IMG/VR virus record: IMGVR_UViG_2778261504_000023
Span: 1 to 40,045 of that record
Length of the DNA: 40,045 nucleotides
Direction: 5' to 3' (one strand)
Origin: a virus
Taxonomy: Duplodnaviria; Heunggongvirae; Uroviricota; Caudoviricetes
In this document: positions 1-40,045 of the stretch, one piece after another
Layout: the number at the start of each line of letters is the position of its first letter
How positions within the stretch are numbered: the stretch's first letter is position 1
Notes under the pieces: model-generated
Databases searched by the model: none
What the model was told of the DNA's origin: nothing
What the model saw: the letters and a program-made list of their open reading frames with translations, nothing else
Program-made: the position numbers and the translations under genes

Positions 1-1251
1 GTGCTTACCGATACAAAATTAAAAAACCTCAAGCCGCAGGACAAACTGTACAAGGTCTCCGATCGTGACGGGCTGTATGTAGCTGTGCTTACGTCAGGCA
101 CGGTCTCGTTTCGCTATGACTACCGTATCAACGGTCGCCGTGAAACACTGGTAATCGGGCAGTATGGGCGTGACGGTATCAGCCTGGCAGAAGCGCGAGA
201 AGAACTGATTGCTGCAAAGAAGCTGCTTAAAGCAGGCCAGTCGCCGGCTGCGGCTAAACGTGAAGGTATCAAAAAGATTCGTGGTGCCGAGACGTTTGCG
301 GTACATACCGACAGTTATATGAAACACGTCATCCTGGCTGACAGTACCCGCGCAATGAAGCAGGCGGTGATCGACCGTGACATACTTCCGGTTCTTGGCA
401 ACAAAATGATGACTGAAATTACCACATCGATGGTTCGTGATTTGTGTGACCGGATTGTCGAACGCGGTGGTCGGGCAACAGCAGTACAGGCCAGGGAGAT
501 CATCAGCAGCGTATACCGTCACGCCAATGACCGTGGTCATGGTTTGTTTAATCCTGCGGCTGACATTAAACCTTCGTCTATCGCCATATTTAAACCACGA
601 GAGCGAACACTGACACCAGAAGAAATTGGCCTTTTCTTCCGCACGCTGGATGCCATTGGTGCTATGGGCACTATGAAAATGGCTTTAAAACTGGTGCTTA
701 TCACTATGGTTCGTAAGGGCGAATTCACCAATGCAACGTGGGACGAAATAGATTTTAAAAAATGGACATGGACAATTCCTTCAGACCGCATGAAGGGAAG
801 CCGGGCGCACGTTATTTACCTGCCTAAACAGGCACATGATATATTGGTCGGGTTGCAGATGTGTGCTGGTGGAAGTGAATATCTGGTTCCTGGTCGTTAC
901 AACTTCCGGAAGCCATTATCTAATGCCGCGCTGAACTCTCTGATCGACAGAACGGTGAAAATAATAAATGAAGATGGTGAGCATATTCAGGACTTCACTG
1001 TACATGATATGCGCCGTACAGCCAGTACGTTGTTGCATGAAGCTGGTTATCCTTCAGACTGGATTGAAAAGGCTTTGGCACATGAGCAGAAAGGTGTGCG
1101 CGCCGTATATAACAAAGCGGAATACGCCAGACAGCGCGCCTACATGTTGCAGCAGTGGGCCGATATGATTGATTCCTGGATTAACGGGGAGCATACGGAT
1201 CTGATTCCGTTCTCCCCGTCGAAGTTTGAGAAGTGGATGGCGGGGGAATAA
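1..1251 (+). CDS. int: Tyrosine integrase, P4-type phage integrase; GTG at window position 1, so one or two N-terminal codons may lie off-window
   Basis: 416 aa ORF; N-terminus LTDTKLKNLKP..DKLYKVSDRDGLYV..G..SFRYDYRINGRRETLVIGQYG matches the N-terminal arm-binding domain pattern of P4-like integrases; C-terminal catalytic region with HxxR-like (HDMRRTASTLL) and terminal Tyr region. Confidence 0.85.
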   Translation: MLTDTKLKNLKPQDKLYKVSDRDGLYVAVLTSGTVSFRYDYRINGRRETLVIGQYGRDGISLAEAREELIAAKKLLKAGQSPAAAKREGIKKIRGAETFAVHTDSYMKHVILADSTRAMKQAVIDRDILPVLGNKMMTEITTSMVRDLCDRIVERGGRATAVQAREIISSVYRHANDRGHGLFNPAADIKPSSIAIFKPRERTLTPEEIGLFFRTLDAIGAMGTMKMALKLVLITMVRKGEFTNATWDEIDFKKWTWTIPSDRMKGSRAHVIYLPKQAHDILVGLQMCAGGSEYLVPGRYNFRKPLSNAALNSLIDRTVKIINEDGEHIQDFTVHDMRRTASTLLHEAGYPSDWIEKALAHEQKGVRAVYNKAEYARQRAYMLQQWADMIDSWINGEHTDLIPFSPSKFEKWMAGE

Positions 1252-1254
1252 CGT

Positions 1255-1449
1255 TTAATTATTCTGCTGATTTTCTTCCATCTCGGCTTCTGCTGCCAGT
1301 GATTCAATTTTATCTGCGAATATTGCTGACAGTGTTGCAAATTCAGCATCAGTGACAGCGGGAATTGGAACAAACCTGATCCCGCTGTGTGCAAGCATGT
1401 TTGCAGTTTCAAGGCATTTCCTTAAATCTGCTGGTGATGCCCTGTTCAT
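1255..1449 (-). CDS. Hypothetical small protein (about 64 aa)
   Basis: Internal ATG at 1449 overlaps the stop of the upstream methyltransferase gene (ATGA coupling); longer ORF 1255..1569 would overlap the methyltransferase; no recognisable motif. Confidence 0.35.
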   Translation of the reverse strand: MNRASPADLRKCLETANMLAHSGIRFVPIPAVTDAEFATLSAIFADKIESLAAEAEMEENQQNN

Positions 1450-2096
1450 GCAGCACGCTCCCGCCCCTGGTTGTCTGTTGGTGACAGCGGAGCATTGCTG
1501 AATGCATTTGTTAATCCGCCAATATCCAACGCGTATCCATGGTGTAGTTGTACTGCCGGGTCTTCGCACTGATTACCCCAAACATCGAAGCCATGAGACG
1601 ACTGGCGGGCGAACAGTTCAATGCGAGAAACATCGCCTAACAATTGCACAAGTTTTTCACGAACGACATCTGGTTTTCTTGAATGCTCAAGCCGCGGTGC
1701 GGTAAATGACTGAACGATCCCTGCATTAATGCGCGTAGGTAGTTTTCCCTTTACCGCAAACAGGCAATCTTCACTATTGGCGCGAGTCATGTGTCCCATA
1801 CCCATAACCAGTTTATCTGGTTGTCGACTACCACATTTTATCCACGTGAAGCCCTTCATGGTCATCAGACGGAATCCCCAGGCTTCAACAACTTTTAGTG
1901 CTTCGAGTGGTTGTGTTGGCACCCACCACATGGCCAACAGACAGTTTTTATCGGCCAAGTCCCACACAGGAAGGCGGCAGATATCCAGCACACTCATAAC
2001 CGGATATTTAAAACCTGCACCGCGATTACCATCTGCGGCTTTGTCCCGGTATACCCAGGGTGGATCTGCATAGATTAGTGTGTATTTCTTATTCAT
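1446..2096 (-). CDS. DNA N6-adenine methyltransferase, MT-A70 family
   Basis: MNKKYTLIYADPPW... with DPPW catalytic motif near N-terminus; ATG at 2096 preceded by GGGGTGG; upstream ORF stop overlaps this start. Confidence 0.75.
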   Translation of the reverse strand: MNKKYTLIYADPPWVYRDKAADGNRGAGFKYPVMSVLDICRLPVWDLADKNCLLAMWWVPTQPLEALKVVEAWGFRLMTMKGFTWIKCGSRQPDKLVMGMGHMTRANSEDCLFAVKGKLPTRINAGIVQSFTAPRLEHSRKPDVVREKLVQLLGDVSRIELFARQSSHGFDVWGNQCEDPAVQLHHGYALDIGGLTNAFSNAPLSPTDNQGRERAA

Positions 2097-2277
2097 AAAC
2101 CACCCCACAACATCCTATGCCGCTATAGTCGCCACGGCGAAGGCCGTTACCTTTTGTGATACATTGGTCCCTGCGAACCGCGATCCTTGCACGCTCAACA
2201 TCACCAGAAGCAACATCCATACACTGAAGCCAAAGGTGGGTGGCAATGCGGAACTGCCCTTTTTTTCTCTCTTTCAA
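2089..2277 (-). CDS. Hypothetical protein (TTG start in ORF track); possibly the 3' part of a gene split at an A7 homopolymer
   Basis: ORF ends with TAA overlapping the methyltransferase start (ATGAATAA), suggesting translational coupling; an overlapping ORF in another frame (2201..2389) abuts a run of 7 A (coding strand) at 2260..2266. Confidence 0.25.
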   Translation of the reverse strand: MKERKKGQFRIATHLWLQCMDVASGDVERARIAVRRDQCITKGNGLRRGDYSGIGCCGVVYE

Positions 2278-2498
2278 TCGCGCGTTTTTCGATCTCTATC
2301 GCCGCAGGAGTAACGGCAACAACCTTTGAAGGGCTGCGCATTGAAACCTTATTCATGTGATATTTTTCAAGTCGGCTTAACTTTCTCACTTAATCCAACC
2401 CTCTCTGAAAATTAATGCCAGCAGATAAAGCCATGCTGAAACAGAGGCCAGGAATAAGTACCATCCTGACCATTTGCTCCAGTGCCTTAGCAGCGCAC

Positions 2499-2747
2499 TC
2501 ATGCAGCGTTGCTCACGGGACGATATACACGTTGCTGAACAGGAGGTTTTTTACCCTGGAACTCTGCCGGGCTTGCTGCTTGACGTTCATCAAGCCAACG
2601 CTCAACTTCGTCACGGTTCCATGCGCAGCGTTTATCGGTGATATACCAGCGTTTAGGAAATTCCCCTGCGCGCTCCATACGGTCGATAGTGCTCCATGAC
2701 AGTGGCACCACCGCCAGGAGTTCCTTCTTACCTAATGCACCTTTCAT
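2499..2747 (-). CDS. AlpA-family DNA-binding protein (prophage regulator / excisionase-like)
   Basis: LLAVVPLSWSTIDRMERAGEFPKRWYITDKRCAWNRDEVERWLDE resembles AlpA/Xis-type winged-helix proteins of P4-like prophages. Confidence 0.7.
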   Translation of the reverse strand: MKGALGKKELLAVVPLSWSTIDRMERAGEFPKRWYITDKRCAWNRDEVERWLDERQAASPAEFQGKKPPVQQRVYRPVSNAA

Positions 2748-2796
2748 AAATACCTCTCTTGGTTGCAGTGCGGCGCGCGTGGCGCCGCGGTGGTGG

Positions 2797-3678
2797 TTAC
2801 ATAGATGTTTCGTTTAATTCTTCCCGACGAACGCTGTAAACGTCGGTGGCTTTTGCCAGCAGTTCGTCATCATCTGAAAGTTTTTGTGCAATGTATTTGT
2901 AAGCCTTATCCAGTTCGGAGACAGTGCTGTAATTCATCGCTGCGCTGGTAAAGGCCATCAGCATTTCTTCTGGATCACGGCTATCCGCTTTACGCGTTTG
3001 CTCATCAGGCTTTTTCACTGTTTTAGCGTTGATCAGACTATTCATTCCCGCAGCCGTAGTTGTTTGCGGAGTAATGTCTCGCTCAACGCGCGGTGCCGTT
3101 TCCTGTAATTCGTCAGGGGTGTAAACACCGAGAAGTACATCAGGAGCGTGCAGGCGAGCCCATCGTTTCGTGCAAAGATAGGCAAGCTGCTGGCGCGGAT
3201 CCTGCTCCCACAATGGAGAGTTACGCACTCCGGCTTGCGCCATACTGATGGTAAGCTCACGGGGTTCTGCTTCTCCTTTAAGAACTGCTGACACAGTTAC
3301 CGTCAGATTCGGTGATTTATCTGTTTTGCCGTTAACATTCGACCAGTCACCGCTCCAGCGATAATTCAGGCGTGTCGCTAGCAGGCTGGAAGAGGATACG
3401 ACCGCGTTTACCAACTGTGCTTCGTAGCCTAACGTTCCGTTTACCACATGCGTTTTCTGCGCCACGGCGAAAGGGTTCATTCCCCATTGTGCCGCCTGCA
3501 TGGTCACCGCCAGACAATCGGAAGGTTTGCCTTCAAGATGTTTCGGTACAGTCGCTTTGCTTTGTGACATCAACTCCGCGAAACGCACCAGTTGATTCAT
3601 GCCCTCCGGGTTGAAGATTGCCGCAGCAGTACCTACAGTTGCGCCTGGTTGTGATGTGATTGCGATATCATTGCTCAT
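2797..3678 (-). CDS. recT: RecT-family single-strand annealing recombinase
   Basis: 293 aa; conserved RecT-like core (QAAQWGMNPFAVAQKTHVVNG...YRWSGDW); start overlaps stop of upstream exonuclease gene. Confidence 0.8.
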   Translation of the reverse strand: MSNDIAITSQPGATVGTAAAIFNPEGMNQLVRFAELMSQSKATVPKHLEGKPSDCLAVTMQAAQWGMNPFAVAQKTHVVNGTLGYEAQLVNAVVSSSSLLATRLNYRWSGDWSNVNGKTDKSPNLTVTVSAVLKGEAEPRELTISMAQAGVRNSPLWEQDPRQQLAYLCTKRWARLHAPDVLLGVYTPDELQETAPRVERDITPQTTTAAGMNSLINAKTVKKPDEQTRKADSRDPEEMLMAFTSAAMNYSTVSELDKAYKYIAQKLSDDDELLAKATDVYSVRREELNETSM

Positions 3679-4496
3679 ACGTACATATCCTGTTTACGTG
3701 CCCAGTCAGGGCGTTTAATAATTTCCACGCCGCCCCATTCATCATTGATGCGGCATTCGTGATAGGTATTCAGATCCCGGCGGAACAGAGCGTGCCCGGC
3801 ATCGACATCCGGCGCATCCAGCTCGAACACGCGTACCGGATACCGACCACAATCAATGCTTTCGCTCACGGCAAGAAAGAAAAAACCATGCGACTGACCA
3901 GTAACCCTCATCGCTCCTTCGCGGTACATTGCGTCCTGCACGTGGTAGCGGAATTCCTCGATGTGGCGTGCAAAACGGTCCATATCTGCAACCTTTTTCA
4001 CGTCGACGATCACGTTGTGCTCGTTCAGCCATTTGTCTGGACGAATGCGGCACAACTCACCAGTCTCTTCATCATTCCAGTACATTGATGCTTCGCAGTA
4101 ACCAGGTGCTTCCAGCATCCAGCGTGCCGCCGGGTGAGCCATTGCGCTATCACGCATCAGCTCCAGTTTCCGCCACTGCTCGGCATCAAGTACCGTAATC
4201 CCCATATCCGCTACATCACGAAGAAATGCTTCTTCGTCAGCTTTACCTTGTTTCGTCCGACGATCGAACTTCGGTGAAACAATGAAGCGTTTGTCGAATT
4301 CTCCAGGCTCCAGAAGCAGACAGTGCAATGCGGTTCCCATATCCAGTGCAGACTTTTTCTCTTCGTCTTCTGGTGCTGCCTGAACCCATTTAAGAAGCGC
4401 CGGATTCTTGGCAACCATGTCCAGTTGCGACTTACTCACGCCGTCACCGGCGTGGTAGTCTTCGTTGCTGATGTCGAAATAAATTCCCGGTTTCAT
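3675..4496 (-). CDS. RecE-like / PD-(D/E)XK exonuclease, partner of RecT
   Basis: 273 aa; position immediately upstream of recT with overlapping stop/start; acidic and Lys residues consistent with PD-(D/E)XK fold (IVDVKK); typical RecET module arrangement. Confidence 0.65.
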   Translation of the reverse strand: MKPGIYFDISNEDYHAGDGVSKSQLDMVAKNPALLKWVQAAPEDEEKKSALDMGTALHCLLLEPGEFDKRFIVSPKFDRRTKQGKADEEAFLRDVADMGITVLDAEQWRKLELMRDSAMAHPAARWMLEAPGYCEASMYWNDEETGELCRIRPDKWLNEHNVIVDVKKVADMDRFARHIEEFRYHVQDAMYREGAMRVTGQSHGFFFLAVSESIDCGRYPVRVFELDAPDVDAGHALFRRDLNTYHECRINDEWGGVEIIKRPDWARKQDMYV

Positions 4497-4792
4497 GCCG
4501 CTTCCCTCTGCCCATCAATCCGATCCGCCAGATCCCAGCGGGCGATAATTGCCATTGCCTCGCGCCGGTAGGCATCCATCAGTTCTTCGAACTCAGGGCT
4601 GTCTTTAGCTGCCTCCAGCACTTCCTGACGAACGCCTTTGCCTGTTACAACGTCGAAAGTTGAGGACAGTTGATGAAGTCGGATGCTCTCAATCAGTTCA
4701 ACTTGTCGGTCATATAGCTGTTCTGACAGGCGGTAGTCCTTGTCGAATGCCAGCATGATTTTTTGAAGATTTTTCTGCTGATTAACGTTCAT
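4493..4792 (-). CDS. Hypothetical protein (99 aa)
   Basis: ATG at 4792 preceded by GGAGGG SD; stop overlaps exonuclease start. Confidence 0.5.
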   Translation of the reverse strand: MNVNQQKNLQKIMLAFDKDYRLSEQLYDRQVELIESIRLHQLSSTFDVVTGKGVRQEVLEAAKDSPEFEELMDAYRREAMAIIARWDLADRIDGQREAA

Positions 4793-4794
4793 TA

Positions 4795-4947
4795 TCAGCC
4801 CTCCCATATCTCGTTATCGTTGGCTACATCGCGAGCTTCTTTGCTGACGAAAGCCCACTTAATGCCTTCCTGTAAGGTGCGGAACTTCCAGCTCATGAAT
4901 CCGCATGCAGTAACGCAGTACCAACCGTTGATGATTTTCCACTGCAT
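4795..4947 (-). CDS. Hypothetical small protein (50 aa), first gene of leftward early operon
   Basis: Not in ORF track (under 60 aa); ATG at 4947 preceded by GAGGT SD; translation MQWKIINGWYCVTACGFMSWKFRTLQEGIKWAFVSKEARDVANDNEIWEG; stop 2 nt before next start. Confidence 0.4.
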   Translation of the reverse strand: MQWKIINGWYCVTACGFMSWKFRTLQEGIKWAFVSKEARDVANDNEIWEG

Positions 4948-4966
4948 AACTTGTTACCTCGGTCTG

Positions 4967-5045
4967 TTACCTTTTTAGGTAATAATTATGCTTATTTGGT
5001 TTGGTGTCAATAGATATGAGTTAAAAAAAATTACCCGTAAGGTAA
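4967..5045. promoter_or_regulatory. Leftward operator/promoter region (OL-like) with two palindromic sites
   Basis: TTACCTTTTTAGGTAA at 4967..4982 and TTACCCGTAAGGTAA at 5031..5045, between repressor 3' end and start of leftward early operon. Confidence 0.6.
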
Positions 5046-5063
5046 TCTATCTGGCAATAAAAA

Positions 5064-5081
5064 AGCCGCCATGAGGCGGCT
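5064..5081 (-). terminator. Rho-independent terminator downstream of repressor gene (minus strand)
   Basis: Hairpin AGCCGCC-atgag-GCGGCT with run of A on plus strand (U-run on minus) at 5057..5063. Confidence 0.65.
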
Positions 5082-5102
5082 TACTTGCTGAAAACTATAG
5101 TT

Positions 5103-5687
5103 TTATTGTTTGCTTTTTTCGTTCTGGTTGATGACAAATTCAATGTAACTTTCGATCTTTGCTTTCTCTGTTTCAGGTAACAATGCGTAGCGCGAGCGGT
5201 CATAGTTGATAGTTGCAGGGTCGTGCGGGTGAATCAGTAATTCATAGCCGTGACGCCCGAATGCGGATGCAACATTCTCCAGGGTGGAAATGGAAACGCT
5301 GACCTCATTGTTTAACAGGCGGCTGATTGTCACCTGGGCTACGCCGGATGCGCGGTGAAGTTTTCCCTGTGTTGAAAGGTCTCGGCTTTCGCTCATCCAG
5401 CGTTCCAGGTTGTGAGCCGCCAGCTGGCCAATGTCGCTTGGGCCGACAGGCTGAAAACCTTCCTGAGAAAGCGAGCGATCGATATCAAGCCAGTTACGGG
5501 GTTTATTGGCGGCAGCTTCAATTTTTCGTGCAACCTGGTCGCCGATAACCTTCTTGCCAAGAGCCCAGCGGTTTACCAGATTTGCCTGAGTTCCAAGTTT
5601 TTCTGCCATCCGCGTCTGAACACCATTGAATTCACGGTCGATCAAGTCGTTGAGATTTTGCCTGCGGACGTCCTGGATACTTTTCAT
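5103..5687 (-). CDS. Prophage repressor, CI-like but lacking a recognisable S24 autocleavage domain (two HTH-like segments)
   Basis: 194 aa; HTH-like segments QTRMAEKLGTQANLVNRWALGKK and ASGVAQVTISRLLNNEVSVSISTL; divergent from cro-like gene with operator palindromes between; no GDSM/Ala-Gly-Ser-Lys cleavage motifs seen. Confidence 0.6.
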   Translation of the reverse strand: MKSIQDVRRQNLNDLIDREFNGVQTRMAEKLGTQANLVNRWALGKKVIGDQVARKIEAAANKPRNWLDIDRSLSQEGFQPVGPSDIGQLAAHNLERWMSESRDLSTQGKLHRASGVAQVTISRLLNNEVSVSISTLENVASAFGRHGYELLIHPHDPATINYDRSRYALLPETEKAKIESYIEFVINQNEKSKQ

Positions 5688-5742
5688 TTTCTGGAAAATC
5701 GCCTCATATATGAATCAGTAGATGATTCAATTTAAAGCAATA

Positions 5743-5805
5743 TTACCCAACAGGTAAATGCACCCCATAGGTAACTATCCTTGATTTTTGTTACCTTATG
5801 GGTGA
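5743..5805. promoter_or_regulatory. Rightward operator/promoter region (OR-like) with three palindromic sites overlapping putative PR
   Basis: TTACCCAACAGGTAA 5743..5757; GCACCCCATAGGTAA 5760..5774; TTACCTTATGGGTGA 5791..5805; putative -35 TTGATT 5781..5786 and -10 GAATAT 5804..5809 with 17-bp spacer. Confidence 0.6.
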
Positions 5806-5841
5806 ATATTTATTATCTGAAATAAATATCAGGAAATAGCT

Positions 5842-6072
5842 ATGAGCGATAACGGACATTTCGATTTCAAAAAGCACTGGCTTGCACTTACTCCGGATGA
5901 GCGTGAAGCCTTCGCACAGGAAGCCGGAACGACGAGTCACTATATCCAGACTCACTTAACAGGTAAGCGCAAAATGCCAGGTAAGGTATTGATGAATGGG
6001 CTTTTTAAAGCCTGTAAAACAAGACAATGGCTGCGCTCAAAAGCAGAACTGGCATACTTCTTCTACTCATGA
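5842..6072 (+). CDS. Cro-like HTH regulator
   Basis: 76 aa; HTH-like AFAQEAGTTSHYIQTHLTGKRK; first gene of rightward operon divergent from repressor. Confidence 0.5.
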   Translation: MSDNGHFDFKKHWLALTPDEREAFAQEAGTTSHYIQTHLTGKRKMPGKVLMNGLFKACKTRQWLRSKAELAYFFYS

Positions 6073-6093
6073 TATCCAGCCACAACCCTCTGT

Positions 6094-6118
6094 AGACCGT
6101 CATCCGGCGGTCTTTTCA
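6094..6118 (+). terminator. Putative intrinsic terminator after cro-like gene (tR1-like)
   Basis: Hairpin AGACCG-N8-CGGTCT followed by TTTTC. Confidence 0.45.
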
Positions 6119-6222
6119 TATCTATTCGCACCTCAAAGGTAATAAAAAACCAAATCTGGTTGATCTTTTTTTTGTGTCAGCACAAAATAACCGTAATCCC
6201 AATACTAATAACAGGGCTTACC

Positions 6223-6423
6223 ATGGAAATCATTACACGTATTGATGCCGCAAAGCGCGGACTTAAACGCTACTACACCGGAAAACCATGTAAGCACGGA
6301 CATGACAGTGAACGCTGGGTTTACAACGGACACTGTGTTGAGTGCACCATGGAATCAAACCGTCGCATCAGGGCAGAGATTAAGCAGATCATGATTAATT
6401 CCTCCCCACAACATTCAAGCTGA
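6223..6423 (+). CDS. Hypothetical Cys/His-rich protein at the cII position
   Basis: 66 aa from ATG 6223; CKHGH...HCVEC motif; weak SD; start in ORF track (6160) unlikely. Confidence 0.35.
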   Translation: MEIITRIDAAKRGLKRYYTGKPCKHGHDSERWVYNGHCVECTMESNRRIRAEIKQIMINSSPQHSS

Positions 6424-6438
6424 TAGCGGAGATTAATC

Positions 6439-7230
6439 ATGAGCAGACATGCAACAGATTGGGCCTGGGAGACAGATCCAGGTAGCTCGTCATTAAAGCT
6501 CATACTGCTCTCGATGGCTGACAGAGCCGATGAATATAACCTCTGCTACCCCAGCATAGAACGCCTCGTTAAAGACACTTGCCTGAATAAAAAAACCGTG
6601 CAGGCCGGGCTTATATCGCTCATGAAAATGGGGCTTATTTCAGATACCGGAGAGAGAAAGGGAGCGACGAAAAGAGTGCGGGTTTTCTCTCTTAATATAA
6701 CCAAAAAAGGGAACATTAAAGGCAACCTAGAAGGACGTAATGAACCCGAAAACGGTAATGTTCCCGAAAACGGGAATATACCCAAAAACGGGATGTTGAA
6801 TGATCCCAAAAACGGGATCCAGAACCAGTCATATAACCAGTCATTTAACCAAGAGAGGGAGAGCAGGACAAAAAGCGGAGATTCTGTGCCTCATGACCCC
6901 GGCGCAAACAACGCCGTGATGAATAACTTTGTTCCTCCTGGTGGGCCAGGGCAATTAGGCAAATTTGTCATGCATGAACAATGGCAGCCATCAGATGACT
7001 TTCTTCGGAAAAGCTCATTGCAGGGAATCTACCTGGACAGTCTGCCAACGGCACAGGAACTTGCAGAGTTCAGAATTTACTGGATGGCTGAGGGTAAGGC
7101 ATACCATCAGGCACAGTGGGAGCAGAAGCTGGCAAGGCGGCTGCAGATTAGCAGACAGAAGCAATCAACATTACCTGATAACAACGTTCCGCACTGGAAC
7201 AGCCCTGAAGCATGGGAGGATTTCTTGTGA
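6439..7230 (+). CDS. Replication initiator, lambda O-like (winged-helix N-terminus, internal iteron-encoded repeat)
   Basis: 263 aa; N-terminal DNA-binding-like region; coding repeat PENGNVPENGNIPKNG corresponds to DNA iterons; followed by a P-like gene with overlapping stop/start. Confidence 0.65.
   Translation: MSRHATDWAWETDPGSSSLKLILLSMADRADEYNLCYPSIERLVKDTCLNKKTVQAGLISLMKMGLISDTGERKGATKRVRVFSLNITKKGNIKGNLEGRNEPENGNVPENGNIPKNGMLNDPKNGIQNQSYNQSFNQERESRTKSGDSVPHDPGANNAVMNNFVPPGGPGQLGKFVMHEQWQPSDDFLRKSSLQGIYLDSLPTAQELAEFRIYWMAEGKAYHQAQWEQKLARRLQISRQKQSTLPDNNVPHWNSPEAWEDFL
6744..6819. repeat. Four iterons (putative replication origin) inside O-like gene
   Basis: ACCCGAAAACGGTAAT 6744, TCCCGAAAACGGGAAT 6762, ACCCAAAAACGGGATG 6780, TCCCAAAAACGGGATC 6804; spacing 18,18,24 bp; each with inverted symmetry CCC-N6-GGG; followed by AACCAGTCAT direct repeat. 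Confidence 0.7.
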
Positions 7231-8012
7231 ACAACGTTTTTACCGCGATACAAAACCGTGACGGAGAAGCCCTTTCTCGCATGTCAGGTTATGAGCATCA
7301 GTACACCAACAATGACAACGTGGTGAACATGTCAGCAGAGAGGCTTGTTGATGCCCTTTTCAAACAGCTGAAACAACTGTTTCCGGCGGCAGTGGTAACC
7401 AACCTGAAGACGCCAGAGCAGGAAGTTGCTGCAAAACAGCAGTGGATTGCTGCGTTTGCCGAAGGGGGGATCCGAACCCGTGAACAGGTTTCTGCTGGTA
7501 TGCGCCACGCCCGCGCCAGTGAATCTCCGTTCTGGCCGTCGCCAGGGCAATTCATCAAGTGGTGTAAAGACAGCAAGATGGTTCTTGGCATCACCATTGA
7601 CGATGTGATGGCGGAGTTTCACCGGTACAGCAAGGAAAAAAGTTTATATCCTGGTGGTCCGGAAAGATTCCCGTGGCGACATCCGGTTATGTACTGGGTA
7701 GTATGTGATACCCGCCGTGCAATGTATCAGCGCCAGCTTAGCGAGATTGAGGTTGAGAAACACGCGCGCAGGCTGCTCGATGATTGGGCGAAAAAGGTGG
7801 CTTCCGGACAGCAGATACCCGATCCGGTGATCAGCATACAGGCAAAGCCAGAACCCATGAGTACGCCTCCGGACACAGGGAGAGACGTTTACCATCCACC
7901 AGGGCGAAGTTTCGGGTGCATGCCTAACGCCGCCACCCTGGGGGGAATAACACCGGCGCAGTGGCTGATGGAGGAATACAGGCGGGGAAAGGCGGCAGGA
8001 TTTATCAAGTAA
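7227..8012 (+). CDS. Replication protein P-like (lambda P family, helicase loader)
   Basis: Strong resemblance to lambda P in recalled motifs: QQWIAAFAEGGIRTREQVSAGMRHA and FWPSPGQFIKWCK versus lambda P RQWVLAFRENGITTMEQVNAGMR and FLPSPGQFVAWC; GTG at 7227 with GGGAGG SD (ORF track start 7212 also possible). Confidence 0.8.
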   Translation: MNNVFTAIQNRDGEALSRMSGYEHQYTNNDNVVNMSAERLVDALFKQLKQLFPAAVVTNLKTPEQEVAAKQQWIAAFAEGGIRTREQVSAGMRHARASESPFWPSPGQFIKWCKDSKMVLGITIDDVMAEFHRYSKEKSLYPGGPERFPWRHPVMYWVVCDTRRAMYQRQLSEIEVEKHARRLLDDWAKKVASGQQIPDPVISIQAKPEPMSTPPDTGRDVYHPPGRSFGCMPNAATLGGITPAQWLMEEYRRGKAAGFIK

Positions 8013-8049
8013 TACCAGCGCGATAGCGCATTTTTTTACGCCCACATAA

Positions 8050-8111
8050 TTACCTTGAGGGTAATAAAATGTTCTAATTTCTATTGATTTCATATCTTAT
8101 GTGGTTTTTAA
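8050..8111 (+). promoter_or_regulatory. Putative promoter module: palindrome TTACCTTGAGGGTAA plus downstream TATGTGGTTTTTAA
   Basis: Palindrome 8050..8064; 14-mer TATGTGGTTTTTAA 8098..8111 identical to copy at 33612..33625; upstream of gene at 8130. Confidence 0.5.
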
Positions 8112-8129
8112 TTACCTCAGGAGTAAATC

Positions 8130-8474
8130 ATGAGAAAGCAGATACAGGCTCTTGGTCGACTCAAAACAGGCCAGATGAACAAAACAGAATCTGCGTATTG
8201 CCAGCACCTTGAGCAGCGTAAACGTGCAGGGGAAATCGCCTGGTATCGATTCGAGGGTATCAAGCTGCGGTTAGCTGACAACACGTTCTATACGCCCGAT
8301 TTTGCTGTGATGCTCTCCACCGGAGAGATGGAACTGCACGAAGTGAAAGGTTTCTGGACCGACGACGCCAGGGTGAAAACCAAAGTCGCCGCAGATCAGT
8401 ATCCGTTCCGAATCATCGGGGTAACGGTTAAACCAAAGAAAGCAGGTGGTGGCTGGAACATCGAAGAGTTCTGA
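8130..8474 (+). CDS. Hypothetical protein, possibly DUF1064-type nuclease-like
   Basis: 114 aa; pattern YCQHLEQRKRAGEI..YTPDF.V....E..LHEVKG reminiscent of DUF1064 / PD-(D/E)XK-like phage proteins; assignment from memory only. Confidence 0.45.
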   Translation: MRKQIQALGRLKTGQMNKTESAYCQHLEQRKRAGEIAWYRFEGIKLRLADNTFYTPDFAVMLSTGEMELHEVKGFWTDDARVKTKVAADQYPFRIIGVTVKPKKAGGGWNIEEF

Positions 8475-8535
8475 ATCGACGATCTTTTTAGTTATCAATG
8501 TAATCAATAAGTTATGTGGATAAGCGAGGGTAAAG

Positions 8536-9114
8536 ATGGACGGTAATATCAAAGGGTTAGTTTCCGCCGGGCATGAGATGGCTTCTGAACTGAAAGCAGA
8601 ATGTGGTGCCGTTGATATGCGCAGTGTGGCAAAGCTGATCAGCGATTTGGCAACGCAACTGGAAGTGCAACTGGTGCGTGCTAATGCGCTGGCCGAAGAC
8701 CAGCAGAAAGCGATTGATTCAATTAAGCAGGCTGATTCGGCTGTTAAGTTGGCACACGAGAAGTTTTCAGAGATGGCGGCGGAGAATGCTGGGCTGAAGG
8801 CTGCGCACCCTCAACCATTCGGACCTGAGATGATGAAGGCTCTTGATGCGTATGAGAAGCATCAGGATGAAGTGCCGGAGACTGGAATGCTTGATGCATT
8901 TTTCATCTTGCGCGACAGCATCCGTGTTGAAACACCAGCCACCGATGCTTTCCTGGCTGAAGTACGGGCGCAGGCGTTTGATGACCTTTGCGCGGCGTTC
9001 GTTAAGCACGCGTCGGTGTCCGGGCTGGACGATGGCGACTGCGTTACGGTGAAAGAGGCGACTGACGCCCTGCTGCATTGTGCGGAACAGCTTCACAAGG
9101 GAGTGCATTCATGA
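8536..9114 (+). CDS. Hypothetical phage protein (Ead/Ea22-like region)
   Basis: 192 aa; SD GAGGG before ATG; no catalytic motif recognised. Confidence 0.45.
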   Translation: MDGNIKGLVSAGHEMASELKAECGAVDMRSVAKLISDLATQLEVQLVRANALAEDQQKAIDSIKQADSAVKLAHEKFSEMAAENAGLKAAHPQPFGPEMMKALDAYEKHQDEVPETGMLDAFFILRDSIRVETPATDAFLAEVRAQAFDDLCAAFVKHASVSGLDDGDCVTVKEATDALLHCAEQLHKGVHS

Positions 9115-9350
9115 GCAACCTACTACCATGTCCATTCTGTGGCGGTGCAGCGCACGTTGCCAGCGAAGCAGATCACCCTGAATATGGCTCTGGCGGTCGA
9201 TTCTATTTCGTTCGATGCGGTACGTGTCGCGCTCAATCTGGTAGCAAATATGCAGCGCCTGGAAATGACTGCGCGATTTTTTATTCAGAGGTTAGAGCAG
9301 AGTGGAATCAGCGAGCAAAGGAGGCAAACAGTGAGTGTATATCTTATTGA
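9111..9350 (+). CDS. Lar-family restriction alleviation protein
   Basis: 79 aa; CPFCGG ... C..C signature of Lar family; ATG overlaps upstream stop (ATGA); SD AAGGGAG. Confidence 0.65.
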   Translation: MSNLLPCPFCGGAAHVASEADHPEYGSGGRFYFVRCGTCRAQSGSKYAAPGNDCAIFYSEVRAEWNQRAKEANSECISY

Positions 9351-9630
9351 TAAACGTCGACGTGGGCAACAAATACCACCTGTAGGAATTCCGAATCACA
9401 CATGGTTTTGCGTACTTGATATCGATGGTATGGATGCGTTGGTTGACACTCGTCATTACTGCGATACCGCAACAGCTACTCCGGCGAAAGCAAAGAAAAT
9501 GGCTGCTCTGATAGAAAACTGGACTCCACCTGATGGTTGGTGCAATGGGAATGATCGAGATTGGCACGAAAAAATGAAGGGCTATATCTGCGATTTTTTA
9601 CGTAAATGCAACGGCTTCAGGGTGATGTGA
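9331..9630 (+). CDS. Hypothetical protein (99 aa)
   Basis: GTG at 9331 preceded by AGGAGG; longer ORF (9139) would overlap lar in another frame. Confidence 0.4.
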   Translation: MSVYLIDKRRRGQQIPPVGIPNHTWFCVLDIDGMDALVDTRHYCDTATATPAKAKKMAALIENWTPPDGWCNGNDRDWHEKMKGYICDFLRKCNGFRVM

Positions 9631-9631
9631 T

Positions 9632-10039
9632 ATGAACAAGATTGACTATCAGGCACTGCGTGAAGCGGCAGAGAAAGCCGGTGAAGATAAGTGGCAGGCT
9701 AAAAAAATAAATGGTGATTTTTTCGTTATTCGTCACGGTAGTTATACAAGACAGCATGGCTACACATCGTATCAACCCATTGCGGAGATTGATTGTAAGC
9801 AAGTCCGGGATTTTGTTGCCAAGGCTAATCCGGCTACCGTGCTGGAATTACTGGATGAACTGGAAGCAGCAAAAAAGCGCATTGCAGAACTGAAAGCGCG
9901 GGAAATACTGCTCCCGGAACGTAGCAGCATGCTTCATCGAACAGATTTTCACGATGATTACCAAACGGTAATGGCATACAAAGTTTCTGAAGTCATCGAT
10001 GCAATCCGCGCCCCTGGCATTCGCATCAAAGGAGAGTGA
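9632..10039 (+). CDS. Hypothetical protein, Ead/Ea22-like
   Basis: 135 aa; coiled-coil segment ATVLELLDELEAAKKRIAELKA typical of Ea22-like early proteins. Confidence 0.45.
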   Translation: MNKIDYQALREAAEKAGEDKWQAKKINGDFFVIRHGSYTRQHGYTSYQPIAEIDCKQVRDFVAKANPATVLELLDELEAAKKRIAELKAREILLPERSSMLHRTDFHDDYQTVMAYKVSEVIDAIRAPGIRIKGE

Positions 10040-10040
10040 T

Positions 10041-10250
10041 ATGGCTATCGCTGCAAGTTACACCATGCATCTCTATTGTGACTGCCGCCAGTGTACGGAA
10101 GGTGTATATCCAGTGCCAGACTTCGGTGAGTATATCGGTACGTCATGGTCTGGTTGTGCAAAAGAGGCCCGTAAAGACGGGTGGCGAATAAGTAAAGACA
10201 AAACACGTGCTTTTGCGCCCGGGCATAAAGTTTTGAGGATTAACAAATGA
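10041..10250 (+). CDS. Hypothetical small Cys-rich protein
   Basis: 69 aa from ATG 10041 (2 nt after upstream stop); HLYCDCRQC motif. Confidence 0.4.
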   Translation: MAIAASYTMHLYCDCRQCTEGVYPVPDFGEYIGTSWSGCAKEARKDGWRISKDKTRAFAPGHKVLRINK

Positions 10251-11086
10251 CCACTATTACCAAAGAACGTATCGAATTATTCATTAAAAATCCGCTTGAT
10301 AACGGGCTTACCCGTGGCGAACAAATGGAACTAGCACGAATTGCGCTGGCATCACTGGAAGCCGAACCGGTTGCAGTAAACGACGACATGGCTTACGCAT
10401 TCCATCACGCATTGTCAGATTCATCGCTAGGCGCTGATGAAGTAGAGGAAATTAAGGCCGGTTTGCGTGCTGCCTTTGCCAACGTCACTATCCAACCAGA
10501 GCCGGTAGTGCCGGATGAAATCGAGCCAGACGATAGCAATACGTTTGATTATGTTGATGGCTGGAACGCCTGCCGCGCCGCCATGCTTCAGTCCGGAAAC
10601 TTTCGGGAAAACAAGAATTCGTCAACCAATAATTTTCGGGAAATCGCGGAAACGTCAACCAACTATCCGGTAATTCCTAGTGAGGTGTTGTCTGCAATCC
10701 AGAAGGTTGCCAAGATTCGTGCCGATTTCGATGATTTTGACGGTGACAGGCGAGGTATCGGTGATTGTCTGGATGAGGCTGAGCAAGAGCTTATCGTTAC
10801 CATTAACAAATATGCCAGTCAGTTGGCAGCAGAACCTATAGCGCCTAATGACGTTCGAGAGCAGACAGCCATTCCGCAAGTTCCGGTAACTCCGGATAGT
10901 TGGATAAGCTGTAGTGAGCGAATGCCCCCTCAAGATGATTGGATTTTAATTTATTCAAAGCACGGCGAGTATATGGCAGGACAGGTACAAGGGGAATACG
11001 TGGAGTTGAGCGACGGCACTTTATCGTGGTTAGGGAACGCCTTGTTCTGGATGCCGCTACCAGAACCGCCGCAGGAGGCGAAGTAA
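10247..11086 (+). CDS. Hypothetical protein with DUF551-like C-terminal domain and internal tandem repeat
   Basis: 279 aa; C-terminus WISCSERMPP...WMPLPEPP typical of DUF551; 30-bp tandem repeat at 10601..10663. Confidence 0.55.
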   Translation: MTTITKERIELFIKNPLDNGLTRGEQMELARIALASLEAEPVAVNDDMAYAFHHALSDSSLGADEVEEIKAGLRAAFANVTIQPEPVVPDEIEPDDSNTFDYVDGWNACRAAMLQSGNFRENKNSSTNNFREIAETSTNYPVIPSEVLSAIQKVAKIRADFDDFDGDRRGIGDCLDEAEQELIVTINKYASQLAAEPIAPNDVREQTAIPQVPVTPDSWISCSERMPPQDDWILIYSKHGEYMAGQVQGEYVELSDGTLSWLGNALFWMPLPEPPQEAK

Positions 11087-11208
11087 TGAACAAGTGCAAC
11101 GCTCTGCTTTATGCCATGGTGATTGGTTTCGGCCTGGCTGCTGGTATCCGGGTTTATATTGCCTGGGTGTCATTAATCAATCTGGCGTGGAGTGCGATTC
11201 GTGGCTAA
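11086..11208 (+). CDS. Hypothetical small hydrophobic protein (40 aa)
   Basis: ATG 11086 overlaps upstream stop (TAATG); strong SD AGGAGG; sequence MNKCNALLYAMVIGFGLAAGIRVYIAWVSLINLAWSAIRG predicted single TM. Confidence 0.4.
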   Translation: MNKCNALLYAMVIGFGLAAGIRVYIAWVSLINLAWSAIRG

Positions 11209-11539
11209 ATCCCCCGCAGAACGCAAAGCCGCGCAGCGCGCTCGGCAGTCCGCCGCCGGTGAGCGCAAAATTGAACTGGTGCTGGATAAGCAGGAGCAGG
11301 AAATGCTGGCGCGGAACTGCGCCGCCCGGCGCCCTGGTCGCGATCCCTATGAAATGGCCGAGTACATCGCGCTGCTGATCCGCCAGGATGATGCACGCGT
11401 GCGCGGGCGTATAAAATCGATCAGCAGAAAACGTTGCGGTAAGTGCGGCGAGAGAGTTCCAGTTAATTCATGCCCGTGTAATGGTGACTCGCAATGCTGG
11501 GTGACTAAAGGCTGGCATGAAACGAAATTAATAGTGTGA
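11201..11539 (+). CDS. Hypothetical protein with C-terminal Cys cluster, immediately upstream of late operon
   Basis: About 112 aa from GTG 11201 (SD GGAG); C-terminal CGKCG...CPCNGDSQC; stop overlaps GTGACATGTCAC palindrome. Confidence 0.4.
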   Translation: MAKSPAERKAAQRARQSAAGERKIELVLDKQEQEMLARNCAARRPGRDPYEMAEYIALLIRQDDARVRGRIKSISRKRCGKCGERVPVNSCPCNGDSQCWVTKGWHETKLIV

Positions 11540-11547
11540 CATGTCAC
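11536..11547. repeat. 12-bp perfect palindrome GTGACATGTCAC (copy 1 of 3)
   Basis: Exact 12-mer also at 13801..13812 and 31358..31369; each next to an intrinsic terminator-like hairpin. Confidence 0.8.
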
Positions 11548-11588
11548 GAGTAGATTATGCATGATGAATTTGATGTGTTTTGAATACT

Positions 11589-11614
11589 GCCGCCAACTAT
11601 GGCGGCTTTATTTT
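11589..11614 (+). terminator. Rho-independent terminator upstream of terminase genes
   Basis: GCCGCC-aactat-GGCGGC followed by TTTATTTT. Confidence 0.7.
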
Positions 11615-11625
11615 GCATGTTACTA

Positions 11626-11640
11626 TTACCACAACGGTAA
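11626..11640. promoter_or_regulatory. Palindrome TTACCACAACGGTAA upstream of terS
   Basis: Perfect TTACC-N5-GGTAA, 20 bp before terS start. Confidence 0.55.
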
Positions 11641-11660
11641 CAATTACCAGGGTGGTTATT

Positions 11661-12254
11661 ATGCCTGCTGAACCTAAAACCTATAAACGCAAATCAACGC
11701 AATTTAAGCCACTAACAGCAATGCAGGAGGCTTATTGCCAGTCATACATCAAAACGCCTGAAAACCAGACTCAGGCAGCGATTAACGCAGGATTCTCCCC
11801 AAATACAGCGGCAGTTAAAGCCAGTGTCATGATGCGCGATGAACGCATTCAAAAACGGATTGCCGAGTTGATGGAGGAGCGCAACAAACGAATGCGCGTC
11901 AGTGCTGATTATGTGCTGAGGCGCCTGGTGGAAATAGACCAGATGGACGTGATCGATATCCTTAACGACGATGGGAGCCTTAAGCCCATCCGCGAGTGGC
12001 CGAAAATCTGGCGCACTACGCTTAGCGGCTTTGATCTGTCATCGACCATCATGAACATGAACGAGGATTCGATAGAGACAATCCTCAAAAAAATTAAATG
12101 GCCTGACAAGGTGAAGAACCTCGAACTGATTGGTAAGCACGTCGACGTCAACGCATTCAAAGAACGCCTGGATGTTAATGTGAATGTGACAATTGCTGAT
12201 CGCATAGCGGCAGCCAGGAAGCGACTCAAAGAACGTCAGGATGGTAATCAGTGA
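11661..12254 (+). CDS. Terminase small subunit (P27-family type)
   Basis: 197 aa from ATG 11661; N-terminal region MPAEPKTYKRK...LTAMQEAYCQSYIKTPENQTQAAINAGFSP typical of terminase small subunits; stop overlaps terL start. Confidence 0.7.
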   Translation: MPAEPKTYKRKSTQFKPLTAMQEAYCQSYIKTPENQTQAAINAGFSPNTAAVKASVMMRDERIQKRIAELMEERNKRMRVSADYVLRRLVEIDQMDVIDILNDDGSLKPIREWPKIWRTTLSGFDLSSTIMNMNEDSIETILKKIKWPDKVKNLELIGKHVDVNAFKERLDVNVNVTIADRIAAARKRLKERQDGNQ

Positions 12255-13726
12255 CAGATACAGCGTTATCTCCTGAAGAGCAGTTGATCGAGGATATTGC
12301 AGGGTTCACTCACGATCCGCTTGGTTATGCCCTCTATGCGTTCCCGTGGGGGGAAGAGGGGACTGAACTGGCACATGCTACCGGTCCACGTCAGTGGCAG
12401 GCTGATGCGTTCCGAGAGATACGTGATCACCTGCAGAATCCAGAGACGCGCTATCAGCCGCTTATGCTGGCACGTGCTTCGGGTCACGGTATTGGTAAAT
12501 CCGCATTCATCTCAATGCTGATCAACTGGGGCATGTCCACTTGCGAGGATTGTAAGGTCGTGGTGACCGCCAACACCGACAACCAGCTACGAACGAAGAC
12601 CTGGCCGGAAATTATCAAGTGGTCGAACCTTGCTATCACGAAAGACTGGTTTACCTGTACCGCTACCGCGATGTACAGCAATGATCCTGGGCACGACAAG
12701 CGGTGGCGCGCTGACGCAATCCCCTGGTCTGAGCACAACACTGAGGCGTTCGCGGGACTACACAACGAGCGCAAACGCATCATCGTGGTGTTTGATGAAG
12801 CGTCGAACATTGCGGATCTGGTGTGGGAAGTTGCTGAGGGTGCGCTTACGGACGAAGACACTGAGATTATTTGGGTGGCGTTCGGAAACCCGACGCGTAA
12901 TACCGGGCGATTCCGTGAATGCTTCCGCAAATACAAGCACCGCTGGAAGTGTGCGCAGATAGACAGCCGGACGGTGGAAGGTACTAACAAACAGCAGTTG
13001 CAGAAATGGGTTGATGACTACGGGGAAGACAGCGACTTCGTTAAAATCCGTGTGCGCGGCATATTCCCTGATGCATCTGAATTGCAGTTTATCCCTACCG
13101 GTCTTACTGATGAGGCAATGAAACGGGTGGTAACCGCTGCGCAGGTGGCACATGCTCCGGTGATAATCGGTGTTGACCCGGCATATTCAGGCGTTGATGA
13201 CGCGGTGATATACCTGCGGCAGGGGTTGCATAGTAAGGTGCTATGGACTGGCAACAAGACCACTGACGATCTGATAATGGCGAAGCGTATCGCTGACTTT
13301 GAAGACCAGTACCAGGCTGACGCAGTGTTCATCGACTTCGGTTACGGAACTGGTCTGAAGTCAATCGGTGATGGCTGGGGACGTACATGGCAACTTGTTC
13401 CGTTCGGCGGTGCGTCCACTGACCCGCAGATGCTTAACAAGCGTGGGGAGATGTTCAACTCATGTAAGACATGGCTGAGGCTCGGCGGGATGCTGGATGA
13501 CCAGGAAACAGCGGACGACCTGTCGGCGGCAGAGTATAAAGTTCGAGTGGACGGTAAAATCGTTATCGAACCGAAGGAAGATATCAAAGAGCGACTTGGG
13601 CGTTCGCCGGGTAAAGGCGATGCGCTACTGCTGACGTTTGCTTTCCCTGTGTCGAAGCGTCTGCGAATTCCTGGGCAGCAGAACCAGCAAGGCAAGGCCA
13701 TCACAGATTATGACCCGTATGCTTAA
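12251..13726 (+). CDS. Terminase large subunit
   Basis: 491 aa; Walker A-like ASGHGIGKS; acidic nuclease-domain residues in C-terminal half; position after terS. Confidence 0.85.
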   Translation: MTDTALSPEEQLIEDIAGFTHDPLGYALYAFPWGEEGTELAHATGPRQWQADAFREIRDHLQNPETRYQPLMLARASGHGIGKSAFISMLINWGMSTCEDCKVVVTANTDNQLRTKTWPEIIKWSNLAITKDWFTCTATAMYSNDPGHDKRWRADAIPWSEHNTEAFAGLHNERKRIIVVFDEASNIADLVWEVAEGALTDEDTEIIWVAFGNPTRNTGRFRECFRKYKHRWKCAQIDSRTVEGTNKQQLQKWVDDYGEDSDFVKIRVRGIFPDASELQFIPTGLTDEAMKRVVTAAQVAHAPVIIGVDPAYSGVDDAVIYLRQGLHSKVLWTGNKTTDDLIMAKRIADFEDQYQADAVFIDFGYGTGLKSIGDGWGRTWQLVPFGGASTDPQMLNKRGEMFNSCKTWLRLGGMLDDQETADDLSAAEYKVRVDGKIVIEPKEDIKERLGRSPGKGDALLLTFAFPVSKRLRIPGQQNQQGKAITDYDPYA

Positions 13727-13800
13727 TCCGCTGGTGGGGATAATGTCGTTGATATCCTCTGATGAGGATAAAACAAAGCCAGCTCATCGGCTGGCTGTTT

Positions 13801-13812
13801 GTGACATGTCAC
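13801..13812. repeat. 12-bp perfect palindrome GTGACATGTCAC (copy 2 of 3)
   Basis: Preceded by hairpin AGCCAGC-tcatcg-GCTGGCT at 13777..13796, 50 bp after terL stop. Confidence 0.8.
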
Positions 13813-13816
13813 GGTG

Positions 13817-14188
13817 TTATTGCTCGCTTAGCTTCTGCTTCAGCAAGTAACCTTCGAGCATCCAGATTTTGTTTACAGCATTCTGCCGGGCAATCTTCCG
13901 ACCAATTTCTGCATCAAAATTTTCCGGACTTGCACAGGCACTCTCTCCGGTGACGGTGAAGCCGTTGCGCAGTACCAGGACGCAGAACGTCAGCAGAGAA
14001 AGTGATTCGTGCGGCTGGTAGTTTACCTCTCCGCCAGTATGTTTCGCTTTTATGGCTTTGCCAAAGGCACCATCTTCTGCTGTGAAATATGCCTCCTGAG
14101 CAATAATGCCTTCGATATGGTCTGGCGTAACGCGCGGTGCCGTTTTTCCTTTCTCAACGATTTCTTTTTCGATTTGCTGGTCGTTCAT
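13817..14188 (-). CDS. Hypothetical protein (123 aa) in antisense cassette with tRNA-Arg
   Basis: ATG 14188 with SD AAGGTGAG; no motif recognised; antisense to late operon. Confidence 0.5.
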   Translation of the reverse strand: MNDQQIEKEIVEKGKTAPRVTPDHIEGIIAQEAYFTAEDGAFGKAIKAKHTGGEVNYQPHESLSLLTFCVLVLRNGFTVTGESACASPENFDAEIGRKIARQNAVNKIWMLEGYLLKQKLSEQ

Positions 14189-14199
14189 AATCTCACCTT

Positions 14200-14224
14200 A
14201 AAAAAATGCCCGGCGAACCGGGCG
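14200..14224 (-). terminator. Terminator/attenuator-like hairpin immediately 5' of the RBS of gene 13817..14188
   Basis: On minus strand: CGCCCGG-ttcg-CCGGGCA followed by TTTTTTT then AAGGTGAG-ATG. Confidence 0.5.
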
Positions 14225-14301
14225 AACTGGAAGCAATGAGTTATGCCTTCCGTGGCTGTACGGGTTTACAGCATGAAGTCATCGCAATGGCGTCCTGCTG
14301 T

Positions 14302-14343
14302 AAAAAGGGCGGTGATAGTCCTTCAAGGGAAACCATCACCGCC
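14302..14343 (-). terminator. Intrinsic terminator-like hairpin downstream of tRNA-Arg (minus strand)
   Basis: On minus strand GGCGGTGAT-N18-ATCACCGCC followed by CTTTTT. Confidence 0.5.
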
Positions 14344-14386
14344 AAGCACCTGGAACTTCTGGCATCACGGTCCTTAGGCGTGATTC

Positions 14387-14463
14387 TGGCGTGGCATGCA
14401 GGATTCGAACCTGCGACCAACCGCTTAGAAGGCGGTTGCTCTGTCCAACTGAGCTAATGCCAC
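14387..14463 (-). tRNA. tRNA-Arg (anticodon UCU)
   Basis: Reverse complement folds as cloverleaf: acceptor GTGGCAT/ATGCCAC, D-arm GCTC/GAGC, anticodon stem ACCGC/GCGGT with loop CTTCTAA, T-arm GCAGG-TTCGAAT-CCTGC, discriminator G, encoded CCA. Confidence 0.85.
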
Positions 14464-14785
14464 AACGCTGAGAGCACTTAGCCTGTTAAGGCGCCACACT
14501 TTGTCGCGGCTCCATAAATGCTCTCATCGTTGTACCCTCGTCTCTTCCGAGGTGTCACACCGAATCGCCGGGATGGTGAATCCCCGTGCGCGGAATAAAA
14601 CCGCTCGACTTGCACATTCCGGCTACCTAGTTCGTTTGCCCGAGCAAGGGAGGGTGCCCCTTAAACGTATCCAGACCGCTATCGGCGCATGTGCCATACG
14701 CCGTACTGCTCAAAATAAAAGCTCACTCCACCTGTTCAATTTAACGACAAGCCAGTCAGGTTAATAACAGGAATGCACTCTATGC

Positions 14786-14850
14786 TTACCTGAAAGGTAA
14801 TAATTCGTGTGTTAAATGTCAAGTGTGTACGATAAATAAATCATATGTGG
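14786..14850 (+). promoter_or_regulatory. Putative head-operon promoter module: TTACCTGAAAGGTAA plus TATGTGGTT
   Basis: Palindrome 14786..14800; TATGTGG at 14844..14850; upstream of 14891. Confidence 0.5.
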
Positions 14851-14890
14851 TTAAATTGGTAATAATTTAATTGCGTACGGAGTCATTGAT

Positions 14891-15097
14891 ATGTGCATGG
14901 GTAGCTCACCATCAGTGCCTGCAACACCAGAAGTTCAGGCAGTACCACAGGAGCAGGATGCCGCCGTTGTTGATGCCCGCGACGAAGAAACACGTCGCCG
15001 TCGCGCTGCTGCTGGTCGTAGTTCTACGCTGCTTACCGGTTCTCAGGGCGACACATCAACCGCTAATACCAGCGGTAAAACGCTGCTTGGTCAGTAA
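14891..15097 (+). CDS. Hypothetical small protein upstream of portal (68 aa)
   Basis: Translation initiation region CGGAGTCATTGATATG nearly identical to that of the portal gene (CGGAGTCATTGAAATG). Confidence 0.45.
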   Translation: MCMGSSPSVPATPEVQAVPQEQDAAVVDARDEETRRRRAAAGRSSTLLTGSQGDTSTANTSGKTLLGQ

Positions 15098-15111
15098 CCG
15101 GAGTCATTGAA

Positions 15112-16782
15112 ATGGCGGAAACAACTAAAGAGCGATTGAACAAACAGTTCGCACAACTTGAAAGCGAGCGTCAGTCGTTCGAGCCGCACTGGCGCGAGTT
15201 GAGTGATTACATCAACCCGCGTGGTTCCCGCTTTCTGACTTCTGAGGTCAACCGTAACGATCGACGCAATACACGCATTATTGATTCGACCGGGACTATG
15301 GCGGCGCGCACTCTCGCCAGCGGCATGATGTCAGGCATCACAAGCCCCGCGCGTCCGTGGTTTCGCCTGGCTACGCCAGATCCTGAAATGATGGATTATG
15401 GCCCTGTTAAGTTGTGGCTTGAGGCGGTGCAGAACCGCATGAACGATATGTTTAATAAGTCGAATCTCTATCAGTCGCTGCCGCAGTTATACGGAAGCCT
15501 CGGCACATACAGCACTGGTGCAATGGCAGTGCTGGAGGATGACGAGGACATCATTCGCACAATGCCATTCCCGATAGGCAGTTACTACCTGGCTAACTCA
15601 CCTCGTGGCAGTGTGGACACCTGTTTTCGCAAGTTCTCTATGACTGTTCGTCAGCTTGTTCAGGAGTTCGGGCTAAATAACGTCAGCGAATCCGTAAAAA
15701 GCATGTGGGAAAGCGGCACCTACGAGAAGTGGATTGAGGTGATGCATTCGGTTTACCCGAACATTGACCGCGATACATCGAAGCTGGATAGCAAGAACAA
15801 GCCATTCAAATCGGTTTATTACGAGGTTGGCGGCGACAACGACAAGTTGTTACGTGAATCCGGATTCGATGAGTTTCCAATTATGGCTCCGCGCTGGGAA
15901 GTTAACGGAGAAGATGTTTATGGATCATCATGCCCGGGTATGCTGGCGCTTGGACCTGTTAAGGCATTGCAGCTTCTTCAGAAGCGCAAGTCGCAGTTGA
16001 TTGATAAAGCCACCAATCCGCCGATGGTTGCTCCGACTTCCCTCAAGAATCAGCGTGCCTCCCTTCTTCCTGGCGACATCACGTATATCGATCAGATTAC
16101 TGGTCAGGATGGTTTCAGGCCTGCTTATCTGGTTAACCCCAGTACAGCAGATTTGGTGGCAGACATTCAGGACACTCGTCAAATCATTAACAGCGCCTAC
16201 TTTGTCGATCTGTTCATGATGTTGCAGAACATCAATACCCGCTCGATGCCTGTTGAAGCGGTGATCGAAATGAAAGAAGAAAAACTTCTGATGTTGGGGC
16301 CGGTTCTGGAGCGTCTGAACGACGAATGTCTTAATCCTCTCATTGACCGCGCTTTCTCGATGATGGTGCGTAAAAACATGATGCCGCCACCGCCTGACGC
16401 GATGGAAGGTATGCCCCTGAAGGTCGAATACATTTCCGTCATGGCTCAGGCGCAGAAGTCTATCGGCCTGTCCAGTCTGGCGTCTACGGTCAACTTCATT
16501 GGTCAACTTGCGCAAGCGAAACCAGAAGCTCTCGACAAACTCAACGTTGATCAGGCGATCGATGCATTCGCTGATATGTCCGGTGTGTCTCCAACCGTCA
16601 TTGTTCCGCAGGAACAGGTTGAGCAGGCTCGCCAGCAACGGGCACAACAGCAACAGCAGCAACAAATGATGGCGATGGGGATGGCGGCGGCACAGGGTGC
16701 CAAGACGCTAAGCGAAGCTAAAACTTCGGATCCGAGTGTTTTGTCAGCTATGGCGAATGCAGTTAGTGGTCAGGGTGGGTAA
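15112..16782 (+). CDS. Portal protein (podovirus head-to-tail connector type)
   Basis: 556 aa; position after terminase; Gln/Ala/Met-rich C-terminus as in podoviral connectors; family assignment from memory. Confidence 0.75.
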   Translation: MAETTKERLNKQFAQLESERQSFEPHWRELSDYINPRGSRFLTSEVNRNDRRNTRIIDSTGTMAARTLASGMMSGITSPARPWFRLATPDPEMMDYGPVKLWLEAVQNRMNDMFNKSNLYQSLPQLYGSLGTYSTGAMAVLEDDEDIIRTMPFPIGSYYLANSPRGSVDTCFRKFSMTVRQLVQEFGLNNVSESVKSMWESGTYEKWIEVMHSVYPNIDRDTSKLDSKNKPFKSVYYEVGGDNDKLLRESGFDEFPIMAPRWEVNGEDVYGSSCPGMLALGPVKALQLLQKRKSQLIDKATNPPMVAPTSLKNQRASLLPGDITYIDQITGQDGFRPAYLVNPSTADLVADIQDTRQIINSAYFVDLFMMLQNINTRSMPVEAVIEMKEEKLLMLGPVLERLNDECLNPLIDRAFSMMVRKNMMPPPPDAMEGMPLKVEYISVMAQAQKSIGLSSLASTVNFIGQLAQAKPEALDKLNVDQAIDAFADMSGVSPTVIVPQEQVEQARQQRAQQQQQQQMMAMGMAAAQGAKTLSEAKTSDPSVLSAMANAVSGQGG

Positions 16783-16787
16783 TCACA

Positions 16788-17084
16788 ATGACAGATTACG
16801 AAGACGATCAACTGAAAGAAGAAAACGCCCGTAAGCAACGTGACATGACACGGCGTGAAATTGATGACATTCGCTTTGTCATGAGCAGTGAACAGGGGCG
16901 TCGCGTTGTCTGGTCGGTGCTGGAGAAAGGCCGTGTGTTTTCTGCTATCTCACCGATGGACGCTATGGCTATGGCATTTAATGAGGGGCAACGCAATCTG
17001 GCGCTGGAACTGTTTCAGCGCGTTATGGCGCATTGCCCTGAACAGTATTTGAAGATGGCCAAAGAGGCCAGTGAACAGGAGTGA
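16788..17084 (+). CDS. Hypothetical head morphogenesis protein (98 aa)
   Basis: Between portal and scaffold; SD GGTGGG. Confidence 0.45.
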   Translation: MTDYEDDQLKEENARKQRDMTRREIDDIRFVMSSEQGRRVVWSVLEKGRVFSAISPMDAMAMAFNEGQRNLALELFQRVMAHCPEQYLKMAKEASEQE

Positions 17085-17086
17085 TC

Positions 17087-17782
17087 ATGAATTTATTTGA
17101 GCGTTTGCTGTATCGCCGTCTTTGCAATGAGCAACCAGTCGATGGTGGAGCAGCTCCGGCTGCGTCAGAACCGTCAGCGCCTGCAGGTGATAACCCTGCT
17201 CCAGTTGGTGATCCATCACAACAGGAAGGTGATAAGCCACAACCTGTTGCTGATGGCGATAAACCTGCTGATGACAAAAAGCCTGAAAACGATAAGCAGG
17301 ATGAAAAAAAGGACGGCAATAAACCAGAGGGTGCGCCTGAGAAGTACGAGTTTCAGGCTGCCGAAGGCGTAGAGCTGGATACAGAAGCGTTGAAGGAATT
17401 CGAGCCGGTGGCGCGAGAACTTAACCTGACCAACGAGCAAGCGCAAAAGCTGGTTGATGCTTATCCGAAGATTATGGCAGGTGTTCAGCAGCGCCAGGCA
17501 GAAGCCTGGCAGAAAACAACCGAGCAGTGGGCTGCGGATGTAAAAGCTGACAAAGAAATCGGTGGCGACAAGTTGATTTTTAACCTTAGCTCCGCACAGC
17601 GTGCGCTTGACCAGTTCGGGACACCTGAACTCAAAGAATATCTGAACACCACCGGGCTGGGTAATCACCCTGATCTGGTCAAAACGTTCGTGAAAATCGG
17701 AAAGGCGATGTCTGAAGATGGCATGGTCACCGGTGGTAATGAAGGCCAGCGTAGTGCGGCCGAAGTGCTCTATGGCAAATAA
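17087..17782 (+). CDS. Capsid scaffolding protein (putative)
   Basis: 231 aa; Pro/Asp/Lys-rich low-complexity N-terminus then coiled-coil-like region; position directly upstream of major capsid gene. Confidence 0.55.
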   Translation: MNLFERLLYRRLCNEQPVDGGAAPAASEPSAPAGDNPAPVGDPSQQEGDKPQPVADGDKPADDKKPENDKQDEKKDGNKPEGAPEKYEFQAAEGVELDTEALKEFEPVARELNLTNEQAQKLVDAYPKIMAGVQQRQAEAWQKTTEQWAADVKADKEIGGDKLIFNLSSAQRALDQFGTPELKEYLNTTGLGNHPDLVKTFVKIGKAMSEDGMVTGGNEGQRSAAEVLYGK

Positions 17783-17796
17783 GAGAGGAAATGACA

Positions 17797-18783
17797 ATGG
17801 CGGTTAAAGGCTTAACTGCGCTAACGCTGGCTGACTGGGGTAAGCGCGTCGATCCAAACGGGAAAGTCGATAAGATTATCGAGCTTCTCGGTCAAACTAA
17901 CCCGATCCTTCAGGATATGCCTTTTGTCGAAGGGAACCTTCCTACCGGACACCGAACCACCATTCGTTCTGGTTTACCTTCAGCTACCTGGCGTTTGCTG
18001 AACTATGGTGTACAGCCAAGCAAATCAACCACAGTGCAGGTCACCGATTCCGTTGGCATGCTGGAAACCTATGCTGAAGTTGATAAGTCACTGGCTGATC
18101 TGAACGGTAATACCGCCGAATTCCGCCTGTCTGAAGACCGCGCATTTATTGAAGCGATGAATCAGCAGATGGCGCAGACACTGTTTTATGGTGATTCCAG
18201 CGTTAACCCTCAGCAGTTTATGGGACTGTCCTCCCGCTATTCCAGCCTGTCTGCGGGTAATGCTCAGAACATCATTGATGCTGGTGGCACGGGTACAGAT
18301 AACACCTCAATCTGGTTAGTGGTGTGGGGCGAAAACACCGTGCATGGCATCTTCCCGAAAGGGCAGAAGGCTGGCATCCAGATGGAAGATAAAGGCCAGG
18401 TGACACTGGAAGATGCGAATGGCGGCAAGTACGAAGGCTACCGTACCCATTACAAATGGGACAACGGACTTGCTCTGCGTGACTGGCGTTATGTTGTTCG
18501 CATTGCAAACATCGATGTCAGCAATCTTTCAGAACCTTCCTCTGCCGCAAATATTGCGAAGTTGATGGTTAAAGCACTGCATCGCATTCCAAATCGTGGC
18601 ATGGGTCGCCCGGTGTTCTACATGAACCGCACTGTAGGCCAGGCTCTTGATCTGCAATCTCTGGAGAAAACATCTCTGGCGATCAGCGTAAAAGAGACAG
18701 AAGGCGAGTGGTGGACTTCATTCCGTGGTGTACCAATCCGTGAAACTGATGCGCTTCTGGAAACAGAAGCCCGCGTGGTGTAA
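17797..18783 (+). CDS. Major capsid protein
   Basis: About 328 aa; position after scaffold; followed by small genes and an intrinsic terminator; SD AGAGGA 9 nt before ATG 17797 (alternative ATG 17791). Confidence 0.7.
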   Translation: MAVKGLTALTLADWGKRVDPNGKVDKIIELLGQTNPILQDMPFVEGNLPTGHRTTIRSGLPSATWRLLNYGVQPSKSTTVQVTDSVGMLETYAEVDKSLADLNGNTAEFRLSEDRAFIEAMNQQMAQTLFYGDSSVNPQQFMGLSSRYSSLSAGNAQNIIDAGGTGTDNTSIWLVVWGENTVHGIFPKGQKAGIQMEDKGQVTLEDANGGKYEGYRTHYKWDNGLALRDWRYVVRIANIDVSNLSEPSSAANIAKLMVKALHRIPNRGMGRPVFYMNRTVGQALDLQSLEKTSLAISVKETEGEWWTSFRGVPIRETDALLETEARVV

Positions 18784-18834
18784 CGCCTGTTATTAACCTG
18801 TGGGTCGTAACAGACCCACTAATGGAGAAAGAAG

Positions 18835-19272
18835 ATGATCACCGACAAACTGTTGATGTTCTCCGAAGCTCAGGCGGTTACGAATACCGCGGCTTCTACT
18901 GACGTAATCGATCTCGGTCCAATTGACGGAAAACGTCGTGATATCGGCGTGGGTTACCCGCTTGAGTTTTGGGCGCTGGTTAACACAGCCGCCGCGGCAA
19001 GCGGTGATGCAACTGTAAACATCCAGTTGCAGACGAGTGAGAATAACAGCTCATGGACCACTATTTATGATAGTGGCGCACTGGCAAAGACCGCCCTGAC
19101 AGCAGGTAAACGAGTTGTTTCTGCAAAGGTGCCTGCCGGTGTTCAGCGATATCTGCGCGTTAACTACTCCGTCGCAACTGGCCCACTAACGGCTGGCGAA
19201 TTCACTGCGGGTATCAGTCTTGATGTTGATGCCAATACGCCGTATCCGATCCGCTCAAAAGTAACTGGTTAA
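18835..19272 (+). CDS. Hypothetical virion protein (possible capsid decoration/stabilising protein)
   Basis: 145 aa; Ala/Thr/Val-rich beta-type composition; directly after capsid gene. Confidence 0.45.
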   Translation: MITDKLLMFSEAQAVTNTAASTDVIDLGPIDGKRRDIGVGYPLEFWALVNTAAAASGDATVNIQLQTSENNSSWTTIYDSGALAKTALTAGKRVVSAKVPAGVQRYLRVNYSVATGPLTAGEFTAGISLDVDANTPYPIRSKVTG

Positions 19273-19282
19273 GGTGATATCG

Positions 19283-19618
19283 ATGTCAGGTGAGAAACCA
19301 AGATACCGCGTTCTGCGCCTCTCTCATATCCATAACACTCTGTGGCCGGAGGGGGCAGAAATCGAATACGAAGGTGAGCCTGGTAGCGCACTGGAACCTG
19401 TTAACGATGCAGCCAGACAGGCAAAAGCAAAAGTTGCAGGAAAGGTGTCAATGGCAGCAATCAGCACCAAAATCATCAACGATGTGTCAGATGATGGTGA
19501 ACTGGATAAGCTCCGTGAAGAGTACGAATTGCTCTTTAACGAGAAGCCACACCATAACGCCAAAGCCGAAACGCTCCGCGAGAAGATCGCAGATAAGCGT
19601 AAAGAACTGGGCGTGTAA
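19283..19618 (+). CDS. Hypothetical protein (111 aa)
   Basis: ATG 19283 with SD AAGGTGA. Confidence 0.4.
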   Translation: MSGEKPRYRVLRLSHIHNTLWPEGAEIEYEGEPGSALEPVNDAARQAKAKVAGKVSMAAISTKIINDVSDDGELDKLREEYELLFNEKPHHNAKAETLREKIADKRKELGV

Positions 19619-19635
19619 GCCTCGCGGATCAGACA

Positions 19636-19656
19636 AGGGGCTTCGGCCCCTTTATT
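19636..19656 (+). terminator. Intrinsic terminator after capsid gene block
   Basis: GGGGC-ttcg-GCCCC followed by TTTATT. Confidence 0.65.
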
Positions 19657-19668
19657 GCAGGAGTGTAT

Positions 19669-19992
19669 ATGGAACTCGTAAACCTCAAAACCGGCACTGA
19701 CAGCTACCAGGATGAGAGCGGAGAAACCAGAACTCGCGATGAATACCCGTGGGGGCTGTGCATCACGCTGAATAACGACACATTGAATAAGCTGAAGGCG
19801 CAACCTAAGGGCGTCGGAACAGAAGTGATGATAACTGCAAAGGCTGTTATTCGAGGCCTGTCTGCCAGAGAAACTGACGATGGCGTTAATCGCAGCGCCG
19901 ATCTGCAGATCACTGATATGGCGATCGCTCCTGTTTCCGGGGATGTAGAAAAATCAGTGGCTGAAACTCTGTACGGTAACGGAGGTGAGTGA
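19669..19992 (+). CDS. Hypothetical protein (107 aa)
   Basis: ATG 19669 with SD AGGAG. Confidence 0.4.
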   Translation: MELVNLKTGTDSYQDESGETRTRDEYPWGLCITLNNDTLNKLKAQPKGVGTEVMITAKAVIRGLSARETDDGVNRSADLQITDMAIAPVSGDVEKSVAETLYGNGGE

Positions 19993-20597
19993 TGGCCTCT
20001 GTAGTAGAGATCTGTAATCGTGCGCTGTCCAATATTGGCAACAGCCGCAGCATTAACAGCCTGACGGAAGCCAGCAAGGAAGCGGGGGAATGTTCGCTGC
20101 ACTTTGAGGCCTGCCGTGATGCTGTGCTTTCTGATTTTGACTGGAACTTTGCTACCAAACGCGTGGCGCTTGCAGATACGAGCAATCCACCGCCTGACTG
20201 GGAATATGCGTACCAGTACCCGTCAGATTGTCTGCGCATTACTGAAATTATGCTTCCTGGTGTACGCAATCCAACAGCATCAATGCGCGTTCAGTACGAA
20301 GTTGGTGCAGACACCAACGGAACAGGAAAGTTGATCTACACAGATCAGCCTCAGGCATGGCTCAAGTATGTCTCTCGCGTTACAGATGTGAACATGTTTG
20401 ATGCCATTTTTATGGAGGCGTTGGCCTGGCGTCTTGCGGCAGCTATTAACATGGCGCTGACTGGGAATGCAGACCTCGGTACGTTTGCCCTCAATATGTA
20501 CAATCGCGTGATTCTTAGTGCTGGCTCGCATAGCCAGAATGAATCACAGGAACCACAGCCACCGGTTGATGAGTTTACCATTGCGAGGTTGTCCTGA
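19992..20597 (+). CDS. Tail adaptor protein (T7 gp11-like tail tubular protein A, putative)
   Basis: About 201 aa; N-terminal pattern NRALSNIG...INSLTE resembles T7 gp11 N-terminus (recalled); size and position match. Confidence 0.55.
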   Translation: MASVVEICNRALSNIGNSRSINSLTEASKEAGECSLHFEACRDAVLSDFDWNFATKRVALADTSNPPPDWEYAYQYPSDCLRITEIMLPGVRNPTASMRVQYEVGADTNGTGKLIYTDQPQAWLKYVSRVTDVNMFDAIFMEALAWRLAAAINMALTGNADLGTFALNMYNRVILSAGSHSQNESQEPQPPVDEFTIARLS

Positions 20598-22912
20598 TGG
20601 CTATCAGTTGGATCCAGCCCAGCTTTGCCGGTGGTGAGATTGGACCGTCGTTGTACGGTCGTATCGACATGGCGAAGTACCAGGTGGCATTGCGCAAGTG
20701 CGATAACTTTATCGTGCGGCAGTATGGCGGCGTTGAGAATCGACCTGGTACGCGTTTTGTCGGTGCCGCCAAATACCCAAATCGGAAATGCCGCCTGATC
20801 CCGTTCCAGTTCTCGACGGTTCAGACCTATGCTCTGGAGTTCGGGCACCAGTACATGCGCGTTATCAAAGATGGTGCGTTGGTGCTGAACAGCAGCAATG
20901 TTATTTATGAAATTGCCACGCCATATACTGAAGCCGATCTGTTCCGAATTAAATTTACGCAAAGCGCCGACGTGCTTACGCTGGTTCACCCGGCATACCC
21001 GCCGAAAGAGTTGCGCCGCTATGCGCATGACAACTGGCAACTGGTTGATGTGGTAACGAAGAACGGGCCATTTGAAGATATCAATATTGACGAGTCAGTG
21101 ACGGTTTATGCCAGCGCCAGCACCGGGACAATTACGTTAACGGCAAGCGCCTCTATTTTTGGCGCGGAGCAGGTAGGCAAATTGTTCTATCTGGAACAGC
21201 CTGCAGTGGATTCAGTGCCGGTATGGGAAACCAGTAAGAGTACGTCGATTGGCGATATTCGCCGTGCAGACAGTAACTACTATCGCGCCGTTACAGCAGG
21301 CAAAACAGGCACTTTGCGCCCTTCGCATACAGAAGGCACATCATGGGATGGCTGGGGCGGATCCGGTGATGATGATACTGGCATTGAGTGGGAGTATCTG
21401 CACAGTGGTTTTGGCATTGCCCGTATCACTGCTGTAAACGGCACTACTGCAACTGCCGAGGTGATTTCCTATATCCCTTCGCAGGTCGTTGGCGAGGATA
21501 ATGCCAGCTATAAATGGGCTAAATATGCCTGGAACAGTGTTAATGGTTATCCTGGCACTGTTGTTTATTATCAACAACGTCTTTACTTCGCCGCATCGAC
21601 TGCGTTCCCTCAGACTATCTGGGCCAGCCGTACTGGGGATTATAAGGATTTTGGCAAAAGCAATCCTACGCAGGATGACGACAGAATTATCTACACCTAT
21701 GCCGGGCGTCAGGTTAATGAGATCCGTCACCTGATTGATGTTGGTTCGCTGGTGGCGCTGACTTCCGGAGGTGAGTACGTCATCACTGGCGACCAGAACA
21801 AAGTGCTTACCCCATCATCATTTGCATTCAGCTCTCAGGGATCAAATGGCTCGAGCAATGTCCCACCAATTGCCGTGGCGAATATTGCTCTGTTCGTCCA
21901 GGAGAAAGGCAGTGTTGTCCGTGATCTGGCCTACTCATTCGATGTTGACGGCTATCAGGGGAACGACCTTACTATCCTTGCCAATCATCTTTTTCAGAAG
22001 CACAGCATTGTTGACTGGTGCTTCTCAATAGTCCCTTACTCCAGCGCCTTCTGCATCCGTGATGACGGTAAATTACTGGTGATGACCTATTTGCGTGATC
22101 AGCAGGTTTTTGCATGGGCACCACAATCCAGTACCGGAAAATATGAAAGCACATGCAGTATCAGCGAAGGCAATGAAGATGCGGTGTATTTCGTCGTTAA
22201 CCGAACCGTTAACGGGCAAACAGTGAGATACATCGAGCGACTGTCCAGCCGTTTATTTACCAGCGATGAAGATGCTTTCTTTGTTGATTCTGGCCTTAGC
22301 TATGATGGAAGAAATACGTCTGACAGAACGATGATCATCACTGGTGGTTCTGGCGAATGGGATTACCGCGCGGAATATACAATCAGTGTTTCTGGTGGTG
22401 CGTACTTCACCAGTAGTGATGTCGGCGCGCAACTACAGTTCCCTTATACCGGAACTGATCCTGATACTGGCGATGAGGTGTCAAAAGAATTACGTTGCGA
22501 CATTATTTCTGTAACCAGCAATACCGCTGTAGTGGTTCGTGCTAACAGGAACGTCCCGCCATTCCTCAGGAATGTGGCCACCACGAACTGGCAGATGGCG
22601 CGCCGGACATTTGGAGGCCTGTCTCATCTTGAAGGACAGACCGTAAACATCCTCTCTGATGCGAACGTGGAACCACAGAAAGTAGTTTCCGGAGGTGCCG
22701 TTACGCTGGAATCACCGGGGGCTGTAGTGCACATCGGCCTGCCAATAACTGCTGAATTCGAAACACTGGATATCAACATTAACGGACAGGAAACGCTGCT
22801 GGACAAAAAACAGGTGATCCCATCCGTTACTCTGGTTGTGAATGCCAGCCGCGGCATCTGGGCGACTACGCCCGGCGGTAAATGGTACGAATATCCACAG
22901 CGTGAATTCTAG
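20597..22912 (+). CDS. Tail nozzle protein (T7 gp12-like tail tubular protein B, putative); terminated by amber codon with in-frame continuation
   Basis: 771 aa; size and position consistent with podoviral nozzle; TAG at 22910..22912 followed by 51 sense codons in frame. Confidence 0.6.
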   Translation: MAISWIQPSFAGGEIGPSLYGRIDMAKYQVALRKCDNFIVRQYGGVENRPGTRFVGAAKYPNRKCRLIPFQFSTVQTYALEFGHQYMRVIKDGALVLNSSNVIYEIATPYTEADLFRIKFTQSADVLTLVHPAYPPKELRRYAHDNWQLVDVVTKNGPFEDINIDESVTVYASASTGTITLTASASIFGAEQVGKLFYLEQPAVDSVPVWETSKSTSIGDIRRADSNYYRAVTAGKTGTLRPSHTEGTSWDGWGGSGDDDTGIEWEYLHSGFGIARITAVNGTTATAEVISYIPSQVVGEDNASYKWAKYAWNSVNGYPGTVVYYQQRLYFAASTAFPQTIWASRTGDYKDFGKSNPTQDDDRIIYTYAGRQVNEIRHLIDVGSLVALTSGGEYVITGDQNKVLTPSSFAFSSQGSNGSSNVPPIAVANIALFVQEKGSVVRDLAYSFDVDGYQGNDLTILANHLFQKHSIVDWCFSIVPYSSAFCIRDDGKLLVMTYLRDQQVFAWAPQSSTGKYESTCSISEGNEDAVYFVVNRTVNGQTVRYIERLSSRLFTSDEDAFFVDSGLSYDGRNTSDRTMIITGGSGEWDYRAEYTISVSGGAYFTSSDVGAQLQFPYTGTDPDTGDEVSKELRCDIISVTSNTAVVVRANRNVPPFLRNVATTNWQMARRTFGGLSHLEGQTVNILSDANVEPQKVVSGGAVTLESPGAVVHIGLPITAEFETLDININGQETLLDKKQVIPSVTLVVNASRGIWATTPGGKWYEYPQREF

Positions 22913-23068
22913 TTCTACGATGATCCTGTTGATGACGCTACCGGAAAAGTAGAAGTGAAACTGGACAGTAACTGGGGCAAAAACGGACGTGTAAGAATCC
23001 GTCAGCTTGACCCGTTGCCGCTGTCTGTTCTTGCCGTTATTCCTCGCCTTACTGTTGGGGGATTCTGA
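22913..23068 (+). other. In-frame post-amber extension of nozzle gene (51 codons) ending with TGA overlapping next gene start
   Basis: FYDDPVDDATGKVEVKLDSNWGKNGRVRIRQLDPLPLSVLAVIPRLTVGGF then TGATG coupling to gene at 23068. Confidence 0.5.
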
Positions 23069-23532
23069 TGATCGATGTTCGAATTATTCCCGCCACCGAA
23101 GAGCATCTTCAGATGATTTTGCCGGATGTTCGTCAGGCTGATATTGACGAACTGTATGCGGTATCGCTGATGACTACCGAAGATGCGCTGCGTGTTGGTC
23201 TTCGCACTGCGACTATGGCCTGGTCAGGGTTCGCGAACGGAGAACTGGTAACCATGTTTGGCGTATCTCCGGCGTCAATGATCGGTGGCAATGGTACGCC
23301 CTGGCTGGTCGGAACCAGCCGTATCGAAAAATATCAGAAGACATTTCTTCGCCACTGCCGCCCTGTATTGCAGCAGATGCTGGCAGTTTATCCGCGCCTG
23401 GAAAACTATGTCGACGAGCGAAACCATGTTGCCAAAGCATGGCTGCACTGGCTTGGATTCAGGCTTGAAGAAGCCGCGCCTTATGGTGCTCTTGGTCTTA
23501 ATTTCCACAGATTTCACATGGAGAGAAAATAA
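23068..23532 (+). CDS. Internal virion protein (T7 gp13-like, putative)
   Basis: 154 aa; size and position; loose similarity to T7 gp13 C-terminal region. Confidence 0.45.
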   Translation: MIDVRIIPATEEHLQMILPDVRQADIDELYAVSLMTTEDALRVGLRTATMAWSGFANGELVTMFGVSPASMIGGNGTPWLVGTSRIEKYQKTFLRHCRPVLQQMLAVYPRLENYVDERNHVAKAWLHWLGFRLEEAAPYGALGLNFHRFHMERK

Positions 23533-24077
23533 TGTGCGATCCGGTTATTGCTGGTGGCGCAATGCTCGCCATGAGTGGCATTCAGGCATACACCCAGTAC
23601 CAACAGGGAAAGTATGCCTCGAAGGTTGCAGAAGCGAACGCAGATATAGCCACTGCTCAGGCAAATGATGCAATAAACAGAGGTAACGCTGAAGCTGAGC
23701 AACGGCGCAGAGAGACCCGACAGCGGCTTGGTACACAAGCGGCGACAATGGGGGCTACCGGCGCTGATTTATCTACAGGTAACGCGCTGGATATATTTGG
23801 CGACACTGCCCAGTTTGGCGCTCTTGATTCGCTGACGACGGTGAATAACGCGCAACGCGAGGCTTACGGTTATCAGGTTCAGGCTGCCAACTATAAAGCA
23901 GAAGCCAGTTCAGCCCGTAAACAGGGGAATGTGGGAGCAGCAACAACATTGCTCACTGCGCCTCTGAAGGCATACGGTGCGTACCAGATGTTTGGTGGGA
24001 CGTGGAGTCCGTTTACTCAAAGCACTCCTGCGCCAATCGGGGCAGCAGCAGGAACCAGATTACCCGGAGGATTATAA
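23532..24077 (+). CDS. Internal virion protein (T7 gp14-like, putative)
   Basis: 181 aa beginning MC..., Ala/Gln-rich; TAATG coupling at both ends. Confidence 0.45.
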   Translation: MCDPVIAGGAMLAMSGIQAYTQYQQGKYASKVAEANADIATAQANDAINRGNAEAEQRRRETRQRLGTQAATMGATGADLSTGNALDIFGDTAQFGALDSLTTVNNAQREAYGYQVQAANYKAEASSARKQGNVGAATTLLTAPLKAYGAYQMFGGTWSPFTQSTPAPIGAAAGTRLPGGL

Positions 24078-26590
24078 TGCCAGTCGTACCAACAGTATCC
24101 GGACGTCAGGTTGAGAGCCGTGGAGTTCAGTCAGCAGGCTTGCAGACGTTTTCTCAGCCAGGTATTGGTGATGCTTTTGTTCGGGCAGGGGCAGAGACTA
24201 TTGATGTTTTTGGTCAGGCAAAACAGCGTGCCAATATCGCTCTGGCTCAGGAGGCATCTCTTAACCTCAGTCAGATAAGCAGCGATCTGCTGAATAACCC
24301 TGAAACAGGGTTGCTTAACCTGAAAGGGAAAAATGCTATTGGAAAAGGCCATGAGTATACGCAGCAGTTTGATGCTCAGGTCGAACAACTGGCTATGTCG
24401 CTGCCGGATGAACAGGCTCGTAATACTTTCATGCAGCAGGCGCAGCAGCAGCGCATTCAGTTCACTACGCAGGCCGGGCGGCACGAGATAGGGCAAATAA
24501 ACGCCTACGAAGAAGGCCAGTTTCAGGCTACGCTGCTGAACAATGGTAAAAATGCCGCAGCATTGTATGGCGACAACGCCGCATACGTATTGGCTAATAA
24601 GCAAACTTTCCAGCAAATTGAGGATTACGGCATTGCGCATGGCTGGAGCGACGAGCAAATCCAGGCCAAGAAAGTCGAGTTTAAAGAGAAGGTTGCTGAT
24701 GCCGCATTGTCCCAGTGGTCGGCAAACAATGCGACCGCATTCATCCAAAGTAATGGCGAGTTAAGTGATACTGCTGCTGGAGCTCGCCGTGCTGTAGCAG
24801 ATAGTGACTCTTCCGAGCGTGCCCGTGGCATACGCAACAATAACCCAGGAAATCTCGAATACAGCAAAACTAATCCGTGGGTAGGCCAGACCGGTGATGA
24901 TGGTCGATTTGCTAAATTCGAAACACCTGAACACGGGATTCGTGCATTAGGGCGAAACCTGATGTCGTATCAGAGGCAGGGTATTGATACCGTCAGCGAG
25001 ATAATTAATCGCTGGGCACCGCCTACTGATAAAAATGACACTATGTCGTATATCAAAGCAGTGTGCGAACAACTTGGCGTTTCTGCTGATGAGCCTCTTG
25101 ATGCATCTAATCCTGATACCCTGAAGGCGCTTTGTGCAGCCATTATCCATCATGAGAACGGTAGCCAGCCATACAGTGATCAGCAGTTAACTGCTGGTGT
25201 CAGTGCAGCACTTGGTTTATCAACAATTCCAACCAACACCAAACGCTATACCGGTAATGCAGCATTCGATGCGGCATCTCCTGAGGCGCAGGCAAGTTTT
25301 ATGCGACAGGCGGATCAACTGCGTCGGCAGCAGCAGGCTGAATATAAAACGATGATTGACAGCCAGGTTCGCGATGCGACAGCTGCGTATATGCGTGGCG
25401 TTGAATTTCCTAACCCACCTGGTGAGGCTGATTTTATTGCAGCTTATGGAGTAAGAGAAGGAAACCTGCGATATACCGAGTTCAGAAATACGCAAATCGC
25501 CGGACAGTATATAGGCTCTTTCCGCAACATGCCGACAAGCAGCATTACAGCATATGTTGAGCAATTACGCCCGGATACTGGTGAGACAGGGGAGGGGTAT
25601 GCGGCACGCGCAGCTCTTTATGACAACGTTGTTTCGGCTGCAAATCAGGTGATAAAGCAGCGGCAGTCGGATCCTGTGCAGTTCTCTCTTGCCTCCGGAC
25701 AGGCAAAGCCTATCGACATGAGCAATAAGGATAACTTTGGACAGAGCGTTGCCTTGCGTGCCGCTCAGGTCAGTGATCTTGCTAAGTCATATGGCACTCC
25801 ACTGACGTTCTTTTCCAAAGACGAGGCCAATCAGATCGGTGTTTTCTTTCGTGATGCTCCAGTTTCCCAACAGGCAGCATATCTCGATACCATCAGGCAG
25901 AGCACTGGTGGTGGGCAGGTGTATATGTCAGCACTACAGCAGATCAGTGCCAACGCTCCATCTGCTGCCGTTGCCGGGATACTGATGGATAAGCCTGGTG
26001 GTATTTTGGCAGAAAAAAACTGGTTTAATCCTGATGTTTCCGTGTCTCCTGAAACCGCAGCGCAGACAATTCTTGCTGGTGCGGCGGCTCGTAAGGGTAC
26101 TGATGACGCGAAAGGTATTCCGATGCCTAAAGATGCTGATCTTCGCCTTGAGTTTTCTGACATGGTGAAGGATGCATTTGCTGGTGATGCTCAGGGGGCA
26201 TCAATGGCATACGAGATCGCAAAGGACTATTACGCTGGTGTGATGGCGAAAAAAGGCGTGGTATCAGGCGAAATTGACAATGATATCTGGAAACAGGCTG
26301 TTAACGTAGCTACAGGTGGCGTGCATGACTATAACGGAATGGGGAATGTTCTTTTGCCGTGGGGAATGTCTGCAGAGCAATTCGATAAGCAGGTTAATCA
26401 GGTTTGGAATGAACAAGTTGTTGGCACAGGGATAAAAACACCGCCTGGTCAGTATGGTTTGCAAAGTTACGGCGATAGTCAGTACCTGGTGAAACTTGGT
26501 ACTGGTTATCTGCTGAAAGATGATGGTTCTCCCGTTGTTCTTGATCTGACTCAGAAGCGTCAGAGATTCTCCGGAAATATTCCGCAATGA
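24077..26590 (+). CDS. Internal virion / ejection protein (837 aa) with conserved RNNNPGN-containing domain
   Basis: ATG 24077 overlapping upstream stop; segment ARGIRNNNPGNLEY...GRFAKFETPEHGIRALGRNL, a motif I recall from virion-associated cell-wall-acting domains (uncertain). Confidence 0.5.
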   Translation: MPVVPTVSGRQVESRGVQSAGLQTFSQPGIGDAFVRAGAETIDVFGQAKQRANIALAQEASLNLSQISSDLLNNPETGLLNLKGKNAIGKGHEYTQQFDAQVEQLAMSLPDEQARNTFMQQAQQQRIQFTTQAGRHEIGQINAYEEGQFQATLLNNGKNAAALYGDNAAYVLANKQTFQQIEDYGIAHGWSDEQIQAKKVEFKEKVADAALSQWSANNATAFIQSNGELSDTAAGARRAVADSDSSERARGIRNNNPGNLEYSKTNPWVGQTGDDGRFAKFETPEHGIRALGRNLMSYQRQGIDTVSEIINRWAPPTDKNDTMSYIKAVCEQLGVSADEPLDASNPDTLKALCAAIIHHENGSQPYSDQQLTAGVSAALGLSTIPTNTKRYTGNAAFDAASPEAQASFMRQADQLRRQQQAEYKTMIDSQVRDATAAYMRGVEFPNPPGEADFIAAYGVREGNLRYTEFRNTQIAGQYIGSFRNMPTSSITAYVEQLRPDTGETGEGYAARAALYDNVVSAANQVIKQRQSDPVQFSLASGQAKPIDMSNKDNFGQSVALRAAQVSDLAKSYGTPLTFFSKDEANQIGVFFRDAPVSQQAAYLDTIRQSTGGGQVYMSALQQISANAPSAAVAGILMDKPGGILAEKNWFNPDVSVSPETAAQTILAGAAARKGTDDAKGIPMPKDADLRLEFSDMVKDAFAGDAQGASMAYEIAKDYYAGVMAKKGVVSGEIDNDIWKQAVNVATGGVHDYNGMGNVLLPWGMSAEQFDKQVNQVWNEQVVGTGIKTPPGQYGLQSYGDSQYLVKLGTGYLLKDDGSPVVLDLTQKRQRFSGNIPQ

Positions 26591-28389
26591 GTTACTTTGG
26601 CCTTAATCCAGTAAACCAGAATCAGCAGCTTGACGAAGCAGCATCAAATCCAGCGGGCTTTAACAGCGATGTTGGTTTTTTCGACAATGCTGTAGGAGCG
26701 GCATTGTCTGGTTTGTACTCCGGGCTGGTGGCAAAGCCAGATCAGTTGCTATGGGCAGGGATGGATAAAATCGTATCCCCGATTGCTCAGTTTGTTAACG
26801 AAAACACCTCGCTCAATGACACTTCAGTTTCATACATTGCCGAGCAGAGAAAACTAGCAGAGCAGCAGGTTAAGCGGCTGACGCCTGATGCGGCGACAAC
26901 TGGAACCGCCGGGCAGGTTCTTTATGGGTTGTTCGATATGGGCGGGCAGGCTGTTGTCGGTACAACGCTCGGTGGTCCGGTCGGAGGTGCAGCGGCGGTA
27001 ACTTCGCTACAGGGTTTTTCTGAGTTTGAACGGCTGACAGCACAGGGTGTTGATTTTAGGACGGCGCAGGAAGCAGGATTAGTGCAGGGTATTACTGCTG
27101 GTGCCGGAACACTGATCCCTATGAGCCTCGGGTTACGTGCTGGTGGTGCGCTGGCGGAAGGTGTGGCGGCCCAGCTTCCGCGGACGGGTGAAAGTTCAGT
27201 GCGACGCGCCGCAGCAACAGCAGTACGTGCAACGCCAGATATTGCCTATGCCGCAGGTACAAATATTGCGTTCGGTATGGCACAGCGTGGGCTTACTGCA
27301 AAAACGCTTCGTGATGGTGGCTATAGCGAAATGGCTAACCAGTATGATGTGTTGGATCGACAGGCAATTGCTATTGATGCTGTTCTTGGAGTGGCGTTTG
27401 GTGGTGTCGGCAGATTTATTAACTCTCGCGGCGAGTCTACAAGCGCACCAAATTTTTCACCAGTTGATGTTGATGCTGCACTGGCGGCGAATGCCGCTCA
27501 TCATGCTGAAATTGATATTGCGCCCGGCGTGCCGATCAACGTGCTTTCGCGCAATTCTCACATTCAGGCTCTGCGAAAAGCTATGTCTGATGTTAGCCAG
27601 GGGAGACCTGTAGACGTTGCCAGCATTGTTGAGTCTGCATCTTTCAGTGAAATTCCTGGGCGCAAGAGTCTGCTGTCTCAGGCAGTTAATGAGGCTCTGT
27701 CATCTGTAGATGATGGAGTAACGGCGCGCGCTATAGAAAATCGGTTGCTTGAAGAACAGGCCGCGCAGCTTTTGCCGCGTGGCGATAGACAGGTTTACCA
27801 GTCTGAAATCGCTAATAGCCAACGAATTATTGAAAATCTCACTGAACAGCGCGCACAAATTCTTGCAGAAGAGCCAACCGGTAGCGGTAAATCTTTGTCT
27901 CGTGCTCGATCAGATAAACAGGTCAGACTTCGCGATATTGACCAACGAATCCGGCAGGCACAAGAACGCCTGGAATTTTCCCGTAACGCGTTGGCACCGC
28001 ATGAGCCTGGCGGTCAGTTTTTTGAAGCTCGAGCAGAACTGGCACGGAGACAGCAGGCTGAAAGTGAACTTAATGCTCAGGCTGTTTCATTCTATAAAAC
28101 AGCAGAGGTCAGGACGCCAGACGAAGTAGCTCCTTTTGAGCCTGATAAAATATTGCAACAGGCAGAACAAAAAATGATGGCGGATCAGGCAGGAGATATT
28201 GATCTGCGCATAGCTGAAGACTCGCTGCTTGAATCACCTGACATGATAATCACCGTGCTGGATGATGATGGTAATCCACAATCGCGCAGCGCGCGTGAAG
28301 TACTGGATGAAGCGAACAGGGAAAGTGAGCAGGCAATACAGGATTCCAGCCTGTTTGATGTCGCTGTGGCGTGTTTCTTGAGAGGTTAA
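26587..28389 (+). CDS. Internal virion / ejection protein (600 aa)
   Basis: Large Ala-rich protein in series with neighbours; overlapping stop/start. Confidence 0.45.
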   Translation: MSYFGLNPVNQNQQLDEAASNPAGFNSDVGFFDNAVGAALSGLYSGLVAKPDQLLWAGMDKIVSPIAQFVNENTSLNDTSVSYIAEQRKLAEQQVKRLTPDAATTGTAGQVLYGLFDMGGQAVVGTTLGGPVGGAAAVTSLQGFSEFERLTAQGVDFRTAQEAGLVQGITAGAGTLIPMSLGLRAGGALAEGVAAQLPRTGESSVRRAAATAVRATPDIAYAAGTNIAFGMAQRGLTAKTLRDGGYSEMANQYDVLDRQAIAIDAVLGVAFGGVGRFINSRGESTSAPNFSPVDVDAALAANAAHHAEIDIAPGVPINVLSRNSHIQALRKAMSDVSQGRPVDVASIVESASFSEIPGRKSLLSQAVNEALSSVDDGVTARAIENRLLEEQAAQLLPRGDRQVYQSEIANSQRIIENLTEQRAQILAEEPTGSGKSLSRARSDKQVRLRDIDQRIRQAQERLEFSRNALAPHEPGGQFFEARAELARRQQAESELNAQAVSFYKTAEVRTPDEVAPFEPDKILQQAEQKMMADQAGDIDLRIAEDSLLESPDMIITVLDDDGNPQSRSAREVLDEANRESEQAIQDSSLFDVAVACFLRG

Positions 28390-28394
28390 ATTAA

Positions 28395-30869
28395 ATGAGA
28401 CAGGAATGTATACAAGCGGTCCAGCAGGCGGCGCAGCGCACGTTAACGGCGCGAGAAATACAGAACATTGAAGACCGCATTTATCGAAATATGCGCTCCA
28501 TTGCTCGTGATGACCCGATGTCGTGGAGACAACTTTCCGAATCAGAGCGGCTATATCGTGCAGCACAATTGGCATCTGAAGGATTACAGCGAGAAGCGGC
28601 ATTAAAGAAACGTCGTGTGGCCCTCACTATAGCCGCACGTCAGAGATTGGATAAATTTATCAATAGCTATCAAGGGGCTGATGGGAAACTTGGCGCTCTT
28701 AACCGTACTATTGCTTTTAATGCAGACGGTAAATCGAATTTCCTCTCTGTTGAATCCAGAACAAAAGCCACCCGTGATTATGCATTGAGTCAATTGCAGG
28801 AGGCATTCGAAGCAGTTGATCCTCGCTTTTTTGGTCTGTTTGAAGATGAAGCGGGCGTACGTGACCTGGTATATGAAATGCGGGGGCAAAATACTGGCAA
28901 TGCTAAAGCAAGAAAAGGTGCTAAGGCGTGGAGAGAAGTTACAGAGCTGCTGCGCCGCCGGTTTAATGATGCTGGTGGGGACATTGGCTATCTCGAAAAC
29001 TGGGGGATCCCTCAACATCATTCTATGGAAAAGGTTGGGGCGGTATCAAAAGATAAATGGGTTAGCGATGTTATAGGTAAGCTGGATCGCAAATATTATA
29101 CCCTAGCCGATGGACAACTGATGAACGATGCCGAGTTGTCTGCATTTCTTGGAGAGGCTTATAACACGATCGCTACTGGTGGGCTGAATAAGCTTACTGA
29201 TACCGGAATGCGAATTTCCGGCGCACGTGCTAACCGTGGTAATGCATCACGACAGATACATTTCAAAGATGCAGATTCCTATCTGCAATATCAGCAACTT
29301 TATGGCGATCGCTCTCTATGGGAAATCATGGTCGGTCACCTTGAAGGTATCAGTAAAGATATTGCATTGGTGGAAACATATGGCCCAAACCCCGATCATG
29401 TTTTCCGCTCTCTTCTTGATCAGGTGAAGGCAGAAACGGCAACAGCTAACCCGAGTAAAACCGGTAAAGTCGAGCGGCTGGCGAACAACACAGAGAATCT
29501 GTACAACTTTATTTCCGGAAAGACACAGCCTGTAGCGAATCCGCACATCGCGCGCTGGTCTGACAATATCCGCAACTGGCTGGTTGCCAGCCGACTAGGA
29601 TCCGCGTTGCTGTCATCGTTCTCTGATCTTGGAACCATGTATCTGTCTGCGAAGGTGACCAACCTTCCAATGAACCAGTTATTCCGCAACCAGCTTGAAG
29701 CTATGGACCCAACGAACCGTACTGAGCTTGCGCGGGCGCGCCGCGCTGGTCTGGCGATGGAATCTCTACTTGGCAGTGTTAACCGCTGGGCGATGGATAA
29801 TATGGGGCCGTCTGTGTCTCGTTGGGCGGCGACGGCGGTAATGCGTGCCAGTGGGCTTACAGCATGGTCAGATGCGCACAAGCGCGCCTATGGCGTAACC
29901 ATGATGGGAAGCCTGGGAGAAGTAGTGTCACGGACACCAGACCTTCGTAGCCTCGATGACTCTGATTTTCGTATCCTGAAAAGCAAAGGGATTACTGACA
30001 CAGACTGGAGTGTATGGAAGCTGGCGCAACAGGAGGACTGGGGGAACGGTAATAATACGATGCTGACACCGGAAAGCATTATGCGTATCCCTGATTCAGC
30101 AGTTAAACATCTTGGTGAGCCTGAACGCGTGAAATTTGAGGCAATGCGTAAACTGCTCGGTGCCGTAACTGAAGAAGTTGATATGGCTGTTATTACACCG
30201 GGTGCACGTGAGAAACTGATAACCGGTTCTGGTATTCAGCGTGGAACATGGAAAGGTGAATTAACGAGAAGTGTTTTCCTGTTTAAATCGTTCCCTATCT
30301 CGGTGGTTATGCGTCACTGGTCACGCGCTATGGGTATGCCGTCGGCTGGTGGGCGTGCGGCATATATTGCGACGTTTATTGCCAGTACGACCATTCTTGG
30401 CGCTTTGTCGCAGCAACTTAACGACCTTGCGTCTGGTCGTAATCCTCGCGAGATGACAGGAGAAGATGCTGCTAAATTTTGGCTTGGTGCTCTACTGAAA
30501 GGTGGTGGTCTTGGCCTTTACGGTGACTTTTTATTGTCAGATCACACTAGGTACGGAAGCGGCGCGCTGGCGTCGATGCTTGGCCCGGTAGCTGGTCTGG
30601 TTGATGACGTAGTGAAGATTGCTCAGGGCATACCGTTAAATGCTGTGGAAGGGAAGAGTGAGCAGACTGGTGGTGATCTGGTGAAGCTGGGGAAAGGTTT
30701 GATGCCAGGTGCGAATCTCTGGTACTTAAAGGCGGCTCTCGATCATATGATCTTTAACCAGATGCAGGAGTATTTTTCACCAGGCTATTTGCGTAAAATG
30801 GAGCAACGTTCGAAGAAAGAGTTTAACCAGACATACTGGTGGCGACCTCAGGATGTCACTCCGCAATAA
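28395..30869 (+). CDS. Internal virion / ejection protein (824 aa, gp16-like position)
   Basis: SD GAGAGG; large protein at position of podoviral core proteins. Confidence 0.45.
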   Translation: MRQECIQAVQQAAQRTLTAREIQNIEDRIYRNMRSIARDDPMSWRQLSESERLYRAAQLASEGLQREAALKKRRVALTIAARQRLDKFINSYQGADGKLGALNRTIAFNADGKSNFLSVESRTKATRDYALSQLQEAFEAVDPRFFGLFEDEAGVRDLVYEMRGQNTGNAKARKGAKAWREVTELLRRRFNDAGGDIGYLENWGIPQHHSMEKVGAVSKDKWVSDVIGKLDRKYYTLADGQLMNDAELSAFLGEAYNTIATGGLNKLTDTGMRISGARANRGNASRQIHFKDADSYLQYQQLYGDRSLWEIMVGHLEGISKDIALVETYGPNPDHVFRSLLDQVKAETATANPSKTGKVERLANNTENLYNFISGKTQPVANPHIARWSDNIRNWLVASRLGSALLSSFSDLGTMYLSAKVTNLPMNQLFRNQLEAMDPTNRTELARARRAGLAMESLLGSVNRWAMDNMGPSVSRWAATAVMRASGLTAWSDAHKRAYGVTMMGSLGEVVSRTPDLRSLDDSDFRILKSKGITDTDWSVWKLAQQEDWGNGNNTMLTPESIMRIPDSAVKHLGEPERVKFEAMRKLLGAVTEEVDMAVITPGAREKLITGSGIQRGTWKGELTRSVFLFKSFPISVVMRHWSRAMGMPSAGGRAAYIATFIASTTILGALSQQLNDLASGRNPREMTGEDAAKFWLGALLKGGGLGLYGDFLLSDHTRYGSGALASMLGPVAGLVDDVVKIAQGIPLNAVEGKSEQTGGDLVKLGKGLMPGANLWYLKAALDHMIFNQMQEYFSPGYLRKMEQRSKKEFNQTYWWRPQDVTPQ

Positions 30870-30878
30870 GGAAGTGTT

Positions 30879-31052
30879 GTGTTTTTAATTATTTTGAGTG
30901 TGATAATTTCTGGTGGGTTGTTATTTATTGACCGCTACAAATATTTTCTTAACCCTCAGACTCAAGCTATTTGCTGGTTCATCTTTGTTGTGCAGGGAAT
31001 AGTTCTTGTTGCAAGCCTTATTGAGGGGAGGCCTCTGATTTTTACTGGGTAA
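30879..31052 (+). CDS. Hypothetical small membrane protein (57 aa)
   Basis: Not in ORF track; GTG 30879 with SD AAGGAAG; VFLIILSVIISGGLLFIDRYKYFLNPQTQAICWFIFVVQGIVLVASLIEGRPLIFTG, two hydrophobic segments. Confidence 0.3.
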   Translation: MFLIILSVIISGGLLFIDRYKYFLNPQTQAICWFIFVVQGIVLVASLIEGRPLIFTG

Positions 31053-31064
31053 ATAGGTGACTAC

Positions 31065-31361
31065 ATGCAAGCTATAGGATTCATTGTTTATATCGTCGTT
31101 GGTCTTTTTCAGTTGGCAGCAATTATGGCTGGGCTTGAATCATGGTGGGGATTGCACTGGATAATTGCAGCCCCCATTGCTTTCATCGTGAGCTATATTC
31201 CATTTGTTGGAGCGATTGTTGGTATGGTTGGCGCTGTGGATGTATGGCGGTGGGAGTGGTGGCAGGCTGGCCTTCTCTTCTTTGGTGGGATCATATTTGC
31301 TATTGTCTGCGGTGGAATGTCATCATTTTTCGAATGGCTATCATTCAGAAAAAGAGCGTGA
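31065..31361 (+). CDS. Hypothetical membrane protein (98 aa, about 3 TM segments)
   Basis: Highly hydrophobic; SD AGGTGA; stop overlaps GTGACATGTCAC palindrome. Confidence 0.5.
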   Translation: MQAIGFIVYIVVGLFQLAAIMAGLESWWGLHWIIAAPIAFIVSYIPFVGAIVGMVGAVDVWRWEWWQAGLLFFGGIIFAIVCGGMSSFFEWLSFRKRA

Positions 31362-31369
31362 CATGTCAC
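31358..31369. repeat. 12-bp perfect palindrome GTGACATGTCAC (copy 3 of 3)
   Basis: Overlaps stop codon of 31065..31361 and directly precedes terminator hairpin. Confidence 0.8.
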
Positions 31370-31395
31370 AGGCCGCTTTCGCGGCCTTGTTTTTA
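31370..31395 (+). terminator. Rho-independent terminator (plus strand)
   Basis: AGGCCGC-tttc-GCGGCCT followed by TGTTTTT. Confidence 0.7.
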
Positions 31396-31434
31396 ACGAA
31401 TGCCACCGCCGCCCGGGCGGGAATCCGCAGACAC

Positions 31435-31456
31435 AAAAAAGCCCGCGGCGCGGGCT
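31435..31456 (-). terminator. Rho-independent terminator (minus strand) after moron gene
   Basis: On plus strand AAAAAA then GCCCGCG-gc-GCGGGC; U-run on minus. Confidence 0.65.
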
Positions 31457-31460
31457 TCTA

Positions 31461-32093
31461 TTAATGCAGTTTATCTTTGCTTATAACCAGTAGTCTGTGG
31501 GTATGCACATCTTTATCACTGCCCCAACAGAAATCAGCCCACTGGCTATAGAAATCATCCCATGATGTCATGAAGCTAAGAGGTCTATCTTCTTCAGAGC
31601 CATCTGAAACGTATACATTATATCCCGGGGTGTTTATAGCCCAAGAAATCATTCTTTCCCAGAATCTTCTCCCATCGATTGTTTGTTGCTCATCAGATAC
31701 AACGATCGCATATTGCTCTAGGAAGAACTGAAAAAAAATCTGAGGCAAACCATGAACAGCACGGTCATGAATAACATTAGGCGTACGCCATACCATGATC
31801 TGCGTACATGTTCTTTTGGCTTCGACGATATCTTCCCGAAAGATTAACTTAACCGCATACACCGTTTCTGGAGTATCGCTGGTAGTAATCATTCTGTAAT
31901 GATCGCCATTACAAGATTTTACAAGGCGATAACCATAAGGTGTTGTGAATCCCGGAAGAACGAAATCAACCACACCTTTCGCTAAGTAGCTTTCGGTGTG
32001 ACTAGTGTTCTTCTCAGACATGTTCAGTTTTCTATCGAAATCTGCTTCTGGGATAATGTATGGCATCGCTTTTCTTGTTGTATTTGTTCTCAT
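31461..32093 (-). CDS. Hypothetical protein (210 aa), AT-rich moron of unknown function
   Basis: Strong SD GGGAGG before ATG 32093; visibly AT-rich compared with flanking structural genes; own upstream palindrome and downstream terminator. Confidence 0.55.
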   Translation of the reverse strand: MRTNTTRKAMPYIIPEADFDRKLNMSEKNTSHTESYLAKGVVDFVLPGFTTPYGYRLVKSCNGDHYRMITTSDTPETVYAVKLIFREDIVEAKRTCTQIMVWRTPNVIHDRAVHGLPQIFFQFFLEQYAIVVSDEQQTIDGRRFWERMISWAINTPGYNVYVSDGSEEDRPLSFMTSWDDFYSQWADFCWGSDKDVHTHRLLVISKDKLH

Positions 32094-32151
32094 TTCGTCC
32101 TCCCATGTTTGGCTACAGGACGCGTTTTGAAGGGAAGATTAAAAATGCTTT

Positions 32152-32166
32152 CTTACCCTTGAGGTA
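32152..32166. promoter_or_regulatory. Palindrome TTACCCTTGAGGTAA upstream of moron gene
   Basis: Perfect TTACC-N5-GGTAA. Confidence 0.55.
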
Positions 32167-32232
32167 ATAGTACGCTATTCACCTGCAATCTGTACAGAAT
32201 TATTTAAAGGCACATCCCTGTGCCGCCGCCCG

Positions 32233-32919
32233 TCAGAAGAACCCTGCCTTGTCGTTGATGTATTCCGCGTGAGTCTGGATATCACGCAGGCATTTGCTCA
32301 CACCGACGATGTAGCAGAACATGGTGGTCAGCTCCGCCGCCGCGCCCGATACATCGTGCCCGTCGTCCTGCAACTGGTTCAGCAGATTCATCAGCAGTGA
32401 GTTCTCCGTCAGGCCGAGAACACCAGACGGGGAATGAATCAGGCTGCGGTAGCCGGGCTTCAGCGGGGCGCTGTAGGTTTTGTTCTCTACCTTCATTGCC
32501 TGCATCACTGCTGATGCTGTGGCGCTGGCTACCTGGTCGGCAACCATCTTTATGCGTTCTTCCTGCGGGAGCGAGTTTTTAATGTAACTTCCGGTGCGGC
32601 GGATCTGAGAAACAACCTCACCTGTAACCCATTTACGAAAGCGGTAGGGGATAGTGCCTGGTGTCACTGCGTCGCGGCAGCGGAGGATCAGTGTGTAGAG
32701 GCCTGACTCGTTGATAATATTGGTTTCGCCTTGACGGCCTAAGTTAAATTTAGCCCTTTCATCATCATCAAGAGATTTTATTGACATAGTGGGGTTTGTC
32801 AGTTGAAGAGCTTTAATAACGTCTTTGGCAACAAACCAAGGATTTCCATCAATAACAATGGCTCGAATGGTTGCTTCTGATTCAAAATGAAAAACAGATG
32901 GGGTTACGTTAGCAGTCAT
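32233..32919 (-). CDS. Bro-N (KilA-N/Ant N-terminal) domain protein, antirepressor-like
   Basis: About 228 aa from ATG 32919 (SD AAGGTGA); FHFESEATIRAIVIDGNPWFVAKDV...NESGLYTLILRCRDA...FRKWVTGEV matches Bro-N consensus; C-terminal domain paralogous to 33232..33489. Confidence 0.7.
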   Translation of the reverse strand: MTANVTPSVFHFESEATIRAIVIDGNPWFVAKDVIKALQLTNPTMSIKSLDDDERAKFNLGRQGETNIINESGLYTLILRCRDAVTPGTIPYRFRKWVTGEVVSQIRRTGSYIKNSLPQEERIKMVADQVASATASAVMQAMKVENKTYSAPLKPGYRSLIHSPSGVLGLTENSLLMNLLNQLQDDGHDVSGAAAELTTMFCYIVGVSKCLRDIQTHAEYINDKAGFF

Positions 32920-33185
32920 AGTGATCACCTTTGTAGTTAGGTTAATCACCACTACCGACGCCAATCGGTTGGTGGTGAACTGTGCAGGGTTGGCGTAACC
33001 GGCTACAAAGGACCCGGCGCACCTTTCGGTGCCCCCACACAGCCCACCATAGAATAGGTGCGCTTTACACATAAAAAAACCGCTTATGCGGCATATGTGC
33101 CTCTGTAGTAACCCGGGACGCCAATCCCGGCACTGGATTTTGCCAGTGCCCGATTACTATGGCACAAGAGGAGTGCGATGTAAAT

Positions 33186-33200
33186 TTACCGCAAAGGTAA
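33186..33200. promoter_or_regulatory. Palindrome TTACCGCAAAGGTAA in leader upstream of bro-N gene
   Basis: Perfect TTACC-N5-GGTAA. Confidence 0.55.
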
Positions 33201-33231
33201 ATATAAGCACTCCTCTTGGTGATTTCAAATC

Positions 33232-33489
33232 TTATCTGGTTTGTTTTCGTAATTGTTCGGCACAATAGTCGAGATGTGTTTGCAGATCCTGCATAGACAT
33301 CTGTGAGCTGGTGACGTAGTTAATCAGTGCAGTCAGTTCGGCAAGTGGGCCATCGACATTAAATCCATCCTTATCGAGATCCCGGAGTAATTTCATCAAG
33401 TGCGATCCCTCCACTAGTGATCTGACGCCTCCCGGCGTGTGAATCCTTTCGGTAAATCCGTCTTCCAGTGGATAGTGATACTGCTGCAT
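33232..33489 (-). CDS. Small antirepressor-like protein (85 aa), paralogue of C-terminal domain of the Bro-N protein, LexA-box controlled
   Basis: ATG 33489 with SD GGAG; IHTPGGVRSLVEGSHLMKLLRDLDKDGFNVDGPLAELT...DLQTH aligns with IHSPSGVLGLTENSLLMNLLNQLQDDGHDVSGAAAELT...DIQTH of 32233..32919; perfect LexA box 22 bp upstream. Confidence 0.55.
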   Translation of the reverse strand: MQQYHYPLEDGFTERIHTPGGVRSLVEGSHLMKLLRDLDKDGFNVDGPLAELTALINYVTSSQMSMQDLQTHLDYCAEQLRKQTR

Positions 33490-33510
33490 CTTATCTTCTC
33501 CATGCAATAA

Positions 33511-33526
33511 CTGTATATTTATACAG
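33511..33526. promoter_or_regulatory. LexA box (SOS box)
   Basis: AACTGTATATTTATACAGTA: CTGT-N8-ACAG with AT-rich spacer, matching enterobacterial consensus TACTGTATATATATACAGTA; overlaps candidate -10 TATAAA on minus strand. Confidence 0.7.
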
Positions 33527-33565
33527 TAGCAAATAATTTGTTTGCTATCCAGCACGTTTTGCAAA

Positions 33566-40045: not shown

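Follow-up and report, generated by a model that had tools for sequence, protein, structure and literature searches.

The spacer between recT and the AlpA-like gene of this phage carries a 19-nt perfect hairpin, and comparison of its orthologues shows it to be a cis-acting RNA stem-loop on the early-left polycistronic transcript, with a stem that is selected as a structure. Judging from its anatomy and by analogy with known elements, we propose, at a probability of about 0.4, that it may be a U-less protective stem-loop blocking 3'-5' exonucleases. The stretch of DNA analyzed here (40,045 nt, hereafter the window) is a Uetakevirus-type (epsilon15/phiV10-like) phage, and the hairpin lies on its minus-strand early-left operon.

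Position, sequence and fold of the hairpin

On the plus strand of the window the hairpin reads GCGGCGC (2770-2776), GCGTG (2777-2781) and GCGCCGC (2782-2788), precisely as in a preliminary description of this DNA, and so consists of a perfect 7-bp stem made only of G:C pairs and a 5-nt loop. The preliminary description had placed it on the transcript between the recT stop and the AlpA-like start; all genes around it are indeed on the minus strand, and Pfam supports the identity of both neighbors. The features referred to below are, in order of position:

1-1251, plus strand: tyrosine integrase (ORF list)
1446-2108, minus strand: MT-A70 methylase (Pfam MT-A70)
2499-2747, minus strand: AlpA-like excisionase/regulator gene, the downstream cistron (Pfam PF05930, Phage_AlpA, 24.2 bits against a cutoff of 21)
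2748-2796, minus strand: recT-alpA intercistronic spacer, 49 nt (ORF coordinates)
2753-2760, minus strand: Shine-Dalgarno of the AlpA-like gene, AAGAGAGG (sequence; conserved, entropy 0.23 bits)
2770-2788, minus strand: RNA hairpin (sequence, MFE and centroid fold, pair probabilities, RNAalifold consensus and covariation on 76 distinct orthologous spacers)
2788-2782, 2781-2777 and 2776-2770, minus-strand RNA: its 5' arm GCGGCGC, loop CACGC and 3' arm GCGCCGC
2789-2796, minus strand: conserved C/A-rich 5' flank CCACCACC, from the recT stop to the stem (shared by most clades, also where the recT allele differs)
2797-3678, minus strand: recT, a RecT-family single-strand annealing protein, the upstream cistron (Pfam PF03837, 109.7 bits; stop codon 2797-2799)
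3675-4496, minus strand: PD-(D/E)XK exonuclease, exo (Pfam DUF3799/PDDEXK)
4982-5010, minus strand: candidate early-left promoter TTGACA-17-AATTAT (consensus scan, 10/12 matches)
5063-5082, minus strand: canonical intrinsic terminator after the repressor gene, an 8-bp stem followed by TTTTTATT (terminator scan)
5103-5687, minus strand: cI-type repressor (ORF list; Pfam HTH_3)

From the recT stop to the alpA start, the sense RNA reads UAA-CCACCACC-GCGGCGC-CACGC-GCGCCGC-ACUGCAACCAAGAGAGGUAUUU-AUG. The stem starts 8 nt past the recT stop and the alpA ATG lies 22 nt 3' of it, a stretch made up of ACUGCAACC, the Shine-Dalgarno AAGAGAGG and UAUUU. RNA folding, which the preliminary description had put forward as a check, returned the hairpin as both the MFE and the centroid structure of the spacer, with probabilities of 0.99-1.00 for all seven stem pairs in a 400-nt context and a dG of -13.7 kcal/mol for the hairpin folded in isolation. 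The alpA Shine-Dalgarno, 9 nt 3' of the stem, is unpaired or weakly paired in the folds and is not sequestered by the hairpin. An anti-Shine-Dalgarno role for the flank CCACCACC was considered and rejected, its complementarity to the alpA Shine-Dalgarno being just 3 bp and the pairing being absent from the folds. The preliminary description had noted the lack of a U-run, and neither strand of the window carries one beside the stem.

The spacer is the sole sizeable gap in this stretch of genes, exo and recT as well as alpA and the next ORF being joined by 4-nt overlaps of the ATGA type. Besides the genes listed, the minus strand holds two small ORFs between the repressor and exo, and, after alpA, a 38-codon ORF and a PerC-family gene that Pfam supports; relatives of the AlpA-like gene carry the annotation AlpA family or excisionase. 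Judged by its match to the consensus, the sigma-70 site at 5010-4982 (-), located past the repressor-gene terminator, is likely the promoter of the hairpin's operon. It lies ~2.2 kb from the hairpin, the equivalent region of epsilon15 holds annotated repressor operators, and a promoter scan returned no internal promoter in the recT-alpA spacer. The PerC-family activator gene (2089-2389, minus strand) is split into two overlapping 62-codon ORFs; when compared by tblastn with the intact PerC of phiV10 and of an E. coli prophage, residues 1-43 fall in one frame and residues 38-100 in another, and the switch near 2262-2277 represents a frameshift, either of a pseudogene or from a sequencing error.

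Conservation and covariation of the stem

Taken from one sequence alone, the hairpin is barely beyond chance. The 40 kb hold a single perfect 7-bp hairpin with G:C pairs only, this one, against 0.2 expected from dinucleotide shuffles; at least one such hairpin occurs in 15% of the shuffled windows and the local fold z-score is just -1.3, and so the single sequence yields no significance. Perfect 7-bp hairpins with loops of 3-8 nt number 50 in the window, compared to 16 +/- 5 in dinucleotide shuffles.

Relatives of the region are plentiful. It is 94-99% identical to that of the Escherichia phages phiv142-3, vB_EcoP_ZX5, TL-2011b and phiV10, and 71-80% identical to that of Uetakevirus members of Salmonella, Klebsiella and Enterobacter. 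As a prophage it occurs in 557 of 5426 complete E. coli genomes, with the 901-nt hairpin region found at a median of one place per genome. The paper describing vB_EcoP_ZX5, which is 98.6% identical here, makes no mention of AlpA, RecT, hairpins or terminators. For the comparison we used ~200 loci around AlpA homologues, taken from phage records, IMG/VR and GTDB genomes, and a second sample of 275 further sites, found with patterns that fixed the flanks alone, so that the sites were not chosen by their stem.

The hairpin was present in every locus having a RecT-family ORF upstream of alpA (197/197), across Escherichia, Salmonella, Klebsiella, Enterobacter and other genera, and it was absent from the two AlpA homologues that have no recT upstream (L018 and L019). 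Among the loci collected, none separated the property of following recT from that of preceding alpA, and when E. coli genomes were searched with the 3' end of the epsilon15 recT for hairpins after recT elsewhere, only the same recT-alpA arrangement was found. One collected locus (L017, NZ_JBFRCG010000097.1), a 399-bp sequence labelled Paraburkholderia sp. EG287B, is 100% identical to alpA and spacer of an E. coli phage; at 0.9x coverage, it is almost certainly contamination of that assembly.

The recT genes upstream form a mosaic. Among E. coli relatives, at least two unrelated 3' ends of recT occur, ...CATCTATGTAA and ...GAATTCGAGTAA, each joined to the identical spacer exactly at the stop codon, and in genomes with other recombinase alleles the matches to the epsilon15 recT 3'-end query begin exactly at the stop codon. 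In the window and in the relatives L021, L026 and L045 this codon (2797-2799) is the breakpoint of the recT exchange. Some genes upstream had been taken for 'bet'/'Bet', an identity that we rejected, as they are RecT-family chimeras which share the C-terminus of the window's RecT, and only its last ~90 residues. Since the different recT alleles join the same spacer at the stop, spacer and hairpin always stay with alpA. We read this junction as probable ordinary modular mosaicism and not as a function of the hairpin.

Comparative evidence for the stem is significant, because it is kept in all recT-alpA loci while the third positions of alpA diverge. In the relatives compared, synonymous third positions of alpA are 51-66% identical to those of the window, and the 14 stem bases of these same relatives are either unchanged or changed in compensated pairs only, with the exception of L170/L172, whose altered 3' arm still allows a shifted helix of 6 bp, GGCGCC/GGCGCC. 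By our arithmetic, the probability that a lineage retains 14/14 stem bases at ~55% neutral identity is near 2e-4. All entropy and covariation figures are based on the 76 distinct 63-nt spacers, aligned with MAFFT. The entropy was 0.15-0.20 bits for the stem arms, compared to 1.10 bits for the loop, 0.95 bits for the 3' flank and 0.97 bits for the stretch between Shine-Dalgarno and ATG; the arms are thus conserved on a par with the Shine-Dalgarno, whereas loop and 3' flank vary. The 5' flank CCACCACC stands at 0.40 bits, against 0.85-1.1 in neutral-looking columns. Spacing across relatives is held as well, with mostly 8 nt from stop to stem and 18-23 nt from stem to ATG. The flank-anchored sample gave the same picture, loop variants being common and stem variants rare among the 275 sites: at the 193 E. 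coli sites the loop alleles were CACGC (104), CACAC (43), CACGT (21) and CATAC (5), while each stem variant occurred in at most 8 sites, half of those sites being wobble-preserving.

The loop takes at least 15 sequences of 3-6 nt among the variants, namely CACGC, CACAC, CACGU, CAUAC, CACG, CACA, CCG, CGG, CGGGC, GCCCG, CCGGC, CGCGC, UGCGC, CGUG, GAGAA, AGUAC and UGCG. In Klebsiella-type relatives, 31 sites have the loop CGGGC and 13 have its exact reverse complement, GCCCG, between identical arms (for instance L112 against L113, both at 1441-1503), and the coexistence of these two loops indicates a probable inversion of the palindrome or of the loop at the DNA level.

RNAalifold, applied to the alignment, recovered exactly this helix and nothing else. 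Of the stem-column cells, 99.2% pair, a share that falls to 15-65% if the 3' partners are shifted by 1-3 columns. Compensatory double changes were found at two pairs: C2:G18 to U:A in 8 rows, from the epsilon15, SPN1S, BUCT554, Superficieibacter and Pseudocitrobacter lineages, and G4:C16 to A:U in a single row (L189). Taken alone, such changes would preserve a palindrome in the DNA no less than a helix in the RNA. More telling are the stem transitions that lack compensation, as 7 of them are C-to-U events that leave a G·U or U·G pair in the sense RNA (U2·G18, G3·U17, G4·U16 twice, U5·G15 twice and G6·U14) and would read as A·C mismatches on the antisense strand, whereas a single one is a G-to-A event (C7·A13, at the loop-closing pair); transversions are rare (4). 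This 7:1 bias has a one-sided binomial probability of ~0.035, for a hand count of apparently independent events and on the assumption that C-to-T and G-to-A changes occur at equal rates. G4·U16 is even the majority allele (20/31) in the Salmonella PAT1-like clade, of which one member has completed the change to A:U. Because the one-sided changes are mostly G·U pairs possible in the sense RNA only, and because the spacing of the half-sites varies over 3-6 nt, selection very probably acts on the RNA helix in the sense transcript.

Comparison with known hairpin classes

An intrinsic terminator is among the candidates that we rejected: the GC-rich stem is present, but its tail, ACUGCAAC, lacks a U-run, and the same is true of all 76 distinct variants, in which the 8 nt behind the stem hold no more than 3 T, never contiguous. 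The terminator scan of the window did not call the hairpin either. Four other strong GC hairpins in the window do have U-runs, at 5064-5081 (-), 11589-11606 (+), 31370-31387 (+) and 31440-31456 (-), with the tails TTTTTATT, TTTATTTT, TGTTTTT or TTTTTGTG, and so, since the same phage builds canonical U-run terminators elsewhere in the window, the recT-alpA hairpin is not one of them. All four look like canonical intrinsic terminators, and the pair at 31370-31387 and 31440-31456 lies on opposite strands, 53 bp apart. An intrinsic terminator on the antisense strand was ruled out for the window as well, the antisense tail being GGUGGUGGUUACAU. In one IMG/VR clade (L192-L207) the 5' flank is TCAAAC or AAATCAAAC, not CCACCACC, and on the antisense strand the hairpin is followed by GUUUGAUUU, a U-rich terminator-like tail that is absent from the window.

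In lambda, tL3 is a canonical Rho-independent terminator in the pL operon, located downstream of exo and read through by N-modified polymerase. It shares with the window hairpin a place between the recombination genes and the downstream genes of the early-left operon (in lambda, those of the b region and xis-int), whereas the window hairpin lacks a U-tract and its phage shows no evident antitermination system. The boxB hairpins of lambda and P22 (nut) and the put hairpins of HK022 are, like it, small cis-acting RNA hairpins on phage early transcripts; boxB, however, needs a conserved loop bound by N and comes with a neighboring boxA close to the promoter, while the loop of the window hairpin and its orthologues varies over 3-6 nt and even in orientation, and the hairpin finds no Rfam match. 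Because this loop varies freely, inversion included, boxB-like recognition of it is excluded, and with sequence, length and orientation of the loop all free and the candidate promoter ~2.2 kb away, an antitermination hairpin of the boxB/nut type was rejected.

Intercistronic GC-rich palindromes are also found among REP/BIME repeats. The REP of malE-malF, studied by Newbury, Higgins and co-workers in 1987, reportedly stabilizes the upstream mRNA against 3'-5' decay and so leads to differential expression within the operon. REPs, however, are imperfect, ~35 nt long and dispersed in hundreds of copies that follow a consensus, whereas the window hairpin is perfect, 19 nt long and single-copy, and presumably unlike the REP consensus in sequence. 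A REP/BIME repeat was rejected on these counts, there being one copy in the 40-kb window and, in relatives, copies solely at the recT-alpA junction.

The closest known counterpart is in epsilon15, whose record (NC_004775.2 / AY150271.2) annotates 30056-30073 as 'stem-loop; transcriptional pausing', the only such feature in it; the orthologous hairpin is unannotated in the phiV10 record. The epsilon15 stem-loop is an orthologue of the window's: it sits in the corresponding spacer, which separates a RecT gene from the AlpA-like gp33, and its 7-bp stem likewise follows the 5' flank CACCACC. What sets it apart is a compensatory change at one pair (GUGGCGC/GCGCCAC), a loop of 4 nt and, upstream, another recT allele.

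Proposed function and its alternatives

The preliminary description had suggested a processing or stability element. Of these, processing by RNase III falls away, as such a site needs ~20 bp (two helical turns) and the stem has 7 bp, or 8 in the PAT1 clade, with flanks that cannot extend it. Stability would fit the anatomy best, because the stem is very stable, the loop irrelevant, a U-tract missing and the distance from the stop 8 nt. We accordingly propose a barrier to 3'-5' exonucleases, a reading drawn from the all-G:C helix (-12 to -15 kcal/mol in every variant among the relatives), its start ~8 nt after the stop and a free Shine-Dalgarno at least 9 nt downstream. 3' ends would arise downstream, on full transcripts or on decay intermediates produced by endonucleolytic cleavage or premature termination, and PNPase, RNase II or RNase R would trim the RNA 3'-to-5' until reaching the 7-bp G:C helix, which would begin just past the footprint of the ribosome terminating at recT. 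The upstream translationally coupled block (small ORFs, exo and recT) would be left as a stable message and the downstream coupled block (AlpA-like, small membrane protein, PerC and MT-A70 methylase) would decay independently, so that one promoter could supply recombination functions and excision/regulatory functions at different levels. The hairpin also occupies the sole true gap here, with a block of overlapping genes on either side.

Such elements are known from E. coli, in which Dar and Sorek (2018, PMC6061677) showed that stable stem-loops without a U-rich tail mark the steady-state 3' ends of transcripts and shield these ends from PNPase and RNase II. The window hairpin has the makings of this class, being a stable stem-loop with no U-rich sequence after it, found soon after the stop codon of a coding region, in an E. 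coli-type host that has the same exonucleases. The class is, however, defined by mapped 3' ends of Rho-terminated units, whereas the window hairpin is internal to an operon and is followed 22 nt later by a translated gene.

Some observations count against a barrier. With alpA only 22 nt downstream and provided with a strong Shine-Dalgarno, most transcripts probably read through the hairpin into alpA, and the epsilon15 annotators chose a different label. The stem sequence GCGGCGC is also unusually constant, which could mean sequence-specific recognition. Because this sequence is far more constant than the stability of a helix requires, the hairpin might serve as a gate, its invariant helix being read by a factor of phage or host origin, be it a nuclease, a helicase or a protein that modifies polymerase, which would time or limit the excisionase/PerC/methylase block relative to the recombination genes; we regard this as highly improbable.

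A pause in transcription would account for the hairpin differently. The nascent hairpin would contact RNA polymerase and hold it ~10-12 nt further on, shortly ahead of the ribosome-binding site of alpA; the delay could give the ribosome that completes recT time to close up, or could time the downstream block. Hairpin-dependent pause signals of the his/trp leader class also draw on the sequence 3' of the hairpin. Here a hairpin is present, but the 10-14 nt that follow its stem are among the most variable columns of the alignment (0.95 bits, with indels) and hold no conserved G(-10)/Y(-1)/G(+1), which weakens the pausing label, and pause hairpins do not require an all-G:C stem. That the structure is selected at the RNA level, on the sense strand, speaks for a pause, as does the label on the orthologous epsilon15 hairpin; this label, however, is a prediction behind which a literature search, the epsilon15 genome paper lying outside it, found no experiment. 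The comparative data fit a stability barrier better, and we consider pausing unlikely. Quite unlikely, in our estimate, is a translational insulator, in which the helix would keep ribosomes that terminate at recT from sliding or scanning onward to alpA and would also fix the structural context of the alpA ribosome-binding site, uncoupling translation of the excisionase from that of the heavily translated recombination genes. It would suit the one junction without overlap in a series otherwise joined by overlaps of the ATGA type, the constrained distances on both sides of the stem and the Shine-Dalgarno left free, yet translating ribosomes readily unwind such helices; it is also compatible with the barrier model and not exclusive of it.

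The preliminary description had further raised an attenuator separating recombination genes from excision control, which in a weak or factor-dependent form would draw on the position between functional modules, analogous to that of lambda tL3 downstream of exo, and on the very stable GC stem. It found no support in the comparison with 76 variants out of 76 devoid of a U-run and with the canonical U-run hairpins of the same window; moreover, the unconserved loop offers no recruitment site of the boxB type, and inspection of the first ORFs of the operon revealed no evident N-like arginine-rich protein, leaving a weak attenuator very unlikely. We find it just as hard to credit an element acting at the DNA level, whether a palindrome for a dimeric protein, a cruciform or a conserved linker for recombination between recT alleles. 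Window-type, epsilon15/Rac-type and chimeric recT alleles do all meet the same spacer right at the stop codon, the inversion from CGGGC to GCCCG is the kind of event that DNA palindromes undergo, and the stem holds GGCGCC, which has only four occurrences in the window. A half-site spacing of 3-6 nt is nevertheless poor for a dimeric DNA-binding site, the one-sided changes run 7:1 toward pairing in the sense RNA with G·U as the major allele of one clade, and selection for recombinants that function would be expected to leave mosaic junctions at gene boundaries, with no need of a special site.

If the exonuclease barrier is true, phages of the epsilon15/phiV10 type would dose recombination against the excisionase/regulator block from a single early promoter, which would bear on the dosing of excision and lysogenic conversion functions. 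The hairpin is of a known kind, an intercistronic U-less stabilizer, and had already been noticed by the epsilon15 annotators; what is added here is the covariation and wobble evidence and a functional label that fits better, and no new question is opened. As a short, phylogenetically validated RNA motif that is absent from Rfam, it marks the recT-alpA junction in hundreds of enterobacterial prophages.

At gathering thresholds, an Rfam search of the whole window gave no match at the hairpin, and at E up to 10 the region 2650-2900 gave chance-level matches only (E ~5), to unrelated eukaryotic families nearby. Two other stretches of the window scored above the Rfam gathering score, a C4 antisense RNA (RF01695) at 32968-33054 (-), with 79.5 bits, and, adjoining it, an isrK Hfq-binding RNA (RF01394) at 33073-33149 (-), with 74.7 bits. 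Going by these matches, the stretch looks like a P1/P7-type c4 antisense immunity region (antirepressor control) in a podovirus. The window also holds a phage-borne tRNA-Arg (anticodon TCT) at 14387-14463 (-).

Follow-up and report, generated by a model that had tools for sequence, protein, structure and literature searches.

The window is the whole stretch of DNA that was analysed, 40,045 nucleotides in length, and is a phiV10/epsilon15-type prophage. Between terL (12251..13726, +) and the portal gene (15112..16782, +) it carries a cassette on the opposite strand, in line with the first-pass annotation, which had placed the cassette antisense to the late operon, between terL and the head genes. 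The positions given there for the tRNA, the open reading frame, and the hairpins are all borne out by ARAGORN, Rfam, a terminator scan, and the ORF list. From 5' to 3', the cassette comprises a sigma-70 promoter with its -10 hexamer in an operator, a leader, a structured RNA, tRNA-Arg(UCU), a hairpin, T1, T2, and a fixed ribosome-binding site, followed by the anti-defence cargo gene, which is exchangeable. The individual features are:

14817..14822, minus strand: -35 hexamer TTGACA of the cassette promoter, read from the sequence
14786..14800, minus strand: palindrome TTACCTTTCAGGTAA, a putative prophage-repressor operator that overlaps the -10 hexamer TACCTT (14799..14794)
14704..14785, minus strand: 5' leader segment from the predicted start (about 14787) to the core RNA, kept only among epsilon15-type phages
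14683..14703, minus strand: P1 hairpin CGGCGUAU-GGCAC-AUGCGCCG, 98% of cells paired
14620..14678, minus strand: P2, built of an invariant base (CGG/CCG), an internal loop, and a distal helix that covaries and differs in length
14609..14619, minus strand: invariant single-stranded GAAUGUGCAAG
14590..14604, minus strand: P3, a small variable hairpin found in all homologues, which aligns poorly and lies outside the covariation scoring
14554..14584, minus strand: pseudoknot, supported by covariation, in which the loop CACC of the hairpin GGGA-UUCACCA-UCCC pairs with a downstream GGUG
14536..14552, minus strand: P6 hairpin CCUCG-GAAGAGA-CGAGG, 97% paired, with 3 covarying pairs
14464..14532, minus strand: P7, a long closing helix with a variable insert, in which 11/12 inner pairs covary
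14387..14463, minus strand: tRNA-Arg(UCU) with encoded CCA, in the cloverleaf slot of the module (ARAGORN, Rfam)
14364..14384, minus strand: conserved hairpin AUCACG-CCUAAGGAC-CGUGAU after the cloverleaf
14300..14343, minus strand: T1, a 14-pair hairpin with CUUUUUAC, from the terminator scan
14224..14299, minus strand: T1-T2 interval, kept in phages that carry different cargo, with one hairpin at 14301..14268 and another at 14251..14229
14200..14223, minus strand: T2, GCCCGG-UUCG-CCGGGC with A and seven U, from the terminator scan
14192..14199, minus strand: ribosome-binding site AAGGUGAG, part of a conserved platform by sequence and comparison
13817..14188, minus strand: cargo gene for a 123-aa protein of Pfam PF13876 (Gp49 / Acb4 family)
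13770..13796, both strands: T3, a terminator hairpin common to the cassette (-) and terL (+), from the terminator scan

The cassette promoter consists of TTGACA, a 17-nt spacer, and TACCTT, and an identical promoter is present in SPN9TCW. It was missed by the promoter scan, as it falls under the rule of 4/6 in the -10 hexamer. The window has 12 occurrences of the pattern TTACC-N5-GGTAA, where 0.5 would be expected, and two of them adjoin the gene 5103..5687 for the cI-like repressor. In the record of epsilon15, a repressor site is annotated within the region homologous to 14786..14800. Since the promoter contains the operator of the prophage repressor, the cassette is one early, repressor-controlled, leftward transcription unit. 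The leader has 84 nt, and the distance from the predicted start to P1 is 83 nt in the window, with a median of 48 nt elsewhere.

The segment 14703..14464(-) is a structured RNA of about 240 nt that belongs to an undescribed family. It consists of two stems, a pseudoknot, a hairpin, and a long closing helix, with the core P1-P6 at 14703..14536(-) and helix P7 at 14532..14464(-). The stretch 14464..14785 had earlier been described as free of credible ORFs and holding further hairpins; beyond such hairpins, it contains a conserved, covarying RNA. In the alignment, 88.8% of cells are paired versus 30-44% in slid controls, 28 pairs change on both sides, and 0/500 shuffles reach the observed values. 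One P1 pair is G-C in 30 and A-U in 28 sequences, and one P2 pair is C-G in 42, U-A in 13, and U-G in 5. The pseudoknot hairpin is 99% paired with 3 covarying pairs, and one pseudoknot pair is C-G in 54, A-U in 6, and unpaired in 0. G-U pairs fix the strand of P1 and the core RNA. By covariation, the structured RNA is thus real and strand-specific. A small-protein reading of the upstream stretch, with a 45-aa ORF (14478..14615, -) and an 87-aa ORF (14501..14764, +), is rejected because of the G-U-dependent covariation, the pseudoknot, and 1-2-nt indels between homologues.

Matches to the structured RNA occur in 1843/5426 complete E. coli genomes (34%), and in 1472 of the 1843 at least 80% of the query is covered. 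Among 40 matches listed, 39 are full or near-full, and no RefSeq feature is annotated under any of them. With Rfam 15 at E <= 10, no family matches the structured RNA on the minus strand of 14464..14711 or its homologues in mEp460 and SopranoGao. A literature search on the conserved strings and on put-like elements in prophages found nothing relevant. A sequence pattern retrieved 140 unique copies, in which invariance inside the pattern, including that of GAAUGUGCAAG, is by construction; this string is also kept in a BLAST-derived set that is independent of the pattern. Lambdoid prophages hold 72/140 copies directly after a co-oriented cI-type repressor gene, 46/140 lie in the epsilon15-type slot between terL and portal, and 10/140 are P1-type. 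The P1-type copies lack P7 and have no terminator behind them; they are located after trnI, 2.3 kb into the ban operon.

ARAGORN calls a tRNA-Arg (anticodon tct) at 14387..14463(-), and the Rfam tRNA model (RF00005) gives 73.3 bits against a gathering score of 29. Arginine identity in tRNAs depends on A20, C35, U36, and a purine at position 73. The sequence contains these elements, with the D-loop AGUUGGACA carrying an A after GG, the anticodon UCU, and a discriminator G followed by CCA. The tRNA matches 64/77 bases of E. coli argU. The earlier call of an argU-like tRNA-Arg(UCU) is upheld. Rfam otherwise returned chance matches from terminator shape, such as RyhB at 18 bits. The slot that holds the tRNA is variable. 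Among the 140 unique copies, 24 have a true tRNA-Arg and 54 have a tRNA-like cloverleaf, so that a cloverleaf directly adjoins P7 in 78/140, and most relatives have a non-canonical cloverleaf of 60-311 nt at the tRNA position. In the window, the 3' strand of P7 contains the string UGCUCUCA (14476..14469), and its GUU end directly precedes base G1 of the tRNA. The AUCACG hairpin follows both true tRNAs and tRNA-like units in many loci. A tmRNA-like reading of the cloverleaf was dropped; ARAGORN calls a tmRNA in 1/140 contexts.

The T1 stem (14343..14308, -) is followed by CTTTTTACAG with the U-tract CUUUUU. It represents a covarying family, GGCGGnnnnnG..CnnnnnCCGCC-UUUUUACA, that occurs in epsilon15-type and lambdoid loci. 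The T2 stem (14223..14208, -) has 6 pairs, all G-C, followed by ATTTTTTT, and is kept through double changes (GCCCGG/CCGGGC versus GCCCAC/GUGGGC). This conservation, with T1 covarying in many phages, shows that the two hairpins are more than chance. Both have the full anatomy of intrinsic terminators, a G+C-rich hairpin and a U-tract, and termination is predicted at each, as the first-pass annotation had proposed. A third minus-strand hairpin (13796..13777) follows the 123-aa gene within T3, where the phiV10 record annotates a terminator. The scan of the region finds 4 terminator sites versus 1.7 +/- 1.5 in shuffles.

The string AAGGTGAG (14199..14192) begins right after the seven T of T2, and the ATG is at 14188. 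The position of T2 before the ribosome-binding site is constant in relatives, where T2-U7-AAGGUGA-N4-8-AUG precedes at least nine unrelated ORFs. These cargo ORFs are always co-oriented with the structured RNA, inside an oppositely oriented late region. The promoter scan gave no sigma-70-type match between the tRNA and the 123-aa gene, and a sigma-70 promoter between T1 and the gene is therefore rejected. This covers 14188-14224 and agrees with the earlier remark that the hairpin leaves no room for a promoter ahead of the gene. The claim that the gene needs terminator readthrough is strengthened, as the platform recurs before unrelated cargo and every epsilon15-type locus has at least one terminator.

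A hidden promoter, activator-dependent or for another sigma factor, in the T1-T2 interval or over T1 could instead drive the cargo and make the hairpins irrelevant to its expression. The strong conservation of the 76-nt interval and the hexamer TTTACA in the T1 tail, a 5/6 match to the -35 hexamer, speak for it. However, the interval has no sigma-70 match, no acceptable -10 lies 16-18 nt after TTTACA, and transcripts from a start of this kind would still have to cross T2 ahead of the gene. This explanation is very unlikely.

Plain attenuation or insulation is unlikely as well, though less so. Here T1 and T2 would be ordinary tRNA-operon terminators that keep the cargo low and block read-in, and the upstream RNA a 5' UTR that only stabilises the transcript or aids its processing. 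After processing, T2 would serve as a protective 5' hairpin of the cargo mRNA. Intrinsic terminators are common behind tRNA genes, and a stable hairpin with a U-tract directly 5' of a ribosome-binding site can increase mRNA stability and translation. In epsilon15 itself, T2 and the cargo are kept although the core, the tRNA, and one half of T1 are gone, which is in line with attenuation and indicates that the structured RNA is dispensable for this phage. In contrast, attenuation leaves unexplained the invariant unpaired nucleotides and the pseudoknot across lambdoid, P1-type, and epsilon15-type phages, and the position of the RNA at the head of pL operons.

The protein behind this platform matches PF13876 (Phage_gp49_66) with 119.5 bits against a cut-off of 27, over the whole 82-position profile, and has an N-terminal extension of about 20 residues ahead of the Pfam domain. 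PF13876 is the Acb4 family (PMC11722364). The protein also aligns with PDB 9e4w_A (Acb4) over the ENF..EIGR segment (E = 0.006). By homology, it is an Acb4-family anti-CBASS sponge homologue. The 123-aa gene had been recognised before as an ORF (13817..14188, -), with its family membership missed. Like Acb4 of Bacillus phage SPO1, the protein is a clear member of PF13876, but it is distant from SPO1 Acb4, and nucleotide sequestration is predicted by homology only. A Klebsiella relative carries a Tad2-like cargo, which shows no meaningful BLASTP similarity to the Gp49 protein. PADLOC models gave no match to three cargo proteins.

Promoter-like sites within 200 nt upstream of the RNA occur in 53% of loci, versus 4% in the antisense and 4% in the downstream control. 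In the region from roughly T1 to the first gene, they are likewise present in only 4% of loci. In mEp460, the cI stop is followed by a terminator, an operator-flanked pL, and then the structured RNA at about +30. At least one stringent same-strand terminator lies within 800 nt after the RNA in 74% of 125 loci, and 26% have none; the share with one is 100% for epsilon15-type and 73% for cI-adjacent loci. The density is 1.28 per kb on the same strand versus 0.23 per kb antisense. These values come from the stringent version of the terminator finder, since a relaxed version gave equal counts on both strands and was dropped. Beyond the terminators lie promoter-less genes. No N-type gene is annotated after the structured RNA in five lambdoid records, and a limited check of the first downstream ORFs for an N-type protein gave no relevant Pfam match.

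It is highly improbable that the core is riboswitch-like and senses a host metabolite or signal to which early phage transcription responds. The invariant unpaired nucleotides at a multi-helix junction with a pseudoknot and the variable 3' parts would suit a sensor. However, the first terminator lies 153-633 nt past the conserved core, behind the tRNA or cloverleaf, so there is no adjacent, coupled expression platform. Furthermore, the downstream genes have no common function, and no Rfam riboswitch matches.

With an early promoter before it and terminators after it, the structured RNA is the obvious candidate for a terminator read-through device. From its position and from analogy, we infer an antitermination mechanism, and we give slightly less than an even chance to a leader that works in cis on the principle of HK022 put. 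The RNA would make the polymerase from which it has newly emerged resistant to termination, as do HK022 put RNA or lambda nut/N. Read-through of T1 and T2 into the cargo would then be confined to transcripts begun at the cassette promoter, and in the lambdoid relatives the RNA would allow pL transcripts to extend into the early-left genes. RNase P cleavage at the cloverleaf would free the tRNA and set the 3' end of the leader RNA. Against this reading stand the P1-type copies with no terminator behind them, the 26% of loci in which the stringent finder sees none, the loss of the core in epsilon15, and the negative covariance-model tests on put described below.

The main competing explanation, somewhat doubtful in our view, is a self-contained ncRNA and tRNA operon. 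A long RNA would end at T1, with T2 as a back-up, and RNase P would free a stable 5' domain that acts in trans as a regulator, decoy, or anti-defence RNA; the cargo would be reached by terminator leak only. In two unrelated phage groups, the sequence of T1 is conserved along with the RNA, which also fits an ncRNA gene ending at T1. The cloverleaf, a known RNase P substrate shape, adjoins P7 in the 78 copies noted above, and the 601-nt region folds with a z-score of -4.6. The P1-type copies between a tRNA and ban, without a terminator, and the anti-defence nature of the neighbouring cargo genes point the same way. On the other hand, 72/140 copies have pL ahead of them and the entire early-left operon behind them, promoter-like sites are absent after T1, and an efficient stop at T1 would silence these genes. 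The cargo ORFs, moreover, all have the orientation of the RNA and are attached to the ribosome-binding site that the platform provides. The ncRNA operon and the antitermination leader are not mutually exclusive.

The closest known parallels of such a leader are HK022 putL and putR and the putL-like RNA of HK639, the latter reportedly described by King et al. in 2011. RNAs of the put type bind the beta' zinc-binding domain of RNA polymerase without other factors and suppress pausing and termination; the rpoC change Y75N in this domain blocks put. They occur in lambdoid phages without N, directly after an early promoter and upstream of terminators, and the structured RNA has the same layout. Both begin with two adjacent stem-loops and a short linker, and contain the strings A-CGGCG..CAUG-CGUCG-NN-AGCG and (C/G)AAUG(N)UGC in the same order. 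U28 and A64 of put, within those strings, are functionally critical, and put stays active once untethered from the transcript (PMC9378689). Cleavage by RNase P at the cloverleaf would agree with the latter. The two RNAs differ in size, with about 70 nt for put and about 240 nt for the structured RNA, which has in addition the pseudoknot, the P6 hairpin, the long P7 helix, and the adjoining cloverleaf. Stem I is a simple hairpin in the structured RNA, whereas put has a 5' duplex and triplex. The structured RNA occurs as one copy per phage, and put as a left and right pair.

Membership in the put family is rejected on two negative covariance-model tests, to be read with the caveat that putL and putR miss each other by blastn-short too, and the resemblance serves as a lead only. 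A model of the two-stem module gave 3.7 bits and E about 1 with HK022 putL (2.4-kb search, filters off), and HK639 putL was not listed in this search. A model of three put RNAs had no match in 12 loci holding the structured RNA.

The structured RNA also resembles lambda N/nut and the boxA- and Nus-factor-dependent antitermination of rRNA operons in lying at the head of the pL operon. It has a boxA-like string, UGCUCUCA in the window and UGCUCUUU in some relatives, often with a hairpin about 12 nt later. The consensus GCUCUU[UA] is present in only 19/110 copies, and the string is base-paired within the covarying helix P7, whereas the reference boxA of nut is single-stranded and GCUCUUUA-like. 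The hairpin is a D-arm-like part of the cloverleaf and not a boxB pentaloop. A boxA/nut reading is not favoured, as the motif is mostly imperfect and inside a helix. A boxB with an N-type protein just downstream has no support from this hairpin, from the five lambdoid records, or from the Pfam check of the first downstream ORFs. The EAR RNA of Bacillus eps operons mediates processive antitermination from within the operon. Like EAR, the structured RNA is longer than 100 nt, lies in or ahead of an operon, and would promote read-through of distal terminators. However, EAR is an Rfam family of a different host clade, with no sequence or structure match to it.

A broader and more tentative reading, possible but well short of even, takes the RNA and the adjoining cloverleaf as a new phage RNA class that reprograms host RNA polymerase. 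It would do as an RNA what lambda N does as a protein, and in a large proportion of enterobacterial prophages, namely in lambdoid pL operons, the P1 ban operon, and epsilon15-type early cassettes. The tRNA or tRNA-like unit would give RNase P a handle by which the polymerase-bound RNA is detached from the rest of the transcript. Among epsilon15-type phages, the device would control access to an exchangeable position for anti-defence genes, with the Acb4-like and Tad2-like sponges as examples. In a more radical variant, the released RNA may work in trans, for example against host defence.

To our knowledge, HK022 put and its few close relatives are essentially the single known case of RNA-only processive antitermination in phages. 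Should the structured RNA work like put, the strategy would be common and not exotic; its matches include Stx2c-converting, cdtI, and P1-type phages. This would explain the expression of the early-left operon in many lambdoid prophages without an N gene. At a minimum, the RNA is widespread and conserved, and is absent from Rfam and RefSeq annotation. The family is large and covaries well, which allows the direct design of tests by mutation, structure, and RNA polymerase binding. The fixed junction of terminator and ribosome-binding site in epsilon15/phiV10-type phages takes unrelated cargo, including the Acb4-like and Tad2-like sponges, and the T2/ribosome-binding-site junction is a simple sequence handle for finding new anti-defence genes.

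Transcription of tRNAs together with mRNAs is known from the argU-like and ileZ-argN-argO tRNAs of Stx phages and from the thrU-tyrU-glyT-thrT-tufB operon. In these co-transcripts and in trnI-ban of P1, the tRNA is transcribed with downstream protein genes and freed by processing, and the cassette likewise has a phage tRNA-Arg(UCU), which would read rare AGA codons. Unlike them, it has its tRNA in a slot that mostly holds a non-canonical cloverleaf, and two canonical terminators before the gene. The decoding of AGA, which had been proposed as the role of the tRNA, appears weak as its main purpose, as AGA and AGG come to 5.7 and 5.2 per 1000 codons in crude ORFs, the head genes and the cargo are almost free of both, and the slot is mostly occupied by a non-tRNA cloverleaf. 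The tRNA-Arg(UCU) probably supplies AGA decoding as well.

The tRNA-Arg(UCU) cassette lies on the minus strand between terL and the portal gene, and the window around it is a phiV10/epsilon15-type (Uetakevirus) prophage of E. coli. A 1.2-kb stretch is shared with phage phiV10 at ~95% identity and with several E. coli chromosomes at 98.8%, and the RefSeq annotation of the matching stretch lists a terminase gene, a 'Gp49 family protein', tRNA-Arg, a 68-aa protein, and the portal gene. The first-pass annotation had described the tRNA, two terminator-like hairpins behind it, and a 123-aa gene whose ribosome-binding site abuts the second hairpin, and this observation is confirmed. The tRNA was found at 14387..14463(-) by ARAGORN and Rfam (73.3 bits against a threshold of 29), has its CCA end encoded within the gene, and matches 64 of 77 positions of E. 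coli argU. A terminator scan recovers T1 (stem 14343..14308 plus CTTTTT), T2 (stem 14223..14208 plus A and seven T), and a third hairpin, 13796..13777, downstream of the 123-aa gene. The ribosome-binding site AAGGTGAG starts at the base right behind the T2 T-run, with the ATG at 14188. As claimed, the interval appears to hold no promoter: the scan gives no sigma-70-type site from the tRNA to the 123-aa gene, and a promoter hidden between T1 and T2 is a less likely explanation. The earlier interpretation, by which the gene depends on terminator read-through or transcript processing, is partly supported and is extended by a conserved RNA upstream.

The seemingly empty stretch upstream of the tRNA, 14464..14703(-), holds a conserved, covarying structured RNA. 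BLAST of 14464..14830 finds 70-82% identical stretches in unrelated phages, among them cdtI, mEp460, mEp390, Stx2c- and Stx2a-converting phages, P1, P7, D6, SJ46, and Klebsiella, Enterobacter, and Salmonella phages. In the aligned homologues, invariant sequence blocks alternate with covarying helices. A search pattern built from two invariant blocks retrieved the RNA from 24 species genomes, nearly all Enterobacteriaceae, and from >120 viral contigs (140 unique copies). The way these copies were retrieved accounts in part for their invariance within the pattern; the BLAST-derived set is equally conserved. Covariation was scored for a 44-pair structure on an alignment of 60 sequences. Paired cells amount to 88.8%; sliding the partners by 1-3 columns gives 30-44%. 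Both sides change in 28 pairs, and none of 500 shuffles reaches the observed values. The RNA is assigned to the minus strand because G-U pairs are frequent. The cassette comprises the following elements.

14822..14794, minus strand: promoter TTGACA-17-TACCTT
14703..14683, minus strand: P1 hairpin
14678..14620, minus strand: P2, whose base is invariant and whose tip varies and covaries
14619..14609, minus strand: invariant single strand GAAUGUGCAAG
Between the GAAUGUGCAAG strand and the pseudoknot, minus strand: P3, a small variable hairpin
14584..14554, minus strand: pseudoknot; for one of its pairs, 54 sequences have C-G, 6 have A-U, and none is unpaired
14552..14536, minus strand: P6 hairpin
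14532..14464, minus strand: P7, a long helix
14387..14463, minus strand: tRNA-Arg(UCU), the cloverleaf
14384..14364, minus strand: conserved hairpin past the cloverleaf, followed in order by T1, a conserved 76-nt interval, T2, and the ribosome-binding site

Of 5426 complete E. coli genomes, 1843 contain a match to the RNA, and 1472 of these have a single place that spans 80% or more of the query. Plasmids carry 554 of the matched places, and the plasmid hits among those listed are P1-size replicons that match like P1. Neither the window copy nor either of two homologues matches anything in Rfam 15 at E <= 10, and 39 of the 40 E. coli hits among those listed have no annotated feature under the match. 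This widespread, unannotated structured leader RNA, together with a terminator-gated slot for a downstream cargo gene, is the object of interest.

The 3' end of P7 (..GUU) directly touches the cloverleaf. The slot behind it is filled by a true tRNA-Arg(UCU) in 24 copies and by a tRNA-like unit of 60-311 nt in 54 copies. In this unit, GUGGUG and CACCAC pair in the manner of an acceptor stem, one hairpin resembles a D-arm, and the T-like arm is mostly non-canonical; P1-type copies sit behind trnI instead. The tRNA-Arg(UCU) thus occupies a structural slot of a larger module. In two homologous loci (L028 and L045), a P7-type helix plus GUUGUGG unit occurs twice in tandem behind one core RNA (P1 to P6), an arrangement that points to P7 as part of the cloverleaf unit and not of the core. 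The homologue in 65FD has a ~270-nt insert between P6 and P7.

Supply of rare AGA decoding, proposed earlier for the tRNA, is plausible as a support function. Over 46 crude ORFs, AGA and AGG reach 5.7 and 5.2 per 1000 codons, values a few times those of E. coli. These codons are concentrated in tail, injection, and some early genes, and the head genes and cargo have almost none. Decoding cannot explain the cassette architecture. The densest ORF, 31461..32093(-), has 10 AGA in 210 codons; ORFs 26587..30869 and 33685..36312 have 7 AGA each, and the terL, portal, and capsid-region ORFs have none.

Among the 140 unique copies, the core RNA lies directly behind a co-oriented cI-type repressor gene in 72, in the slot between terL and portal in 46, and in the P1-type tci/ban operon in 10; 12 are unclassified. 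A same-strand promoter-like site occurs within 200 nt upstream of the RNA in 53% of loci, compared with 4% antisense and 4% in a downstream control, and the median distance from predicted start to P1 is 48 nt. The -10 of the cassette promoter falls within the palindrome TTACCTTTCAGGTAA. Its motif, TTACC-N5-GGTAA, has 12 copies in the window, compared with an expected 0.5 (positions 5031, 5743, 5791, 8050, 8112, 11626, 11644, 14786, 32153, 33186, 33566, and 36841), and two copies adjoin a cI-like repressor gene, 5103..5687(-). The palindrome is probably the operator of the prophage repressor, spread over many promoters like the C1 operators in P1. As the -10 lies inside it, the cassette is most likely an early unit that is shut off by the repressor in the lysogen.

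When intrinsic terminators are defined stringently, one or more on the same strand lie within 800 nt behind the RNA in 74% of 125 loci. Their density is 1.28 per kb, versus 0.23 per kb antisense, and the first is at a median of 221 nt past the core. Terminators are present in 100% of epsilon15-type loci (two in 69%), 73% of cI-adjacent loci, and 0% of P1-type loci. T1 belongs to a conserved covarying family, GGCGGnnnnnG...CnnnnnCCGCC-UUUUUACA, common to epsilon15-type and lambdoid loci. In mEp460, a terminator follows the cI stop; next come a promoter with operator-like repeats on its flanks, the RNA at ~+30, and a non-coding stretch of ~320 nt that contains terminator-like hairpins and leads to the first gene. 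The annotations of cdtI, mEp460, mEp390, 733R5, and BUCT708 show no N-type gene behind the RNA.

The anatomy, conservation, promoter proximity, downstream terminators, and lack of promoter-like sites behind those terminators are observed. From these parts we infer that the RNA may act in cis on the polymerase that transcribed it, giving read-through of T1 and T2, and in lambdoid relatives would give read-through of the terminators barring the early-left operon. We place this cis-acting device at a little under an even chance. Plain attenuation and a riboswitch have lower odds. The chief competing reading is a self-contained operon of non-coding RNA and tRNA that ends at T1, from which a stable, processed 5' domain works in trans. 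The co-inheritance of T1 with the RNA, the cloverleaf, and the P1-type copies fit this operon, whereas the position of the RNA between pL and a whole operon speaks against efficient termination. The operon and cis read-through can coexist.

The logic of cis read-through is that of HK022 put. The RNA was compared with putL and putR, located in HK022, and the annotated putL-like RNA of HK639. Two strings agree in order with put, A-CGGCG..CAUG-CGUCG-NN-AGCG and (C/G)AAUG(N)UGC, and span the sites of U28 and A64, two nucleotides critical in put. A covariance model of the two-stem module gives putL only 3.7 bits, HK639 putL is absent from its hits, and a model from the three put RNAs has no match to the RNA copies. 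Membership in the put family was rejected, since the covariance models are negative in both directions. The RNA and put may still share a distant ancestor, because putL and putR themselves miss each other by blastn-short. P7 holds a boxA-like string that is base-paired and, in most copies, imperfect. The HK639 putL-like RNA, 34187..34312(-), has boxA-like GCUCUUUG behind its two stems, and the same record annotates an 'M3-like RNA' behind cII, 37910..37969.

The 123-aa product matches Pfam PF13876 over its full length (119.5 bits) and aligns to the anti-CBASS 4 solved structure 9e4w_A (E = 0.006). According to the paper on Acb4 (PMC11722364), this Pfam family corresponds to Acb4, a family of cyclic-nucleotide sponges. 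The junction T2-U7-AAGGUGA-N4-8-AUG is constant across epsilon15-type phages, the next ORF comes from at least nine unrelated families, and T2 stem pairing is preserved through double changes. The contact between terminator and ribosome-binding site is therefore a selected, reused design with its swap point at the start codon. ORFs behind the junction include Acb4-like proteins and proteins starting MKTVDMLAKYL.., MSETSTVSF.., and MSRYYD... A Klebsiella relative has a Tad2-like gene (PF11195) in the equivalent position, behind the variant junction T2-U7-AGAGAGGAAAUC-AUG, and six loci have a second operator and promoter (TTACCTTAAAGGTATAAT) in place of the ribosome-binding site. The T2-U7-AAGGUGA junction is a searchable hotspot for candidate anti-defence genes. 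In epsilon15 (~2085..2110), a deletion between two UUCCCUUGAUGCU copies, in the P2 tip and the T1 loop, takes the core, the tRNA, and half of T1, and leaves T2 and the cargo. A same-sense motif is common to both sites, UCCCUUG in the window (P2 tip within 14678..14620, T1 loop within 14343..14308) and UUCCCUUGAUGCU in Salmonella phages, and is also found in two homologues (L003 and L014).

In Klebsiella phage SopranoGao (1850..2114), a non-lambdoid siphovirus, the core RNA comes after the spanin gene, a strong terminator (GCCCGCCGUUCCAGCGGGC plus U7), and a promoter-like site (TTGCAA-18-TATATT), whose predicted start is ~1 nt before P1. Elsewhere in the window, Rfam finds C4 antisense RNA (79.5 bits) and isrK (74.7 bits) at 32968..33149(-), isrK lying 19 nt upstream of C4. 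The pair resembles an immI (c4/ant) immunity module of P1/P7 type, here carried by an epsilon15-type prophage, and the TTACC-N5-GGTAA copies at 33186 and 33566 lie near it.

Follow-up and report, generated by a model that had tools for sequence, protein, structure and literature searches.

Nozzle Genes, Amber Mutants, and Defective Prophages

In the T7 virion the tail nozzle, a hexamer, sits on the dodecameric adaptor, which it binds through the platform formed by its C-terminal domain (PMC6702177). Gp12 of epsilon15 has been listed as a homolog of the tubular tail protein B (PMC4819975), and a hexameric tail hub has been reported for this phage (PMC12391199). The nozzle gene is naturally split in phiRIO-1 (gp44+gp40) and in VpV262, where both parts are separate polypeptides (PMC4819975). 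In laboratory amber (sus) mutants, such as those of T7 gene 12 and of the epsilon15 nonsense-mutant collection, an essential tail gene has UAG in place of a sense codon, and a nonsuppressing host is expected to yield heads that are filled but have no functional tail. The cryptic or defective prophages known from E. coli carry private inactivating mutations in structural genes of the integrated prophage. The locus described here has points of likeness with all of these. The window (the whole stretch of 40,045 nucleotides that was analyzed) is a prophage of the genus Uetakevirus (phiV10/epsilon15-like) flanked by guaA and yfgI, and very probably it represents an otherwise intact prophage of one E. 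coli clone in which a recent, heritable nonsense mutation (GAG, Glu772, to TAG) in the tail nozzle gene marks early decay.

The Prophage and Its Interrupted Gene

The assignment to Uetakevirus follows from 96%–98% identity over 73%–88% of the window to phiV10, PAS61, phiv142-3, and TL-2011b, and a gene-by-gene tblastn was also run for this placement. The window is 100% identical to the NCBI assembly GCA_002510325.1, a draft WGS assembly. The interrupted gene (20597..22912, + strand) starts with the ATG at 20597 and has 771 codons followed by a premature TAG at 22910..22912 (+ strand), as given both by the list of open reading frames and by the translation. Beyond the TAG, which occupies codon 772, the frame contains another 51 sense codons (22913–23065, FYDDPVDDATGKVEVKLDSNWGKNGRVRIRQLDPLPLSVLAVIPRLTVGGF) and then a TGA (23066–23068) that has one A in common with the ATG of the next open reading frame (23068–23070), in the arrangement TGATG. 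On both points the earlier note was exact. The orphaned 3′ end of the gene, including its ancestral stop, thus covers 22913..23068 (+ strand). By themselves, 51 open codons are weak evidence, because their probability by chance, (61/64)^51, is about 0.09. The earlier note had also described the continuation as protein-like, and this is borne out by the matches of the 51 amino acids alone to the C-terminal end of PHROG tail-protein families 15566 (E = 4.8e-23) and 376 (E = 1.2e-17), as well as by their near identity with the C-termini of the phiV10, Tyrion, and epsilon15 proteins. The continuation clearly has the character of coding sequence.

The label of nozzle, which had been proposed from the sequence of the window alone, is correct. 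The gene is a homolog of epsilon15 gp12, phiV10 p15, and T7 gp12, and its truncated product is 99% identical to E. coli prophage proteins of 823 amino acids. The full-length homolog phiV10 p15 matches the PDB entry 8CK1_A, “Tail Nozzle,” with E = 3.2e-217 (residues 2–822 against 9–828), its second match being the LME-1 nozzle 9EFK_M. This makes the nozzle of Carin-1, a phage of Cobetia marina (PDB 8CK1, 44% identity), the closest solved relative. An AF2 model built from a shallow alignment of relatives 82%–99% identical had a pLDDT of 40.5 and was discarded; an alignment of 103 sequences drawn from the representative search was used instead and gave a model with a pLDDT of 92.3 and a pTM of 0.88. 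When this model was compared with the PDB by Foldseek, 8CK1 was matched with a TM score of 0.92 (E = 1e-86) and T7 gp12 (6R21_a, 7BOY_s, 9JYZ_P) with TM scores of 0.52–0.54 (E ∼ 1e-21 to 1e-24). The nozzles of Kp9, HRP29, PhiM1, and P22 (gp10) were also matched (E ∼ 1e-21 to 1e-24 for Kp9 and PhiM1). Full-length homology to a solved nozzle, a β-propeller-based fold like that of T7 gp12, and the position of the gene all identify the protein as belonging to the same family and fold as the Carin-1 and T7 nozzles. No model for this protein exists in Pfam or NCBIfam, and a literature search returned nothing on the PDB code 8CK1 or on the assembly GCA_002510325.1.

The order gp11-gp12-gp13-gp14 is the same in the window, phiV10, and epsilon15, and places the nozzle gene between the genes for the adaptor and the internal virion proteins, which is also the order in Carin-1 and T7. 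Upstream, the homolog of epsilon15 gp11 (19992..20597, + strand) is similar to the T7 tubular tail protein A, an assignment based on synteny and on the RefSeq note for epsilon15 gp11 (“HHpred: Tail tubular protein A, T7”). This adaptor, presumably the protein on which the nozzle docks, is intact and has 99.5% identity to its homolog in the ML35 prophage. Downstream, the homolog of epsilon15 gp13 (23068..23532, + strand), similar to internal virion protein A, begins with the ATG that overlaps the ancestral stop of the nozzle gene. It has its own Shine-Dalgarno-like GGGGGA run 6 nt upstream, and its product is 100% identical to the ML35 homolog. A downstream protein of 181 amino acids matches the Pfam family T7_gp14 (PF24072) with 31.2 bits (cut-off 27). 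The remainder of the structural module is intact. Elsewhere in the window, a small gene downstream of gp17 (∼30.9–31.4 kb) looks frameshifted but has no lesion, as the 1-bp indel lies upstream of the real ATG at 31065; nor is there a lesion in the open reading frame at 33235–33612, where an apparent stop falls inside an N-terminal extension annotated only in PAS61.

Ancestral State and Recency of the Stop Codon

Codon 772 is GAG in all eight phages compared (phiV10, TL-2011b, PAS61, ZX5, EC.W1-9, Phi05_1387B, Tyrion, and epsilon15), so that the TAG corresponds to a G>T transversion at 22910. The homologous genes annotated in phage records are all 2460–2478 nt long and all span the site. The TAG allele is absent from the 497 E. 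coli complete-genome records, and exact-pattern scans of species-representative genomes and of IMG/VR viral contigs found none. The best 120 representatives of 90% clusters all have 819–826 amino acids, with no shorter variant. Glutamate 772 is invariant in an alignment of 24 sequences; the position also holds D, S, A, or Q in distant relatives, and a sense codon is found at the site in every relative examined, including 95 distant ones (37%–52% identity). Aligning homologs across the TAG was the check suggested in the earlier note. Without exception the homologs continue across the site, where they have GAG (Glu), and terminate at the TGA, which upholds both the TGATG junction as the true end of the gene and, among the explanations listed there, a nonsense mutation truncating a prophage tail nozzle.

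The closest sisters carry the ancestral codon. GCA_044035555.1 differs from the window at 5 of 17,671 positions and SRR12972273 at 3 of 13,734, and both of these near-identical prophages have GAG and a gene for a protein of 823 amino acids. The exact 771-amino-acid product occurs on four contigs (one from NCBI and three from Logan, hence two pipelines). Among them, the Logan read assembly of SRR2085789 has the TAG and differs from the window by one SNP, at 26576, and is therefore no copy of the deposited contig. Between the sisters and the prophages with the TAG (the window and SRR2085789) there are only two substitutions, one of which is the TAG. Because sisters three to five positions away have GAG and the TAG recurs in a second assembly, the TAG is a real, recent, and inherited nonsense mutation. 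The isolate behind SRR2085789 may be the same one, or a sibling, sequenced again, so the two assemblies do not prove two independent strains.

The Lost Segment

Judging from substitution patterns, the 51-amino-acid tail is under strong purifying selection (pN/pS of 0.04–0.09 against Tyrion and epsilon15). Among relatives 82%–99% identical, 29 of the 52 positions 772–823 are invariant. The 103 aligned relatives, the most distant with 37% identity, each have residues at 48 or more of these 52 positions, and none extends more than 4 amino acids past the end. The motif IRQxDPLPxTxLAxIPxVxxGG is kept at ∼40% identity, with P806 invariant in the 103 sequences. The AF2 model has β-strands at residues 781–788, 800–803, and 810–820 (pLDDT ∼85–95). 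By analogy with T7, residues 772–823 would lie in the C-terminal platform domain, through which the nozzle hexamer docks on the adaptor ring.

Alternative Explanations

One may ask whether the nozzle of 771 amino acids is functional, the last 52 residues being dispensable and the prophage fully viable. Only 6% of the protein is lost, the other structural genes are intact, and in the same prophage lineage a C-terminal truncation of the portal by 3 amino acids is evidently tolerated, since it is found on 20 contigs, including one from a metagenome. Natural split nozzles such as gp44+gp40 of phiRIO-1 (PMC4819975) further imply that the fold tolerates some breaks. However, the missing segment is strongly constrained and conserved right up to the C-terminus, the model gives it three confident β-strands rather than a disordered tail, and no natural variant lacking it occurs among the best 120 cluster representatives. 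A functional short nozzle is accordingly improbable, even if it is the alternative that survives best.

Slightly less probable is a suppressor-dependent or leaky prophage, in which a host suppressor or basal UAG readthrough would provide full-length nozzle (six copies per virion) in amounts sufficient for some infectious particles. Distant relatives have D, S, A, or Q at position 772, so another residue in place of the glutamate might be accepted. All 51 codons beyond the TAG are perfectly intact, which this explanation would predict but which is equally expected if the mutation is very recent. On the other hand, the only tRNA in the window is a tRNA-Arg(UCU), natural isolates seldom carry amber suppressors, and the stop codon is followed by a T, which in E. 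coli generally makes for strong termination. The host, we infer, has no amber suppressor, and the prophage would then be fully defective rather than suppressor-dependent. The more elaborate version, a natural conditional-lethal prophage in which a suppressor tRNA or a low level of UAG readthrough throttles the output of virions while the 51 codons remain under selection, is less likely again.

An error of sequencing or assembly, with GAG as the true codon, is very unlikely. A single base sets the TAG apart from the codon of more than 500 relatives and the source is a draft assembly, but the same product was obtained by two pipelines, the same TAG appears in a second, nonidentical assembly made from raw reads (SRR2085789), and the site is outside any homopolymer or repeat. 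Finally, programmed readthrough or recoding, giving a short and a long nozzle, would account for a stop within the frame and for the conserved coding sequence that follows it up to the coupled TGATG junction, but it can practically be dismissed because the stop is kept in no relative (neither in the phages and E. coli records nor in the cluster representatives, and not even in sisters 3–5 SNPs away), no excess of stimulatory RNA structure is found downstream of the TAG (minimum free energy of −17.4 kcal/mol against a shuffled mean of −20, z = +0.83), and Rfam has no match in 22500–23500.

Consequences and Comparison with Known Systems

Translation should stop at UAG772 and give a nozzle without its last 52 residues, that is, without three conserved β-strands of what, by analogy with T7 gp12, would be the platform domain. 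Since these residues would be part of the platform that docks on the adaptor, tail failure is to be expected upon induction: heads would be filled but would have no functional tail to retain the DNA, and few or no infectious particles would be produced. The truncation would thus abolish the function of the nozzle, and the prophage is likely unable to build infectious tails. The genes for lysogeny, immunity, and lysis are still intact, and the amber truncation would be an early step in the decay of the prophage.

The window's nozzle differs from those of Carin-1 and T7 in that, owing to the amber codon, it lacks its C-terminal end. It resembles the laboratory amber mutants in having an in-frame UAG in place of a sense codon of an essential gene (GAG>TAG at codon 772). 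In contrast with them, the mutation is spontaneous, it lies in the resident prophage of a natural isolate, where there was no selection on a suppressor host, and its phenotype is a predicted one. As in the split nozzle genes of phiRIO-1 and VpV262, the coding sequence is now distributed over two reading units. There, however, both parts are expressed from their own genes, whereas the 51-codon remnant has no ATG. Its only in-frame alternative starts are GTG at 22955 and TTG at 23015, neither with a good Shine-Dalgarno sequence, and separate expression of the remnant is rejected.

With the cryptic and defective prophages of E. coli the window shares a private inactivating mutation in a structural gene. 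The event is of a kind already known, namely ordinary early prophage decay with no recoding signal. It differs from the usual picture of decay in being very early: there is one clearly damaging lesion and there are no deletions, and the orphan codons still match those of relatives exactly. For annotation, this means that the 771-amino-acid open reading frame and the 156-nt “intergenic” gap that follows it are one nozzle pseudogene, and that the prophage should be scored as probably defective even though it looks complete to prophage-finding tools. Thanks to the near-identical sisters, the first step of prophage inactivation can be seen here in a clean and datable case, which may be of modest use for studies of prophage decay rates and has little importance beyond annotation. 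Decay is common in these prophages, and independent lesions are found in the sisters: in one of them a separate nonsense codon interrupts the gene for the major capsid protein, and in TW10722 an IS100 is inserted in the structural module.

A Premature Stop in the Tail Nozzle Gene

In the nozzle gene of this prophage, codon 772 of 823 has changed spontaneously from GAG to TAG, an amber mutation that is real and confined to one clone. The reading frame, as given by the ORF list and the translation, runs from the ATG at 20597 to the TAG at 22910–22912 (771 codons) and stays open for 51 further sense codons, up to a TGA at 23066–23068 whose final A also begins the ATG of the next ORF (23068..23532). 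This is exactly the arrangement that the earlier note had described, with its in-frame TAG, 51-codon continuation, and TGATG overlap. The chance of 51 open codons is ~9%. On its own, however, the translation of these codons hits the C-terminal end of two families of tail proteins in PHROG (E = 4.8e-23 and 1.2e-17), so the continuation is real coding sequence. In every annotated phage record examined, the homologous gene has 2460–2478 nt and ends at the TGATG junction, the true gene end.

The gene is the counterpart of epsilon15 gp12 and phiV10 p15. The full-length protein matches the tail nozzle of the Cobetia phage Carin-1 (PDB 8CK1_A) from residues 2 to 822 (E = 3.2e-217). A high-confidence AlphaFold model built on an 823-aa homologue, 99% identical (pLDDT 92.3, pTM 0.88), superposes on 8CK1 with a TM of 0.92 and also matches the nozzles of T7, Kp9, HRP29, PhiM1, and P22 (for T7 gp12, TM 0.52–0.54 and E about 1e-21 to 1e-24). 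Epsilon15 gp12 is listed as a homologue of tubular tail B (nozzle) by Hardies et al. (PMC4819975), and the gene is flanked by those of an adaptor homologue and of internal virion proteins, one of which matches Pfam T7_gp14. Structural match, fold, published listing, and gene position thus bear out the label "nozzle" that had been given from the sequence alone.

Homologues span the stop, and codon 772 is GAG (Glu) in all eight aligned phage sequences, a set that ranges from phages of E. coli to Tyrion (Enterobacter) and epsilon15 (Salmonella). At 22910 the window has T where these eight have G, a transversion. The TAG allele is absent from the 497 E. coli complete-genome records (494 genomes) compared with a 64-nt query centred on the site (no 100% match), and an exact-pattern scan of species-representative genomes and IMG/VR found no other carrier. 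The best 120 90%-identity cluster representatives from a collection of 5.8 billion proteins all have 819–826 aa. E772 is invariant in a 24-sequence alignment, and of 95 relatives at 37–52% identity, 63 have E and 11 have D at this position.

Conservation and Role of the Lost Segment

The evidence indicates that the lost C-terminal segment is important. Between the window, Tyrion, and epsilon15, the 51 codons have a pN/pS of 0.04–0.09, with pS up to 0.6, and 29 of the 52 positions in 772–823 are invariant among relatives 82–99% identical. A full scan of 1.84 billion representatives gave 18,245 relatives; the match of the full-length ones extends to query residue 816–822, where these proteins themselves end. 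Each of 103 aligned sequences covers 48 or more of the 52 positions of the segment, none runs more than four residues past the end, and all of them have P806. The model shows the segment as three β-strands (781–788, 800–803, and 810–820; pLDDT about 85–95). The C-terminal domain of T7 gp12, together with three N-terminal strands, makes the "platform" jelly roll, which touches two subunits of the adaptor and serves as the channel's first gate (PMC6702177). By analogy, the missing strands would be part of an equivalent domain.

The prophage is thus very probably unable to form infectious particles, but two readings would spare it. It could be suppressor-dependent; the only tRNA that the window encodes is a tRNA-Arg(UCU), and natural amber suppressors are rare. 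The truncated 771-aa protein may also still be functional, although this is hard to square with the conservation data. Separate translation of the 51-codon remnant as a C-terminal peptide is unlikely: natural split nozzles exist, but as proper genes (PMC4819975), whereas the remnant has no ATG, and its only candidate starts (GTG at 22955 and TTG at 23015) lack a convincing ribosome-binding site. Effects on the next gene, the gp13 homologue, are probably small; it keeps a GGGGGA run that lies 6 nt before its ATG, and the 156-nt untranslated stretch contains no terminator-like site. The amber mutation is an ordinary pseudogenisation of a familiar kind, to be annotated as one nozzle pseudogene (20597–23068) in a probably defective prophage.

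Origin and Age of the Mutation

Four contigs carry the exact 771-aa product; three come from Logan read assemblies and the fourth from NCBI. The Logan contig of run SRR2085789 carries TAG and, over 21,864 nt, departs from the window at a single position, 26576 (+), where a G>A change (D834N in the gp15 homologue) occurs in the window only; D834N is therefore later than the amber mutation. Since two non-identical assemblies share TAG, an assembly artefact or sequencing error, one of the options raised earlier, is very unlikely, and the allele is shown to be inherited. With GAG in the relatives, the option that stands is a nonsense mutation truncating the nozzle.

Two near-identical sister prophages were located via a second marker, a portal allele 3 aa shorter. 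They differ from the window at 5 of 17,671 positions (GCA_044035555.1) and at 3 of 13,734 (SRR12972273), and both have GAG and the 823-aa gene. Only two changes separate the window from all sisters in the covered region, the amber G>T at 22910 and, at 15453, a C>T that is synonymous; both are also present in SRR2085789. The amber mutation is thus very recent, which also accounts for the lack of decay in the orphan codons. Programmed readthrough, also proposed earlier, is excluded in practice: the stop shows no conservation, predicted folding of a 100-nt stretch around and downstream of it is no more stable than for shuffled sequences (z = +0.83), and Rfam has no match in 22500–23500.

The Prophage and Decay in Its Relatives

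The window is a Uetakevirus, a temperate podovirus like phiV10 and epsilon15, with 96–98% identity to phiV10, TL-2011b, PAS61, phiv142-3, and others over most of its length. It is 100% identical to contig NLVD01000001.1 (NCBI assembly GCA_002510325.1). The prophage is integrated in an E. coli chromosome between guaA and yfgI (window 1–1251 and 38975–40045): the first bases of the window are the GTG with which the integrase starts, guaA is found ~190 nt further left, and yfgI/yfgH fill the right end from ~38.9 kb, the window ending inside yfgH.

When the ML35 prophage proteins and those of PAS61, a plaque-forming phage, were compared with the window by tblastn, the head, tail, internal-virion, lysis, replication, and integration genes were all intact, save for the nozzle amber and the portal allele. 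The latter is a second premature stop, CAA>TAA at 16780–16782 (+) in the portal gene (15112..16782), which drops the last three residues (QSQ) of the 559-aa protein. None of 520 complete-genome records of E. coli has it; 20 contigs, including an ENA metagenome scaffold, carry the exact 556-aa portal, and the CRKP-1 prophage has a 557-aa portal. The truncation is probably a neutral lineage marker. Relative to eight complete genomes, the window has 61 private substitutions in 15–31 kb (45 synonymous, 14 nonsynonymous, and 2 nonsense), and the lineage was therefore under purifying selection until very recently.

The GCA_044035555.1 prophage, the closest sister, has an intact nozzle gene and its own AAA>TAA at codon 220 of the major capsid gene (~11343, corresponding to window 18454); gene calling gives no 328-aa capsid gene there. 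An essential gene has been inactivated independently within this same prophage lineage. In E. coli TW10722, one of the two closest complete-genome relatives of the structural module, an IS100 (istA/istB) lies within that module (chromosome 3812701–3830661). Point and insertional inactivation are thus routine in this prophage family.

Relative to PAS61, the window has one extra A in a poly-A run (~2261–2277), which puts a hypothetical early gene of 99 aa (ORF 2092–2389, −) out of frame. The SRR12972273 sister has the same gene calls across this stretch, and the change is therefore not window-specific. The tRNA-Arg(UCU) gene (14387–14463, −) lies between the large terminase and portal genes and is annotated in the ML35 prophage too. 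The 875-aa tailspike (33685–36312, +) has only its N-terminal 165–260 residues in common with those of ML35 and PAS61 (64–67% identity), so its receptor-binding part has been swapped, suggesting that the O-antigen specificity differs.

Follow-up and report, generated by a model that had tools for sequence, protein, structure and literature searches.

An immI-type immunity region flanked by two cargo slots in a Uetakevirus prophage of E. coli, and a putative GNAT-fold protein encoded in one of the slots

Layout of the interrupted virion block

The stretch of DNA analysed here, 40,045 nucleotides in length and referred to throughout as the window, was identified as a phiV10/epsilon15-like (Uetakevirus) prophage of E. 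coli. Identities of 97-98% to phiv142-3, PAS61 and ZX5 were found over 85-90% of its first 25 kb, and the layout of phiV10 is the same as that of the window. An earlier note on this DNA had described a break of about 2.8 kb in the virion module, between the last internal virion protein gene and the tail fibre gene; the break was borne out and spans 30870..33684. The three open reading frames that the note had placed there, two for small membrane proteins (30879..31052 and 31065..31361) and one for a 210-aa protein on the opposite strand (31461..32093), were recovered at the same positions. The features of the region, numbered by position in the window, are listed below.

28395..30869, + strand: last internal virion (ejection-type) protein gene, gp17-like, 824 aa (phrog_684); left border
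30879..31052, + strand: slot A, 57-aa ORF with two hydrophobic helices and a GTG start 9 nt past the gp17 stop (ORF list, hydropathy)
31065..31361, + strand: slot A, 98-aa protein with three hydrophobic helices (phrog_3075, E = 2e-54)
31370..31397, + strand: intrinsic terminator ending the rightward virion and slot A transcript (7-pair stem, 6 GC pairs)
31430..31459, - strand: intrinsic terminator directly after the 210-aa stop codon, ending the leftward transcript (10 pairs, TTTTTTG)
31461..32093, - strand: slot B cargo, 210-aa cytoplasmic protein of a putative divergent GNAT-fold family (PHROG 1349; predicted structure)
32094..32150, - strand: cargo-specific 5' untranslated region of the 210-aa gene (from sequence; the alignment of slot variants diverges here)
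32151..32232, - strand: conserved junction block after the antirepressor stop (alignment of 9 loci)
32233..32919, - strand: antirepressor gene with a Bro-N domain (Pfam Bro-N), 228 aa, start MTANVTP at 32919
32968..33054, - strand: C4-type antisense RNA, immI regulator of the antirepressor (Rfam RF01695, full model)
33073..33162, - strand: isrK-like leader element (RF01394) with a terminator at 33092-33079
33200..33228, - strand: promoter-like site of the immI transcript, TTGAAA-17 nt-TATATT (10/12 matches, best in the region)
33232..33489, - strand: gp19-like gene, 85 aa (phrog_450, phrog_15539), homologue of phiV10p24 / epsilon15p19
33685..36312, + strand: tailspike gene (Pfam Tail_spike_N and Beta_helix; PHROG tail fibre and tail spike families); right border

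The gp17-like protein at the left border, a homologue of phiV10p20, matched phrog_684 ('virion structural protein') over its full length with E = 0. Base composition was found to vary across the region. The 210-aa gene had been described as visibly poorer in GC than its neighbours, and its GC content is indeed 40.9% (37.9% at third codon positions) against 49.3% for the window, with values of 37.4% for the 57-aa ORF, 45.8% for the 98-aa gene and 49.5% for the gp17-like gene. The GC content of the tailspike region is likewise low, at 45.2%.

The whole interruption had been called a moron island. This description holds for the two membrane-protein genes and the 210-aa gene, which are atypical in composition and are variable accessory cargo, since phiV10 lacks the 98-aa and 210-aa genes and relatives carry other genes there. 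It fails for the whole, the core of which (32233..33230) is a conserved lysis-lysogeny module. What breaks up the virion block is the immunity region of the Uetakevirus prophage, of the immI type, with a cargo slot on either side. The largest part of the supposed island is the phage's antirepressor switch and the antisense RNA belonging to it rather than foreign cargo, and the module itself is an ordinary one.

The antirepressor was assigned by its matches to Pfam Bro-N (E = 1e-18) and to PHROG anti-repressor Ant families (down to E = 1e-53), and its homologues carry the annotations Ant, AntA/AntB or Bro-N. The C-terminal domain of the gp19-like protein resembles the C terminus of the antirepressor, with phrog_450 and phrog_15539 matching both proteins. 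The C4 RNA, 48 nt upstream of the Bro-N start, scored 79.5 bits against RF01695 (gathering threshold 45), and the isrK-like element, which overlaps the putative C4 target sites a1/b1, scored 74.7 bits against RF01394 (gathering threshold 50). The C4 target-site model RF03163 also aligned at 33110..33162, overlapping the isrK match, with a score of 44.1 bits that lies below its gathering threshold of 46.7. Note that the 279-aa antirepressor ORF of the program-made list extends across the C4 RNA.

A predicted leftward transcript starts near 33200 and runs through the isrK-like leader and the C4 antisense RNA into the Bro-N antirepressor gene, and by analogy with P1 immI the C4 RNA would keep the antirepressor silent in the lysogen. 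In P1 immI, C4 RNA controls ant (PMC8201110). The locus resembles the P1/P7 immI region (c4, icd, ant) in that a C4-family RNA lies upstream on the same strand, a protein with predicted antirepressor activity is encoded downstream, a leader element with putative target sites is present further upstream, and another gene directly follows ant (kilA in P1). It differs in that the antirepressor is a 228-aa Bro-N protein, the leader also matches the isrK family of Salmonella Gifsy-1, and the module lies inside a podovirus virion gene block, not in a P1 plasmid prophage. In P22 the order is gene 16, then sieA, mnt, arc, sar and ant, then gene 9. As in P22, the region separates the last ejection-protein gene from the tailspike gene, an antisense RNA is the predicted regulator of the antirepressor, and one or more membrane-protein genes directly follow the ejection-protein gene, in the place of sieA. 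Unlike in P22, no Arc or Mnt repressors are encoded here, and the RNA regulator is of the C4 type, not sar.

Cargo slots and transcription signals

Slot A follows the gp17-like gene and slot B follows the antirepressor, and the genes at both slots were found to differ among phiV10, phiv142-3, TL-2011b, TW10722, APEC O1, S87, 729_021014 and IAI39. The slot B cassettes are unrelated to one another and sit between a conserved junction block of ~80 nt, common to prophages with different cargo, and a terminator. The 210-aa gene occupies slot B in the window. In related prophages the slot carries a DUF4760 protein, a YafO-like toxin (TL-2011b), small unknowns, or a homologue with 30% identity to the 210-aa protein (IAI39, E = 2e-17). 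Ten alternative cargo proteins were compared with PADLOC and matched 0 families. Parts of an 841-nt query matched 415 of 5426 complete E. coli genomes, and the 210-aa gene with its flanks was present in 93 of the 5426; the family occurs in at least that many, the model pathogens APEC O1 and IHE3034 among them. Conserved flanks around unrelated alternative cassettes, an own terminator, atypical composition and a strand opposite to that of the virion genes are shared with moron hotspots such as the P2 and P4 defence hotspots and lambda bor/lom; in contrast to those hotspots, no cassette here matches a known defence system, and the position of the slot is fixed at the end of the operon that encodes the antirepressor.

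Both slot A reading frames had been taken for membrane-protein genes. Hydrophobic stretches, defined as grouped hydropathy windows above 1.6, were present in both, two in the 57-aa and three in the 98-aa product, which agrees with that view. The RefSeq entry of strain TW10722, which carries a near-identical prophage, has no annotation for the 57-aa ORF. The ORF gave no family match in Pfam, PHROG, PADLOC or NCBIfam. Its positional analogue in phiV10, phiV10p21, is a 46-aa two-helix membrane gene, and the coding status of the 57-aa ORF is uncertain. The 98-aa protein showed a sub-threshold match to a holin family (E = 0.027) and occurs in 7 phage records, at slot A only in all of them. Homology of the slot A proteins to SieA was rejected (BLASTP of the 98-aa protein against P22 SieA, E = 2), as was a relationship of the 210-aa protein to SieA (E = 68). 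The 57-aa, 98-aa and 210-aa proteins are all without similarity to P22 SieA, and only the genomic position is analogous.

Back-to-back terminators between the 98-aa and 210-aa genes were confirmed on both strands. The + strand stem at 31370-31387 reads AGGCCGCTTTCGCGGCCT and is followed by TGTTTTT. On the - strand, ten pairs at 31459-31437, including a 9-nt perfect inverted repeat at 31439-31457, are followed by TTTTTTG, and this terminator moves with the 210-aa gene in E. coli genomes, where the matches begin at query position 33. Ten terminator-like sites were counted in the region, against 2.8 +/- 1.3 in shuffled sequences.

The strong Shine-Dalgarno sequence reported for the 210-aa gene is present as GGAGG at 32103-32099, 5 nt before the ATG. 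Its upstream palindrome was not upheld, as only a 13-nt, 77% overlapping palindrome was found at 32113-32132; a role as operator found no support, the 151-nt upstream RNA folding no better than shuffles (z = -0.86). Nor was independent transcription of the gene supported, the consensus scan calling no promoter between the antirepressor and the gene. The 210-aa gene follows the antirepressor gene on its strand at a distance of 139 nt, with only a weak hairpin and an 8/12 promoter-like match between the two. The hairpin, GGCACAGGGATGTGCC at 32224-32209 in the junction block, has 5 bp and a broken U-tract and was not called a terminator by the scan. The block also carries TGTACA-18 nt-TACTAT at 32196-32167; in most relatives this is TTGCAG-17 nt-TACTAT, and 7 nt of the spacer have been deleted in the window. 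The 210-aa gene may be transcribed only via read-through from the antirepressor.

In folds of the 5' region, CUCC/GUCC-type stretches upstream of the GGAGG were able to pair with it, and 27 homologue loci carry complementary stretches ahead of the ribosome-binding site. The pairing probability of the ribosome-binding site was 0.75 against 0.63 in shuffles (p = 0.008), a comparison made among related sequences. No consensus pairs for a masked ribosome-binding site were found across the homologues by RNAalifold, because the pairing registers differ between them. These data hint that the ribosome-binding site might be masked by pairing with a complementary stretch ahead of it. Since such pairing is possible, the 210-aa protein is probably produced in small amounts.

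The 210-aa protein and its family

The earlier note could not place the 210-aa protein in any family, and database searches gave the same outcome. No match was obtained in Pfam or NCBIfam at E <= 0.1 or among PDB sequences, the family profile found nothing in the PDB at E <= 10, and the 210-aa, 57-aa, 98-aa, Bro-N and gp19-like proteins matched 0 families of PADLOC-DB 2.0 at E <= 0.1. The two PHROG matches, 1349 and 3307, are both of 'unknown function', and no paper mentioning WP_001260052 or phrog_1349 was found; a literature search on prophage GNAT defence in general returned nothing relevant. No hydrophobic stretch was detected in the protein at the hydropathy threshold used above. A relationship to Mu Mom was rejected (hhalign of the family profile, probability 0.1%). 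Comparison of the family profile with E. coli RimI by hhalign was not significant, and the alignment, likewise without significance, placed RimI QGLGRALLEHL on HGLPQIFFQFFLEQ.

The AlphaFold2 model of the 210-aa protein (pLDDT 80.5, pTM 0.77) gave Foldseek matches that included viral acyl-CoA N-acyltransferases (E = 3.6e-4 to 1e-2). The predicted order is b1-a1-a2-b2-b3-b4-a3-b5-a4-b6, a mixed alpha/beta arrangement in agreement with the GNAT fold. The model thus points to a divergent GNAT (acyl-CoA acyltransferase) fold, with homology by sequence more weakly indicated. Shared with the GNAT superfamily are the predicted fold, the strand and helix order, a length near 200 aa, and a glycine-containing loop before the predicted CoA-pyrophosphate helix; the longer beta4-alpha3 loop and the extra C-terminal helix set the protein apart, as do the absence of Pfam acetyltransferase or PDB sequence matches (0 of 140 family members matched any acetyltransferase model) and an F/W where many GNATs have a catalytic Tyr. 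Motif A, between b4 and a3, reads R110-A-V-H-G114-L-P116 and is degenerate with respect to Q/R-x-x-G-x-G/A, the family consensus being G-x-A-x3-F-F-x2-L-L. A related paralogue (L095:2969-3580) has the canonical form R-x-x-G-x-A, as R-E-G-G-L-A. The 203-aa relative aligned in hhalign with the family profile at a probability of 81% (E = 1.2e-5) and, at motif A REGGLA, matched Pfam Acetyltransf_1 (E = 1.1e-3; 19.6 bits, cutoff 20.7). A significant match to a curated GNAT model is absent, and the apparent link by sequence is transitive, through one paralogue.

GNAT toxins need a catalytic Tyr in helix a4, and at this position the 210-aa protein has the near-invariant F144-W145. Six positions are near-invariant across the family; five are aromatic or aliphatic, and D134 is the sole near-invariant polar residue. 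The 210-aa protein shares with the type II GNAT toxins (TacT, AtaT, KacT, ItaT) the predicted GNAT fold, a mobile-element location and some toxin-antitoxin-linked relatives, and differs from them in having no antitoxin gene and no conserved Tyr; structurally it is no closer to them than to other GNATs.

The family comprises 886 representatives. Podovirus, siphovirus, lambdoid and P1-like prophages carry the gene with no conserved partner beside it, and in chromosomes it forms single-gene islets between housekeeping genes, e.g. nfsB/ramR/romA/ramA, thiD/pagP, bamC/purC, hda and ppc/metF, that are fixed within several enterobacterial genera. Of 69 loci from species-representative genomes, ~50 lie in a gene order common to at least two species, and phage-free single-gene copies are conserved across species in Enterobacter-group genera, Proteus, Morganella, Providencia, Photorhabdus and Xenorhabdus. 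No conserved neighbour was seen in these other contexts, and the contexts examined were housekeeping or prophage ones, with no copy seen in a defence island. Fixation within genera is unusual for defence genes, an observation that speaks against a defence role. The gene's presence alone in chromosomes, together with the GNAT-like fold and PHROGs of unknown function, led to rejection of the reading as a virion structural protein; no structural homology of that kind was found.

Possible roles of the 210-aa gene

The best overall explanation, towards which the balance tips slightly, is that an immI region with cargo slots here carries an autonomous GNAT-fold acyltransferase acting in phage-host conflict. 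The protein would bind an acyl-CoA where helix 116-127 begins, at the degenerate motif A (R110-x3-G114-L-P116), and would pass the acyl group to a target. Most likely, the gene serves the carrier cell in exclusion, defence or resistance directed at other phages or toxic agents. Such a protective role is suggested by the chromosomal retention, the independent insertion in many phages, the slot shared with toxin-type cargo and the toxin-antitoxin-linked relatives. The defence, exclusion or conversion role that the earlier note had proposed is accordingly treated here as a hypothesis.

It is also conceivable, if somewhat unlikely, that the 210-aa gene is an early phage gene for counter-defence or host takeover, co-transcribed with the antirepressor when the latter escapes C4. 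On infection or induction, its product would help the infecting phage by acylating an immune or housekeeping protein of the host. The position 139 nt behind the antirepressor on the same strand, with no terminator or promoter called between them, is consistent with this, as is the recurrence of the Bro-N-then-family-gene order in another E. coli prophage type. AcrVA5, a GNAT anti-CRISPR, provides a known precedent for counter-defence. Structural relatives occur in the jumbo lytic phages Atu_ph07 and BCSR5, distant members are found among small genes arrayed on one strand, as is typical of early or leading regions, and kilA, the P1 gene just after ant, is a highly expressed lytic gene (PMC8201110). 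However, a function helping only the infecting phage does not explain phage-free chromosomal single copies conserved across species; the family gene is convergent with ant in Serratia prophages and far from any antirepressor in P1-like elements and phage LLS, and the 210-aa gene is rare in isolated phages (3 of 50,697 records). The frequent position beside antirepressor genes would suit a GNAT-shaped protein without catalysis, acting in binding or regulation (e.g. as an accessory antirepressor), or else a neutral passenger gene. The degenerate motif A, the lack of a conserved catalytic Tyr or Glu and the mostly aromatic or aliphatic near-invariant positions all fit, yet this is very unlikely given the strong full-length conservation in 63 clusters, the 23 invariant columns in the close subfamily and the many contexts without any antirepressor. 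The number of representatives and the chromosomal retention argue for a selected activity.

Relatives in single metagenomic contigs are fused to ParE-like, MqsA-N and SRA_ScoMcrA domains, and the SRA-fused relative lies in toxin position behind a Phd/YefM antitoxin gene. These fusions, with a ParE-like toxin domain and the MqsA zinc ribbon among them, would fit a GNAT-toxin-like effector without a protein antitoxin, for example one acetylating charged tRNA, that would form a one-gene abortive-infection or addiction module. Masking of translation would keep the toxin in check until a phage infects. The YafO-like toxin in the same slot of TL-2011b and the stretches complementary to the ribosome-binding site in the 27 homologue loci agree with it, and addiction would account for stable single-gene islets. 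Even so, this is quite unlikely. No antitoxin gene of the RHH/DUF1778 type was found beside the 210-aa gene up to the terminator or the antirepressor, overlapping out-of-frame ORFs apart, and no repeat RNA adjoins it, the terminators flanking the gene directly; the Tyr of GNAT toxins is replaced by F/W, the ribosome-binding site is strong, and intact copies are carried on at least 1000 E. coli contigs with no partner apparent. An unlikely, bolder version of the conflict reading is that the family is a new one-gene effector, an antitoxin-free acyltransferase kept near-silent by its masked ribosome-binding site, that stops an infecting phage. Once unmasked, the enzyme could modify a nucleic acid or a translation component, e.g. 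charged tRNA or phage DNA, as suggested by a relative fused to an SRA reader of modified DNA. If true, Enterobacterales would have in it a widespread defence family that no list yet includes, moving between phages and chromosomes.

To return to the favoured reading of a GNAT-fold acyltransferase in phage-host conflict, the useful lead from this region is the slot behind the antirepressor together with the 210-aa family, which has hundreds of representatives and no Pfam model, name or paper. Kept as a stand-alone gene by phages and bacteria alike, the family makes a good candidate for a simple and testable role in phage-host conflict or resistance, and the conserved flanks of slot B provide a handle for cataloguing its other cargo.

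The antirepressor control module

Over 85-90% of their length, the first 25 kb of the window share 97-98% identity with phiv142-3, PAS61 and ZX5 (Uetakevirus), and phiV10 and its relatives match the interruption region piecewise. The earlier note had placed the interruption between the last internal virion protein gene and the tail fibre gene, and this position was borne out: in an epsilon15/phiV10-like E. coli prophage, internal (ejection) protein genes ending in a phrog_684 member lie on the left and the tailspike on the right. The three ORFs it had listed, of 57, 98 and 210 aa, were also recovered exactly where described.

Features of the interruption and its borders
ends 30869 (+), gp17-like virion protein gene, 824 aa, phrog_684
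30879..31052 (+), 57-aa ORF
31065..31361 (+), 98-aa gene
31370-31387 (+), intrinsic terminator
31459-31437 (-), facing intrinsic terminator
31461..32093 (-), 210-aa gene
32919..32233 (-), Bro-N antirepressor gene, 228 aa, 48 nt past the C4 RNA, RBS-preceded start MTANVTP at 32919
33054..32968 (-), C4 antisense RNA, 79.5 bits (Rfam gathering score 45)
33092-33079 (-), terminator closing the isrK-family element, from the terminator scan
33149..33073 (-), isrK-family element, 74.7 bits (Rfam gathering score 50)
33228-33200 (-), promoter-like site, best in the region in the promoter scan, 10/12 matches
33489..33232 (-), gp19-like gene, 85 aa
starts 33685 (+), tailspike gene, 875 aa, from family matches

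Starting next to the tailspike and following the (-) strand, the order is gp19-like gene, promoter-like site, isrK-family element, C4 RNA and Bro-N gene, and a match to the C4 target sites a1/b1, just short of threshold, overlaps the isrK-family element. In the P1/P7 immI operon, ant is under C4 RNA control (PMC8201110), which is the same layout, while P22 carries sieA, mnt, arc, sar and ant between gene 16 and gene 9, the position of the module here. Because a P1/P7 immI layout lies at the P22 sieA-to-ant position, what forms the core of the 'island' is a lysis-lysogeny control module, conserved in the phage group and of known type (immI in the style of P1 and P22), and not foreign cargo. The earlier reading of the whole region as a moron island thus holds for two variable cargo slots and fails for the core, as the Bro-N, C4 and isrK matches indicate.

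A 279-aa ORF opening at 33072 (32233..33072) was rejected as the antirepressor gene, since it crosses the C4 RNA and makes the gene too long, the RBS standing at the 32919 start; the 228-aa product is in line with the 194-231 aa of annotated homologues. Both phrog_450 and phrog_15539 match the gp19-like protein (33232..33489) as well as the antirepressor C terminus (32233..32480), and the 85-aa protein may, from these matches, be a stand-alone copy of that domain. In some relatives (L021:5890-6618 and L024:4870-5598, both (+)) an additional 242-aa gene, with only a weak Stc1-domain match, separates the gp19-like gene from the antirepressor leader; its position would be a third variable place of the module.

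Two variable cargo slots

Slot A lies on the (+) strand, 3' of the gp17-like gene, and slot B on the (-) strand, 3' of the antirepressor.

Contents of the slots in related prophages and phages
Slot A, 46-aa two-helix protein: phiV10, 729_021014
Slot A, 57-aa and 98-aa genes: window; partly in TW10722, phiv142-3
Slot A, 126-aa protein: APEC O1, IAI39
Slot A, 186-aa protein: S87
Slot B, 210-aa gene: window, TW10722, APEC O1
Slot B, 211-aa protein: IAI39
Slot B, DUF4760 protein: S87
Slot B, 146-aa and 55-aa genes: 729_021014
Slot B, YafO-like toxin and 59-aa gene: TL-2011b
Slot B, small ORFs: phiv142-3

By hydropathy windows, the 57-aa product has two hydrophobic stretches and the 98-aa product three, in agreement with the proposal of two small membrane proteins; the 210-aa protein has none. 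The 98-aa protein (phrog_3075) occurs in seven phage records, with slot A as its only location. The lower GC content described earlier was recovered in the GC profile (210-aa gene 40.9%, 57-aa ORF 37.4% and 98-aa gene 45.8%, against 49.3% for the window), as were the bidirectional terminators, seen as the facing pair, and the strong SD, GGAGG 5 nt 5' of the 210-aa gene's ATG. The region holds 10 terminator-like sites against 2.8 +/- 1.3 in shuffles. The upstream palindrome proved weak, being only a 13-nt, 77% overlapping repeat with folding energy not in excess (z = -0.86), and independent transcription found no backing in the promoter scan, which returned no promoter from the antirepressor to the 210-aa gene.

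In a nine-locus alignment, ~80-95 nt are conserved after the antirepressor stop before the sequences diverge into the cassette. This junction block comprises, in order, the hairpin GGCACAGGGATGTGCC, then TTTAAATAATT and, at most loci, TTGCAG-17 nt-TACTAT, which a 7-nt spacer deletion in the window turns into TGTACA-18 nt-TACTAT (8/12). An 841-nt query gave partial matches in 415 of 5426 complete E. coli genomes, mostly to the block and terminator, and the 210-aa gene with its flanks was present in 93 of the 5426. None of the slot cassettes matched a PADLOC model. The slot is a typical moron hotspot.

Directly after the tailspike, a GtrA-family membrane protein gene (36449..36844 (-), Pfam E = 4.5e-13) falls within the lowest-GC stretch of the window (~40%), with neither a gtrB- nor a gtrC-like gene seen beside it; phiV10 has its O-acetyltransferase at this position. 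A tRNA gene lies inside the phage genome (14390..14463 (-), Rfam 73.3 bits). Past the lysis genes, the window end (38975..40045 (-)) encodes a 179-aa DUF5384 protein as well as a glycine-zipper lipoprotein whose TraT-like match is sub-threshold; the two may represent additional cargo or host flank.

The 210-aa protein family and its predicted fold

The 210-aa protein matched PHROG 1349, listed as 'function unknown', end to end (E = 3e-113) and PHROG 3307 weakly, and had no match in Pfam, NCBIfam, PADLOC or the PDB; literature searches turned up no paper mentioning it. A word-indexed search returned 63 clusters, from Enterobacterales only and named 'hypothetical' or 'phage protein', and more than 1000 E. 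coli contigs carry exact or near-exact copies of the gene. A profile search of 1.84 billion representatives gave 886 relatives at E <= 1e-3, nearly all of ~200 aa. The close subfamily has 23 invariant columns, and across 140 diverse members only Y79, W102, D134, F144, W145 and I204 are near-invariant. The IAI39 slot-B protein is also a member (E = 2e-17) and, because it is only 30% identical to the 210-aa protein, the family has either filled slot B at least twice or diverged in place.

Among species-representative genomes there were 69 loci, ~50 of them in gene orders common to several species and with housekeeping neighbours.

Genomic contexts of the family gene
Second E. coli prophage type (T7_gp14-like internal proteins): Bro-N, family gene, 53-aa gene, convergent AntA
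Serratia and Leclercia siphovirus prophages: between DUF6246 and tape-measure genes, often convergent with P22-type ant and adjoining an Arc/Mnt-like gene
Phage LLS: after the spanin genes, genome end
P1-like elements, Citrobacter: opposite strand, between baseplate genes and SLT gene
Enterobacter, Leclercia, Lelliottia, Silvania, Huaxiibacter: beside nfsB and ramR-romA-ramA
Proteus: thiD, family gene, pagP
Providencia: bamC, family gene, purC
Photorhabdus: cellobiose PTS, family gene, hda
Xenorhabdus: ppc, family gene, metF
Morganella: beside a two-partner-secretion gene

The family gene is kept by both phages and chromosomes. No partner gene is conserved across these phage and chromosomal contexts, which argues that the family gene acts alone. 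One locus (L027, Acerihabitans sp. TG2) has two family members a few genes apart, within ~1-6.6 kb of the locus.

An AlphaFold2 model from a 38-sequence alignment (pLDDT 80.5, pTM 0.77) predicts a GNAT-like fold. Foldseek gave only weak GNAT matches in the PDB (E >= 0.03) and, among viral models, uncharacterised phage proteins (Atu_ph07, E = 3e-9) together with annotated acyl-CoA N-acyltransferases. The sole sequence-level bridge to GNAT is a 203-aa protein, its gene lying close to that of a distant family member, which matches the family profile (probability 81%, E = 1.2e-5) and falls just below threshold for Pfam Acetyltransf_1, at the canonical motif A R-E-G-G-L-A. The equivalent in the 210-aa protein is R110-A-V-H-G114-L-P116, followed by helix 116-127. 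From model and sequence together, the protein is probably a very divergent GNAT and a candidate enzyme, which would bind acyl-CoA and modify a target. Within a known superfamily it forms a divergent branch that has no name; the family is common, unassigned and simple to test, and expectations are not overturned.

Conflict links and possible roles

Single relatives are fused to an MqsA zinc ribbon, a ParE-like toxin domain or an SRA_ScoMcrA modified-DNA reader; other distant members lie in same-strand small-gene arrays with an Arc-like gene, DprA and a standard GNAT, or near PAAR genes. These fusions and contexts come from single metagenomic contigs and are hints only. On one such contig (L096:4823-6080) a Phd/YefM antitoxin gene runs into the 5' end of the gene that joins SRA_ScoMcrA to the family domain, an arrangement resembling a toxin-antitoxin pair equipped with a DNA-modification sensor.

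The analysis establishes how the module is built, that two slots vary, that the family is autonomous and widely spread, and that its predicted fold is GNAT-like; that the 210-aa protein benefits the carrier cell is inferred. A protective role (exclusion, defence or resistance) is favoured because chromosomes retain the gene without surrounding phage, because at least five phage architectures have acquired it in separate insertions, often opposed to local transcription, and because slot B also hosts toxin-type cargo and relatives are linked to toxin-antitoxin domains. The strongest alternative is an early gene in the service of the phage, transcribed by read-through out of the antirepressor; gene order in the window agrees with this, but the chromosomal copies do not. 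The protein could also be a toxin without an antitoxin, or a non-catalytic scaffold.

At 27 non-identical homologue loci (for example L007:7951-8003 and L041:5921-5973) in unrelated genomic contexts, GGAGG is preceded, at a distance of 8-14 nt, by a CUCC/GUCC-type stretch, and the two are base-paired in most minimum-energy folds; the window's copy is within 32094..32150 (-). RNAalifold on the homologue 5' regions found no consensus structure, and the loci have no pairing register in common. The RBS pairing probability was 0.75, against 0.63 with the upstream part shuffled (Wilcoxon p = 0.008, for related sequences in differing registers), which suggests, with modest support, translational masking of the family gene's RBS.

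Follow-up and report, generated by a model that had tools for sequence, protein, structure and literature searches.

The systems closest to the locus analyzed here are found in phage P1, in Gifsy-1, in the APSE phages and, by description, in the satellite phage P4. In P1 and P7 the C4 antisense RNA is excised from a longer precursor, with RNase P acting at the 5' end, which yields a stable RNA of about 77 nt; this processing was reportedly described by Hartmann et al. in 1995 and by Citron and Schuster in 1992. The immI region of P1 is annotated in the order Oc4 operator, P51a, P51b, a1, b1, c4, a2, b2, icd and ant. According to this annotation the C1 operator controls P51a, the promoter P51b is constitutive and the role of a1/b1 is only 'putative', a wording which weakens the decoy function considered below. 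The b2 target of P1 is located at the ribosome-binding site of icd, which is coupled to ant, and pairing of C4 with the target blocks ribosome binding (PMC12197685, PMC8546580). The motifs c4 and c4-a1b1 both date from 2010 (PMC2864571); the Rfam model of the latter comprises the a1 and b1 targets of C4 and belongs to the same clan as C4.

For Gifsy-1 it was demonstrated that some IsrK transcripts read through the terminator and that the resulting long RNA is translationally silent, with the middle of IsrK paired to about 30 nt of the downstream RNA (PMC4825925). An RNA of about 80 nt (STnc1160/orf45') is processed from this long RNA, and IsrK provided in trans increased the translation of the antirepressor 139-fold (PMC4825925). 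Constitutive expression of the downstream RNA STnc1160 strengthened the toxicity of IsrK, a result which does not fit a simple model of repressor and decoy (PMC4825925). Binding of IsrK to Hfq and its in trans activation of downstream antirepressor translation have been shown only for Gifsy-1, and the authors regarded IsrK as a structural homolog of P4 seqA (PMC4825925). The P4 immunity region (seqA, CI RNA, seqC) also consists of an antisense RNA processed from a leader and complementary copies on both sides. For the APSE phages the order isrK, C4 and Bro-N gene has been described in print, and that paper makes no link of IsrK to an a1/b1 role (PMC7313666). The GenBank record of APSE-7 already annotates isrK, c4 and putative a' and b' regions.

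The window, i.e. the whole stretch of 40,045 nucleotides that was analyzed, is an epsilon15/phiV10-like temperate podovirus of the genus Uetakevirus. Positions 32850-33650 are 92-97% identical to the Escherichia phages Phi05_1387 B, vB_EcoP_ZX5 and phiV10 and 79% identical to Enterobacter phage Tyrion. The gene at 32233-32919 on the minus strand encodes a Bro-N antirepressor-type protein of 228 amino acids (Pfam Bro-N, 7.7e-19; PHROG 130 'anti-repressor Ant', 6.6e-53), which is the regulated gene of the locus. When the ZX5 Bro-N protein encoded at the same position was overexpressed, prophage titres fell about 1000-fold (about 10^9 before, about 10^6 after); the paper reporting this mentions no RNA (PMC9782041). 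On the upstream side an ORF of 85 amino acids is located on the minus strand (33232-33489), and the tailspike gene (33685-36312, plus strand) is the divergent neighbor. On the minus strand the 85-aa ORF stops at 33232 and Bro-N begins with its ATG at 32919; the gap separating them comprises 312 nt, in line with the roughly 310 nt given in the preliminary description of this region. RefSeq annotates no RNA or other feature in this gap; phiV10 annotates only a 'terminator' and a spurious ORF similarity, and ZX5 an 'ash family protein'. Coverage of at least 80% of the gap region was found in 406 of 5,426 complete E. coli genomes.

An Rfam scan of the whole window at curated thresholds placed two RNA families, each at full length, on the minus strand of the gap. 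The IsrK family (RF01394) matches positions 33073-33149 with 74.7 bits (gathering score 50) over the complete model, 1-77 of 77 including the terminator. The C4 family (RF01695) matches positions 32968-33054 with 79.5 bits (gathering score 45), again over the complete model (1-87 of 87). The minimum free energy fold of the C4 segment, -45.2 kcal/mol with a z-score of -3.62, is identical to the Rfam consensus structure, a long closing stem with two inner hairpins; the opposite strand reaches a z-score of only -0.74. The conserved CACCACC tail at the 3' end of C4 is kept. Across the 16 loci introduced below, double compensatory changes were detected at 12 of the 26 base pairs of the C4 stems and at 7 of the 11 pairs of the two 5' hairpins of IsrK, whose fold has a z-score of -2.45. 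The IsrK terminator (GCCGC-AUAA-GCGGU followed by U7; hairpin 33079-33092, U7 33073-33079, minus strand) is weak, with -7.5 kcal/mol, and a hairpin with a U-run is present at this position in every locus compared.

The 5' half of IsrK (33110-33162) is additionally matched by the c4-a1b1 model (RF03163) with 44.1 bits and E = 9e-10. In the window this match misses the gathering score of 46.7 by 2.6 bits, a score which is passed by P1, Gifsy-1, VT2-Sakai and Stx2a_F723. The complementarity of a1 and b1 to a' and b', which makes up the functional features of the model, is present in the window, and the IsrK segment is also the a1/b1 target domain for C4.

The individual elements of the preliminary description could all be recovered on the minus strand, with small shifts in position. 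The 8-bp stem-loop claimed for 33128-33148 is located at 33129-33150 (GGCACTGG/CCAGTGCC) and represents IsrK hairpin 1. The weak terminator-like hairpin with seven U, given as 33064-33090, was found by the terminator scan at 33073-33092, so that an internal intrinsic terminator does exist in the region. RNA folding also indicated structure beyond chance, with the z-scores mentioned above and -5.16 for the full RNA from IsrK to the ATG. A hairpin GCACC-GAAA-GGUGC, described for about 33020-33033, exists at 33019-33032, although not as a stand-alone element; it is inner hairpin 1 of the 87-nt C4 RNA, which had gone unrecognised. The structured leader is therefore not anonymous, as it had appeared to be, since isrK and C4 occupy it.

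The promoter scan identified a -35 element TTTACA (33179-33184) and a TG-extended -10 element CATAGT (33156-33161), both on the minus strand, which are separated by a spacer of 17 nt and end 7 nt before the IsrK 5' end. In 16 of 16 loci the RNA begins 7 nt after the end of a sigma-70-like -35/-10 pair, and in the alignment to the c4-a1b1 model CATAGT corresponds to the -10 element TATAGT of P51b from P1. Because this predicted promoter of its own is conserved, IsrK would be expected to be a primary transcript and not a 3'UTR fragment. Of the small RNA proposed earlier, the end at the U7 terminator thus remains expected; the product of 150-200 nt derived from a 3'UTR is replaced by the predicted IsrK RNA of about 77 nt with its own conserved promoter-like pair.

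A second promoter, P_up, is predicted just upstream on the same strand. Four Uetakeviruses conserve its -35 element TTGAAA (33223-33228; 10 of 12 matches in the promoter scan) in the form TTG(A/C/T)AA, and its predicted -10 element TATATT (33200-33205) abuts a palindrome, TTACCTTTGCGGTAA, inside which the predicted P_up start would fall. This palindrome, of the form TTACC-N5-GGTAA, is located exactly where it had been reported (33186-33200), between the -10 element of P_up and the -35 element of the IsrK promoter, with its center at about -44 from the IsrK 5' end. The window contains 12 copies of TTACC-N5-GGTAA compared to 0.53 expected, all of them intergenic and at promoter positions. Two copies (5743 and 5791) separate the ORF of a 194-aa HTH_3 repressor-like protein (5103-5687, minus strand) from a cro-like ORF. 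Since in four Uetakeviruses the arms never change while the 5-nt spacer varies, we read the palindrome as a protein operator. It is on these grounds a DNA operator and not the leader RNA element which it had been thought to be, and probably constitutes a binding site of the CI-like repressor of the phage. This layout shows two predicted levels of antirepressor control in epsilon15/phiV10-like phages, a repressor operator and an antisense RNA.

In addition to these two RNA domains, the gap contains a set of short complementary segments, all on the minus strand. The specificity loop b' (CCUUUGUAG, 33003-33011) forms the loop of C4 hairpin 2, and a' (ACGCCAA, 32990-32996) is located at the multiloop junction of C4. 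On the IsrK side, b1 (CUACAGAGG, 33100-33108) occupies the single-stranded linker and forms 9 pairs with b', one of them G-U, and a1 (UUGGCGU, 33118-33124), the complement of a', is presented in the loop of IsrK hairpin 2. On the Bro-N side, a small hairpin immediately 3' of C4 presents a2 (UUGGCGU, 32958-32964) in its loop, and b2 (CUACAAAGG, 32928-32936), a perfect complement of b', overlaps the Bro-N Shine-Dalgarno sequence AAGGUGA (32925-32931). The complementarity in the window is therefore 9/9 for b' with both b1 and b2 and 7/7 for a' with both a1 and a2. These pairings are individually short (9 and 7 bp), and the 5'-to-3' order a1, b1, b', a', a2, b2 fits the requirement of antiparallel pairing.

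Folding of the complete RNA from IsrK to the ATG resulted in a structure of -104 kcal/mol in which a1/b1 are paired with a'/b' in cis. As a crude estimate, the complementarity between C4 and IsrK is nearly continuous over about 27 nt with -39.5 kcal/mol, and that between C4 and a2/b2 is divided into two separated short helices with -28.5 kcal/mol. According to the same crude duplex energies, C4:IsrK is stronger than C4:a2/b2 in 12 of 14 other isrK-type loci, or in 13 of 15 including the window. Own and foreign partners differ only moderately in duplex energy (-31 versus -24 kcal/mol). Because of this moderate separation and because the values were computed without intramolecular structure, the duplex energies are not used as primary evidence.

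Evidence for these contacts comes from a comparison of 16 loci. A 'distant' BLAST search detected the isrK + C4 block in 247 phage records, and we analyzed the window together with 15 fetched loci: phiV10, Tyrion, phiv142-3, three Stx-phage types, VT2-Sakai, Gifsy-1, APSE-7, Hafnia yong2, Moraxella Mcat4, SfV, 2H10, PhiR49_2 and P1. Rfam matched C4 in 15/15 fetched loci, and isrK 20-26 nt upstream of C4 in 14/14 of those other than P1. For the covariation test fixed 7-nt probes were combined with a permutation of the labels (20,000 permutations). The 16 loci contain 14 distinct 7-nt cores of b'. The cognate b1 pairs at 7/7 positions in 14 of the 16 loci and the cognate b2 in 12; the remaining loci pair at 6/7, partly as a result of register effects. 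Combinations with a foreign b' reach 7/7 in only 3-8%, and none of the 20,000 permutations matched the cognate score, neither for b1 nor for b2. The b2 sequence is located directly upstream of the start codon in all 16 loci, at a computed distance of 5-15 nt in 14 of them and by eye in SfV and Stx1_14744.

The a' segment occurs in five variants (ACGCCAA, AGACCAA, AUGCGAA, CUGCGAA and CUGUCAA). Both a1 and a2 match a' at 7/7 positions in 14 of 16 loci, with 6/7 at a2 of SfV and at a1 of Stx1_14744, and a1 co-varies with a' in Tyrion, phiv142-3, APSE-7, Stx1_14744 and P1. Because loops, targets and stems co-vary across the loci, the comparison provides strong evidence for selection on the RNA-RNA contacts and for their role in defining the specificity of immunity. 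The same pattern is visible between close relatives. The b' loops of the window and of phiV10, CCUUUGUAG and CCUUUUAG, differ in a single base, and this change is mirrored in b1 and b2. Close relatives have thus already diverged in loop specificity, and heteroimmunity would be expected for the RNA layer. In the heteroimmunity of P1 and P7, too, specificity resides in short loops which vary from one related phage to the other (PMC12197685).

On the basis of these results we consider it probable that the gap is an RNA immunity cassette of the P1 immI type which sets the translation of the Bro-N antirepressor. By homology, transcription would start from the conserved sigma-70 promoter TTTACA-17-CATAGT with a 5' end near 33149, and from the second promoter just upstream, which the repressor operator would overlap. 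The first 77 nt are predicted to fold as IsrK, in which two hairpins precede a single-stranded linker and the weak terminator. As shown for Gifsy-1, most transcripts probably stop at this terminator and would give rise to the small RNA. Transcripts reading through would carry the 87-nt C4, which may be processed as in P1 and Gifsy-1. Through b' and a', C4 would then bind to the b2 and a2 sites that closely precede the Bro-N ATG and keep the antirepressor switched off. Since b2 covers the Shine-Dalgarno sequence, C4 would block ribosome binding. From P1 we infer that C4 represses Bro-N; the complementarity and the covariation were found here. The a1/b1 segments of IsrK would act as decoy copies in a more continuous register, pairing with C4 in cis or in trans, and this pairing would free the ribosome-binding site of Bro-N. 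Promoters, RNA ends, processing and read-through are all given as predictions for the window.

No icd-like or other ORF was found in the window between C4 and the ATG at 32919, and with no upstream ORF available for coupling C4 would have to act directly on the ribosome-binding site of Bro-N. A conserved AUG is present inside C4 at 33050, but its frame ends after 15 codons with a UAG in the b' loop, which makes a coupling of the orf45 type impossible.

A wider reading, which as a whole we put forward only tentatively, combines this cassette with an induction circuit. IsrK, C4 and a2/b2 could represent a general three-part switch of decoy, antisense repressor and operator whose specificity is reprogrammed by three short sequences together, and which would unite c4 of P1 with IsrK of Gifsy-1. 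In the same reading the 85-aa protein would be a mini-antirepressor under the control of a putative LexA box (33509-33528) and a paralog of the C-terminal domain of Bro-N, and would first inactivate the repressor. The operator-controlled P_up would then open, IsrK would increase and titrate C4, and the release of Bro-N would lead to lytic commitment.

Three other explanations of the region were weighed against the immunity cassette. The preliminary description regarded it as a passive structured leader with an attenuator, in which the small RNA is a by-product or 3'UTR fragment and Bro-N is expressed only by read-through or antitermination. The terminator required for this does exist, the terminator scan of the window found none between the 85-aa ORF and the gap region, so that some transcripts from upstream should enter, and the Gifsy-1 homolog does use partial read-through (PMC4825925). 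The read-through part of the proposal can be retained with this support, but the main control of Bro-N would be the occlusion of the ribosome-binding site by the antisense RNA. A passive leader takes no account of the C4 RNA. It gives no reason for the covariation of the loop with its two target copies across the 16 loci or for the constant position of b2 over the ribosome-binding site, nor for a promoter that is conserved 7 nt ahead of the RNA in all loci, even in those without an upstream antirepressor-like gene. As a complete explanation we therefore assign it very little probability. It is also unlikely that C4 serves mainly as a transcription termination factor comparable to the CI RNA of P4, with pairing to a seqA-like IsrK and a seqC-like copy causing premature termination. 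The three-copy arrangement of target, antisense RNA and target is the same as in P4, and in P1 the loss of translation also leads to premature Rho-dependent termination, so that both effects can coexist. However, the location of b2 on the Shine-Dalgarno sequence or just before the start codon is a signature of translational control, and the terminator scan revealed no terminator-like element from C4 to the ATG. The possibility of such termination, like the comparison with seqA, was raised by the authors of the Gifsy-1 study themselves (PMC4825925).

The region could finally be protein-coding, either as an N-terminal extension of Bro-N or as a small 'Ash family' or SF0880-like protein. With the in-frame ATG at 33072 as start, an ORF of 279 amino acids (32233-33072) would indeed result, and relatives carry annotated long ORFs over isrK + C4 ('Ash family protein', 'immunity region'). 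Yet a Pfam search with the translated segments gave no match at a cut-off as lax as E = 1, the Bro-N domain begins at residue 18 of the short 228-aa form, and RefSeq and phiV10 both use the start at 32919. In addition, the substitutions in the stems are compensatory, and the frame from the conserved AUG comprises 3, 14, 15, 33, 35, 37 or 45 codons or remains open, depending on the locus. In Gifsy-1, too, the nucleotide sequence is conserved and the peptide varies (PMC4825925). A coding function of the gap is, on this evidence, extremely improbable.

Compared with the described systems, the immunity cassette of the window follows the annotated order of P1 immI, and its operator with two promoters echoes the arrangement of the C1 operator, P51a and P51b. 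The RNA family is shared, with 68.8 bits for C4 in P1 and 79.5 bits in the window. P1 falls below the gathering score of isrK; the a1/b1 domain of the window is an isrK-type unit with its own intrinsic terminator. Furthermore, b2 covers the Bro-N gene's own Shine-Dalgarno sequence instead of the ribosome-binding site of a coupled icd, the antirepressor is a Bro-N protein instead of ANT/KilAC, and operator and repressor are unrelated to C1 of P1.

Gifsy-1 resembles the window in the presence of isrK (79.3 bits), of C4 (69 bits) about 25 nt further on and of an antirepressor-type gene downstream. Both share the weak isrK terminator and the cis pairing of the middle of IsrK with the downstream RNA, and the full-length cis fold of the window resembles the translationally inactive 'structure A' of Gifsy-1 (PMC4825925). 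The C4 match in Gifsy-1 is located exactly on the 'orf45'/STnc1160 segment (L004 997-1080, Rfam). The two loci differ in the b' loop (CGGUGAU in Gifsy-1, CCUUUGUAG in the window) and in the frame starting inside C4. In Gifsy-1 orf45 has 45 codons and its stop overlaps the anrP start, an arrangement for coupling, whereas the frame of the window has 15 codons. The anrP product, an ORF6N protein, is not similar to the Bro-N protein of the window. The isrJ RNA located downstream of the antirepressor in Gifsy-1 is absent; the Rfam scan of the whole window found no isrJ-like RNA downstream of Bro-N.

The APSE phages, although of another genus (Sendosyvirus) and host (Hamiltonella), show the identical order of isrK, C4 and Bro-N gene. 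Their b' loop CCUGUUUAG, with matching b1 and b2, and their a' segment AUGCGAA differ from the window and are compensated, and the TTACC-N5-GGTAA operator is absent upstream. The CI RNA of P4 differs in that it causes premature transcription termination without occlusion of a ribosome-binding site. The regulated proteins are unrelated across the systems (ANT/KilAC in P1, ORF6N in Gifsy-1, Bro-N in the window and APSE), and the RNA cassette is a portable module.

The locus introduces no new principle, as every component is a curated family and the gene order is known from the APSE phages. The presence and anatomy of the cassette in Uetakeviruses were not found in the literature searched, and the unannotated 312 nt of the gap can now be described as a regulatory unit whose base pairs are defined and testable. 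The comparison also makes explicit that 'orf45/STnc1160' of Gifsy-1 is a C4-family RNA and that IsrK carries a1/b1 sites, which points to a decoy as a simpler account of the published IsrK mechanism.

The motif CTACARAGG occurs in 6 copies in the window compared to 0.46 expected, and three of these copies are the system itself. Three extra candidate targets of C4 were examined and rejected. One of them (38921) is an ordinary terminator stem, and another (19996) lies antisense inside a structural gene. The third, at 6087 on the minus strand next to the cro-like gene, shows extended complementarity to C4; phiV10 and phiv142-3, with their different b' loops, carry it unchanged, so that it does not co-vary. 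A pairing of the C4 hairpin-1 loop CCGAAAGGUG with positions 33570-33579, an upstream copy of the operator, was judged to be coincidental because the spacer of the palindrome varies freely among relatives without a matching change in C4 hairpin 1.

The open reading frame of 85 amino acids upstream of the isrK gene (33232-33489, minus strand) is related to the Bro-N antirepressor encoded further downstream on the same strand (32233-32919). A comparison of the two proteins revealed 40% identity to the C-terminal approximately 80 residues of the Bro-N protein (E = 2e-15), and both match PHROG 450 and PHROG 15539. On the basis of this similarity and the common matches, the short frame is, judged from sequence, a stand-alone copy of the C-terminal domain of the antirepressor. 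A strong LexA-box-like palindrome, TACTGTATAAATATACAGTT, is located at 33509-33528 and is the sole site of this kind within the window; the start codon ATG of the short frame follows 20 nt downstream. The CTGT/ACAG arms of the palindrome are unchanged in the related phages phiV10, Tyrion and phiv142-3. The position of the palindrome together with its invariant arms suggests that the 85-aa frame would be under SOS control. No terminator was found between this frame and isrK.

The palindrome TTACC-N5-GGTAA, which forms the putative operator within the cassette (33186-33200), is present in 12 copies compared with 0.53 expected. These copies are spread across the genome at intergenic positions (5031, 5743, 5791, 8050, 8112, 11626, 11644, 14786, 32153, 33186, 33566 and 36841). 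This scattered distribution, which resembles the likewise dispersed C1 operators of phage P1, points to a single repressor that would govern many promoters by means of these sites. The window contains additionally a second recurrent motif, AACCACATAWG, with 9 matches at no more than one mismatch against 1.35 expected (among others at 8096, 14842, 33610 and 36885). It is often located a few tens of bases away from the operators, and the arrangement of both motifs is alike at 8050-8126 and 33566-33630. Within the cassette the operator is flanked on each side by one arm of an 11-bp inverted repeat (AAGAGGAGTGC at 33207-33217 and GCACTCCTCTT at 33166-33176), and each of these arms occupies the spacer of one of the two tandem promoters. 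As RNA the repeat has a predicted folding energy of -23.7 kcal/mol (z -7.0). Only the core GGAGTGC/GCACTCC of this repeat is retained in phiV10 and phiv142-3, whereas in the same comparison the core was absent from Tyrion.

The loop b' of the antisense RNA C4 can pair with the segment b1 in the small RNA IsrK, which is read as a decoy, and with b2, which covers the Shine-Dalgarno sequence of the Bro-N gene. A comparison of 16 loci showed that b1 frequently forms G-U pairs with b' at positions where b2 forms Watson-Crick pairs; a full match to b' using Watson-Crick pairs only was observed for b1 in 5 of the 16 loci and for b2 in 10. The corresponding sequences in the window are CUACAGAGG (b1) and CUACAAAGG (b2). 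This difference may tune how strongly the decoy b1 competes with the actual target b2. Three further copies of the b-type 9-mer CTACAGAGG outside the cassette were judged to be chance matches: the copy at 6087-6095 (minus strand) shows no co-variation with b' in relatives, the copy at 19996-20004 (minus strand) is antisense within a structural gene, and the copy at 38921-38929 (plus strand) is a terminator stem.

The 3' strand of the stem that closes C4, UUCACCACC, can alternatively pair with the downstream sequence GUGGUGAU, enclosing the a2 hairpin (32941-32978; predicted -17.8 kcal/mol). Inspection by eye indicated that a segment similar to GGUGGUGA is conserved downstream of C4 and that, in P1, Mcat4 and Stx1_14744, it varies together with this 3' strand. 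These observations suggest that the unprocessed RNA can adopt an alternative structure in this region.

A conserved AUG is located at position 5 of C4 and opens frames of 3, 14, 15, 33, 35, 37 or 45 codons depending on the locus (window 33003-33050; loci L004, L006, L008 and L011-L014); in the SfV-like group it contains no stop and continues in phase with the gene downstream. These variable frames probably account for the long reading frames annotated over isrK and C4 as 'Ash family protein', 'immunity region' or 'phage antirepressor Ant'. In the E. coli sequence NZ_OZ039848.1 (L018), RefSeq lists the 85-aa frame and the Bro-N protein of 228 amino acids, and the gap separating the two carries no annotated RNA feature. 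In 406 complete E. coli genomes at least 80% of the region is present, and it is at least partly present in 941 of 5,426. The window also carries a phage-borne tRNA-Arg with the anticodon TCT (14387-14463, minus strand), detected with 73.3 bits by Rfam and called by ARAGORN as well.
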